64,000 bases of DNA. Source: Eledone cirrhosa. Taxonomy: Eukaryota. The stretch covers positions 12,586,001 through 12,650,000 of the forward strand of contig OZ024754.1 of assembly GCA_964016885.1 (NCBI GenBank), in the 5' to 3' direction. The notes beneath the pieces were generated by a model, which saw only the letters and a program-made list of their open reading frames with translations, did not search any database and was not told the DNA's origin. Below are positions 1 to 64,000 of this stretch, piece after piece. The translations under genes were made by a program, and so were the position numbers. Every line of letters begins with the position of its first letter. Position 1 is the stretch's first letter.

Positions 1-147
1 CCACCAACCCACCACCCTTACCATTTATTTAGCCAACCTTGATGGCTGCCAACACCAATAACAACTTCAGAAGAAAAAAAATTAATTTGTTGGAAGAAGA
101 AAAAGGAAACGAAAATGCTGCTGCTTCTACTACTACTGGTACCACTG

Positions 148-178
<31 letters not shown>

Positions 179-360
179 CACCACCGTTGCTACTACTACT
201 ACTACTACCACCACTATTGCTGCTGCTACTACAACTACTACCACCACCACCATCACTACCACCACAACTACTACTACTACTACTACTACTGCCACTGCCA
301 CTGCTGTTACTAACAGTACTATTACTACTACTACCTCTACTAATAAAAATAATCAACTAA

Positions 361-590
361 TAATAATTGTTTCTACTTTAGGCGTCCGACCCTCTACCGA
401 TACTGCCAAAATAATTGTTTTTATTTTAGGCACAAGGCCAGCAATCATCCAGTACATTACTGGTACTTTATTTTATCGACCCCGTAAGGATGAAAGGCAA
501 AGTAAACCTCGGCGGGATTTGAACTCAGACCGTAAAGGGACGTAACTATGCTGGAAAGCATGGCGTCCGACTCTCTACCGATACTGCCAA
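361..590 (-). mobile_element. tRNA-derived SINE family A
   Basis: Reverse complement of tggcagtatcggtagag...gagttcaaatccc (A/B boxes) followed by ctttcatccttacggggtcgataaaataaagtacc. Confidence 0.85.
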
Positions 591-893
591 AATAATGATA
601 TATTAATTAATAGATAAAGAAACACAAAGAACATAAACAAATAAATATATAAATATATAAATATATAAATATATAAATAAAGAAACTAGAATCGTTGAAG
701 TTTCTGGAAGTTGGTCAAAGAATAATGAATGACATAATCCAGTTACGTGGGAGGCTGTTTGGGGAGTAACTGGCGTCACGAATTTGGTAAATCTATTGAA
801 ATTCTGTTACAGAAATTTCCTCTTCATTATTAGCAAGTCAGGAAAGTGAAAATTTGACAGGTGACTTTGAAGCTACTACAGATTCTCTTATCT

Positions 894-951
894 GTGTGTA
901 TATATAAGTATGTATATGTATGTGTGTGTAAGTATGTATATATGTGTGCGC

Positions 952-1000
<49 letters not shown>

Positions 1001-1266
1001 TATGTGTGTGTGCGTGCGCGTGTGTGTGTATAAGTATGTATATGTACGTGTGTGTGTGTGCGTGTGTGTATAAGTATGTATATGTATGTGTGTGTGTGTG
1101 TGTATAAGTATGTATATGTATGTGTGTATGTGTGCGTGCGTGTGTGTGTGTATATAAGTATGTATATGTATGTGTGTATGTGTGTGTGTATATAAGTATG
1201 TATATGTATGTGTGTATGTGTGTGTGCGTGTGTGTGTGTATATAAGTATGTATATGTATGTGTGTG

Positions 1267-1297
<31 letters not shown>

Positions 1298-2950
1298 ATA
1301 AGTATGTATATGTATGTGTGTGCGTGCGTGTGTGTGTGTATAAGTATGTATGTGTGTATGTGTGCGTGTGTGTGTGTGTGTGTATATAAGTATGTATATG
1401 TATGTTTGTGTATATATATATGTGCGTGTGTGTGTGTATATAAGTATGTATATGTATGTGTGCGTGTGTGCGTGTGTGTGTGTATATAAGTATGTATATG
1501 TATGTGTGTGTGTGTATATAAGTATGTATATGTATGTGTGTATGTGTGCGCGTGTGTGTGTATAAGTATGTATATGTGTGTGCGTGTGCATGTGTGTATA
1601 AGTATGCATATGTATGTGTGTATGTGTGTGTGTGTGTCTATATATATATGTGTGTGTATATATAAGTATGTATATGTTTGTGTGTGTATATATATGTGTG
1701 TGTATATATATGTGTGTGTATATAAGTATGTATATGTATGTGTGTATATATATGTGTGTGTATATAAGTATGTATATGTATATGTGTATGTGTGCGTGTG
1801 CGTGTGTGTGTGTGTGTATATAAGTGTGTATATGTATGTGTGTGCGTGAGTGTGTATATATATGTGTGTGTATGTATATAAGTATGCATATGTATGTGTG
1901 TGTGTGTGTGTATGTATATGTATGCGTGTATGCGTGTGTGTGTGTATATATAAGTATGTATATGTATATGTGAATGTGTGTGTATAAGTATGTATATGTA
2001 TGTGAATGTGTGCGTGTGTATAAGAATGTATATGTATGTGTGTATATATATGTGTGTATGTGTGTGTGTATAAGTATGTATGTGTGTATGTGTGTGCGTG
2101 TGTGTGTGTATATATTAAGTATGTATATGTATGTGTGTATGTGTGTGTGTGTGTGTGTGTATACATAAGTATGTATATGTATGTGTGTATGTGTGTGCGT
2201 GTATATATAAGTATGTATATGTATGTGTGTATGTGTGTGTATATGTATGTGTGTGTATATATATGTGTGTGTGTATATATAAGTATGTATATGTATGTGT
2301 GTATGTGTGTGTGTGTGTATAAGTATGAATATATATGTGTGTGTATATATATATGTGTGTGTGTGTATATATGTGTGTGTGTGTGTGTGTATAAGTATGT
2401 GTGTGTATGTGTGTGTGTGTATAAGTATGAATATGTATGTGTGCATATATATGTGTGTGTGTATATATAAGTATGAATATGTATGTGTGTGTGTATGTGT
2501 GTGTGTATATAAGTATGTATATGTATGTGTGTGTATGTGTGTATAAGTATGAATATGTATGTGTGTGTGTGTGTGTGTATAAGTATGAATATGTATGTGT
2601 GTGTGTGTGTGTGTATAAGTGTGTATATGTATGTGTGTATTTATATATATGTGGGTGTGTATGTATAAGTATGTGTGTGTATGTGTGTGTATAAGTATGA
2701 ATATGTATGTGTGTGTGTATAAGTATGAATATGTATATGTATGTGTGTATATATGTGTGTGTGTATATAAGTATGTATATGTATGAGTATATATATGTAT
2801 GTGTGTCTGTATAAGTGTGTATGTATGAATGTATATGTATACATACCTATATATGTGTATATAAGTATCTATGCATAATATATACATATATATATACACA
2901 ACGATACATAGACATACATACAAGAGGTGTGTATATATACGTACATATAT
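894..2950. repeat. Compound (TG/TA)n microsatellite punctuated by tataag
   Basis: Direct inspection. Confidence 0.97.
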
Positions 2951-3206
2951 ATGTTGATTTAAAACTGCACTATCCACAAGTGTGTTTTAACCTTCATATC
3001 ATGTCTTCCTGTTTTATCTGATGAAAACACAAATATTATTGCATGATGATGTTTGTTTTTGAAATGCGCATAATAAAATACATGGAACTCCTTTAACCAT
3101 CTTTTGATCTTATATTATGTATACTCCAGTCCTACAAACTGTAGAGTGCTTCTTATCCGATATCTGCATTGCTTTATTGTACTACAATAAAACTCACCTC
3201 CTACAT
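2951..3206 (+). mobile_element. ~255-bp hammerhead-bearing element (solo PLE pseudo-LTR or retrozyme-like) in a TA tract
   Basis: A near-identical rearranged copy lies at 8654-8970. Both end ...aaaactcacctcctaca(TA)n. Confidence 0.75.
3010..3080 (+). ncRNA. Minimal type-I hammerhead ribozyme
   Basis: tgttttat-CTGATGA-[16-bp stem II, loop gcat]-GAAA-tgcgca-TA-ataaaata. Stem I is 8 bp, stem III is palindromic, and the cleavage triplet is AUA. Confidence 0.85.
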
Positions 3207-3407
3207 ATATATATATATATGCTTTTAATGGCCTTATAAGGGAATCAGCTGGGACTTGGGTGGTGGTGGTGGTGGTGTGTTTTGTGTTGATGTTTGAGAA
3301 AGATGGTAGTGTGGTAGGGTAGTGTGGTGAGCTGTTTGTGTTAGTCTTTGTATTGATGGTGGTAGTGGTGGTGGGGGGTGGGGTTGATGGGGGGGGTTTG
3401 TGTGTTG

Positions 3408-4714
3408 TGGTGTTGGTGATGGTATTGACAGAGGGTGCTGGTATGGATGGTAGGGAGATGTTAGCTGTGGTGTGGTGGTGGTGGTGGTGTTAGTGGTGTT
3501 GGTGATGGTATTGACAGAGGGTGCTGGTATGGATGGTAGGGAGATGTTAGCTGTGGTGGTGGTGGTGGTGGTGGTGGTGGTGTTAGTGGTGTTGGTGATG
3601 GTATTGACAGGGTGCTGGTATGGATGGTAGGGAGATGTTAGCTGTGGTGTGGTGGTGGTGGTGGTGGTGTTAGTGGTGTTGGTGATGGTATTGACAGGGT
3701 GCTGGTATGGATGGTAGGGAGATGTTAGCTGTGGTGTGGTGGTGGTGGTGGTGTTAGTGGTGTTGGTGATGGTATTGACAGGGTGATGGTATGGATGGTA
3801 GGGAGATGTTAGCTGTGGTGTGGTGGTGGTGGTGGTGGTGTTAGTGGTGTTGGTGATGGTATTGACAGGGTGCTGGTATGGATGGTAGGGAGATGTTAGC
3901 TGTGGTGTGGTGGTGGTGGTGTTAGTGGTGTTGGTGATGGTATTGACAGGGTGCTGGTATGGATGGTAGGGAGATGTTAGCTGTGGTGTGGTGGTGGTGG
4001 TGGTGTTAGTGGTGTTGGTGATGGTATTGACAGGGTGATGGTATGGATGGTAGGGAGATGTTAGCTGTGGTGTGGTGGTGGTGGTGGTGGTGGTGGTGTT
4101 GGTGATGGTATTGACAGGGTGCTGGTATGGATGGTAGGGAGATGTTAGCTGTGGTGTGGTGGTGGTGGTGTTAGTGGTGTTGGTGATGGTATTGACAGAG
4201 GGTGCTGGTATGGATGGTAGGGAGATGTTAGCTGTGGTGTGGTGGTGGTGGTGGTGTTAGTGGTGTTGGTGATGGTATTGACAGGGTGCTGGTATGGATG
4301 GTAGGGAGATGTTAGCTGTGGTGGTGGTGGTGGTGGTGGTGTTAGTGGTGTTGGTGATGGTATTGACAGGGTGCTGGTATGGATGGTAGGGAGATGTTAG
4401 CTGTGGTGTGGTGGTGGTGGTGGTGTTAGTGGTGTTGGTGATGGTATTGACAGGGTGCTGGTATGGATGGTAGGGAGATGTTAGCTGTGGTGTGGTGGTG
4501 GTGGTGTTAGTGGTGTTGGTGATGGTATTGACAGGGTGCTGGTATGGATGGTAGGGAGATGTTAGCTGTGGTGTGGTGGTGGTGGTGTTAGTGGTGTTGG
4601 TGATGGTATTGACAGGGTGCTGGTATGGATGGTAGGGAGATGTTAGCTGTGGTGTGGTGGTGGTGGTGTTAGTGGTGTTGGTGATGGTATTGACAGGGTG
4701 CTGGTATGGATGGT
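3408..4714. repeat. G/T-rich minisatellite, ~72-80 bp unit with variable (GGT)n, ~17 copies
   Basis: Constant ggtgttggtgatggtattgacagggtgctggtatggatggtagggagatgttagctgt plus a variable GGT run. Confidence 0.95.
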
Positions 4715-5194
4715 ATATATCTTATGCATATAGGATATGTATCTATATGAATGTGTGTGTTTATACAATATTTATGCATATATACTTATATACAATTCTA
4801 TAGGTATGCATGCATAAATACTAATATATATACACACACACATACACATACATACACACACACATATATATATGTGATGGGAGAATCTCAACTTCAAAGA
4901 ATGACACCTCTTTATCAGGGTGACCATGGCCCTTTGTGTGCTTTCCACATGAGTGACCCTTTTTCAGGGTGACCATGGCCCTTTGTGTGCTTTCCACATG
5001 AGTGACCCCCTTGTTTCTTCCTATTGGGAAATTTGTTTTTTTTAGAATTTCTACTGTTTTCATTGTTTTTGTTATAATTTTTTTTTTACATACAACCGCC
5101 CCCCCCCCCGCTCTACTGTATTGTCCTCCATCTTTAATGACTTCTTGACGTGAGTCCAGTGTGGCTAATCAAAGAAATCATAATCTGTTATTAT

Positions 5195-5932
5195 TATGCT
5201 TAGCGGCATAGAGTTACGGCCCTTTATGGTCTGAGTTCAAATCCCGCCGAGGTTAACTTTGCCTTTCATCCTTTACGAGGTCGATAAAATAAAGTACCGG
5301 TAATACACTGGGATAATTGCTGGCCTTGTGCCAAAAGTAGAAACAATTATTACTATGCTTAGTGGCATAGAGTTACGGCCCTTTATGATCTGAGTTCAAA
5401 TCCCACTGAGATTAACTTTGCCTTTCATCCTTACAGGGGCAATAAAATAAACTACCAGCCACGCACTGGGGTCAATTTAATCAACTTCCCCTCCCCCCCA
5501 AATTGCTGGCCTTGTGCCTATATAAGAAACCATTATTATGCTTTGAGGGCGGAGGATTGGCAGAATCGGTAGAGGGTCGGACGCCATGCTTTGACGCATA
5601 GAGTTACGGCCCTTGCCATTCTGAGTTCAAATTCCGCCGAGGTTAACTTTGCCTTTCATCCTTTCGGGGTCGATAAAATAAAGTACCAGTAATGCACTGG
5701 GGTTATTGCTGGCCTTGTGCCAAATGTAGAAACAATTATTATGCTTTGTAAAATAGAGTTATGACCCTTGCAGCTTAGAGAACATTCTCAGTTCAGATCC
5801 CGGTGAGGTTAGCTTTGCCTTTTATCCTCCTTACAGGGTTGATAAAATAAAGTACCAGTAATGCACTGGGGTCAATTTAATTGACTTTCCTATCCCCCAA
5901 AATTGCTGGCCTTGTGCCGATAGTAGAAATCA
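5195..5932 (+). mobile_element. Cluster of four head-to-tail SINE-A copies
   Basis: Repeated gagttca.atc/tcc...ctt.catcc...gataaaataaagtacc...gtagaaac units. Confidence 0.85.
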
Positions 5933-6238
5933 TTTCATTTTACGTCCGCTTTTCCCTGCTTGCAAGGGTGGGACGGGAACTGATTCTGGCTTGATTTCTA
6001 CAGCTGGATGCCCTTCCTAACACCAACCTCATTTACAGTGAGTGCTGGGTGCTTTTTTGTCGTGGCACCTCCACGACCACTTTGCAGTGGAATGATAGGG
6101 ACCCCGGTCCCTATCATCTTATTTCTACAGCTGAGTAAACTGGAGCAATGTGAAATAAAGTGTCTTGATCAAGTGTCTTGCTCAAGGAAACAACACATCA
6201 CCCAGATTGCAAGGCCAATGCTCTATGTGCCTCCACAT
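5933..6238 (-). mobile_element. SINE family B (internally deleted)
   Basis: Family match including tail and head remnants. Confidence 0.8.
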
Positions 6239-6356
6239 AGTAGAAATCATTAATCCCGTCGAGGTTAACTTTGGCTTTCATCTTTACGGGGGTCGATAAA
6301 ATAAAGTACCAGTAATGCACTGGGTAATTGCTGGCCTTGTGCCGAAAGTAGAAACA

Positions 6357-6398
<42 letters not shown>

Positions 6399-6727
6399 CA
6401 CCAGGAAAGAAGACATGAAGGTCATGAGAAAAACAAAACATAAATCACAAACAGAGAGAAGTGCTCATTGAAAAAGCAATGCTCACTGCAACCTCCATAT
6501 CTTAGTAATCTACATAGCCAGAAGGTAGTTGGTAAATTCACAAAAATTACAGCAGGATTTCACAGGTGACCACATGAATATATATATATCTGGTCACCTG
6601 TCAAATCCAAATATATATATATATATATATTTTTTTTTTCTAGTCATATGCTTGGTGCTCACCGATCTGTCTAGCTCGTTTGTCTACCAGCATATCATGC
6701 AAAAAAGATTATACATCTCGTATGTAG

Positions 6728-6799
6728 TTTGTCTGAAGAGGACATGTTTTGGTTTATATTATACATAAAACTTTGCATCTTCGAAATATATATAATAAA
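6728..6799 (+). ncRNA. Minimal type-I hammerhead ribozyme, partly eroded stem II
   Basis: tttgt-CTGAAGA-gga...ttc-GAAA-tatata-TA-ataaa, with a palindromic stem III. Confidence 0.65.
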
Positions 6800-6858
6800 A
6801 TAAAGTTGATATAAAGTATATATCTTTCGTATATATATATATTGTATATATATATACA

Positions 6859-6932
6859 TATTTTATCTGATGAACGAAACAGACATTTCTGTTAGAATTG
6901 TCTAACTTCGAGAAACCTTGGGTAATGGAATA
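6859..6932 (+). ncRNA. Minimal type-I hammerhead ribozyme
   Basis: tattttat-CTGATGA-acgaa..agaca..tgtct..ttcga-GAAA-cc ttg gg-TA-atggaata. Stem I is 8 bp with two G.U pairs and the triplet is GUA. The first stem-II pair is mismatched here but is T in the paralogue at 22.3 kb. Confidence 0.7.
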
Positions 6933-7010
6933 ATTATATTATATTGTTTATTACATATTGAAACACACACACACACATATATATAAATGGACATTATTAT
7001 TATTAATATA

Positions 7011-7400
7011 GGGCGGTGGATTGGCAGTATCGGTAGAGGGTCTGACGCTATGCTTTGCAGCAAAGAGTTACGCCCCTTTATGGTTTGAGTTCAAATCCCG
7101 CCGAGGTTAACTTTGCCTTTCATCCTTACGGGGTCGATAAAATAAAGTACCAGTAATGCACTGGATAATTGCTGGCCTTGTGCCAAAAGTAGAAACAATT
7201 ATTATTATTAATATTATTGGATTGGCAGTATTAGTAGAGGGTCGGACGCCATGCTTTTTCGCATAGAGTTACGGCCCTTATCATTCTGGGTTCAAATCCC
7301 GCTGAAGTTAACTTTGCCTGTCATCCTTACGGGGTCAATAAAATTAAGTACCAGTAATGTACTGGGTAATTGCTGGCCTTGTGCCAAAAGTAGAAACAAT
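7011..7400 (+). mobile_element. Two tandem SINE-A copies
   Basis: A full-length copy at 7011-7200 (gggcggtggattggcag...) and a second at 7218-7400, both with (ATT)n tails. Confidence 0.88.
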
Positions 7401-8653
7401 TATTATTAATATTATTATTATTATTCTCTACATTCCTTACATCAAATTAAAATATGTTGACAATCTTTTAATAATGTCTTCCTTGTGAAATTTGTGGTCT
7501 TGTTTTGCTTAACTAATGAATATATATATATATATTCTCTCTCTCTTACTGCTCCCTCGTTCTCTATGTTTCTCCTACTTTCTTTCGCCCCCTCTGTCAT
7601 GTCAGTTAACTCTTCCTCACACTTCCACTCACTCACTCACTGTTTCTCCTCTTCTCACTTCACCCCGTTCGTGACGAAAACATTTTCTCTCTTTCTCACA
7701 TTTGGATTCGTTCCCGAAAGGTCTTTTTTCTAAGCGCTCATATATTCACCTAGCTTATGCTAACAGAATAACTATGAAGCTTGTTCCCTTCCTTCTACGG
7801 TTAGCTCTCCTCTTTGTTGTTATCTTGTCTCACTCGCTTTACGCGTTTTAATTGTCCTAATAACTTAATTTAGTTATTATTGCACCGACGTGAGGTATAT
7901 GATTTTTAATGCAATGAAATATCTATGATCGTCGGCAAATCACTGATGAGGGACTTATTTTATTACATGTTATCCATGTGCAACCTGCAGTATTCTTCTC
8001 CCCATTTTTTCACACATATATATATATATATATAATACATTATGAAGAGAGAAGAAACCTCACAAAAACTCTATATCTCTGTGATGTAGTGTTTTTGCAT
8101 AATATGCCGCGAAACTACGTAGTCGGGGACTAAAGAAGCAGTTTGGGTATGATATATCTTATTATTAATTATATCTAATGTTTCTTCTCTCTTCATAATG
8201 TATTATATAGCTCTGATACTGAATCAATCTAATCCATTCGGATTGGTTTGTCCCAGTTATTCATAGAGCAACATCGGTTGAGGTTGGTACCACTAACTCA
8301 GGGATATATGTGAATATATTCATGTGTATGTATGTGTCCGCATGTATCTGTGTGTTTCTCTCTATATATTGTATATTGTATATATATATATAATCGAGCA
8401 ACGATGGTTGCTAGACACTACGGCTTAATACGGGATGTTTGTTTACAAACACACCGAGCATTATAATAAATGTTCGGTGAATCCATACGTGCATATATAT
8501 ATGTGTGCATGTATGTATATATATATACATACTACTGTACGTCTGTATACATATATGTATGTACGTGTACATACTTATATTTAAGTAACAGCCGTACTAA
8601 GAGTGGGAAATGAAATTTCGTTTCATTTTTTCCGTTTATATATATATATATTT

Positions 8654-8966
8654 ATAATATATAAGATCAAAAGATGGTTAAATGAGTTCCATGTATTTTA
8701 TTATGCGCATTTCAAAAACAAATATCATCATGCAATAACATTTGTGTTTTCATCAGATAAAATAGGAGGACATGATATGAAGGTTAAAAACACTTGTGGA
8801 TAGTGCAGTTTTAAATCAACATTGAAATGCGCATAATAAAATACATGGAACTCATTTAACCATCTTTTGATCTTATATATTATGTATACTCCAGTCCCAC
8901 AAATTGTGGAGTGCTTCTTATCCGATATCTGCATTGCTTTATTGTACTACAATAAAACTCACCTCC

Positions 8967-8970
<4 letters not shown>
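8654..8970. mobile_element. Second copy of the 2951 element, with an inverted 5' part and a forward 3' part
   Basis: 8654-8822 is the reverse complement of the first two-thirds of the element. 8823-8970 restarts forward at tgaaatgcgcata. Confidence 0.8.
8694..8764 (-). ncRNA. Minimal type-I hammerhead ribozyme (second copy of the 3010 family)
   Basis: The reverse complement reads tattttat-CTGATGA-stem II-GAAA-tgcgca-TA-ataaaata, with a perfect 8-bp stem I. Confidence 0.85.
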
Positions 8971-9011
<41 letters not shown>

Positions 9012-9450
9012 CCTTCTGAATACAAACATTATGCCATTCACCATATAACAGTACATTAACTCTTAATATGGTAAATATTCCGACTAGGGTTGACGAACTT
9101 TGTTTCAAGGGTGAAGTTGAAGGATTTCACTGGGGTGATTATTATTAGGTTGAAACATTTAAAAAATTTTTTTACACTGTTTTATTAGACATTGTTGTTG
9201 TTTTTTTGACATTGACTTTAAGATGCTAATGTTAAATTGATATAAGGCTGTTAATGTTGGGCAAACAATTTATGTTGTATACAAGACTACATTTTTTTTT
9301 TTTCTTATCATATAGGTGTGTGGGGGTGGGGTGAAATTGTGATGGTGAGAAATACAGATGAAAGGTTAAGAAAGACTGTGATAGAGCAGGAGAGAACATA
9401 GTGAAAGGAAAAATCAATAACTAGCATTGCAGAAAAATGAAGATCCATAT

Positions 9451-9484
<34 letters not shown>

Positions 9485-10340
9485 CCACTACCACCACTAT
9501 CATCATCATAACCACTACCACCACTATCATCATCATCATCATAAACACTACTACCACCATCATCATCATCATTATTGTCATCACCATCACCACCACCACT
9601 ATCATCATCATTATCATCATCATCATCATCATTATTGTCATCACCACCACCACCACTATCATCATCATTATCATCATCATCATCACCATCATTGTCACCA
9701 CCACCACCACCACTATCATCATCATTATCATCATCATCATCATCATCATCATCATTGTCATCACCACCACCACCACCACTATCATCATCATTATCATCAT
9801 CATCATCATCACCATCATTGTCATCACCATCACCACCACCACTATCATCATCATTATCATCATCATCATCATCACCACCATTGTCATCACCACCACCACC
9901 ACCACTATCATCATCATTATCATCATCATCATCATCATCATCATTGTCATCACCATCACCACCACCACTATCATCATCATTATCATCATCATCATCATCA
10001 CCATCATTGTCATCACCACCACCACCACCACCACCACTATCATCATCATTATCATCATCATCATCATCATCACCATCATTGTCATCACCACCACCACCAC
10101 CACCACCACCACTATCATCATCATTATCATTACCATCATCATCATTATTATTGTCATCACCATCATCATCATCATCATCATCATCATCATTGTCGTCACC
10201 ACCACCACTATCATCATCATTATCATCATCACCATCACCATCACCATCATCATCATCATCATCATTGTCACCACCACCACCACTATCATCATCACCATCA
10301 CCATCATCACCATCATCACCATCACCATCATCATGTTCAT
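9451..10340. repeat. (CAT)/(CAC) compound trinucleotide array
   Basis: Direct inspection. Confidence 0.97.
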
Positions 10341-10589
10341 CTTCTGTATTTTGTCATTCCATGTTTTAATAGGTTAAATGGGTCCCAAAGTGTTTTATCA
10401 TTTTTACAGTGAGGACTCGGTATATATAATCATGTCACCAGCATGACTAAAATGCCCTTTCTACCTTGTAACAGTTTTTCTTTGGAGTTCCTGTCCTCCT
10501 AGATGGGTTGCCTGTCATGTAGCCTGAGAAGTTGACATCTTCATGATTTCTTTCCTTTTTTGGACATGAATTTCCCATAATTACAAACA

Positions 10590-10870
10590 TGTGTGTATGT
10601 ATGTGTGTATGTGTGTGTGTGTGAGTGCTTGTGTGTGTATGTGTGTGTGTGTGTGTGTGTGAGTACTTGTGTGTGTGTGTATGTGTGTGTGTGTGTGTGA
10701 GTGCTTGTGTGTGTGTGTATGTGTATGTGTGTGTGTGTGAGTGCTTGTGTGTATGTGTGTGTGTGTGAGTGCTTGTGTGTGTGTGTATGTGTGTGTGTGT
10801 GTGAGTGCTTGTGTGTGTGTGTATGTGTGTGTGTGTGTGTGTGTGTATGTGTGTGTGTGTGAGTGCTTGT

Positions 10871-10909
<39 letters not shown>

Positions 10910-10988
10910 TGCTTGTGTGTGTGTGTATGTGTGTGTGTGTGTGTGTGAGTGCTTGTGTGTGTGTGTATGTGTGTGTGTGTGTGAGTGC

Positions 10989-11021
<33 letters not shown>

Positions 11022-11600
11022 TGCTTGTGTGTGTATGTGTGTATGTGTGTGTGTGTGAGTGCTTGTGTGTGTGTGTGTATGTGTGTGTGTGTGTGAGTGC
11101 TTGTGTGTGTGTGTATGTGTGTGTGTGTGTGTGTGAGTGCTTGTGTGTGTGTGTATGTGTATGTGTGTGTGTGTGAGTGCTTGTGTGTATGTGTGTGTGT
11201 GTGTGTGTGTGTGAGTGCTTGTGTGTGTGTGTATGTGTGTGTGTGTGTGTGAGTGCTTGTGTGTGTGTGTATGTGTGTGTGTGTGTGTGAGTGCTTGTGT
11301 GTGTGTGTATGTGTGTGTGTGTGAGTGCTTGTGTGTGTATGTGTGTATGTGTGAGTGCTTGTGTGTGTATGTGTGTATGTGTGTGTGTGAGTGCTTGTGT
11401 GTGTGTGTATGTATGTGTGTGTGTGTGAGTGCTTGTGTGTGTGTGTATGTGTGTGTGTGTGTGTGAGTGCTTGTGTGTGTGTGTGTATGTGTGTGTGTGT
11501 GTGTGAGTGCTTGTGTGTGTGTGTGTGTGTGAGTGCTTGTGTGTGTGTGTGTGTGTGTGTGTGAGTGATTGTGTGTGTGTGTGTATGTGTGTGTGTGCGC
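10590..11600. repeat. (TG)n array punctuated by gagtgctt
   Basis: Direct inspection. Confidence 0.97.
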
Positions 11601-12178
11601 GTGCATGTGCACGCACGCTTGTATGGTTGTGTATCCTTGTGTGTATACATTATATTTCCATAATAATTATGAGTGTGTGATGAAATAACTGCTTGGAAAT
11701 GGGAAATGGGAAATTGTGACGTTTATGCATTTTTCGGAGGGGATATCTAGTAAACAGATGGCCAAAAGTCAATCAATTCTGAGTAATGATGGAATCAGAA
11801 TTTCTTTATATGTGTGTGTGTGTGCTACATTTAACCTTCCATATTTTATTGAAATCTCCTATAAAACTGGCAAACCAGAAATATCGATTTGATTGGTCAC
11901 CATTCACCAAGGATATTTATCATTCACCTGACAAATATTTATTCAGTAGAATGCCACATGAAAGTGAGAAAAGACAAAGAAAAGAAAGAAAAAGGAACAT
12001 TATTACTGAAATATAATCCATTTTCTTGCTTACAGTCTATGCTAAACAATACTAGTTCTTTTTTTTTTATATTTATATCCCACCCATATTTTTCATTTAT
12101 TTATATATTTTATGATAAACTTTTTCTTACTTTATTACCTGCCTAGCATTTTTTTTTACTTTTTGATATATTTGGAAA

Positions 12179-12179
<1 letters not shown>

Positions 12180-12230
<51 letters not shown>

Positions 12231-12893
12231 GATGACCCTCCTAAAGTATAACAATATATATATATATACCTATATATATAGGTATATATACCTATATATA
12301 TATATACCTATATATATATATATATACCTATATATATATATATAGGTATACCTATATATATATATACCTATATATATATATATATATACCTATATATATA
12401 TATATACCTATATATATTTATATATATATACCTATATATACCTATATATATATATATATATACCTATATATACCTATATATATATATATATATATATACC
12501 TATATATTCCTATATATATATATATACCTATATATTCCTATCATCATCATTTCATCATCATTTTATTTTACGTCCACTTTTTCCCTGCTTGCAAGGGTGG
12601 GACGGGAACTGATTCTGGCTTGATTTCTACAGCTGGATGCCCTTCGTAACACCAACATCATTTGCAGTGAGTGCTGGGTGCTTTTTTGCCGTGGCACCTC
12701 CACGACCACTTTGCAGTGGAATGATAGGGACCCCAGTCCTTATCATCTCATTTCTACAGCTGAGTAAACTGGAGCAATGTGAAATAAAGTTTCTTGCTCA
12801 AGGAAACAACACATCACTCAGTCTGAGAATTGAACTCACAACCTTTCGATTGCAAGCCCAATGCTCTAACCACTAAGCCATGTGCCTCCATGT

Positions 12894-12929
<36 letters not shown>

Positions 12930-12990
12930 CCAATTATTTCTTCGCATATATATATATATATATATACCTATATATATATATATATATATA

Positions 12991-13063
<73 letters not shown>

Positions 13064-13215
13064 ATATATATATATATATATTTATATAGATATATATATA
13101 TATATACCTATATATATATCTATATATATATATACACCTATATATATATACCTATACATATCTATATATATATATATATAAATGTGTGTGTGTATGTATA
13201 TATATATATATATAT
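12180..13215. repeat. (TA)n tracts punctuated by cc, hosting a SINE-B
   Basis: Direct inspection. Confidence 0.9.
12541..12889 (-). mobile_element. tRNA-derived SINE family B, full length
   Basis: Head ggaggcacatggcttagtggttagagc...gtgagttcaattc (A/B boxes), central ggaagggcatccagctgtagaaa-type motif, RTE-derived tail and (GAT)n. Confidence 0.9.
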
Positions 13216-13659
13216 GAAGCAAAGGTCATGAAAAAATAAAAGTCATGAAGACATTTTCCTTTTTCTTTTTTTTCTTTATTTCTCAACAAATTTGAATTGA
13301 ACCAACTGGGAGGGCATGGGGGGAGGGGAGGGGGGGGGGGTGCGTCTATATTGTAAAAGAATCATAACAGAATATAAAACCGTAATCAGACTCACAGATG
13401 AGAGAGAAATGCTAATTGGAGGTTGGCATAGAATAAAACTGTAGAAAATATCTTTAATGGGAAGAAATCAAGTGTGTATTTATTTGCTAGTGTTATCTAT
13501 CCAACTTAAGATTCTTCTACTTTATGCAAGAGCACCTCTTTAAGACTTTAGTTATTTGATTTGTTGCTATATAATCCAATTAGACAGTGTAGAATTCAAA
13601 CTCATTATTTATTCAAGTCTATCAGTCTGTATGTACATATATGTACATATATGCAAACA

Positions 13660-14390
13660 TAAAACACATGTACCATATACATATACACATGAACATACAT
13701 ATATACATGCACATATATGCACATATACATACACATATATATATGCACATATACATACACATATATATATATGCACATATACATACACATATATACATGC
13801 ACGTATGTATATATACATATATATATATGCATATATACATACACATATATATATATATGCACATATACATACACATATATACATGCATGTATGTATATGT
13901 ACATATATATATATATGCACATATACATACACATATATATATGCACATATACATACACATATATACATGCACATATGTATATGTACATATATATATATGC
14001 ACATATACATACACATATATACATGCATGTATGTATATGTACATATATATATGCACATATACATACACATATATATATATGCACATATACATACACATAT
14101 ATATATGCACATATACATACACATATATATATATGCACATATACATACACATATATACATGCACGTATGTATATGTACATATATATATGCACATATACAT
14201 ACACATATATATATGCACATATACATACACATATATATATGCACATATACATACACATATACATGCACATATACATACACATATATACATGCACGTATGT
14301 ATATGTTCATATATATATATATGCACATATACATACACATATATATATGCACATATACATACACACATATACATGCCCATATACATACAC
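13660..14390. repeat. (CA/TA)n compound array
   Basis: Direct inspection. Confidence 0.95.
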
Positions 14391-15444
14391 TATGCAAATG
14401 TTGACAATGCCTTTGAGGTTACTCTGGTGATGACTTTGTCAGACTGTGAATGCTATAATCATAGATACCGGTTATATGCTTTGGAGCAAAGCACATAATA
14501 TCTATGACTACAGAACACACAGTCTGAGGAAGCTATCACAGGCAAAATGTTGAAACTAATATTAAATCTTTTATTGTAAAAAATCATTTTTATACTCTAC
14601 TTAAATGTATTAAGAGCTTTCAATTGATATTTGGTTGTTTTATGTATAGCTATACATAAAACATACAATAATACATATATCGTTTTATGATGGTTTCTTC
14701 CATATATATATAAATTTCTGTGATTCTGTCACAACTCGTAAAAAAAGAGGAGTATTTTGACTATCTCATACTACTCCTCTCTCTGCTGCATGTGAGAATG
14801 TATGTGTGTGTAAAAGAAAGGAAAAAAGAAGGGGATGATGAAAAAACTACACTATGTATCTGTGTGTTTGTGTAAATGTATGTGTGTGTGTGTGTGTTTG
14901 TATGAATGTGTGTGTATTAGTGTGAATGCGTGTGTATTAGTGTGAATGTTTGTGTATTTGTGTGAATGTATGTGTATTAATGTGTGTGTGTGTGTGAATC
15001 TGTGTATTTGTGTGAATGCATGTGTGAATCTATGTGTATTTGTGTGAATGTATGTGTATTAATGTGTGTGTGAATCTATGTGTATTTGTGTGAATGTATG
15101 TGTATTAATGTGTGTGTGTGTGTGAATGTATGTGTATTTGTGTGAATGTATGTGTTTGTGTAAATGTATGTGTGTGTATTTGTGTGAATGTATGTCTGTG
15201 TGTATTTTTGTAAGTGTGTCTGTGTTTACATGTTTATATTTATATACTCATACATATAAATGTATGCTCACACATATACACACACATACACATATACACC
15301 ATATACATATATACGACAGTGTATGGAAAAAAACATTCTAGTATATATAAATACAGATTATTAAGGTTGATCCAGTAGCCTGTTCCTATGGAGTTTCCTC
15401 AACACACCTCTTATTCCTCATGCAGATAAACACTGAATAAGTAG

Positions 15445-16042
15445 AAACAATGGTTTCTGATTTAGGCACAAGGCCAGCAATTTGGGGCAAGTCGATTAAG
15501 TCGACCCCAGTATATTACTGGTGCTTTATTTTATCGACCCCGTAAGGATGAAAGGCAAAGTTAACCTCGGCGGGATTTGAACTCAGAATGGCAAGGGCCG
15601 TAACTCTATGCTGCAAAGCATGGTGTCCAACCCTCTACCGATACTGCCAATCCGTCACCCTTTTTGTTTCTACTTTAGGCACCAGGGCAGCAATTACCCA
15701 GTGCATTACTGGTACTTTATTTTATCGACCCCGTAAGGATGAAAGGCAAAGTTATCCTCGGCGGGATTTGAACTCAGAACGTAAAGGGCCATAACTCTAT
15801 GCTGCAAAGCATGGTGTCTGACCCTCTACTGATACTGCCAATACGTCACCCTTTTTGTTTCTACTTTAGGCACCAGGCCAGCAATTACCCAGTGTATTAC
15901 TGGTACTTTATTTTATCGACCCCGTAAGGATGAAAGGCAAAGTCAACCTCGGCGGGATTTGAACTCAGATCGTAAAGGGACGTAACTCTATGCTGGAAAG
16001 CATGGCATCCGACCCTCTACCGATACTGCCAATCCACCGCCC
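15445..16042 (-). mobile_element. Three tandem SINE-A copies
   Basis: Three reverse-complement units of ~190-200 bp. Confidence 0.88.
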
Positions 16043-16148
16043 TTTAGTAGAAACATAACGATCTTTGGAAGGCCAAGAAACCATGGTGACCAAACTCGAT
16101 TGCGTATCTCCTTGATGAATAAATACCACCATATTACATTGACAGTCA

Positions 16149-16197
16149 GCTTCCTGATGATTTCTCCCAAATGAAACAGTTCTAGTCCTGTAGAAGC
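16149..16197 (+). ncRNA. Type-I hammerhead ribozyme candidate
   Basis: gcttc-CTGATGA-tttctcccaaat-GAAA-cag[ttctagtc]ctg-TA-gaagc. Stems I and III are perfect, stem II is weak. Confidence 0.65.
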
Positions 16198-16285
16198 CAT
16201 TTCTATATTAAATATTTATACTCTGCTATGTATTGAGTACCTTACTTACTGTGGTTACCCTCGATTGAACCTGGGATAAACTTAT

Positions 16286-16342
<57 letters not shown>

Positions 16343-16507
16343 AGGGAGTGTAACTTGGAGTTACTGCCGATTATTGAGTCAGGTAAGATCGATACAGATC
16401 GAACCTTGAGCTGACCAGCGAGGAAACGCGTGTCACCAACCAATAAATGTAATGAAGGAGTAACCAATCGTCCTTGTTATTCTTTCAATATATATATATA
16501 TATATAT

Positions 16508-16837
16508 GGAGGCACATGGCTTAGGGGTTAGAGCATTGGCCTTGCAATCGAAAGGTTGTGAGTTCAATTCTCAGACCGGGTGATGTGTTGTTTCCTTGAG
16601 CAAGACACTTTATTTCACATTGCTCCAGTTTACTCAGCTGTAGAAATGAGATGATAGGGACTGGGGTCCATATCATTCAACTGCAAAGTGGTCGTGGAGG
16701 TGCCACGGCAAAAAAGCACCCAGCACTCACTGTAAATGAGGTTGGTGTTAGGAAAGGCATCCAGCTGTAGAAATAAAGCCAGAATCAGTTCCCGTCCCAC
16801 CTTTGCAAGCAGGGAAAAGCGGACATAAAATGATGAT
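16508..16837 (+). mobile_element. SINE-B, full length
   Basis: Family match. Confidence 0.9.
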
Positions 16838-17154
16838 AATAATATGTTTCCAATTCACCTTGTAAGGTGGTCGTGTTGGTGACATGACAAAATGCACCCA
16901 GTCCACCCTATAAGGTGGTCGTTTCAGTGCCACAATAAAAAGCACCTAGTCCACACTGTAACGTAGTTGGTGTTAGGAAAGCTGTAGAAACCAAGCCAAA
17001 ATACAGATCCATATGAGCATAATGTGGTCTCTGGACCTGACTTGTTTCATAACATGACAGCCTGTCTAACCCATTCAAGCATGAAAATGGACGTTAAACG
17101 ATGATGATGATGATGATGTTGATCACACTCACACACAAACACGTATATATATAT

Positions 17155-17912
17155 CATCATCATCATCATCATCATCACTGCTTTACGTCCATTCTTTCAC
17201 GCTAGCATGGGTAAGACGGGTTATCCTGTTGTGGGCAGTGTCCGGTCGGCTGACCATGTCTTGCTCATATGGGAACTAATTCTGGTTTGATTTCTACAGT
17301 TGGATGTCCTTCCTAACACCAACCTCATTTACAGTGAGTGCTAGGTGCTTTTTTTCTGTGGCACCTACACGTCCACTTTACAGTGTGGGCTGGGTGCTTT
17401 TTTGCAATGGCACTACCACGACGACTTTTCAGTGTGAGGGGGAGGAGGCATATTGTCTATATGCTTCAGGCTCGGCTTGTACCCGTGGGAAGTCGGGTCT
17501 TCTGTATTACTGCGTGATGCCAGAGGTCACGGTCCTGTGTCATTGCCCTTGAGAGGTGCAATTGGGTAAGGTCGGCTTTTATCACCTCAACCCAGGTCTT
17601 CTTGGGTCTCCCGACTCCGCGGTTTCCATCGACTTCTAGTGCTCTGCACCTTTTTATGCAGCTGTCATCCTTCATATGCATCACATGTCCATACCAATGC
17701 AACCTCCTTTCCTGTACACAGCATTTGATTCCTCTTATGCTCAGTCTCTCTCTCAATTCATTTATACTTTGCTGTTCGCATATATTACTATTACACATCC
17801 ATCGGAGCATGCAAGCTTCGTTTCTTTCTAATCTATGCAAGTCTTCTACAGACAGCGCCCAGGTCTCACCACGATGTAACATTCGTATACACGCATCATA
17901 CAGTCTGCCTTT
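17155..17912 (-). mobile_element. RTE LINE 3' fragment with a SINE-like 3' UTR and (GAT)n tail
   Basis: ORF LHRGETWAL...ERRLHWYGHVMHM...GRPKKTWVEVIKADL runs into a ~300-bp tail that shares the SINE-B body. Confidence 0.85.
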
Positions 17913-17914
17913 CA

Positions 17915-18176
17915 AGGACCCCGACAGCTGAGCTCTGGCTGTATCGACAGCTAGATCCAAACACATAACACACCATAGTACTCGATACTTGGGGTAGTAG
18001 GGTGGGTAATATGAAAAGATTCAGGATCTCGACGGCATTCGGGTCTAGCTGTCGCAATGACAGAAGCTCAGCTGTCGGGGTCCTGAATCTTTTCATATTA
18101 CCCCCTCTACTACCCCAAGTATTGAGTACGCTGGTGCATTATGGTCCACCTGGTATCTTGCCACACTCTCTTTGTA
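17915..18176. mobile_element. Diverged, doubly rearranged member of the hairpin family
   Basis: Shares gtactcgatacttggggtagtag and ggaccccgac.gctgagct with copies A-C and contains two overlapping inverted-repeat pairs. Confidence 0.6.
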
Positions 18177-18180
18177 CATA

Positions 18181-19246
18181 TCTACTATATAAATTGGAAG
18201 TGGTCGGACGTTGTTTATTTAAGTAAGTAGGTGTAGTCGGATAAACGTCGAAACGGCTTGGTGGAATGCAGCGAAAATTTACACAGTTATGCAGAATGAC
18301 CCGAGGAGGCGTTGAGTCGACTTTCAAGCTACAAGCTTCCATGGTTACGGAGAAAATCGACGAAACAGCAATTTCCCATTCAAATTGAATTGAGAGTAAT
18401 CTGTGAATGCAGAAGTAAATATTTCGAGAAACGTTGCAACCGAACGAAAACAGGACGATGATATTTTGGTTCGTGAAGACGTTCTCTGGCAATGAACGGG
18501 GAAAAAAGCGAGGATAATACGTCGTTATGTGGAGCGATAAGAACAATTTCATGCAAAGACAAGACCAAGTTTATGGTATAAATGGAGTCGTTAGACTAAT
18601 ATTCTATTTAAAATACCAGAATGATTTCCAGCCCCGGAGTTTAAGAATGATGTAAATAAAATTGAAAACGAAAATGACAGAGGTTATTAAAATAGTAAAA
18701 GTAAATAGTGAAGATTTAGGCCAGTACATACGTATGCCCCGACGGACATACACATACATACGCACACACAAATACATACGCCCCCCCCCTCCTCACACAC
18801 ACACTAACGCACGCGCGTATGTATAAACCTTATGCATTTCTACAGTATTTTCACCAAACTTAAGACATAGGTTACTTATGTACTCCGGATGGTCATGGGC
18901 ACTGTCATTTTTCGAGATATTTAGTATAGGGCCCCCCTTTAACCACTTTAACCACTTCCTTGGACTGAAGCACTGCAGTGCAATGCAACAAAACGTCATA
19001 ACTTCTGGAGTTCGCAACTGATTTTCACAAAACTTGACACATGGGCTACGTTTGTTCTACAAATGAATGTAAACTCTCAGAATTGGCACATATTGAGTAG
19101 GGGACCTCTGGGGGGCAGAAACCCCCTTTTGGAAAAAGCCAATGATTTTGTAAAAGTATAATTTTCGAAGCAGCACTGAAGTATTGACATAAATGGTATA
19201 CACAACTGCTATTTTATACCCGAGCAACGCCGGGTACCTCTGCTAG
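18181..19246 (+). mobile_element. Non-autonomous Helitron (1066 bp)
   Basis: Starts a|TCTACTATATAAA and ends with the hairpin cccgagc-aac-gccggg followed by CTAG|t. Inserted between A and T, with no TSD and no RepHel ORF. Confidence 0.85.
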
Positions 19247-20807
19247 TATATATATAAAATTGAACTAAGAAGACTGTTGAGCCCTCATATATACACTAAC
19301 ACAAATAATGAGAGAGAGAACATTATATATATATATATATTTATATAAATATATAATGAAATATATATATAAATATATACTGAAAAAAAAAAATATATAT
19401 ATACTGAAATATATATATATATAAATGTATACTGAAATATATATATATTTCAGTATATGCAATAGTTAAAAGGGGCAATTAATATTCTTTCATGTAACAT
19501 CAAATCTGGTAACAGTGAAGTAACAAGATATTTTGGGGAGTTTCTTCATCCTTTGATCTGTTTTTTTTATTTTTTTATTCTTAGTGTTTTCACACTTGTT
19601 TGTGTTTGTCACTGTCTGTGTTTATATACTTCTTTCTCTGTCTTATTCTCTCCTCCGCCTCTGTCTTAAACACACACACAACACACACACAACACACCTA
19701 CGTAGAAATATATTTATTGAAATATGTAAATGTTTATATCATCATCATCATCATTTTTCAAACTCCAGAGCTGCTTTGCCTGATTTTCTCAATACACACA
19801 CACACACACACACACATATATTTATATATATACATATCATCATCATCATCATCACCATTTTATGTTCATTTTTCCATGCTAGCATGGCTTAGATGACATC
19901 GTAGAGGCCCTATAGTGACATATGGCAAGTCTTGGGCATTTAAAACTTGGTAAAGACAATCCCTCAACAGGTTTGAACATAACTGATTTCTTCCAGAAAA
20001 GGAAAGAGAGAGGGGTGAAGTGAGAGAGAGAGAGAGGGGTGAAGTAAGAAAGAGATATAGAAGAAGACTGCATGGATACTTTTTTTTTTTATCAACCTTG
20101 AAAGGATGAAAGGCAAAGTTGACCTTGGCAGGATTTGAACTCAGAACATAAAAATCCTGAATGAATATTGTGAAGCATTCTATCCAACATTCTAATGACT
20201 GCCAATTCACTGCCATTCGAAATAAATATAAATATATAAAAATAAATCTTTGAATTACAGAACCAATGAAGGATTCAGGCAGTTTATTTTCAAATGAGTT
20301 AAATGAAACGATTAAATGCATGAAATAGAAAGCCGCTCTTGTTTCAATTGCTGCAATTTAGAAGGAGCTGTATTTCATACAAATTTGGATGTTGGTTTCT
20401 TGTCAAGATAGGAAGAAGAATGTAGAGTGTCACAGAATTTAATCTATTTTCTTAATTTACTCTAATTTATATATCATTAACTAGGGGATTTATCTAATTT
20501 ATACATTTTTCACTAAGGAATTTACTTGCAGTCATTTTATCAATTGGAAAAAATATATCTTTGATCTGAGGCTTGTTTAATTAAATGGAGTTATTTGAAG
20601 AAAATTTTAATCTTACCTGTGCCAGGTAATTAGATATTAACTGTTGCAAGATGCCTGAATCAATTATCTATAATGTTTGCCTGTTAGTGAAGTGAAAGCC
20701 ACAATTATACATATCACTTGAGGAGTTTAACTCCCTATTGTCACAGACTTCTCTTATCTTGATTATGAGATAACAGCCATGAAGAAGGGATTTAGACAAA
20801 GATACAT

Positions 20808-21155
20808 GGAGGCACATGGCTTAGTGGTTAGAGCATTGGCCTTGCAATCGAAGGGTTGTGAGTTCAAATCTCAGACCGGGTGATGTGTTGTTTCCTTGAA
20901 CAAGACACTTTATTTCACATTGCTCCATTTTACTCAGCTGTAGAAATGAGATGATAGGGACTGGGGTCCATATCATTCCACTGTAAAGTGATCATGGAGG
21001 TGTCATGGGAAAAAAGCACCCAGCACTCACTGTAAATGAGGTTGGTGTTAGGAAGGGCATCCAGCTGTAGAAATCGAGCCAGAATCAGTTCCCGTCCCAC
21101 CCTTGCAAGCAGGGAAAAGCGGACGCAAAATGATGATGATGATGATGATGATGAT
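20808..21155 (+). mobile_element. SINE-B, full length
   Basis: Family match. Confidence 0.9.
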
Positions 21156-21799
21156 ACTAATTAGCAGCGGTTATTTCACATGAAATTGGTCAGTTTGTGA
21201 TGGAATTTAAATACTACTTTTCAAAGAGTTCTGTTCTGTAACAGTGAGTGAGGTCTGGACAATAACAGAAACATTAACAGCAGATAGATATGCTGGTCAT
21301 TACTCTCAACTTTACAATTTACACTTGGAGTTCCAGAGAAATTAAATATTGAACAATTAATTGCAAGTGTGTATAGACTTGCTCAGCTGGTATAATTCTA
21401 TGTTCAAAATAATCAATATATATTAGACATGGTTTGAAAAAAAACTAAACTAAAAAAAAAACAAATAAATTAACACAAAAAACAAACAAACAAAAACAAT
21501 AAAACCGACCACATTTCTGAATCACAAAACTAAAGCTACAAATCGTTAGTGTTTTGGGGAAGTTTTGTGAAAGAGTTACATTTCCAATATTAATGAGATA
21601 CTGGGCAGATGCAATATTAGTTTTAGTGAAGCAGACGACCTTACCATGTAGATTAGATCAGAGTGGAATATGCAGAGACAACATCTCTTGTGTTGTGGGG
21701 ACTAACACTTATGAAAACAGAAGATGTCAAAGAAGAACATCATCTCTACATCCTTTTTGCTTGAAAGAAGAAAAAGTTGATTTCTTCAAGAATATATAT

Positions 21800-22237
21800 A
21801 TCATCATCATCATCACCGTTTTACGTCCATTCTTCCACGCTAGCATGGGTTAGACGGATTCCTGTTGTGGGCAGTGTCCAGTTGGCTGACCTTGTCTTGC
21901 TCATACAGGAACTGATTCTGGCTTGATTTCTACAGCTGGATGCCCTTCCTAACACCAACCTCATTTACAGTGAGTGCTGGGTGCTTTTTTCCATGGCACC
22001 TACACGACCACTTTACAGTGTGGGCTGGGGGCTTTTTTGCCGTGGCACCTCCACGACCACTTTGCAGTGGAATGATAGGGACCCCAGTCTCTATCTCATT
22101 TCTAGAACTGAGTAAACTGGAGAAATGTGAAACAAAGTGTCTTGCTCAAGGAAACAACACATCACCCGGTCTGAGAATTGAACTCACAACCTTTCGATTG
22201 CAAGCCCAATGCTCTAACCACTAAGCCATGTGCCTCC
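21800..22237 (-). mobile_element. SINE-B variant with an internal duplication and alternative tail
   Basis: SINE-B head, but the tail matches the 17155/35433 composite. Confidence 0.85.
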
Positions 22238-23057
22238 ATATATATATATTATTTATGTAATAAACAACACAATATAATTATTCACAAAGTTAGAGGATTA
22301 GAGAATTGTCTAACTTTGTGAAACCTTGGGAAATGGAATAATTATATTGCGTTGTTTATTACATAATTAAATAGCTCTGTACAATACATAGAGCACTCTC
22401 CTTTCATTTACCTTTTCCACGGAAATACTTAACACACACATATATATATCATCATCACCGTTTTACGTCCGTTCTTCCACGCTAGCATGTATATATATAT
22501 ATATATATATCATCATCATCATCATCATCGTTTAACGTCTATCTTCCATGCTAGCATGGGTTAGACATGTATATATATATACATAAATATGCATATATAT
22601 ATATATATATATTTATATACGGGATAACAGATTATTGTTATAGGTAGTCCACTTAGGTGTAGTCCAGTTAGGGTACTCCGAGTAGTGGATGGTATCAACG
22701 ATTGTCTAAGTATGACTCAACATGGCGTTTCCATAGTGATGCTGCGAGTACGCGGTGATTTCTATGTTGTTTACACTTGGAGTAATGATGAATCAAGAAA
22801 GAAGAGTGACACGGTTTGCTATACAAAGCTAGCTCTGATAAATTGACTGGTTATAACTATGTATTGGTGATCGACTGACGCAGAAACAGGCGGGTAGCGA
22901 TCTCTAGACCTACCAATTCAGAGAGACAATTGTCAGCAATGTGATTAAAGCCCTTTTTGTAAAGCAAACCGTGTCACTCTTCTTTCTTGATTTATATATA
23001 TATATATATATATATATATGCATATATATATATGCATATATATATATGCATATATAT

Positions 23058-23330
23058 ATCATCATTTCATTTTACGTCCGCTTTTTCCCTGCTTGCAAGG
23101 GTGGGACGGGAACTGATTCTGGCTTGATTTCTACAGCTGGATGCCCTTCCTAACACCAACCTCATTTACAGTGAGTGCTGGGTGCTTTTTTGCCATGGCA
23201 CCTCCACAACCACTTTACAGTGGAATGATATGGACCCCAGTCCCTATCATCTCATTTCTACAGCTGAGTAAACTGGAGCAATGTCAAATAAAGTGTCTTG
23301 CTCAAGGAAACAACACATCACCCGGTCTGA

Positions 23331-23333
<3 letters not shown>
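23058..23333 (-). mobile_element. SINE-B, 5' truncated
   Basis: Family match. Confidence 0.85.
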
Positions 23334-23370
<37 letters not shown>

Positions 23371-23377
23371 TCGTTTC

Positions 23378-24352
23378 TGAATTTGTTTAGCATTAACAAC
23401 CAAAAACAAATCCTCCATTCCCATTATACCAAACCCATGACTTCCAAACATCTGATCCACCGAAACTCGGCCATTTCGGACCATACCAAAATCAACATAC
23501 TGATTGCGGATTTGGTACGGGTGATGAGAAATTTGTCCCGCATGTGCAACCCCGAAGAACTAGAGAGACACATACAACACTTCATCCACCGTATGCAGTT
23601 CTCTGGCTACAATCAGAGAGATAGAATCAGAGTGTATAGAGGAGCCAGAACCAAGTGTAAATAATGACATAAAGAGGAGCCAGAACCAAGAGGTAAATAA
23701 TGACATAAATGGGACCTGCCCCTTGTACAGGAGCAAAGTTTGGAATAGAATAGAAAGAACTAGGAACAAGGCTAATAGAATAAACTCATGGTATGATAGC
23801 AATAAATACCAGAGAGTAATGTTCATCGATACAACCCCTAGAGGCGAACTAGCCTACAAATTTAGAAGGGCCCTAAATAAACATAAACTTAATATTAAGA
23901 TAGTAAAAAGACCAGGTACCTCCGTAAAAACACTTATTAGCAAGACATACCCTTTTCAAAGACCCTCATGTATAGATAAGAAATGTATAACCTGTAAAAT
24001 AAGCCCCCATATTAACTGTAAAACTAGAAATGTAGTGTATAGCATAAGATGTACTGAAGGACAATGTAGAAACAAAAATATAGTGTACATAGGTGAGACA
24101 GCTCGTAGTATAGGGGAACGGATAAATGAACACTGGCGAGACCTTCAAGATAATAAAGAATCATCTGTACTCTACCAACATGCTAAGATAGAACACAAGG
24201 GTAAAATAGAGAACATAGAAATAAAAATAGAATCTACACACAGAAAAGATGCAATGTTTAGACAAATTACAGAGGCAATAAACATAAAAGAATTACAACC
24301 AAAATTAAATAGAAAATATGAGTGGAACAGCAACATCACAACTTACAATTAA
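23378..24352 (+). pseudogene. Disrupted PLE RT/GIY-YIG reading frame
   Basis: The frame break coincides with a ~35-bp tandem duplication (gaggagccagaaccaag...taaataatgacataaa, 23639-23709). The GIY-YIG part is open to its stop at 24352. Confidence 0.8.
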
Positions 24353-24564
24353 GGACAAAATGAAAACACACACACACATAGAACAAACAACCAACCAATA
24401 ACATGTAAATAAATAAATAAATAAACAAATAGATAAATGAACATAAACACACACAGACACCCGGATGTGGCGCATGCGAAAACTGAGCACACAACACACA
24501 CACAGAAACAAAATGGCGTAGGACAGAACAAAGGAAAGGCACAGAAACAAAGAAAGGAATCCCC

Positions 24565-24609
24565 AGTCACTGAAGAGGTCACAGAATGTGTGACGAAAGG
24601 ACTATGACT
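24565..24609 (+). ncRNA. Minimal hammerhead ribozyme in the PLE 3' pseudo-LTR
   Basis: agtca-CTGAAGA-g-gtcaca[gaatg]tgtgac-GAAA-g ga c-TA-tgact. It has a one-nucleotide insertion after the core and lies ~210 bp downstream of the GIY-YIG stop. Confidence 0.75.
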
Positions 24610-24759
24610 ATATATAAACAACTATCTGGTTGTGGAACCAACCAACCAACCAGAAATTTATAAATTTATAAATTTGTAAATTTATAAATATATAATAAAT
24701 TGAAGTGAAAGCAACTGGTGCGTGTGTTTCTTATTGGCAACATGACCCTCCCAAAGTAT

Positions 24760-24806
<47 letters not shown>

Positions 24807-25356
24807 TGCTCTGAACTGAGGGCCATTGAGCTTCTTTGTTGAGAAACATGATTGTTACATATTTAACATGTATTGATATCTTAACAGACAGACAACCTTA
24901 GTAGACATAAGCAGCAATATCAGTCCACCATATACAATTGATAAAAACAAACATAACATGCAAAGCAGCATCATGAATCTGACATAAAGCTTTTCTTTGT
25001 ACAGTGGCTTGACATAATAGAAATAGCAGCTAAATCTGATATCAATTCCACACTACAGTCTTAGAATAAACAGAGCATGGTTCTTCATTTTTCACATCAA
25101 CTGAACATAACATACAGCTATTGCCTGCAAAAAGATAGGATCACCTCAATGCCTTATATGTCAGTTAGATTAAATTCAACTGGGTTTAAACGGCAATACC
25201 AGAGTATCATACACATGACATACACAACAAAGAGTTTACTTATTCAGGAGGTAAAGTTTCTCAATGGTATTGCTTCTTGTCAATGTAGCATACGATCACA
25301 GATAAAGATGTAAACATTGTAATGAAAGTTAATGAGAAATAAAAGAAATGACTTAC

Positions 25357-25470
25357 GTGAGCAAGAAAATCCGTCATTGTTAAGAGTGTATCCCCCATTA
25401 CAAGTGCACAAGTATCCGTGGTAGGATTGGATGCACTTTTGCTCGCAAGATGACAAGCTGTTGCAGGACC
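25357..25470 (-). CDS. Internal exon encoding one EGF-like domain (host gene unidentified)
   Basis: Minus strand reads tttttcttttcttctag|GGTCCTGC...TCTTGCTCAC|gtaagtc. It is 114 bp, phase 1-1, and translates as xSCNSLSSCEQKCIQSYHGYLCTCNGGYTLNNDGFSCS, with six Cys in EGF spacing and the C-x-C-x-x-G-Y-x-L-x-x-D-G-x-x-C motif. Confidence 0.9.
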
Positions 25471-25691
25471 CTAGAAGAAAAGAAAAAGAAACAATTAATA
25501 AAGCTGAATATAATTTACAGACTGTAATCATCATCATCATCATCGTTTAACGTCCATCTTCCACGCTTGCATGGGTTTGGACGGGAGTTTTCCCACTTGA
25601 GGCAAGAGTGGTTGTCTTGCTCGCATAGGACTGTCTGGCGGGTTTTCTATGGCTGGATGCCCTTCCTAACACCAACCACGTTTACAGTGTA

Positions 25692-25728
<37 letters not shown>

Positions 25729-25911
25729 TGTATGTATGCATATGTGGGGGAACGTTTTCACGAACCAAAGTAACGTCTTCCTGTTTTCCTTCAGTTGTAA
25801 TGTTTTTCGAAATATTTACTTCTGCATCCACAGATTGATTTTTTTTAGAATTTCAGAAGATCCCATTAAGGGTGAAAGCAGCAATTCTTTGCTTAAACTT
25901 TAATCTGTTCT

Positions 25912-25951
<40 letters not shown>

Positions 25952-26051
25952 ATTGAATAATTACTCCAGGAACAAGTTGAGTGCTCTAAATCAGTTATAA
26001 ACATTTATATTTATATTTGTCGGATTTCCAACAAATTAAATACCCCTTCTA

Positions 26052-26126
<75 letters not shown>

Positions 26127-26682
26127 GCATATGAGTGTGTGTATATATATATGCCAGGGAACGTTTTCACGAACCAAAGTAACGTCTTCCTGGTTTCCTT
26201 CAGTTGTAATGTTTTTCGAAATATTTACTTCTGCATCCACAGATTGATTTTTTTTAGCACATGTATATATATATATATATAATCCTTATCGAGCCCTCTT
26301 CAGATTTGAGTCTTCATATTTATTATTACTATTATTATTATTATTATATTTATATAATGGTGGATTGGCAGTATCAGTAGATGGTCGGACGCCATACTTT
26401 GCAGCATAGAGTTACGGCCCGTTATGGTCTGAGTTCAAATCGCACCTAGATTAACTTTGCCTTTCGTCCTAGGGTGTCATGCCTTTAGCACAACTGTAGG
26501 GTCCTCCCAACCCTTTGTTTGGTAATCTTTCTATAGCTGAATGCCCTTCCTGTCACCACATATATATGTATATATGTATATATATATATATATATGTGTG
26601 TGTGAATGTGTTCTGTTTTTGACATTAGAAGAGCAGCCAACAACTGAGTGTATAACCAGTAACAACCTAGTGTACAACTTAT

Positions 26683-27931
26683 CTAGGGTGGGTAAAATTC
26701 CCAAGATCCATGGATGAGATCTCTACAGTGGTCTCTGTCCCTCATTATCGCTGCCATGTCCTGTGTCTCCAACAGACCAGTGTCTGTCCTTAGGGCATCA
26801 ACATATGTTAACTTCGGTCTTCCTCTTCCAGTGTGTCAATGCAGGGGCTCCCACAGGAGCACTGAGTGCAGTGTCAACTCTTGATGTTAGTGAGCGTGTC
26901 CAGCCAACCTCAGTCTCCTCTGTGTCACTTTTGACCTGACTTTTGGAAGGCTCCCGTACAGCTCTGAGTTCTTCATTCTCAGTGTATACTGATTAATGTT
27001 CAGAACCATCCTCAGCATTCTCGTGTAGCACCCATCCACCATCTGAGTGAGTTTCTTAGTCAGTGTCCAAGTCTCAGACCCGTATAGCAGCACAGACTCC
27101 ACTACAGCAATGAAGATGCGGATCTTCAATGGGTTTACGAAGGTCCGACTTCCACCCTGATCTCAAGCTGTGGCACACCGCCCAGGCTTTGCTCTTCCTC
27201 TCGACCACATCATCTTCCGTATTCCCAATCTTTGCTCCCAAATACAGGAAGTCCTCAACTAATTCTAGCGGCTTCCCGCCTACATTAGTAATCATCTCTG
27301 ATTCTTAACAGGATCCAGCCCGAGATGGAGAAGAAGCTGAGGCACAACCAGAACGGCTTCAGAGAGGGAAGATCAACCACCAGTCACATCCTGATGCTGA
27401 GGAGCATATTAGAGGGAGCTAGAGCAAAGTGCCATCCTGCGGTCATGGTTTTCATTGACTTTAGGAAGGCCTTTGATTCTGTGGACCGTCACTGCCTGAT
27501 GAAAATCTTACAGGCTTATGGAATCCCCAAGAAGATAGTGGACCTGATATCACTGCTCTACACCAACACCCAAGTCATTACACCTGATGAGATGACAGAG
27601 TTCTTCGAGATACTGGCTGGAGTGCTCCAGAGAGATACATTGGCTCCCTACCTTTTTATTATCGTAGTGGACTATTGTATGAGCCTTGCTCTGGAGAAAC
27701 ACCAGGACTCTGGCTTTCCTGTAGCACCGGCTTAGAGCAGGGGAGTTAAGGCGAAAAAGATATCAGATGCTGAATTTGCCGACGACATAGTTTTGGTGAC
27801 AAATACAATGAAGGAGGCAGAGGATTTGATGCGGGAGGTTGAGACTATGTCGATGAGTGTGGGGCTGAGAATGAATGAGATTAAGACAAAATATCTGGTA
27901 GAGAATATTAAGAAGCCAGAGAAGATTACTA

Positions 27932-27933
<2 letters not shown>
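26683..27933 (-). mobile_element. RTE-clade LINE with a 5' inversion (RT core on plus, 3' end on minus)
   Basis: Plus 27305-27933 encodes [43 protein letters not shown]. Minus 26683-27308 encodes FLYLG..VESVLLYGSETWTLT..RRLRLAGHAH. Stops and frameshifts are present. Confidence 0.92.
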
Positions 27934-27975
<42 letters not shown>

Positions 27976-27981
27976 AAAGTT

Positions 27982-28012
<31 letters not shown>

Positions 28013-28128
28013 CATTGATATATTTATATATATATATGTTTATATATATCATTGATATATATCATTTTTCATTTCATTTCATTTTACGTCCGCTTTTTCC
28101 CTGCTTGCAAGATATGTTTATATATATA

Positions 28129-28166
<38 letters not shown>

Positions 28167-28181
28167 TATATATATATATAT

Positions 28182-28255
<74 letters not shown>

Positions 28256-28324
28256 ATATGTGTATATATGTGTATGTGTGTTAATATATATATAAATATA
28301 TATAAACATATATATATCTCAATG

Positions 28325-28392
<68 letters not shown>

Positions 28393-28970
28393 ACACACAC
28401 ATGTATATATATATATACATTTTAATAGATGGTTTAAGTTGCATGGCTTCAAAGGTATTTTTCTCCAGGACTGTAATTCTCTTTTATCAGAGCCTATATC
28501 TACATATTATCTTCCCGAATCAACAGATCTGAATGCATAAAATGAATATGAATATGCTAATGTAAATATGCATTGTGAAGTAGTAGATTATACAACATAA
28601 TTTTCCAGCTCTTGTAGATAATTGCACATCTGCATAGAAACACGTGTAAGAGAACTTATTATGTAATAAATCTTTATTTGAATTTCAACAGATTTTGCCT
28701 TGTTTTTTCTTGTACACTATTGACTTTATATATACACTGGGTCATAAAGTATGAAATTTGTAGAAATTTATAGAAAAAACAAATTTCTACAAATTTCATA
28801 CTTGACAACCTAATATATAAATATATTTATATATTTATGCGAGAGATAGAGATAGGGTGAGAGAGTGAGAGATATTATTTACTCGATTTTTCTGTAAAAC
28901 CCCACTGTCCCAGTCTTTTGTATTGTCCCCTATATGTCGGCCCTTGTGGCCAATAAATGAAATCATTATT

Positions 28971-29155
28971 GGTGGATTGGCAGTATCGGTAGAGAGTCGG
29001 ACGCCATGCTTTTCAGCATAGTTACGTCCCTTTACGGTCTGAGTTCAAATCCCACCGAGGTTAACTTTGACTTTCATCCTTACGGGGTCGATAAAATAAA
29101 GTACCAGTAATGCACTGGTTAATTGCTGGCCTTGTGCCTAAAGTAGAAACAATTA
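28971..29155 (+). mobile_element. SINE-A
   Basis: A/B boxes and family body present. Confidence 0.85.
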
Positions 29156-29207
29156 TTATTATCATCATCATCATCATCATAATTATTATATATATATATA
29201 TATATAT

Positions 29208-29458
29208 CTAAGGCGGGTAAAATTCCCGAGATCCATGGATGAGTTCTCTCCAGCGGTCTCTGTCCCTCATTATCGCTGCCATGTCCTGCGTCTCCAACAG
29301 ACCAGTGTCTGTCCTTAGGGCATCAACATACGTTAACCTTGGTCTTCCTCTTCTAGTCTGTCCATGTAGGGGCTCCCAAAGGAGCACTGAGTGCAATGTC
29401 AACTCTGGATGTCTGTGGGCATGTCCAGCTAACCTCAGTCTCCTCTGTGTCACTTTTG
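29208..29458 (-). mobile_element. 3' end of the same RTE family
   Basis: RRLRLAGHAHRHPE...RRGRPRLTYVDAL...FYPP*, directly followed by (TA)n. Confidence 0.88.
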
Positions 29459-29663
29459 AGGAATTGTGGTAAGGAACCAGATGGACCATAAAGAACCAGA
29501 TGGACCATAACGCCCCAAATTACTCAATACTTAGGGTAGTAGAGTGGGTAATAGGAAAAAGTATGACCCCGATGGCAGAGCTCAAGCTGTTTCGACGGCT
29601 ATTTCTGGACTCAGAAATAGCCGTCGAAACAGATTGAGCTCTGCCGTCGGGGCCATACTTTTT

Positions 29664-29668
<5 letters not shown>
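29459..29668 (-). mobile_element. PLE-like terminal fragment with a 118-bp palindrome (hairpin family, copy A)
   Basis: The arms span 29551-29668 around loop gact. Homologous to 36907-37111, 59635-59831 and 17915-18176. Confidence 0.75.
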
Positions 29669-29740
<72 letters not shown>

Positions 29741-30109
29741 TTATGTGTGTGCTTTACTATAAAGCCTTTATCACATTTTCTATTGTCAACATCGTCTCTC
29801 TTTTCAACTGATTGGATTATATTTTAGATGTTCACACAAAAGCTGGTATACGGCAGCCTTTAAGTTCATAAATATCAATTACAGCTGCTTGTATTAACAT
29901 TTTAAATTTACATGCTTCCACACTAGTTGTGTAGGCAAATAATTTCATGCACTTCTGTTTGTGAAAGCATAGAATGTGTACACAAACATTTGTAAAATCA
30001 TACATACATCCATTGCATCGAGACGTTCTTCATATATCTTCCTTTTCCAGATAGAAATCTAGAGTAAAAACTGTCCATGACCCATTTTTGTACATAAACA
30101 AATCTGTGC

Positions 30110-30112
30110 ATG

Positions 30113-30144
<32 letters not shown>

Positions 30145-30615
30145 GATACATATATATATATATATATATACAAACATGCATATATTATACATACATATAT
30201 ACATATATATATTATACGTACATACATATATACATATATATATTATACGTACATACATATATACATATATATATTACACGTACATACATATATACATACA
30301 TATATTATACATACATACATATATATATTATACGTACATACATATATACATATATACATACATATATTATACATACATATATACATACATATATTATATA
30401 TACATCACACATACATATATACATACATACATCACACAAACACACACACACATACACATACACACACATACACACACACACATACATACACACACATACA
30501 CATACATACATGCACATACACACACATACACATACATACGCACATACACACACACACATACATACACACACATACACATACATACACCCACATACACACA
30601 CATACATACACACAT

Positions 30616-30646
<31 letters not shown>

Positions 30647-30720
30647 TACATACACACACACACACACACACATACATACACACACATACACATACACACA
30701 CACATACACATACACACACT
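30110..30720. repeat. (TA)/(CA) compound microsatellite
   Basis: Direct inspection. Confidence 0.95.
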
Positions 30721-31104
30721 GTTGCACATAAAAATGAATGACCAGTGTCTACTATGTCATGAATATTTGCAGAAATATTAATGTCAACACGAAGGAAAAA
30801 AAAAAATCTAGAAATAAAATAATAAATATAAATAAATTGATAAATAGATAAAAAAGGGAAGGATAGAGGAAAGGAAAGAAAGGAAAAAGATAAAAAAAAA
30901 AGAAATAACTGGAAATAAAAAAGAAAATAAAGGAAAGAAAGTGTGGAAATAGAAATGATGATTGGAATATTGGAAAGATAAGGTTTTCTGACAAATGATT
31001 GAAGTCATAAATATTCACAAGATTGGGAAGAAAATAGATAGAAGTCAATTTATCATGTCCATCACCTGCCTCTACTCCACCACTGTCACCACTGTATAAC
31101 TACT

Positions 31105-32010
31105 TCTACCATCACTACCATCACTACAACCACTACCACAGCTATCACTACCATCACTACCATCACCACTACCACAGCCACAACTATGACTACCATCACC
31201 ACTACCATAGCTATCACTACCATCACTACCATCACCACTACCACAGCCACTACCATCACTACCATCACTACCATCACCACTACCACAGCCACAACTATGA
31301 CTACCATCACCACTACCACAGCTATCACTACCATCACTACCATCACCACTACCACAGCCACTACCATCACTACCATCACTACCATCACCACTACCACAGC
31401 CACAACTATGACTACCATCACCACTACCATAGCTATCACTACCATCACCACTACCACAGCTATCACTACCATCACTACCATCACCACTACCACAGCCACT
31501 ACCATCACTACCATCACCACTACCACAGCTATCACTACCATCACTACCATCACCACAACCACAGCCACTACCATCACTACCATCACCACTACCACAGCTA
31601 TCACTACCATCACTACCATCACCACTACCACAGCCACTACCATCACTACCATCACCACTACCACAGCTATCACTACCATCACTACCATCACCACTACCAC
31701 AGCCACAACTATCACTACCATCACCACTACCACAGCTATCACAACCATCACTACCATCACCACTACCACAGCCACTACCATCACTACCATCACTACTACC
31801 ACAGCCACAACTATCACTACCATCACCACTACCACAACCACAACCACCACTACCATCACCACCACAACCATCACTACATCCACCAGCACAACCATCATTA
31901 CCATCACATATCACCACAACCACAGCTATCAGCACAATCATCACCACCACAACCACATCCACCACATCCACCACAACTATCACCACCATCACACTACCAC
32001 CACACAACAT
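31105..32010. repeat. CAC/TAC/CAT compound trinucleotide array
   Basis: Direct inspection. Confidence 0.95.
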
Positions 32011-32568
32011 GACCACACTGTCATCAAAATCTCATACACACCTACCACCACCTCATTACCAACACTAACCCCTCCCCACATTATTAATATCATCACCATA
32101 ACACCCATCTCTATCTTATCATCATCATCATCATCATCATTAACATTCTCATCATCATGGCTATCTCTATAAATGTTTCCATATACAATTTATTCAGTCT
32201 GTTGGCACAAGTTAATCAACACAATTCAGCTATGATATATTCTTTGCTACCTCATACACCCTCTACTGAAATCAGAAACTGACTTGTTAAATCTTTCAGG
32301 CCACTCCAAGTAACATGTTAGCAAGATACTGTTCTCTGACCAGTATAGTCTTAGATAGTGAGGACCAAGCCAGCGGTGTGCAGAGCTCTGGTGATGTCCG
32401 GAGCAAATCTTGGTTGTATGCCCCAAACACTCAAGTATAAGGCCTAATGCCCCAAACACTCAAGTATAAGGCCTATTGCTCCAAACACTCAAGTATAAGG
32501 CCTAATATACTGAGAAATATTATGATAAAGAACACAAGAGCGTCTACAACATCAAAAGATTTTTATTG

Positions 32569-32613
32569 GCTTACAATGTTTCTTCCTTACGTAACCGTAG
32601 GATTCATCAGAGC
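32569..32613 (-). ncRNA. Minimal hammerhead ribozyme candidate
   Basis: The reverse complement reads gct-CTGATGA-atcctacg[gtta]cgtaaggaa-GAAA-cattg-TA-agc. Confidence 0.6.
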
Positions 32614-33072
32614 TATAAAAGGGGTTTGATTGGTGTTATGGACTCTACCAACCAAACATTCAAGAACAAAGAGTAAAGAGAGTAAAGAGCAAAAGCAGGG
32701 GACGATAAGTCTAATTTTGGTGTGGGAGGCTGGGGTTTGGGTCCTTGTTTACTAGCTGTGGTCATATTCATTCCCGGGAGTCGAGTGGTTAGTTGAGCCA
32801 TAGATGGGGTGGCGTCGATAGTAGGGTGCAGAGGCTACACACACACAAAAGGCATTATGAGAAAGAAAAATATTTTGAATATATAAATACAGATGAAAGA
32901 TGAAATAAACACTTTATTTCATTTTAATAAAAATCAATCAAATTTATTAAGTTCTTTTTCCCAAATGATGCCCCCATCCCTCTGCACGCTACTGGACCAA
33001 GCCAACCCATACCAGCAGGGAAACCAGACATCATAAAATGATGATGTCGATAATGATTATATATATATATAG

Positions 33073-33403
33073 CAGCGTTTCTCAACCTTTTTACCCTTGT
33101 GGAACCCTTGAAATAGGTTCATGTCTCAGGGAACCCCTACATAAAAATTATTATATACCATTATTAATATCTATCTCTTATATTGACCTAGTTTTAAATA
33201 ATATAAGAGGTTGAAGCCTTTCTTAAAATAAACAAGGATTTTCCGACAATATGCCGTAAATGTATAGTAAAATTACGAATATAAAATTAAACAAAAATTA
33301 CTTTTTAAAATACATTAGTTTATTTATCACTGGTTCTTGTGGAACCCCTAGCTACCTCTTGCGGAATCCTAGGGTTCCGCGAAACACCGGTTGAGAAACG
33401 CTG
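33073..33403. mobile_element. hAT (Charlie-like) MITE
   Basis: Perfect 15-bp TIRs CAGCGTTTCTCAACC / GGTTGAGAAACGCTG and an 8-bp TSD, ATATATAG, on both sides. Confidence 0.92.
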
Positions 33404-33965
33404 ATATATAGTGACATATTTTTAAACATCCTTGAAAAGGCTTGCTAAACATACAAGCCAGAACCGTTTGGTATTGCAGTCAGGATTTTACATCTCTCTC
33501 TCTCTCTATATATATATATATACGGGATGCAGACCCACCCCCCAGTTTGCCTGGGAGGTCAGTAGCCCCGCTTCAGTAGTGACTTGTAGACCAGTCCAAC
33601 CTTTGTTAGTAGGGAAAGTGGATTTAAATGTGGTTGGTGTTAGGAAGGGCATCCAGCCATAGAAAACCTGCCAGAAACAGCTCTGTATGAGCAAGACATG
33701 GTCACCTCAAGTGGGACAAATCTTTCCCACACATGCTAGCATGGAAGATGGACGTTAAACGATGATGATGATGATGATATATATATATATATATATATTT
33801 TATGTATGTTTTCCATGCTGTTATGGGTTTGACAGGTTTTCTCTTCAGTAAAGCTTCCTTCTAGATGCAGCCTATTGTCATCACTTCAGTGTTTCTACCC
33901 AAGTCTTCCTCAACATTCCTCTACAGCCACTTTTTTTCTGTCAATTCTTCACCTAACTCTCATTA

Positions 33966-34247
33966 GATTGGCAGAATCGGTAGAGCGTCAGATACCATGC
34001 TTTCTAGCATAGTTACGTCCCTTTACAGTCTGAGTTCAAATCCCGCCGAGGTTAACTTTGCCTTTCATCCTTACGGGGTCGATAAAATAAAGTACCAGTA
34101 ATGTACTGGGTATTTGCTGGCCTTGTGCCTAAAGTAGAAACAATTATCAATATACCATGGGCAGTGGATTGGCAGTATCGGTAGAGGGTCTGACGCCATG
34201 CTTTGCAGCACAGAGTTGTGGCCCTTTATGATCTGAGTTCAAATTCC
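33966..34247 (+). mobile_element. SINE-A plus truncated SINE-A head
   Basis: Family match. Confidence 0.8.
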
Positions 34248-34349
34248 ATAAGTATCTTATTCACCCTAGCGAATCTGGTCCCTTATGATTTGAACACATA
34301 TATGTATATATCTGAGTTTATCTCTCTTTATTATATTAAATTGTAAGTT

Positions 34350-35172
34350 TGAGTTCAAATCCCACCGAGGTTAACTTTGCCTTTCATCCTTACGGGGTCG
34401 ATAAAATAAAGTACCAGTAATGCACTGAGGTAATTGCAGGCCTTGTGCCAAAAGTAGAAACAATTATATTAAATTATATTATCAAATCCCGCCGAGGTTA
34501 ACTTTGACTTTCATCCTTACGGGGTCGATAAAATAAAGTACCAGTAATGCACTGAGGTAATTGCAGGCCTTGTGCCAAAAGTAGAAACAATTATATTAAA
34601 TTATATTATCAAATCCCGCCGAGGTTAACTTTGACTTTCATCCTTACGGGTGGGTGGGTGGGGTGGTGGTGATAAAATGAAGTACCAGTAATACACTGGC
34701 ATAATTGCTGGCCCTGTGCCAAAAGTAGAAACAATTATATTAAATTATATTATCAAATCCCGCCGAGGTTAACTTTGACTTTCATCCTTACGGGTGGGTG
34801 GGTGGGGTGGTGGTGGTGATAAAATGAAGTACCAGTAATACACTGGCATAATTGCTGGCCCTGTGCCAAAAGTAGAAACAATTATATTAAATTATATTAT
34901 CAAATCCCGCCGAGGTTAACTTTGACTTTCATCCTTACGGGGGGTGGGGTGGTGGTGGTGATAAAATGAAGTACCAGTAATACACTGGCATAATTGCTGG
35001 CCTTGTGCCAAAAGTAGAAACAATTATATTAAATTATATTATCAAATCCCGCCGAGGTTAACTTTGACTTTCATCCTTACGGGTGGGTGGGTGGGGTGGT
35101 GGTGGTGATAAAATGAAGTACCAGTAATACACTGGCATAATTGCTGGCCTTGTGCCAAAAGTAGAAACAATT
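34350..35172 (+). repeat. Tandem array of six SINE-A 3' halves (~127-148 bp units)
   Basis: Repeating tcaaatcccgccgagg...gtagaaacaattatattaaattatatt. Confidence 0.9.
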
Positions 35173-35367
35173 ATCAATATACCATGTTCATACCAACACA
35201 CTTTTCTGCCATGTACAAAGTCTACCGTTTCTGTCAGTCTGTCTGTTATCCCACTACACCTACGTATCCATATTTTATACTATAGAATGTGTATAAAGGC
35301 CCTACTTACTCATTTCCTTCATATCATGCGCAGACACTTCCCTGATGGAATGTGAGTCTAGCCTGCT

Positions 35368-35402
<35 letters not shown>

Positions 35403-35432
35403 TTTACGTTCGCTTTTCTCTGCATTGGTCTC

Positions 35433-35877
35433 ATCATCATCATCATCATCATCACCGTTTTACGTCCGTTCTTCCACGCTAGCATGGGTTAGACGGGTTG
35501 TCCTGTTGTGTGCAGTGTCTGGTCGGCTGACCATGCCTTGCTCATACAGGAACTGATCTGGCTTGATTTCTACAGCTGGATGCCCTTCCTAACACCAACC
35601 TCATTTACAGTGAGTGCTGGGTGCTTTTTCCGTGGCGCCTACACGTCCACTTTACAGTGTGGGCTGGGTGCTTTTTTGCCGTGGCACCTCCACGACCACC
35701 TTGCGGTGGGGTGTGTGGGGGCATATTGTTTATATGCTTCAGCTTGTACCCATGGGAGGTCGGGTACTCTGTATTACTGCGTGACGCCAGAAGTCACGGT
35801 CGTGTGTCATTGTCTTTGAGAGGTGTAGTTGGGTAAGGTCGGCTTTTATCACCTCATCCCAGGTCATCTTGGGTCTA
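35433..35877 (-). mobile_element. Second copy of the RTE plus SINE-like UTR composite
   Basis: Same junction (ggcatattgt.tatatgcttcag) as 17446-17470. Confidence 0.8.
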
Positions 35878-36227
35878 TGCTTAGATTTAATCTAACAATG
35901 GTTAAAGACTCCCTTCACACCATGGGATTTGCACCTAGAAAGTTCCTCCCCGAGGCACATGTCTGGGTAAGGTTGTTTGTGGAAGACCAACAGCTGACCG
36001 TGCAGAGCACTCTTCCCTCTCCACACCTCCAATGTTTTCTAAGGTAAAGGTAAAGGCAAAGGCTGGTACTGCTTGGGACTAGTAACATCACAACACATTT
36101 CTACAGCTGAGTGGACTGCAGCAACATGAAATAAAGAAAGTCTCTTGCTCAAGAACAACACATTGCCCGGTCCGAAAATCCAATTCACAAACCTCATGAT
36201 TGTGAATCTGATGCAGTAACCACTAAG

Positions 36228-36301
<74 letters not shown>

Positions 36302-36565
36302 ACACACACTCACATATTAATGATGTAGTTGCATATTATGTGCTGCTTTATTATGCTTGAGAAAATATTATCTAAATATCCATCTAAAATACAGTCTATT
36401 AATTATGTTCTAGATAATTAATGATGACAGTTTTTTCTAAGTCCCACATATTTAAGTGACTGTCTGCCAAGTCATTAAATAGGAGAAACTTATAAGTAAC
36501 TGTATCTCTAATTTTATAAAATATAATTACATATATAAATGCTTGTACATTTTATATATATAAAT

Positions 36566-36891
36566 GGAGGCACATGGCTTAGTGGTTAGAGCATTGGCCT
36601 TGCAATCGAAAGGTTGTGAGTTCAATTCACAGACCGGGTGATGTGTTGTTTCCTTGAGCAAGACACTTTATTTCACATTGCTTCAGTTTACTCAGCTGTA
36701 GAAATGAGATGATAGGGACTGGGGTCCATATCATTCCACTGCAAAGTGTTCGCAAAGTGGCCACGGCAAAAAAGCACCCAGCATTCACTGTAAATGAGGT
36801 TGGAAGGGCATCCAGCTGTAGAAATCAAGCCAGAATCAGTTCCCGTCCTACCCTTGCAAGCAGGGAAAAATGGACGTAAAATATGAAATGA
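36566..36891 (+). mobile_element. SINE-B
   Basis: Family match. Confidence 0.88.
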
Positions 36892-36906
36892 ATATATATA
36901 TATATA

Positions 36907-37111
36907 ACGAAGGAAATGTGGTAAGGAACCAGATGGACCATAACCCACCAAAGTACTCAATACTTCGGGTAGTAGAGTGGGTAATAGGAACGAGTAGGAC
37001 CCCGACGGTTGAGCTCAAGCTGTTTTGATGGTTAATTCTGGACTAAAATATTTTAGTCCAGAATTAGCCGTCGAAACGGCTTGAGCTCAGCCGTCGGGGT
37101 CCTACTCGTTC
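36907..37111 (-). mobile_element. Hairpin family, copy B
   Basis: Palindrome at 36988-37111, flanked by (TA)n on both sides. Confidence 0.75.
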
Positions 37112-37449
37112 ATATATATATATATATATGACCCGTCCCACCCTTGCAAGCAGGGAAAAACGGACGTAAAATGATGATGATGATGATGATGATATAAATA
37201 TAATAGGTTACAGTATCGTAAAAGAGGAAAGAAGAGGTATAAAAAGGTACAATACAGAATATTACATGCCAAAAGCGGATGCATAAGTGTTCGATTCCTG
37301 GATTAACAGGGTTAAATATTAGAGAAGGTTAATATTTGATGTAAGGTTAAGCAGAGTGGTGAATAGGAAAATAATTAATGAGAGAGTTACAAGCTGTTAA
37401 AACATATGGGACTCGTCTGAAGCAGATAAAAACTTTGCCTTTAATATCT

Positions 37450-37489
37450 GCCTCAGACGAGCCACATTGGGTGAAACACGTGTAAGAGC
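37450..37489 (+). ncRNA. Degenerate hammerhead (core variant CAGACGA)
   Basis: gcct-CAGACGA-gcc[acattg]ggt-GAAA-cacgtg-TA-agagc. The same GAAAcacgtgTAagag half recurs at 28637-28652. Confidence 0.45.
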
Positions 37490-37539
37490 TTTATAAAGAT
37501 ATGTTTTAACGGCTTGTAATTATTTCATTAATTATTTTG

Positions 37540-37576
<37 letters not shown>

Positions 37577-37731
37577 ACACATATATATATATATATAAAA
37601 TGCACAAGCAATTATGCATTCAACATGTTTTCCATGCTGGCATGGATTGGATGATTTGCCAGGTGGTGTTATTAAGTTAGACATAGCCTGGGCCAATATT
37701 GTCCAAAACCTATCAAAGTTATATATATGAA

Positions 37732-37795
<64 letters not shown>

Positions 37796-38207
37796 GTATA
37801 TAGAAAGAGATCCTTATTATTATTATTCTTTTAACACAGCTTGTTATGATCATAGAGACAGATCGGAGAGACCACATCTTGCTCATACATTCCATATTTT
37901 GGAATGGTTTCTATTGCTGGATGCCCTCCCTAATGTCAACCACTATTCACAGTGCACTGGATGCATTTTATTATAGCACCAGCACTCGAGATGTTTTCCT
38001 GTAATCTTTAAAACTGAAGAATTTTTTCTACCTTATATTGTTTCTGTTTGATTGTCTTCTGTGTTATAAAGTGTACAGGGTGAATTTTATTGGGACATGG
38101 GAGGGTGACATGTGCTTGGGAATACTGAGGGTTTATACACATATTAGAGTCCTCAAATTCAATACTAATTTAGACAAATTATATATATATTTAAAAAAAA
38201 AAAAAAT

Positions 38208-38240
<33 letters not shown>

Positions 38241-38514
38241 TATACAATATACACCTGATGATATCTCAACGTTCATACGTAACCTGGCCACTGAAAATGA
38301 GCATAGTGTTTACAGTAATAAAGATTTAAAGGAATACAACCTCCTATCATTTTACTCTGTAATATATATATATATATACTTATGTATATATTGAAAAATA
38401 CATTGAAACTTCTAAGTTAATTTTCAACTCATGAAAGCGTGGAAAAATAAACGTTTAATTGTGATGATGATGATGATGATGATGAAATATCTGCTCAATG
38501 CTACTAAAAACAAG

Positions 38515-38702
38515 TGGATTGGCAGTATCGGTAGAGGGCCGGACGCCATGCTTTGACGCATAGAGTTACGGCCCTTGCCATTCTGAGTTCAAATGCTGCC
38601 GAGGTTAACACTTTGCCTTTCATCCTTACGGGGGTCGATAAAATAAAGTACCAGTAATGCACTGGGATAATTGCTTGCCTTGTGCCAAAAGTAGAAACAA
38701 TT
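38515..38702 (+). mobile_element. SINE-A
   Basis: Family match. Confidence 0.85.
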
Positions 38703-39135
38703 ATATATATATATATATATATATATAAAAGGGTACGTCAAAGCTATTTGTAAAACTGTTATATATTGTATATATTATATATATATATCATGCCAGCATG
38801 GAAGATAGACGTTAAACGACGATGATGATGATGATGATGATATATATTGTACATATATATACAGATACAGACACAGACATATAAATTTACAATTTTAATT
38901 GCTAGCAAACAAATGTATTTTCCATTTTTATTAACTTATCTCATTAAGGAAATTATAAAGTTTCTTTTCATTACAGAATCTTTATATTATTAATCATTGA
39001 AAGAATTGTAGTTAAATTTTACAGAGGGTTCTTAGATATATTAGATAAATGAATCTGATTCTATATAATTTCATCTTGACATATTTAATATTAATTAAAG
39101 AGATTCTGATAATCTTGCATAATTTTCGTTGATCT

Positions 39136-39417
39136 CATTTCAGTATTCATGAACAATATCATTGAGTTTCCATAAATTTGAAGCAATATACTGCACACTT
39201 GATACAGGGTACCTATGATCCCATTTCAGTATTCATGAACAATATCATTGAGTTTCCATAAATTTGAAGCAATATACTGCACACTTGATACAGGGTACCT
39301 ATGATCCCATTTCAGTATTCATGAACAATATCATTGAGTTTCCATAAATTTGAAGCAGTATACTGCACACTTGATACAGGGTACCTATGATCCCATTTCA
39401 GCTATCATGAACAATAT
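39136..39417. repeat. 86-bp tandem repeat, ~3.3 copies
   Basis: catttcag starts at 39136, 39222, 39308 and 39394. Confidence 0.95.
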
Positions 39418-39419
39418 CT

Positions 39420-39645
39420 GATACTATGGATATGTGGTTAGAATGTCTCAGGATAGAATCACTGGACAGATTTTACGAGCAAAACCAACCGGCAGACGAC
39501 CCAGGGGTAGACCCTGAGCAAGATAGTTGGATAACATCCATGAGCTTGGCTGGTCTCGCTTTTGGGGATCAAGTTGGAAATGGTTGCTTTTGACAGGACC
39601 TGCTGGAAGGAGTTTCTTGAGGCCCCCATGGCCTCTCTCTCTCTC
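39420..39645 (+). mobile_element. Degraded RTE 3' fragment
   Basis: Translates as YGYVVRMSQDRITGQILRAKPTGRRPRGRP*. Confidence 0.65.
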
Positions 39646-41564
39646 TTGCTTGAAGATTACGTTGATGAAGAATGACATCTCCATTTTTAATACCTTGGTT
39701 CAAATATGATGCTGAAGCTATTTTAATTATTTTCTATAATGGTAGGGGCCACGATTGTGATATATGTCTTGGGCACTTAAATCAGGTGGATCCCATCCCT
39801 TTTCAAGGAAATTCTTGAGGATACCTTAATTTACAAATATTGTTAAAAATTTCCCCATTAATTTATAGCAAAAAAATGTTGCCAATGATTATAATATTTG
39901 TACCATTAATGAGGGAATGCTGAATGGAAATATTTTTTATTTTTGTTGAGTGTCAAGTTACCAAAAACAAAAAAAAATGTTAATTACTATGCTTCCTTGA
40001 AATAACAACATACATACAACTTGTTTTATGTTTGTATTTCCAATGTAACAACAAGAGTTTATTAGCAAGTAATTTATAGCTACTTTTAGAGGCAATAATT
40101 GAACTATTTAGCTTCCTTCTACCGCTAGTAGGTTGATCCATTTTTGGTAATCCACATATAATGTTTATTATTCCCTCCTTTAAATGCAAGGCTTATCTGT
40201 TCCAGTAGCTTTTCAATCAATTTGTTACGAGGTTTCCTAATGTATATGATGCTTAAATCATAGGTTTCTATCTATTTTATTCCCTTACTCTCATTCATTT
40301 ACCTTCACTTTATAACATCAAATAGAGGCTCGTTTTTTTCTTTATTATTTTAGTAATTGTTTATAACACAAAATTTATGGAAGCTAGCACTATTTTTTAT
40401 CCTTCTGCTTTTGCTTTTAATGGTTATATTTTTGTCTACTGATATATTAATTTAAATGTTACCAATACTGGTGTGGATATTTTCATTGAGCTTAGATTCT
40501 TTCAATGCAACAACAACAAATCTGTGTTTAATGCTTTTTTAATACGTTTCAGATATCCAGTACATAATGTGTATCTCTTTATTTCTTTATCCATAACTTT
40601 CAATGCTATTCATGCTACTGGTGTCATGTGCTTCTGTATAATTTAAACCTGAGATTTATCCATGTTTTTATATGTATCACTTCATCAATTATACCAACAT
40701 CTACAAAGATAACTGCCACATAATTTTTCTAATGGATAATTGGTACATAGTTTATTGCTTTATCTATATTACTGTGCTGAATCTTTGATGTGTAAGCACT
40801 AAAGATACTCTGTTAAATTACTACGTTTTCTAAGCCATCATTAGAGTTTTGAAAAAAAACCAAAAAAACATATGAACAGACAAGATAAAAAAATACATGT
40901 AAAATATATAACTGCCATATTATTCCATAGAAAGTTAGCCATTGCATGAGGCACGAGACACTGTTAAATGTGATTCAATGTGATTCTATGGTTTATTTGG
41001 AGCACAATCTGACAAATCCATATATGTTAGAATGGTTACCATCATTTTTATACATAAGTTCAAGTTGTTGATGTTCAGCACCAGTTTAAACCTGATCAAG
41101 CATACATATGATCAAAAATGTTTCAGCAGTGACCATTCTGTATCTGTATATGTAAGACTACATTGTCGAATGTCTTAATTCATTTTCAAGATAGTAGGAT
41201 GTGATTTTAGGGTGATTTAGCATGTCAAACAACTACATAGTTGTCAGCTCAAAAGTGTGTAGCCGTGAATGTGACTGTATTCTAAGTTGATGACATCAAA
41301 TATACATGTAGGTTGAGTGCTTCTGTGAATTTAAATCAAAGTGTTTTGTTGTTATATTCTCTCATTTTCCCTAATACTAATTTTCAACAACTCATGCTAG
41401 AAATTTGGAGGAGGGGGTAGTTGATTAATTGACTCTAGAAGGATAAAAAGCAAAGTTGACCCTGATAAGATTTGAGCTCAAAACTTAAAGAGATGGGACA
41501 AATACCACAAAATATTGGTACGATGTTCTAAAGATTCATCTTATCCACCATTGCCTCTGTTTAA

Positions 41565-41788
41565 CCCTTTCATTAGCAAATCTCTAATGAAATACACTCC
41601 ATTTCAATTAATTACTGAAGAATTTTGAGAGATTAGCTAAAATTATTTATTTTAAAACTAAGATAGTAACTTAACTTATAGTTTTTGTATAAAATTATGC
41701 TGGAAGATTTTAATTTCAATAAGAACCCTTTAAAATAGAGGATTTTGTTTCATAGAACCAGGTTTTGGGTGGGTTTGTATCAAAAGGG
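41565..41788. mobile_element. Eroded piggyBac-type MITE
   Basis: TTAA|cccttt ... aaaggg|ttga ends. Confidence 0.45.
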
Positions 41789-43157
41789 TTGATATCTATA
41801 TTGACCAAGTAAAAATAAAACAAAAACTATATATGTAAATCATTCACATGCAAACCATCATAAGCATCATCAAGATTACACCACCACCACACTACACCAC
41901 ACACTACACCACCACCACACACTACACCACCACCACACACTACACCACCACCACACTACACCACCACTACACACTACACCACCACCACACACAACACCAC
42001 CACTACACACAATACCACATCCACACACTATGCCACCACACACTACACAACCACCAGCAAACACTACACTATCACTACAACCACACTCCACTACCACCAC
42101 CTCCACCACTACACCACCACATACACCACCACCACATCACCATCACACCACCACAAACACACACTACACCACCACCACCACCACCACCACCATATAGTTA
42201 ACAGCCAACTACCTCATATATATATATGTAATTATTTATTCATATATTGCACTTAACACCTGTTTAGTGTCCCACAGCTTAGTGAATTATATATGGACTG
42301 TTTTATGTCCAACCACTCTAGATAGTAGAGGGTGGGGTATCGGGGCTGGGGTAGTGTTGGGGTGTGTGGGAGGCGGGGGAGGGTGTTGGTGGTGTATAAG
42401 GATGATTTGAAGGAGATATTAGCTGCTATTTCTAGCAGGGTGTACAATCTCATAGAGGTTCTCCTATTAGCTCAAAGTATGTTTGTATGTATGGTTCTGT
42501 AAGAACCTGATGAAGTTTTGGTGTTTCTTGGGGGTCATTAAACCTGGCAGAACCCATCCCATCCCATCCCATCCCATCCCATCTCCACATCTGAACATAA
42601 CCAATTTCTTCCATAAAAGGAGTGAGAGAGGAAGTGAGAAAGAGATATAGAGGAAGAATCGACCCCAGTACTAGACTGGTACTTTTTTTATCGACCTCAA
42701 AAGGATGAAAGACAAAGTTGACCTCAGTGGGATTTGAAATCAGAGAGAAGAAAGCCAGAACAAATACAACAAACCATTCTATCCAACCTTCTAAAGACTT
42801 TGCCAATTTACCTCCTAAAAAATTGTGCCCCAGGTGAGTCTTGATCCAATAAACTTATGATCAAAGGAATTTCATCTGTTACCTTCCAGTTGTATGACTT
42901 TTTTGACAGCAGATGGAATTTCTAGATGGGTTGTTGCTAATTTGGGGGTACTGGGCAACAAATTTTCCCCACCTTTCAATTGTTCCTCCTATAAAAATCG
43001 TCTGCCAACCCAGAATGTTCTAGAACAGCTCTCTACCATCACCACTAACACTCCCAATATTCCATCTTCCTACATACAGCTCCCTTCTCTGTAAACACCA
43101 AAGCCTAGTAAAGCACCTGCCACTAACTAAACCCACCCCCATACAGCTACCTTCTCT

Positions 43158-43210
43158 GATGATGGTGATGGTGGTGGTGGTGGTGGCAATGGTGATGGTG
43201 CTAATGGTGG

Positions 43211-43245
<35 letters not shown>

Positions 43246-43945
43246 GTGGTGGCAATGGTGGTGGTGGTGGTGGTGGTGGGAATGGTGATGATGCTAATGG
43301 TAGGAAGGGTGATGATGGTGGCAATGGTGGTGCTAATGGTGATGATGATGATGGTGGTGGTGGCAGTGGTGGTGGCAATGGTGGTGATGATGATGATGAT
43401 GATGGCAATGGTGGTGGTGGTGGTGGCAATGGTGATGGTGCTAATGGTGGTGATGATGATGATGATGATGGTGGCAATGGTGGTGATGAAGATGATGGTG
43501 GCAATGGTGGTGGTGGTGGTGGTGGTGGTGGCAATGGTGGTGGTGGCAATGGTGATGGTGGCAATGGTGATGGTGCTAATGGTGGTGATGATGATGATGA
43601 TGGTGGTGGCAATGGTGGTGGTGGTGGGGATGAGGATGATGGTGGCAATGGTGGTGCTAATGGTGATGATGATGATGGTGGTGGCAATGGTGGTGATGAT
43701 GATGATGATGATGGCAATGGTGGTGGTGGCAATGGTGATGGTGTTAATGGTGGTGATGATGATGGTGGTGGTGGTGATGGTGGGGGGTGGCGATGGTGAT
43801 GGTGTTAATGGTGGTGATGATGATGACGGTGGTGGCAATGGTGGTGGTGGCAATGGTGATGGTGTTAATGGTGGTGATGATGGTGGTGGTGGTGATTGTG
43901 GGGTGGGTGGGGGGGGGGGGGGGGGGTGGGGGGGGGGGGGGCGAT
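43158..43945. repeat. GGT/GAT compound trinucleotide array ending in poly-G
   Basis: Direct inspection. Confidence 0.95.
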
Positions 43946-44061
43946 GGTGTAATGTTGGAAATAGTTTTGCAGATATATTGCCAATTTGTGGTGCCAATAT
44001 CATGCTAGGTGACATGGTGATAGTGTTAATAATCACTCACATTATATATATACACACACAC

Positions 44062-44093
<32 letters not shown>

Positions 44094-44740
44094 ATATATA
44101 TATATGCGTGTGTGTGTGTGTGTATGTGTGTATATATATATATATACATATCTGTATGTATGTATGTATACACACACAAAATATAATGTATTAATGAGGA
44201 AGATATTTCACTTGCCTTTAATTTTATTGCTCTCTTTATGAACATTATTATTTAATGAGTGCATCAGTGTACTTGTGTATATATATACAGAGTGAGAGAG
44301 AGAGAGAGAGAGAGAAAGGTAGAGAGGGGGAGAGAGAGTGAGAGAGGGGGACAGAGAGAGAGATAGAGAGAAGGTGACAGAATTTTAGATGCAAATAGGA
44401 ATATATATTTTAATTGCACCCTTTTTCTTTATATATAAAAATTTATGTATAATTTCTCAGACATGACATCTTTATTCATTTTAGTTATATATATATGTAT
44501 ATATATATATATATAACTCCTGCTAACATGGAAAGTGGACGTTAAATGAAGATAATATATATACACACATTTATATATATATATATATATTCATATATAC
44601 ATATATACACTTATACACAGAGTCACTCACACTCAACTATAATCTTTCATGCGCACATTTAGATGTGATTCACTAATATCATAATTATCATTTAAAAGAC
44701 CATTTTTCCATTCTTGCCTACATATCTATGGTCCATCTAC

Positions 44741-46012
44741 ACTACACCGTATCACAGCTCTTCTCATACCAGTAACATTTCATCTATCTACCTCTTCAAA
44801 TTAGAAACTGACTGCAAGACACTACACCATATCACAGCTCCTCTCATACCAGTAACATTTCATCTACCTACCTCTTCAAATTAGAAACCGTCTGCAAGAC
44901 AATACACCATATCACAGCTCCTCTCATACCAGTAACATTTCATCTATCTACCTCTTCAAATTAGAAACCGACTGCAAGACACTACACCATATCACAGCTC
45001 CTCTCATACCAGTAACATTTCATCTACCTACCTCTTCAAATTAGAAACCGACTGCAAGACAATACACCATATCACAGCTCCTCTCATACCAGTAACATTT
45101 CATCTATCTCCCTCTTCAAATTAGAAACCGACTGCAAGACACTACACCATATCACAGCTCCTCTCATACCAGTAACATTTCATCTACCTACCTCTTCAAA
45201 TTAGAAACCGACTGCAAGACAATACACCATATCACAGCTCCTCTCATACCAGTAACATTTCATCTATCTCCCTCTTCAAATTAGAAACCGACTGCAAGAC
45301 ACTACACCATATCACAGCTCCTCTCATACCAGTAACATTTCATCTATCTCCCTCTTCAAATTAGAGACCGACTGCAAGACACTACACCATATCACAGCTC
45401 CTCTCATACCAGTAACATTTCATCTATCTACCTTTTCAAATTAGAAACCGACTGCAAGACACTACACCATATCACAGCTCCTCTCATACCAGTAACATTT
45501 CATCTACCTACCTCTTCAAATTAGAAACCGACTGCAAGACACTACACCATATCACAGCTCCTCTCATACCAGTAACATTTCATCTATCTCCCTCTTCAAA
45601 TTAGAAACCGACTGCAAGACACTACACCATATCACAGCTCCTCTCATACCAGTAACATTTCATCTATCTCCCTCTTCAAATTAGAAACCGACTGCAAGAC
45701 AATACACCATATCACAGCTCCTCTCATACCAGTAACATTTCATCTATCTCCCTCTTCAAATTAGAGACCGACTGCAAGACACTACACCATATCACAGCTC
45801 TTCTCATACCAGTAACATTTCATCTATCTACCTCTTCAAATTAGAAACCGACTGCAAGACACTACACCATATCACAGCTCCTCTCATACCAGTAACATTT
45901 CATCTATCTACCTTTTCAAATTAGAAACCGACTGCAAGACACTACACCATATCACAGCTCCTCTCATACCAGTAACGTTTCATCTATCTACCTCTTCAAA
46001 TTGGAAGCCGAC
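44741..46012. repeat. 80-bp minisatellite, ~16 copies
   Basis: actacaccatatcacagctc...gactgcaagac with an exact 80-bp period. Confidence 0.97.
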
Positions 46013-46862
46013 GATGACACTTGTAACAACATCTCTCTGAATTTTACTCAGAAAAATTCTTTCACTACATAAATGATTGGCATTACTCTTCCCTTGAACA
46101 TGACAACCTTACTAATGTTGGTTCTACATGATAAAGACAGCTAGTACAACCTGTACAATGGTTGGTGACAGAAAATGCATCCATTATTAAAAAAATAACT
46201 TTTGAAATGAGAGGGTCAAGCAGACATTCTGGTTATGCCAAAGAAACGATAATCTTACTAGTGTTGGTGATCAATACAATAAACTCCTCCAGTACATTTT
46301 ATAAAGTGTTTAGTGATAGGTAGGGTGCCCACTCATTGAAAACCTACCAATCAAAGGGTCAAGAGAACTCTTCAGTTATTACAAAGATATGACATTGTCC
46401 CAAGTGTTGGTGATCTACCTGATAAATAGACCCAATACAATCTGTAAAGTGGTTGGGCATAGGACGGGCATCAAGTCATAGAAAACTTGCCAAACAAAGG
46501 GTCAGGGGAGGGACTCTTCAGCTGTATCAAAGACATGACAATTTCCCTAATGTTGGTGCCATGATAAAATCGATTTTATAAAGTGTAGGATTGTATGTCA
46601 AGCCTCTGGCCTTCCTGTAGGTCTGTGTCTCCACTTCAGCACTTACTGGTCTGTGACAACAATCCAATGTTTGCTGGTAAGGAAAACAAACTCTAAAACA
46701 TGATATCTTCTGGTAACAATATATTCTCACATTTTCATATCACATATATTCACATAAAGTTTAGTTTTCTTTCTGTTTTGTGTTCTTGAGCAAAACACTT
46801 TATTTCACGTTGCTCCAGGACACTCAGCTTAGAGTGAGTACCAGCAGTAGCTGGGGAGTTAA

Positions 46863-47282
46863 CCCTTTAGCATTTACATTACTGTGTATTTATTATTATA
46901 AAGAAGTGCCAAGAAATCCCTGTGGAAGGAAGACAAGGTAGAGAAAGACCATGAAAATCATGGGTGGAGGTGGTGAGAGCTGACCTCAGATCGCTGAAGC
47001 TCATTGAGGAAATGATGAAAGACCGTGACGAATGGAGAGATGCTGTGCTGAAAAGGACCCATCCTACCCTTGTAAGCAAGGAAAAGCAGATGTCAAATGA
47101 TGATGATTTTCATGGTAAAGGCTTTATCTCACATAAATTCTCACAAATTATCGAATTCATGAGATCTTGATATCATTTATTTTGAGAATAATACATCAGT
47201 ATGAATGGCCAGTTACAGCCAGTTTGAACAGAAAGAGGTGAGAGAATTCTGGCTGGATATGGCCGGTTTAAATGCTAAAGGG
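46863..47282. mobile_element. piggyBac-type MITE containing an RTE 3' fragment
   Basis: TTAA|ccctttagcattta ... taaatgctaaaggg|TTAA, with an RTE piece at ~46900-47106. Confidence 0.8.
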
Positions 47283-48289
47283 TTAATCCTGCAACAGATA
47301 AGCATCCTACTCTGGGAGAGTCTTGTTTTCTCAGTTGCTTAGGATCAAGGAAACTAGGGATAAACACTGACCGGTTGAGCCTCCAGGAGCTTGTGACAGA
47401 CTTTAACCAATACCACTGATGTCATATTTCCTGTAAACTTTGCTTGATCTTCCTAACAGCCAGCTCATATCTCTCGTATCACTCAGAAAGTTAATATTTC
47501 ATATCTAACAAATCTTACTCAACTGAATTCACACTTTTATGAGCAGTACTTTATGTCACACACATACACAGAAACACAAACACAAACACACACATGTTCA
47601 CATGCAGACACACACACACGTTTATAGACAGGCATACACACACATACGCACACATATTCACATACACACAACACATAACACATACACACACACTTTCACA
47701 TGCATACATACACACATACACACACACATTCACATGCAGACATACACACACACACTTTCACATGCATACATACACACATACACACACATTCAGACATACA
47801 CACACACTTTCACATGCATACATACACACATACACGCACATTCACATGCAGACATACACACATGTTGACATACACACATACACATGTTCACATACAGACA
47901 TACACACACATTCATATGCTAACATACACACATGTCCACATACATGCACACAGACATGCACACACATATACACACACATTCACATGCAGACACACACACA
48001 TGTTCACATACAAACATACACAATATCCAAATACACACATTTTTAATTGGGTGTTAGATTAGATGCATACACAAAAACAAATGTATATACATATACATAT
48101 ATACACAGACATATACATATACATACACACATACATATACATACACACATACACATACATATACATACATATACATACACACATACATATATAGACACAC
48201 ATACATACACAAATACATATATATATATACAAATACATACACAAATACATATACATATATAGATATATGGATATAGATATATAAATATA

Positions 48290-49205
48290 TGGATATAGAT
48301 ATATAAATACGGTTCCTTAATTGTAGAGCTAACTCTGTTGAAAGGACTTGACTGCTGTTTCTAGTTGTGGATAACCCTATTCACGCCACTGGGACGAAGC
48401 TAGTATGATGTGTATTTCTAGTAGATACAGCACGTGTTGCTGGCCAGTCGCTGATTTGAACTTGATGCGTAAACATAGATCACTGAAACTTCTTCCTTGT
48501 TGAAAATCCAAGTATCGGCATCCGTGGTTTACCAATCGATTAATTGGTGAAATATATTTCTTTAATGGAATATATACAGGGAAGATTAATCATATTATAA
48601 GGTATCTATTTTTGAAGTTCTAGTTAAACTTTATTTAGTTATCTACCTAGCTATGTGTACTTACACAATTTTACAAATTATCCCCTGTGATTGTTTCATA
48701 TGTTTAATTATATGTCAATCAATTTCTAGTTGATATAAAATGCTCAGTTCTACTCATTAGAATCTTGGAGCATATTTTACGGGTGATATGGTGCATATCT
48801 CTCTGACATGACACCCTTAATTTAATTTGATTTGATTTAATTTAATTCAATTTATCTTAATTTTGGATATATATAAATACGGCCCCTTAATTGTAGAGCT
48901 AACTCAGTTGAAAGGACTTACTTCTGTTTCTAGTTGTCAATAACCCTATCTATTTTTGAAGTTCTGGTTAACTTTATTTAGTTACCTATCTAGCTATGTG
49001 TGCTTACACACTTGTAAAAATTATCTCCTGTGATTATTCATGTTTATTTATATGTTAATCAATTTCTAGTTATTATAAAATGCTCGGACCTACTCGTTAG
49101 AATCTTAGAGCTTATTTTGCGGGTGATATGGTGCATGTCTTTCTGGCATGACACCCTTAATTGTGATTTAGATTAAATTCATTTTGATTTATCTTAATTT
49201 TGGAT
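48290..49205. repeat. Diverged tandem duplication of ~340 bp, first copy ~220 bp longer
   Basis: ggatat..ataaatacgg..ccttaattgtagagctaactc occurs at ~48290 and ~48864. The extra segment is ~48381-48604. Confidence 0.85.
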
Positions 49206-49267
49206 ATAGATATATACATATACATATACTTATATAGACACAAATACATACATATGTATTTACATAC

Positions 49268-49302
<35 letters not shown>

Positions 49303-49789
49303 CACAAATACATATATATATATATACATACATACACATATACTTATATAGACACATACACACATACATATATAGACACATACACACACATACATACATA
49401 TGAATATACATATGAATATACATACATAAACAAACACAAACATACATACATACATACATACATGGTGGCTGCCAACTCGTTTTCGAGTACGGCCACTACT
49501 TTATATCCATGTAGGAAAACCCCTACCGATGCGCTGAACGAGTGTGACTTTTTAGTCCAGCCAGCGACTTGAAAACTCTGGTACAAACACTACACCTGTG
49601 ACAATTATTGACACATAGTGCTGGGCTCATGGTACCGTGTGACGACAAGTGCAGAGAGATCTCCAGATATAAAGCAATGCCTGTGCCGTTAAGCTTTTAT
49701 AGTGAGCAAAGGCACTGCACAAAGCCAGTCCCACTCTCTTAACCAAGATGATATTTACCAAAAAGAAGAACAAGTCAACATCATTGGAT

Positions 49790-50020
49790 ACCATGGGGGT
49801 TGCAGGTGTTATATCAGAGTTTTCCTTCTCCTAGAATTCTGCCTTGACAAAGGCTAAGGAGTCATCTCTCCCGGTGATTTTGGATGGCCATTGACTCTTA
49901 AGAGCTCCTTTGCCCTTTGACAGGTTTTGTTTTTAGTCCTGCAGGATGTCCAAAGTCACCCTCCTCACCAAGAAACCTTGGTGGGGTTGCCAGTTTAGTC
50001 GCCAACGACCCGACCATGCA
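49790..50020 (+). mobile_element. Probable RTE-type 5' UTR relic
   Basis: agagttttccttctcctag... and gtttagtcgcc motifs, recalled from RTE 5' regions. A related motif lies at 10485-10512. Confidence 0.4.
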
Positions 50021-50260
50021 TACATACATACATAAATACATACATACATACATACATACATAATTATATACATACACAAACATTGACCAGAAGATCTTCA
50101 GGCTGACCATCAGCTGCAACAATTTCACCAATTTAGGCACCATTTTATTCCTTGTATTTTATTCTGTGTGTGTATATATATATATACACACATCTATATA
50201 CATGCATAAACTATATATATATACACATGCATCACTATATATATATATATATATATGGAT

Positions 50261-50595
50261 GGAGGCACATGGCTTAGTGGTTAGAGCATTGGCCTTGCAA
50301 TCAAAAGGTTGTGAGTTCAATTCTCAGACCGGGCGATGTGTTGTTTCCTTGAGCAAGGCACTTTATTTCACATTGCTCCAGTTTACTCAGCTGTAGAAAT
50401 GAGATGATAGGGACTGGGGTTCCTATCATTCCACTGTAAAGTGGTCGTGGAGGTGCCACGGCAAAAAAGCACCCAGCACTCACTGTAAATGAGGTTGGTG
50501 TTAGGAAGGGCATCCAGCTGTAGAAATCAAGCCAGAATCAGTTCCCGTCCCACCCTTGCAAGCAGGGAAAAGTGGACGTAAAATGAGATGATGAT
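50261..50595 (+). mobile_element. SINE-B
   Basis: Family match. Confidence 0.9.
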
Positions 50596-50654
50596 ATATA
50601 TACACACACACACATCTATATACATGCATAAACTATATATATATATACACATGC

Positions 50655-50703
<49 letters not shown>

Positions 50704-50814
50704 TCTATATACATGCATAAACTATATATATATACACATGCATCACTATATATATATATATATACACACACACACATCTATATACATGCATAAACTATAT
50801 ATATATACACATGC

Positions 50815-50852
<38 letters not shown>

Positions 50853-50856
50853 ATGC

Positions 50857-50911
<55 letters not shown>

Positions 50912-51016
50912 TCTATATACATGCATAAACTATATATATATACACATGCATCACTATATATATATATACACACACACATCTATATACATGCATAAACTAT
51001 ATATATATACACATGC

Positions 51017-51054
<38 letters not shown>

Positions 51055-51071
51055 GCATCACTATATATATA

Positions 51072-51372
51072 TAGACAATATGCCCCCACACACTCCCACT
51101 GAAAAGTGGTCGTGGTGGTGCCACGGCAGAAAAGCACCCACCGCACACTGTAAAGTGTACGTGTAGGTGCCATGGAAATAAAGCACCCAGTACTCACTGT
51201 AAATGAGGTTGGTGTTAGGAAGGGCATCCAGCTGTAGAAATCAAGCCAGAATCAGTTCCCGTATGAGCAAGGCATGGTCAGCCGACCGGACACTGCTCAC
51301 AACAGGACAACCTGTCTAACTCATGCTAGCGTGGAAGAATGGACGTAAAACGGTGATGATGATGATGATGAT
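51072..51372 (+). mobile_element. 3' UTR portion of the RTE/SINE composite
   Basis: Begins tagacaatatgcc, matching the composite junction, and carries the alternative tail. Confidence 0.78.
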
Positions 51373-52348
51373 ATATATATATATATATCATCATCATCAT
51401 CATTTAATGTCTATCTTCCACGCTAGCATGGGTTATTTGTATGAGTGTGTATAATAACTTGGTGTGCACACAAGGAAATTTATATAGATAATCTATTTTT
51501 ATGTGTCATCTCACAAATAAATGTAGAGTGACATATGAAATAGATATATGAATAGAAAGTTTCATTACAAAAGACATATAACGATATTTATCTATCTTTG
51601 TCTAGATAAATAAATATATGATATTATTAAATATATATATTATATCATATTGCATTCTAGATTGTATATGAAGCAGCCATAATGTCAGATTGTGATATAG
51701 ATACACTAATATATATTTTAGATGAGTATTGTCTATTTTATAAGTGCGGCTTATCAATCATGGATATCTATTGCTTGGATTGTTTAACTAAGAATATCCA
51801 ATTGCTTTCTAGCTAATGTACACTACACTAGAAAATTATGTAAAAAATGTAAATGATCTTACCAGATGCATGAGATATATGGTCGACTTTTAAGACTTTT
51901 CCACTGCAGATCACTAAGTCATAACTGTCCACCCCCAAAACATGAAGGATCTAGAACGCCTCAAATAAAAACTCCTAGATTTAATATATCTATGGACCTG
52001 TAACTCATAATGGAGTTATAGAGATGCCATAATGACATACTTGGATATTTTGAATCAGGTGGGACCCATACCATTTCCAGGTCTGAACAAAGCTGGTTTC
52101 TTTCAGAGATGGAGAAAGGGTGAAAGAGAGGAAGTGAGAAAGAGATATAGAGGAAGAATTGACCACACTACTGGACTGGTACACTCTTATAAATCTTGAA
52201 AAGATGAAAGGTAACTAGACTTAATAACTAATCTCAAATGCCATAAGAATTCTAATCCTTTCCAAAATAATTTCTTTGTAATTTGTAAACTTCTGTGAAA
52301 GAGTTTGTCTCTGGGAAGAAAAACTTAACACCTCCCATCAGTAACAAC

Positions 52349-52590
52349 ATTTCATTTCATCATTTCATTTTACGTCCACTTTTCCCTGCTTGCAAGGGTG
52401 GGGCGGGAACTGATTCTGGCTTGATTTCTACAGCTGGATGCCCTTCCTAACACCAACCTCATTTACAGTGAGTGCTAGGTAATTTTTTGCCGTGGCACCT
52501 CCACAAGCACTTTGCAGTGGAATGATAGGGACCCCAGTCCCTATCATCTCATTTCTACAGCTGAGTAAACTGGAGCAATGTGAAATAAAT
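52349..52590 (-). mobile_element. SINE-B, 5' truncated
   Basis: Family match. Confidence 0.85.
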
Positions 52591-52614
52591 GTACAATAAA
52601 TGTGAAATAAATGT

Positions 52615-52935
52615 ACAATGGAGCACTGCCCCCTGGAGCAGATACAAACTATGCTGTGTGGAAATACCTAAACAGACTGAGATCTGGTGTTGGACATGCA
52701 AAAGACACTCTTGGAAAATGGGGATATTTAAAGAATGGGGACGTTGTGTGTGACTGCGGCATCGAACCACAGACTATACAGCACCTCCTGATATGTCCCC
52801 TGTTGGAACACCTCTGCACAGCATTGGACTTGGCAAAGTTTAATGAGAACGGACAGTAATGTGTTCAGCCTTGGTCGAACCACATCTAGCCAATCTTTGT
52901 ATCTGACACTCTCGTGGACATGACAAGAAGAAGAA
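52615..52935 (+). mobile_element. Non-LTR retrotransposon 3' end (Vingi/Ingi-like)
   Basis: WKYLNRLRSGVG...KWGY...CDCG..QTIQHLLICP (CCHC-type finger), followed by a short UTR and an (AAG)n tail. Confidence 0.75.
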
Positions 52936-53351
52936 TTTCTGAGAAAAGACTAATTTTTAAACACTTAAGACAACCAAATGCCTACATCATCATCAATATT
53001 TTATGACTAGGTCCTTTACACATCCAAACCATGTTAGCCTGGAAGGTAAATGTAAAATAATGATGATGATGATTATGTGTGTATTTAGTTGACATCTAAT
53101 GACTGTGTTTATTTATTCAGTATCTGTGGACTACATCAAATCAGTCCATATGAGAAAACTATCTTTTTATCACCTATTTATACACTATCTATCCAGTTCA
53201 TTATCTTTGTACACTGTCTATTTAGTCAATATAAACACTGTGTTTCAACATTGTCAAACACTGTGTCAATCCAGTCAACATACACAGCATCAATCCAATT
53301 GATATATAGAAACTATGCCTGTTCAGTCAGCATTGAGACTTTGGCTGTCAA

Positions 53352-53610
53352 GTCAACAATGTCGAGACTCTACATCAATCTAGTCAACAACGTCGAGACT
53401 CTACATCAATCTAGTCAACAACGTCGAGACACTACATCAATCTAGTCAACAACGTCGAGACACTACATCAATCTAGTCACCAACGTTGAGACTCTACATC
53501 AATCTAGTCAACAACGTCGAGACACTACATCAATCTAGTCAACAACGTCGAGACACTACATCAATCTAGTCAACAACGTCGAGACACAACATCAATCTAG
53601 TCAACAACAG
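53352..53610. repeat. 31-bp minisatellite, ~8 copies
   Basis: Unit cgtcgagac(a/t)ctacatcaatctagtcaacaa. Confidence 0.95.
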
Positions 53611-53687
53611 TCAATCCACTCAAGAATTACTGATTTTATCAATCTAGTAATTACAAACACTGTTAACCCAGTCAACATCCTTTAAAC

Positions 53688-53925
53688 CAGGGGCACGTAA
53701 CAGGCAGCCCATGGGCTACACTCCGGCTCGCCAGACTAATCAGAGTTGCCCGCGATGACTGTTTTTAATTTTTACCTTGTAGACTTTGAAATTTTTTCGT
53801 AACTGTAATACAATGACTCAATTCACTGGTTTTCATTAGATTACATATTTTTGACAGTGACTGGCCTTAATAGTTGTTCCAATGTTCAAAAGTGGTCCAC
53901 CAATGGAATATGTTACACACCCCTG
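53688..53925. mobile_element. Older hAT MITE
   Basis: Ends CAGGGGcacgtaaca ... tgttacacaCCCCTG, with an eroded 8-bp TSD ctttaaac/ctctagac. Confidence 0.7.
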
Positions 53926-53940
53926 CTCTAGACCCACCGG

Positions 53941-54565
53941 CAATCTAGTCAATATTATCTACACAGTGTCAATCTAGTCAATATCATCTACACAGTGTCA
54001 ATCTAGTCAATATCATCTACACCGTGTCAATCCAGTCAATATTATCTACACACAGTATCAATCCAGTCAATATTATCTACACACAGTGTCAATCTAGTCA
54101 ATATTATCTGCACACAGTGTCAATCTAGTCAATATTATCTACACAGTGTCAGGGCGGTGGATTGGCAGTATCGGTAGAGGGTCGGACGTCATGCTTTTCA
54201 GCATAGTTACGTCCCTTTTCGATCTGAGTTCAAATCCAGCCGAGGTTGACTTTGCCTTTCATCCTTACGGGGTCGATAAAATAAAGTACCAGTAATGTAC
54301 TGGGTAATTGCTGGCCTTGTGCCTAAAGTAGAAACAATTATCTACACCGTGTCAATCCAGTCAATATTATCTACACACAGTGTCAATCTAGTCAATATTA
54401 TCTACACACAGTGTCAATCTAGTCAATATTATCTACACACAGTGTCAATCTAGTCAATATTATCTACACACAGTGTCAATTCAGTTAATATTTTCTACAC
54501 ACAGTGTCAATTCAATCAATATTATTTACACTCAGTGACAATCTAGTCAATATCATCTACACACA
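53941..54565. repeat. 29-31-bp minisatellite interrupted by SINE-A
   Basis: Unit tcaatctagtcaatattatctacacacagtg. Confidence 0.93.
54152..54338 (+). mobile_element. SINE-A inserted in a 31-bp minisatellite
   Basis: Full-length copy, with the array continuing on both sides. Confidence 0.88.
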
Positions 54566-55139
54566 ATGTTTATCCAATAAACATTTGTCTATCCAATCAA
54601 CATTTCCAGACTAAGTTTAATAATTTACATATTGTGCAACTCATCTTTAAACAGTATCTCTCTAAAAATAAAAATTAGGAAATGTTATAAACTTTGTAAA
54701 TGATGTAAAATAATGTACAAAATCTTTGCCTACTTTTACTCTTAACATAATGAAAGTAGAATAGATAACTTCATGCTATAAAGCAGTCAAGTAAAGGAAT
54801 TAGTACTGCCAATGTTGGTGTTATTGGTGGTGGTGGTGGTGGTAGTGGTGGTGGTAGTGGGTAGAATGGTGAGGTCAGCAAATATATTGCTCCTTTAGGT
54901 TGACCTCTATTTTGGCACTGAATCTTTCTCTCATGATGACAGGTATATCAATATTTGTTTTGCAATGAATGGCACGAATGATATAAGCCAATCGGACAGC
55001 TTCCTCTTTTAAATACACTCTGGTGCTGCCACCACACCTCTCCCCCCTCCTCCCCCCACGCTACTAAATCACGAAATGTACATTAAACAAGTTGATGTCA
55101 ATAGATGGCAGTAAATAAGTAAAATAATATCATCAATCA

Positions 55140-55377
55140 ATTGTATCATATCATACATATTATCATCATAATCATCATCATCATCGCCATCATCATCATC
55201 ATCAGCAGCAGCAGCAGCAGTAACAGCAGGAGTAACAGCAGCAGTAACAGCAGTGTTGCTACCATCACCTTCACCATCATTACTTTCGATTCCATTTTCC
55301 TTATCATAACCATCACAGACAACCACCACCACCACCACCACTATCACCACCACCACCACAATCACCATTATTAAAGT

Positions 55378-55411
<34 letters not shown>

Positions 55412-55687
55412 ACACCACCACCACCACCACTATCACTATCACCACCGCCACCACTACCACCACTACCAACACTAACACCACTATCACCACCAACACCACC
55501 ACCACCGCTATCACCACCACTGCCACCACCACCACAATCACCATTATTAAAGTATCATCATCATCATCATCATCATCACCACCACCACCACTAACACCAC
55601 TACCAACACTACCACCACTAACACCACTATCACCACCACCACCACCACTATCACCACCACCACCACCACAATCACCATTATTAAAGT

Positions 55688-55730
<43 letters not shown>

Positions 55731-55745
55731 CCACCACAATCACCA
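55140..55745. repeat. CAT/CAC/CAG trinucleotide array
   Basis: Direct inspection. Confidence 0.93.
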
Positions 55746-56685
55746 TTAGCAAAGTATCTTCTTCGTCTGTAGAGAACCAGAACATTTATTACAAGGTATT
55801 TTGTTCTTCACTCCGAGGACTTTGCCAATTTGCTTTCATACTGATTTCTAATTTAGGCATAAAACCAGAAAATTGGGGTGAAAGGAAAACATCCTTGATT
55901 ATCTTAACCCCCAATACTTGACTGGTACTTTAATTTATCAATGGCAAAAGGATGATCGGCAAATTTGATGTTGCCGGAAGTTAACCTCAGAATGCAAAGA
56001 CCATTTTGTCTGATGCTCTAACGATTTTGGCCATCAGCCACCCTGATAACTTGTCCTATTCATCATCATCACCGTTTTACGTCCGTTCTTCCACGCTAGC
56101 ATGGGTTAGACGGGTTGTCCTGTTGTGAGCAGTGTCTGGTCGGCTGACCATGCCTTGCTCATACAGGAACTGATTTGGCTTGATTTCTACAGCTATTATT
56201 ACGCAAAAAATGAAACTTGCTAAAATTGTCTAATAAAGGTTTCTGATTTAGGCACAAGATCAACAATTTTGGGGGGAAGGGAAAGTCAATTAAATCTACC
56301 CCAGTGCATTACTGGTACTTTATTTTATCGACCTCGTAAGGATGAAAGACAAAGCTAACCTTGGTAGGATTTGAACTCTGAATATAATGGGACATATAAA
56401 CCCACCCACCAGAACAAGCTGGGCACCAGTACACTGTGTACAGATACCCAGCACTGTCCCATCCAGAGGGTTGGCTTATATGCCCTGCTATCATTAAACT
56501 ACTTTATTTAGTCAAAGTTATGATGCAATCTACCAATTCAATTTTCAAACTGCATTCACTGCTTTCTAAATGCATGTATTTTGTTTGCTAAAAATGTTAG
56601 GGAAGACAATTTCTGGTGCACTTCATCATTTACTCTGGAGGAGAAATGGCCATGCTAAATGTGACTCTTTTGAAAGTAACTTTAA

Positions 56686-56921
56686 CCCTTTAGTATTTAC
56701 ATTACTCTATATTTACTATTGTATTTTCATGGTAAAGGCTTTACCTCACATAACATTTACATTACTCTATATATATACTGTTGTATTTTCATGGTAAAGG
56801 CTTTATTTCACATAATCATCTCACATATTGAATCTATGAGATTTTGGTGTTATTTATTTTGAGACCAATACCTTAACGTCAGTATGAGTGGCCAGTTACA
56901 GCCGGTTTAAATGCTAAAGAG
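56686..56921. mobile_element. piggyBac-type MITE (same family as 46863)
   Basis: TTAA|ccctttagtattta ... taaatgctaaagag|TTAA, with shared internal sequence. Confidence 0.78.
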
Positions 56922-57149
56922 TTAAAGAGGAAGCTGAAAAGAGACTTACAATGAGCTGCCCTCTTTACAGTGTTTCACTTCTTACATCTTGTACTAAATA
57001 CATGACTTCCCCTTTCGTGCAGTGGAATTCGGGAATGTTCTCTTTGTTCACATTTTTTTTCTGGAGGTAATGACTTAGAGATAAGTTCAAGACGAACCTC
57101 AACTACATCTGATCATATTTTTGGCCACTTCTATTCAAAATCGTCTTCA

Positions 57150-57664
57150 ATAGACTACATTTTTGGTCACTTTTTCTGCTGAATACCCCTTTTCATAGGC
57201 CTCACTTTTTCTGTTCAAAATCTTCTTCAATGGACCACATTTTTGGTTACTTTTTCTACTCAATATCCACTTTCATGGGCCTTACTTTTTCTGTTCAAAA
57301 TACCCTTCAATGGACCACATTTTTGGTTACTTTTTCTGCTCAATATCCACTTTCATGGGCCTTACTTTTTCTGTTCAAAATACCCTTCAATGGACCACAT
57401 TTTTGGTTACTTTTTCTGCTCAATATCCACTTTCATGGGCCTTACTTTTTCTGTTCAAAATACCCTTCAATGGACCACATTTTTGGTTACTTTTTCTGCT
57501 CAATATCCACTTTCATGGGCCTTACTTTTTCTGTTCAAAATACCCTTCAATGGACCACATTTTTGGTTACTTTTTCTGCTCAATATCCACTTTCATGGGC
57601 CTTACTTTTTCTGTTCAAAATACCCTTCAATGGACCACATTTTTGATCACTTTTTCCTGCTCAA
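57150..57664. repeat. 80-bp minisatellite, ~6 copies (unrelated sequence)
   Basis: tggaccacat recurs at 57231, 57311 ... 57631. Confidence 0.97.
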
Positions 57665-58034
57665 CAGCTTGCTTCTAAATTCCATGTTTCTCTTCTGTAT
57701 AAAATTTTATTTTACTCAATTTGTTTTTATAATTTTCAATTGGGAAAAGGATGTTCTTAGAAAGATTTTGAAAATAATTCCGCATTTTCTTTTCCTTTCA
57801 GTGGAGCGCAGTAGAAATTCAAAGCTGCACTCTCATCTCTTTTATGTGCATGCAAGCATGTTTTGAAATGCATGCATACTTTCTGTCTTGTCTACTTAGA
57901 TACATGCAATATCTTATGCAAATGTCTTCTTCCCCTGCATTCCTTGTCATACATTCTAATGAAGCACCAACTGAGCTTAATGTTAGACATTGTTGTTGTT
58001 GTTTAGTCAAAACTTTATATTCTCATGTTTACAT

Positions 58035-58044
58035 GCATACATAC

Positions 58045-58077
<33 letters not shown>

Positions 58078-58093
58078 ATATATATACATGTAC

Positions 58094-58153
<60 letters not shown>

Positions 58154-58162
58154 TACATGTAC

Positions 58163-58210
<48 letters not shown>

Positions 58211-58236
58211 TACATGTACATATATATATATACATA

Positions 58237-58270
<34 letters not shown>

Positions 58271-58376
58271 TACATGTACATATATATATACATAATATAT
58301 ATACATGTATATATATATATTATATATACATAATATATATAATATATATATTATATATACATAATATATATACATG
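58035..58376. repeat. (TA)n array punctuated by catgtac
   Basis: Direct inspection. Confidence 0.93.
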
Positions 58377-58744
58377 TAAACGTGGTTGGTATTAGGAAGG
58401 GCATCCAGCCGTAGAAAACCCGGCAGACAGTCCCGAGCAAGACAACCAATCTTGCCTCAAGTGGAATAATTCCCGTCCAGACCCATGCTAACGTGGAAGA
58501 TGGACGTTAAACGATGATGATGATGATACACACACGCGCAAATTATTTTTATTATTATTATTACCATTATTAGATTCCGAGTTCAAATATTTCCAAAGTC
58601 AACTTTGCCTTTCATTCGTTCAGGGTTAATAAAATAACGAACCAATCAAGTATTGTTGTTATAATCAACTTAACTCTTTCCTGAAATTGCTGGCCTTGAG
58701 CCAATATTAGAAACAATATTGCTTTTGTTTAGTTATTAATAATG

Positions 58745-59040
58745 GTTTCTTTATTAACCACAGGGGTTGACACAAAGTATCACATTAAGGACAATACAGG
58801 ACAATACAGGACGGTACAAATGGCCATTTCTGCATGTAAAAAACAAAAACAGAGTATGTTACAAAAAAAGAAACAATGAAAAATTCCTCAATAGCAGGGG
58901 AGACCTCCGAGGGTCGCTCGTGGAGAAAGCCCACAAAAAAGCCACGGTTATCCTGACCGCTAGGGCAAGTGCCCTCTTCCAGTTTTACTCCTACGATAAT
59001 ACAGGCACATGCTCAGGGTAAGCCCATTCACATGGGCCTA
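58745..59040 (-). mobile_element. 3' UTR fragment of the same Tx1-like family
   Basis: Reverse-complement match to 61705-61850 (actggaagagggcacttgcccta...). Confidence 0.6.
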
Positions 59041-59147
59041 GCTACACAGGGCTCACATTAAGGAAACATTAAAGACAGTACAAGACAATACAGGATGATA
59101 TGGTGTCGGTTTTTCTTTGTGTAAAATAAATAATAGAGGAGATGAGG

Positions 59148-59612
59148 GTGGTGGGTTGGCAGTATTAGTAGAGCATAGCACAACATTCTTTGCAGCATAG
59201 AGTGACATCCCTTTACACCTTATTATTATTAAGGTGGTGGATTGGCAGTATTAGTAGAGCATAGCACAACATGCTTTGCAGCATAGAGTGACATCCCTTT
59301 ACACCTTATTATTATTAAGGTGGTGGATTGGCAGTATTAGTAGAACATAGCACAACATGCTTTGCAGCATAGAGTGACATCCCTTTACATCTTATTATTA
59401 TTAAGGTGGTGGATTGACAGTATCAGTAGAGAAAGCACAACATACTTTGCAGCATAGAGTGATATCCCTTTACACATTATTATTAAGGTGATGGATTGAC
59501 AGAATCAGTAGAGAAAGCACATGCTTTGTGACACAGAGTGACGTCCTTTTACACCTTATTATTATTATTAGGCGGTTGATTGGCAGTATTGGTAGAGTGT
59601 CGGATGCCATGC
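59148..59612 (+). repeat. Tandem array of ~6 SINE-A heads (~85 bp)
   Basis: Repeating ggtggtggattggcagtattagtagag...ccctttacaccttattattatt. Confidence 0.85.
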
Positions 59613-59634
59613 TTATATATATATGTATATATAT

Positions 59635-59831
59635 ATAGGAACAAGTATGACCCCGACGGCAGAGCTCAAGCCGTTTTGAGGGCTAATTCTGGACTCCAGA
59701 ATTAGCCGTCGAAACGGCTTGAGCTCTGCCGTCGGGGTCATACTTATTCCTATTACCCACTCTACTACCTTAAGTATTGAGTACTTTGGTGTGTTATGGT
59801 CCATCTGCTTCCTTACCACATTTCCTTCGTT
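59635..59831 (+). mobile_element. Hairpin family, copy C
   Basis: Palindrome at 59635-59753 containing GAAA-cggc..gccg-TC-gggg, flanked by (TA)n. Confidence 0.75.
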
Positions 59832-59903
59832 ATATATATATATATCTTCACATACACACACACACACATGTATATATATATATATATAACTTCACATACA
59901 CAC

Positions 59904-59951
<48 letters not shown>

Positions 59952-60110
59952 ACCTTCACACACACATGTATACATATATACATATATACTTATATACTTA
60001 CACACATATGTATACACACACAGACACACGTATATATGTATATGCAAGCGTGGAAGATGGACGTTAAACGATGATGATATATATATATATATATATATAC
60101 ATACATATAT

Positions 60111-60450
60111 GGAGGCACATGGCTTAGTGGTTAGAGCATTGGCCTTGCAATCAAAAGGTTGTGAGTTCAATTCTCAGACTGGGTGATGTGTTGTTTCCTT
60201 GAGCAAGGCACTTTATTTCACATTGCTCCAGTTTACTCAGCTGTAGAAATGAGATGATAGGGACTGGGGTTCCTATCATTCCACTACAAAGTGGTCGTGG
60301 AGGTGCCACGGCAAAAAAGCACCCAGCACTCACTGTAAATGAGGTTGGTGTTAGGAAGGGCATCCAGCTGTAGAAATCAATCCAGAATCAGTTCCCGTCC
60401 CACCCTTGCAAGCAGGGAAAAGCGGACGTAAAATGAAATGATGAAATGAT
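60111..60450 (+). mobile_element. SINE-B
   Basis: Family match. Confidence 0.9.
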
Positions 60451-60468
60451 ATATATAAATATATATAT

Positions 60469-60790
60469 CATCATCATCATCATCATTTTACGTCCGCTTT
60501 TCCCTGCTTGCAAGGGTGGGACGGGTCTTATTCAGCACAGCATCTCTCCACTCGTCACGGTCCCTCGTCATCTCCACCGTGAGCTTCAATGATCTGAGGT
60601 CTGTTCTCACCACCTCCGCCCATGTTTTTCGTGGTCTACCTCTACCACGTCTTCCTTCAACTGGCATTTCCTGGCACTTCTTCACCCATCGGTCATCCTC
60701 CATGCGCATCACATGTCCATACCACCTCAGTCTCCTCTCCCGTACACTACATTCTATCCCTCTCAGACACAGTTTCTCTCTCAACACATT
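60469..60790 (-). mobile_element. RTE LINE 3' end
   Basis: VRERRLRWYGHVMRMEDDRWVKKC...GRGRPRKTWAEVV...REKRT* followed by a (GAT)n tail. Confidence 0.9.
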
Positions 60791-61494
60791 TATGATATGA
60801 TAATGATGATGATATGCATATATTGTGTGTGTGTGTGTGTATGTCCGTGTGTGTATGTCCGTGTGTGTATGTCCGTGTGTGGTGGGTAAGAGAATAAATA
60901 AATAGACAGGATATATGCATGTGTATAATGAATTAAAATGAAAATAGGCAGGTGATTCTATCATAGTAATTTTTGTATGTATACGAAACATTTCTGCATT
61001 CATGATGCAAACAACTCTGAACAGTGTGACATATCATATCAGTGGAATGGTAAAGCTTGCCTCAGTACTTACTTATTCATTATTCACAAAACATTGCAGT
61101 TGATCTTACCTTTCATCTAAAGAAAGTAAAATGCATGAAGTAAGATAGAAAAATTCCTCTGGGCATACATGATGTATTGAAGAATATATATAAACCAAGT
61201 GCATACTTTACAGGAAATCATATTTATTTAGAAAACTTCTATCTGCATACGTGATACGAAGGAATATTTTAAAACCAGGATTTTTATTTTAGAGGAATAA
61301 ATAACTATTTGGAAAATTCCCATTAGCATACATGAATCTGTGGAGTATATATATAAACCAAGTTGATGTTTGAAAGGACTAGATGTTGTTGTTGTTGTTG
61401 TTGTTGTTGTTTTTATATCATTTCTATTGGTAAACATGATTCTAAAGACTATATTTCAGCCAGCTTCTAACTTTACAGGAATAAATATTTGTTT

Positions 61495-61920
61495 AGAAAC
61501 CGTTTTTATCTGGCTGGTGGCCATGGCAAAAGAGGTTGTATGGTGGACACTTCTGAAAGGGTTGAAGACAGGTACTTTCCTTTTCGGTGACACCCTCATT
61601 AACTTTTTTCAGATTTCACCTGAAAAGGAAAATCAGGGTGGAGGGGGGAAGTGCTACCTTCCAGCCAGTTTGTTGAAAGGTGGGTGAGAGAGGCAAGAAT
61701 TGCCCCTGTGAATGGGCCTACCCTGAGCACGTACCCGTAGTATCGTAGGAGGAAAACTGGAAGAGGGCACTTGCCCTAGAGGTCAGGGTAACCGTGGCTT
61801 TTTTTGTGGGCTTTCTTCATGAGTGACCCTAGGAAGTCTCCTCCTCCCCCCCACTACTGGAGAATTTTTCCTTGTTTCTTTTTTTATACATATAACTTTT
61901 ATTTTTTTTTTTTTCACACG
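61495..61920 (+). mobile_element. L1/Tx1-like LINE 3' end with UTR
   Basis: LVAMAKEVVWW...RKIRVE...FVERWV...YP* (frameshifted). The UTR is homologous, inverted, to 58745-59040 and weakly to 4915-5070. Confidence 0.6.
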
Positions 61921-62296
61921 GAAAAATGTGGGATGGTATACATGTGGTATGATATACATGCGGTATGGTATACATATGGTATGGTGTACATGTGGCATGG
62001 TGTACATGTGGTATATGGTCTACATGTGGTATTGTATACATCCTGAGAAGGAATATATCCTCAGCAAGCTCAAGCTTTAAAGGAATAACTATCTATTTAG
62101 ACAAATATTATTTCGGGACATGATTCTGATGAATATATTTAAACCAGACCCAAACTCTACACATAGGAATAAATACTAATTCATCATCTTTTGGCATGTT
62201 TTTATGTTAAGAAATATTCTGTTGGTATACAAGCTATCAATAGTAAGATGTTTAGTCATTATTGACCATCTAATGGCTGTATATATAATTGTTTTG

Positions 62297-62487
62297 ACTT
62301 TTGGTACAAGGCCAGCAATTACCTCAGTGCATTACTAGTACTTTATTTTATCAACCCCGTAAGGATGAAAGGTAAAGTTAATGTTTATATTGGTGGGATT
62401 TGAACTCAGAACATAAAGGGCCATAACTCTATGCTGCAAAGCATGGTGTCTGAGGCTCTATCTACCGGTTCTAACAATCTACCACGC
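62297..62487 (-). mobile_element. SINE-A (diverged)
   Basis: Reverse-complement family match. Confidence 0.75.
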
Positions 62488-63057
62488 TATGGCTGCAATT
62501 ATAATATCCCTGTTGCTATGTTGCTATGTTGCTAAAGCTGAAGTAAATTTATTCTACACGCTACCACCATAAATGAAACTTAAGGGTCAGTATGTCTTGT
62601 AATCCTGGCCAACAGGATGGAGAAGACATTGCCACAGAAGATAGTGAAGGAGATGTGTTGGAAGTGTCACTCCACTTCACAGGGCTTCCACTTGCAGATA
62701 GCCAAATCTGCTCCGACTGCATGAGAGTAAGGGCCATATTTTGGGGTTGAAAATTCATTAAAGTTTAATAGGTATTAATATCATTTTCCACTAGATCAAT
62801 CCCCTGCCTTTACATTGTAGAATGTTACCCTTTTATGGAACCTTGGGGAGTTGGGGGATATTGATGAGTACAGACACAATGAGCCTTCACACACAGCTAC
62901 ATTTATCATATTTAGGCCATCAGAAAAGAGAGTTATCAAGGTGAGATGGTATCAAGGTGAGATAGTAGTGACTAAGAACTTGGCCTACATCTGAGTCTTC
63001 TTTGATTTTACAGATCTTAAGGACATTCTTATGTTTACTGCAAACACCATAGATCGT

Positions 63058-64000
63058 GTCACAGTAACACTCAATCTTGGCACAGCAACACTCAATCTTG
63101 GCACAGCAACACTCAGTCTTGCCATAGTAACACTCAGTCTTAACACAGCAACACTCAATCTTGGCACAGTAACACTCAATCTTGGCACAGTAACACTCAA
63201 TCTTGGCATAGTAACACTCAGTCTTAGGTCAGTAACACTCAATCTTGGCACAATAACACTCAATCTTGCCATAGTAACACTCAGTCTTAGGACAGTAACA
63301 CTCAATCTTGCCATAGTAACACTCAATCTTGGCACAGTAACACTCAATCTTGCCATAGTAACACTCAGTCTTAGGACAGTAACACTCAATCTTGACACAG
63401 TAACACTCAATCTTAGCACAGTAACACTCAATCTCGGAACAGCAACACTCAATCTTGACACAGTAACACTCAATCTTGACACAGTAACACTCAGTCTTGA
63501 CATAGTAACACTCAATCTTGGCATAGTAACACTCAATCTTGACACAGTAACACTCAATCTTGACACAGTAACACTCAATCTTGGCACATCAACACTCAAT
63601 CTTAGCACAGTAACACTCAATCTTGACACAGTAACACTCAATCTTGACACATCAATACTCAATCTTGGCACAATAACACTCAATCTTGACACAGTAACAC
63701 TCAATCTTTGCACAATAACACTCAATCTTGACACAGTAACACTCAATCTTTGCACAATAACACTCAATCTTGACACAGTAACACTCAATCTTGACACAGT
63801 AACACTCAATCTTTGCACAATAACACTCAATCTTGACACAGTAACACTCAATCTTGCCATAGTAACACTCAGTCTTAGGACAGTAACACTCAATCTTGAC
63901 ACAGTAACACTCAATCTTAGCACAGTAACACTCAATCTCGGAACAGCAACACTCAATCTTGACACAGTAACACTCAATCTTGACACAGTAACACTCAGTC
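63058..64000. repeat. 21-bp minisatellite, ~45 copies, runs off the window end
   Basis: Unit acagtaacactcaatcttgac with variants. Confidence 0.97.

Follow-up and report, generated by a model that had tools for sequence, protein, structure and literature searches.

The interval 2951-3206 of the window (the whole 64,000-nt stretch of Eledone cirrhosa DNA analysed here) is very probably the 5'-truncated terminal copy of a Penelope-like retrotransposon of the Hydra clade, inserted in a (TA)n microsatellite. It carries a hammerhead ribozyme (HHR) motif with a predicted cleavage site after A3072; cutting would likely require a dimer or the help of protein. The interval is a genuine 256-bp repeat unit, called unit U here and numbered from U1 at window position 2951, and a type I hammerhead motif can be read directly from its letters. 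As far as the window is concerned, unit U is an ordinary repeat. Its parts and flanks are as follows.

2700..2950, no strand assigned: TA/TG-rich microsatellite read from the sequence, the 5' flank of unit U and its likely target
2951..3123, plus strand: U1-173, the closing ~173 nt of the Penelope-like element unit, where its 3' UTR ends, placed by its contiguity with long copies
3010..3080, plus strand: type I hammerhead motif, from sequence, minimum-free-energy (MFE) fold, and conservation within the family and across families
3010-3017 paired with 3073-3080, plus strand: the two strands of helix I
3018-3024, plus strand: core box CUGAUGA
3025-3060, plus strand: helix II, 16 positions with one C.U mismatch and the loop GCAU
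3061-3064, plus strand: GAAA box
3064-3071, plus strand: helix III palindrome AUGCGCAU
3072, plus strand: predicted cleavage-site nucleotide A3072 (U122/123)
3124..3206, plus strand: U174-256, a 'tail' of 83 nt with which the next unit begins (5' UTR start)
3132..3144, plus strand: small hairpin CTACA-AAC-TGTAG in the tail, read from the sequence
3207..3222, no strand assigned: (TA)n, the 3' flank of unit U, read from the sequence

TA-rich sequence at about 3115-3123 makes the boundary between U1-173 and the tail indistinct. The tail is found at some 3' ends only, and nearly all inspected copies are flanked by (TA)n.

A search of the 3.0-Gb genome with unit U gave 63 matches in the best 40 of 85 candidates, and U1-173 proved contiguous with long copies of a longer repeat. 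A first look at this longer repeat returned 2,350 candidates, and the 40 copies that were scored are mostly 96-99% identical over 1 kb; the longer repeat is very abundant and young. Its long copies are composed of an open reading frame (ORF) with reverse transcriptase (RT) and GIY-YIG parts, ~0.9 kb of 3' UTR, the same 173 nt (U1-173) and then (TA)n. They terminate either near U170 or at U256, and (TA)n always follows. One near-full copy (locus L125) has unit U at both of its ends, with a unit period of 3,655 bp. At this locus and at L047, a full-length copy follows U256 directly with its 5' UTR and ATG; U1-173 is therefore the end of a unit, and U174-256 the start of one. The preliminary description had suggested a 'solo pseudo-LTR unit', and this was right: unit U is the terminal module of a Penelope-like element (PLE). 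A 491-bp 5'-truncated copy lies upstream of full-length copies, in direct orientation in L047 and inverted in L046. A reading of the inverted ends found at long copies as those of a TIR DNA transposon was considered and rejected, as these ends are separate inverted truncated copies.

The ORF of the long copies contains the RT motifs LKDHKNNF, FDIASYY, MGASDSS and YRDDG, which were read by eye, together with a linker, CNCRIKNKC, and, at the C-terminus, a GIY-YIG domain; CNLC and CLH are also present. The GIY-YIG part matches Pfam PF01541 with E=0.0028, which is below the Pfam cut-off, and its core is without the internal cysteine pair. At the N-terminus the ORF carries RLRW(T) and SDKTNNLY, and the K of RWK is not kept. 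A Pfam search of the RT part called no RT family. The nearest ESM-Atlas clusters for the ORF are invertebrate proteins, some of them with RVT_1, which can serve as a lead only.

These features were compared with those given for PLEs in the available part of Craig et al. (2021; PMC8557442). PLEs are described there as inserting into microsatellites, with pseudo-LTRs that arise from partial tandems, with 5'-truncated copies in inverted orientation and with a 'tail' at one side only. The Hydra clade, in the same part of the source, is characterised by a GIY-YIG domain at the C-terminus that lacks CCHH, by a CxCX5C linker and DKT, and by insertion into (TA)n; its hammerheads are canonical, with a 4+4 helix III, a loop of 0-2 nt and a position about 100 nt from the 3' end. 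The supplement lists Hydra-1_Obim of Octopus bimaculoides, with a length of 2,507 bp and (TA)n. Like the clade as it is portrayed in these sections, the element found here has a single ORF in which a divergent RT is followed by a C-terminal GIY-YIG nuclease without the CCHH cysteines, a CxCX5C linker, DKT, and RWK except for its K (a by-eye comparison with the published alignment). It likewise inserts into (TA)n and has pseudo-LTRs, copies that are inverted and 5'-truncated, and a tail on one side only; its HHR lies about 100 nt from the 3' end and has a 4+4 helix III, with a loop length within the clade's 0-2 nt.

The same sections of PMC8557442 also show where the element departs from its relatives. 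Its unit of 3.66 kb (period 3,655 bp) exceeds both the 'generally <3 kb' of the clade, which is a soft criterion, and the 2,507 bp of Hydra-1_Obim, and its tail is 83 nt long against 30-40 bp in the clade. The HHR sequence departs from the published row for Hydra-1_Obim, helix II starts with A-U where the Hydra-clade rows of the published table start with G, and the copy number is very high. The element is a member of this known kind of PLE, and differs from it in its 3.66-kb unit, its 83-nt tail, a helix II of 16 positions that starts with A-U, and a loop-less palindromic helix III.

The hammerhead of unit U has the consensus HHR core (C3 U4 G5 A6 N7 G8 A9 ... G12 A13 A14, the pair A15.1-U16.1, and H17), with the core and site read from the sequence as CUGAUGA at 3018-3024, GAAA at 3061-3064, U3071 and A3072. 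Helices I and II flank the core and helix I is the open one, as in type I hammerheads; the MFE fold of 2996-3092 contains both. A3072, which had already been put forward as the nucleotide after which the RNA is cut, is the correct predicted cleavage site in unit U. Pair 10.1-11.1 of the motif is A-U, against the usual G-C. The folding energy of the 97-nt motif (2996-3092) is ordinary in comparison with shuffles (z = -0.58), and that of the whole unit U is not significant (z = -1.23). No Rfam hammerhead family reached its gathering score in a scan of the whole window, and none was reported at E<=10 in scans of 2800-3400 and 6640-6960.

The 17-mer CTGATGAAAACACAAAT is present in the window at 3018 on the plus strand and at 8740 on the minus strand. 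The window contains three further features related to the hammerhead.

6733..6797, plus strand: sister-family hammerhead motif with CUGAAGA, a different helix II and helix III AUAUAUAU
8659..8822, minus strand: inverted arm, the reverse complement of U1-165, with a complete hammerhead whose core lies at 8750-8756 on the minus strand
8822..8971, plus strand: plus arm, U109-256, 5'-truncated inside helix II, followed by the tail with a CCACA/TGTGG hairpin and then by (TA)n

The sister-family motif at 6733-6797 sits in a (TA)n-flanked element at about 6640-6850. The preliminary description had presented a 255-bp hammerhead element with two copies, the second at 8.7 kb. The repeat unit (256 bp) and its HHR are confirmed, but the '8.7-kb copy' is two inverted partial copies placed head to head. 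The plus arm at 8822-8971 holds only the 3' half of the hammerhead, and the complete HHR is found only in the minus arm. Because the 8.7-kb 'copy' is such an inverted pair of partial copies, the earlier two-copy comparison mixes two arms.

That comparison had listed substitutions that keep pairing. The change from G.U to A-U in stem I is present in helix I as stated (G3011 to A). The stem II changes are also real (A3035 to G and G3051 to A), but they fall on adjacent pairs and not on partners. Each of these helix II changes is a one-sided transition via a wobble pair, U.G becoming U-A and A-U becoming G.U, and all three helix I/II differences between the window copies are one-sided transitions. 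Further differences at the 8.7-kb locus had gone unmentioned: a 1-nt deletion at U34, C3091 to A, and T3006 to C, which disrupts a predicted outer helix I pair. Since ~59% of the possible transitions in these A-U-rich helices preserve pairing (a count from the sequence), three pair-keeping changes between two copies are not beyond chance.

The small hairpin of the tail was surveyed in 79 instances of U170-215 from 74 loci. The stem was CTACA/TGTAG, with U-A, in 37 of the 79 instances, CCACA/TGTAG, with a C x A mismatch, in 18, and CTACA/TGTGG, with U.G, in 10. The CCACA/TGTGG form, with C-G, was found in a single instance (1/79), which is the window copy at 8.7 kb; other states account for 5/79, and 8/79 could not be parsed. 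The difference between CTACA-aac-TGTAG and CCACA-aat-TGTGG, reported as a double compensatory change, is thus real, but the 'double compensatory' event is a one-off on a mismatched subfamily. The mismatch is carried by 18 of the 19 copies of the subfamily containing the C-G hairpin, and the restored pair lies at a site that is variable elsewhere too. Because a mismatched hairpin spread to 18 copies, the hairpin argues against selection on pairing, and its C-G form is not evidence for selection on the hairpin.

Selection on RNA structure while the family was active, the conclusion that had been drawn from these differences, gains nothing from the two-copy comparison or from the hairpin, but is supported by shared variants that spare the core, by variants that keep pairing and by exchanges across families. 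The within-family set consisted of 104 ungapped instances from 70 loci, collected by BLAST and not chosen by motif. At the 12 conserved core sites, 8 of 1,248 cells depart from the majority, against 398 of 8,216 elsewhere (Fisher p = 4e-16, calculated on cells that are not independent); N7 departs from the majority in 16 of the 104 instances. Private variants strike the core about as often per site as the flanks (6 types at 12 core sites, 9 at 22 flank sites), whereas among variants common to at least two loci the core has 1 type, against 11. Lineage-shared changes avoid the catalytic core save the free position N7. This pattern, with private variants hitting the core and shared ones sparing it, is the one expected if active lineages kept the core and dead copies decay. 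Furthermore, all five helix I/II variants that are common to at least four loci keep pairing.

The motif extends well beyond this family. The 3' half pattern GAAATRYGYATAATRAAATA has 57,514 matches in the genome, against 1 for a backward control, and a pattern that leaves the inner four helix III letters free and has T before GAAA has 74,163, against 26 for its backward control. Forty loci sampled by the 3' half alone yielded 42 instances, with CUGANGA at the right distance in 38; the remaining four are truncated or rearranged. The sampled motifs belong to several families with markedly different sequences in helix II. Across these families N7 is found as each of the four bases, and the pyrimidine-pyrimidine mismatch at 10.4/11.4 is retained in all families seen. 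The diverged sister families, with ~74,000 motif copies genome-wide, swap A-U and G-C pairs in helices II and III.

Pairing across families was scored in a MAFFT alignment of 92 distinct motifs (A1), for which 18 pairs were named by hand. Of the 1,653 cells, 97.1% pair; shuffles gave 92.1 +/- 0.3, and none of the 500 came up to the observed value. The covariation score is 0.312 against 0.212 (0 of 500). In slid controls the score was <=0.173 and <=61% of cells were paired. Pairing is seen in 98.5% of helix I cells and 95.8% of proximal helix II cells, and two-sided changes occur in 6 of 6 proximal helix II pairs (A-U/G-C, C-G/U-A) and in 2 of 4 helix III pairs. In the two measures based on counting pairs or pair types, the alignment does not exceed the shuffles (8 against 6.6, reached in 44 of 500; 17 against 17.7, in 499 of 500). 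The preliminary description had called for genomic copies to be aligned and tested for covariation, and the outcome is mixed: the score exceeds that of shuffles (0.312 vs 0.212), but the counts of pairs and pair types stay at chance. RNAalifold predicted 0 pairs on the 92-sequence MAFFT alignment.

Several properties of alignment A1 bear on how these values are read. By construction, the patterns used for selection left no variation in the core boxes or in the 3' strand of helix I. MAFFT shifts distal helix II by one column between families, and because of this misalignment only the proximal 6 helix II pairs were counted. As the sequences come from few families, independent compensatory events are few, roughly 5-7. 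Helix II is free of all pattern constraints and gives the cleanest signal. The conservation patterns show that the catalytic core, helix II and the helix III palindrome were kept while the families were active.

The arrangement of the copies provides further information on how unit U spreads. Of 29 loci, 21 have U1-256 with the reverse complement of U1-173 immediately next to it; five are solo U1-256, and in the remaining three U1-173 is the end of the longer repeat. Genome-wide, the exact U1|U1 palindromic junction is present at 842 places, the exact 3' UTR-to-U1 junction of longer copies at 2,463 and the exact U256-to-5' UTR junction at 213. A head-to-tail U256-U1 junction with a spacer of <=12 nt occurs once, at a locus that consists of a 34-nt tail stub and U1-165. 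Copies end at U1, U94-109, about U170 and U256, and the secondary 5' ends at U94-109 cluster on the 3' side of helix II. None ends at the predicted site U122/123, which indicates that hammerhead cleavage does not define copy ends; copy 5' ends set by cleavage were accordingly rejected, as the ends are found at U1 and U94-109 and not at U123. A 75%-identical 'older family' suspected in L029 was also rejected, the sequence being a rearranged truncated copy of the same family.

The two arms of head-to-head pairs are related to each other. In 15 of 31 pairs, the nearest relative of the left arm among 61 arms is its own right arm (3 ties), and the mean number of differences is 5 to the partner and 10.7 to arms at other loci. 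Left and right arms show no fixed difference at any site. Of the rare variants, 100 are confined to a single arm and 6 are shared by both; of the subfamily variants, 151 are found in both arms and 55 are not. These data fit a model in which every two-armed copy is newly generated from one or two similar RNA templates. Gene conversion between the arms of a locus could also produce the similarity of partners.

The fixed ends and the paired arms suggest a course of insertion. Target-primed reverse transcription would begin internally, at one of two sites (about U170 or U256), and the cDNA would extend as far as a fixed 5' end of the RNA at U1, where transcription in the pseudo-LTR probably starts. 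Each of the two nicked DNA strands would be extended from similar templates, and it is this extension of both strands that is proposed to give the inverted arms. In the work of Frangieh et al. (2024), a PLE protein nicks and extends both DNA strands in vitro, and PLE reverse transcription starts at two internal sites whose spacing equals the tail. The same study found no RNA-seq read ends at the HHR cut site in the element studied. Logan contigs of three sequencing runs (X1, X4 and X6) cover unit U, one of them at very high summed depth; contigs cannot show RNA ends.

Other accounts of the short unit were weighed against the Penelope-like one. The preliminary description had called the unit retrozyme-like. 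A metazoan non-LTR retrozyme is a tandem non-coding unit whose multimers are cut to monomers by the HHR and circularised, with the circular RNA as the transposition intermediate. The size of 256 nt, the low G+C, the type I HHR with a weak palindromic helix III and the link to PLEs all resemble retrozymes as they appear in the available portions of PMC7229834 and Li et al. (2026), where retrozymes are likewise short non-coding HHR units, thought to be PLE-derived or PLE-moved, and some of their HHRs are dimeric. In the defining sense, however, the label does not apply. The tandem multimers that were to be looked for were absent from all 73 loci checked with 1.5-kb flanks (0/73 with a head-to-tail array of U), and the single U256-U1 junction in the genome is a stub. 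Retrozymes, according to the portion of PMC7229834 available, form head-to-tail arrays that are expressed as circular RNAs, whereas unit U is dispersed, solo or head-to-head. Its ends (U1, U94-109, about U170, U256) lie away from the predicted cleavage site at U122/123, and the contigs of run X1 contain no sizeable go-back joint. A retrozyme is thus very unlikely. A DNA-level fold-back element or MITE, in which terminal inverted repeats are moved by a transposase and the hammerhead is there by chance, was rejected and has a negligible probability. Most copies are indeed perfect-centre palindromes with TA-repeat flanks, but the arms are unequal (173 vs 256 nt) and joined at their 5' ends, the copies form a 5'-truncation series, the module is the 3' end of an RT-encoding element, and the motif core and its pairing persist across diverged families (26 matches for the backward control against 74,163).

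The short unit and its head-to-head form might also be a SINE-like non-autonomous family that propagates itself from master short elements, which we consider unlikely. In its favor, hundreds of copies have identical ends, including the 842 exact U1|U1 junctions, and the short-copy subfamilies have 91-98% identity to the window copy, against about 99% among the long copies sampled. The mutual closeness of the arms in 15 of 31 pairs and the absence of a fixed left/right difference, on the other hand, fit fresh generation of both arms. A transcript across a 173-bp perfect palindrome is a poor template, and long copies with older HHR variants exist (L029, L032).

Within the Penelope-like reading, helix III requires separate consideration. 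A loop that closes helix III in the monomer, as in type I hammerheads, is missing, and AUGCGCAU stands without one; a single molecule of the unit U motif can form 2 bp and a tetraloop only. Across families, helix III takes the forms AUGCGCAU, AUAUAUAU, AUAUGUAU and AUACGUAU. Its pairs were tallied by eye at 100 listed places, with the inner four letters free and T at 11.1 fixed. Pair 15.3-16.3 is G-C in 40, A-U in 55, G.U in 2 and A x C in 3, and pair 15.4-16.4 is C-G in 44, U-A in 23, U.G in 32 and of another kind in 1. Because a loop-less 4+4 helix cannot close within one molecule, the retained palindrome argues for pairing between two molecules. RNAcofold gave -40.5 kcal/mol for the dimer, against 2 x -14.2 for the monomers; in the predicted dimer, helix III (8 bp) is intermolecular and helices I pair in trans. 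Any cutting by the RNA would have to take place in a double hammerhead (dimer), which the zero-loop palindromic helix III would impose.

It is also conceivable, although rather unlikely, that a hammerhead-shaped RNA was conserved without cutting, as a structure for binding, priming or dimerisation that serves the RT/endonuclease (EN) protein. The helix III that cannot close in the monomer and the A-U at pair 10.1-11.1 are in line with this, as are reports on related elements: minimal HHRs of PLEs cut poorly in vitro, according to the part of Cervera & De la Pena (2014; PMC4209133) available, and the anole PLE HHR cut only with protein present, while HHR mutants left insertion in vitro unaffected (Frangieh et al. 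2024). Against it, the positions that are invariant in active lineages are exactly the catalytic core, and N7, which is chemically free, shows all four bases. This pattern is hard to explain by protein binding alone.

A more specific role for the palindrome can be imagined, and we regard it as a doubtful proposal. The zero-loop palindrome would be a dimer-linkage site, at which two template RNAs are held as a double hammerhead and each is copied from one of the two DNA strands nicked by a dimeric RT/EN; the U1 ends would then be the transcription start in the pseudo-LTR. If true, dimer linkage would explain the head-to-head insertions, the occasional arms of different subfamilies and the co-variation of the palindrome across families. 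Although PLE hammerheads are already known, this genome provides a very large natural data set of them, with ~74,000 motif copies in several diverged families. It includes a source element of 3.66 kb that is young and near-intact, and hundreds of short two-armed insertions whose ends are fixed; together these would record the starts of reverse transcription (two sites) and the probable beginning of the template (U1). One system thus allows tests of the double-hammerhead idea and of the model in which both strands are primed during PLE insertion.

The hammerheads of PLE terminal repeats are the closest comparison. They are described in the available part of Cervera & De la Pena (2014; PMC4209133) as having a long helix II and a weak helix III, for which dimers were proposed, and as occurring in thousands of mostly solo copies, with opposite-strand pairs 100-700 bp apart. 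The motif of unit U is similar to them, within what this source covers, in being a type I hammerhead in a terminal repeat, with a longer-than-usual helix II, a short A-U-rich helix I and a helix III too weak to close alone, and in its massive occurrence, mostly solo or in opposite-strand pairs. It differs from those described there in a helix II of 16 positions (7-8 bp in theirs), a helix III that is a full 8-nt palindrome without a loop, and the pyrimidine-pyrimidine mismatch kept at 10.4/11.4. A second resemblance is to the type I HHRs of amphibian satellite and axolotl DNA, which in the available portion of PMC7229834 have a helix III of 1-2 bp with a palindromic tetraloop and are active only as dimers. 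The two are in different host elements and have different sequences, and the motif here is known from sequence alone. Read as a monomer, it would form the pairs A-U and U-A closed by a tetraloop GCGC, AUAU, AUGU or ACGU.

The 5'-truncated arms of the 256-bp repeat unit U (window 2951-3206) frequently begin within U94-109, as seen at window 8822, at the L031/L028 junction and in the genomic copies L062, L066 and L029. This zone falls in the 3' strand half of the extended helix II, and the summed contig depth of sequencing run X1 rises about 2-fold from about window 3050 onward. Reverse transcriptase may stall at the long helix II hairpin.

A further family (L078:1020-1460 and 1700-2040; helix II AGGCAUGCC...) has the same architecture as U: it is bordered by (TA)n and consists of two inverted arms, just one of which bears a tail of ~100 nt. 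In a head-to-head copy (L093, G000:C1:733135-733600), each arm carries a single change of its own in the helix III palindrome (GCGTAT vs ACGCAT), and 55 subfamily-level variants differed between arms across 31 head-to-head pairs. Such between-arm variants may be a sign that paired arms can originate from two templates.

Helix II retains a pyrimidine-pyrimidine mismatch at position 10.4 (C opposite U or C; window 3028/3057) in all families seen, around which the neighbouring pairs co-vary. The window contains further hammerhead or hammerhead-like sequences:

6640-6850, + strand: diverged sister-family element with (TA)n on both sides, hammerhead motif inside at 6733-6797
6866-6935, + strand: additional hammerhead-like string, CTGATGA...CTTCGA GAAA CCTTGGGT A ATGG

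The sister-family motif has the core CUGAAGA, helix III AUAUAUAU and a helix II unlike that of U (GGACAUG.../...CAUCUUC). The string at 6866-6935 is without an Rfam match; read by eye, its helix III could close on itself through ACC/GGU and a 3-nt loop.

Three almost identical Rfam tRNA matches in the window (30-33 bits, model ends truncated) look like tRNA-derived SINE heads rather than tRNA genes:

12819-12882, - strand: tRNA-like match
22171-22228, - strand: tRNA-like match
60118-60181, + strand: tRNA-like match

One long Penelope-like element copy has a LINE-like element (L031:1391-5828, - strand) immediately upstream. This LINE-like element carries an AP-endonuclease-like ORF and the beginning of an RT (...GKSPGLDGLP), and is unrelated to the U/Penelope-like element finding. 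Directly past the 3' (TA)n of U lies a long G/T-rich, GGTGGT-like minisatellite (window 3240-3500).
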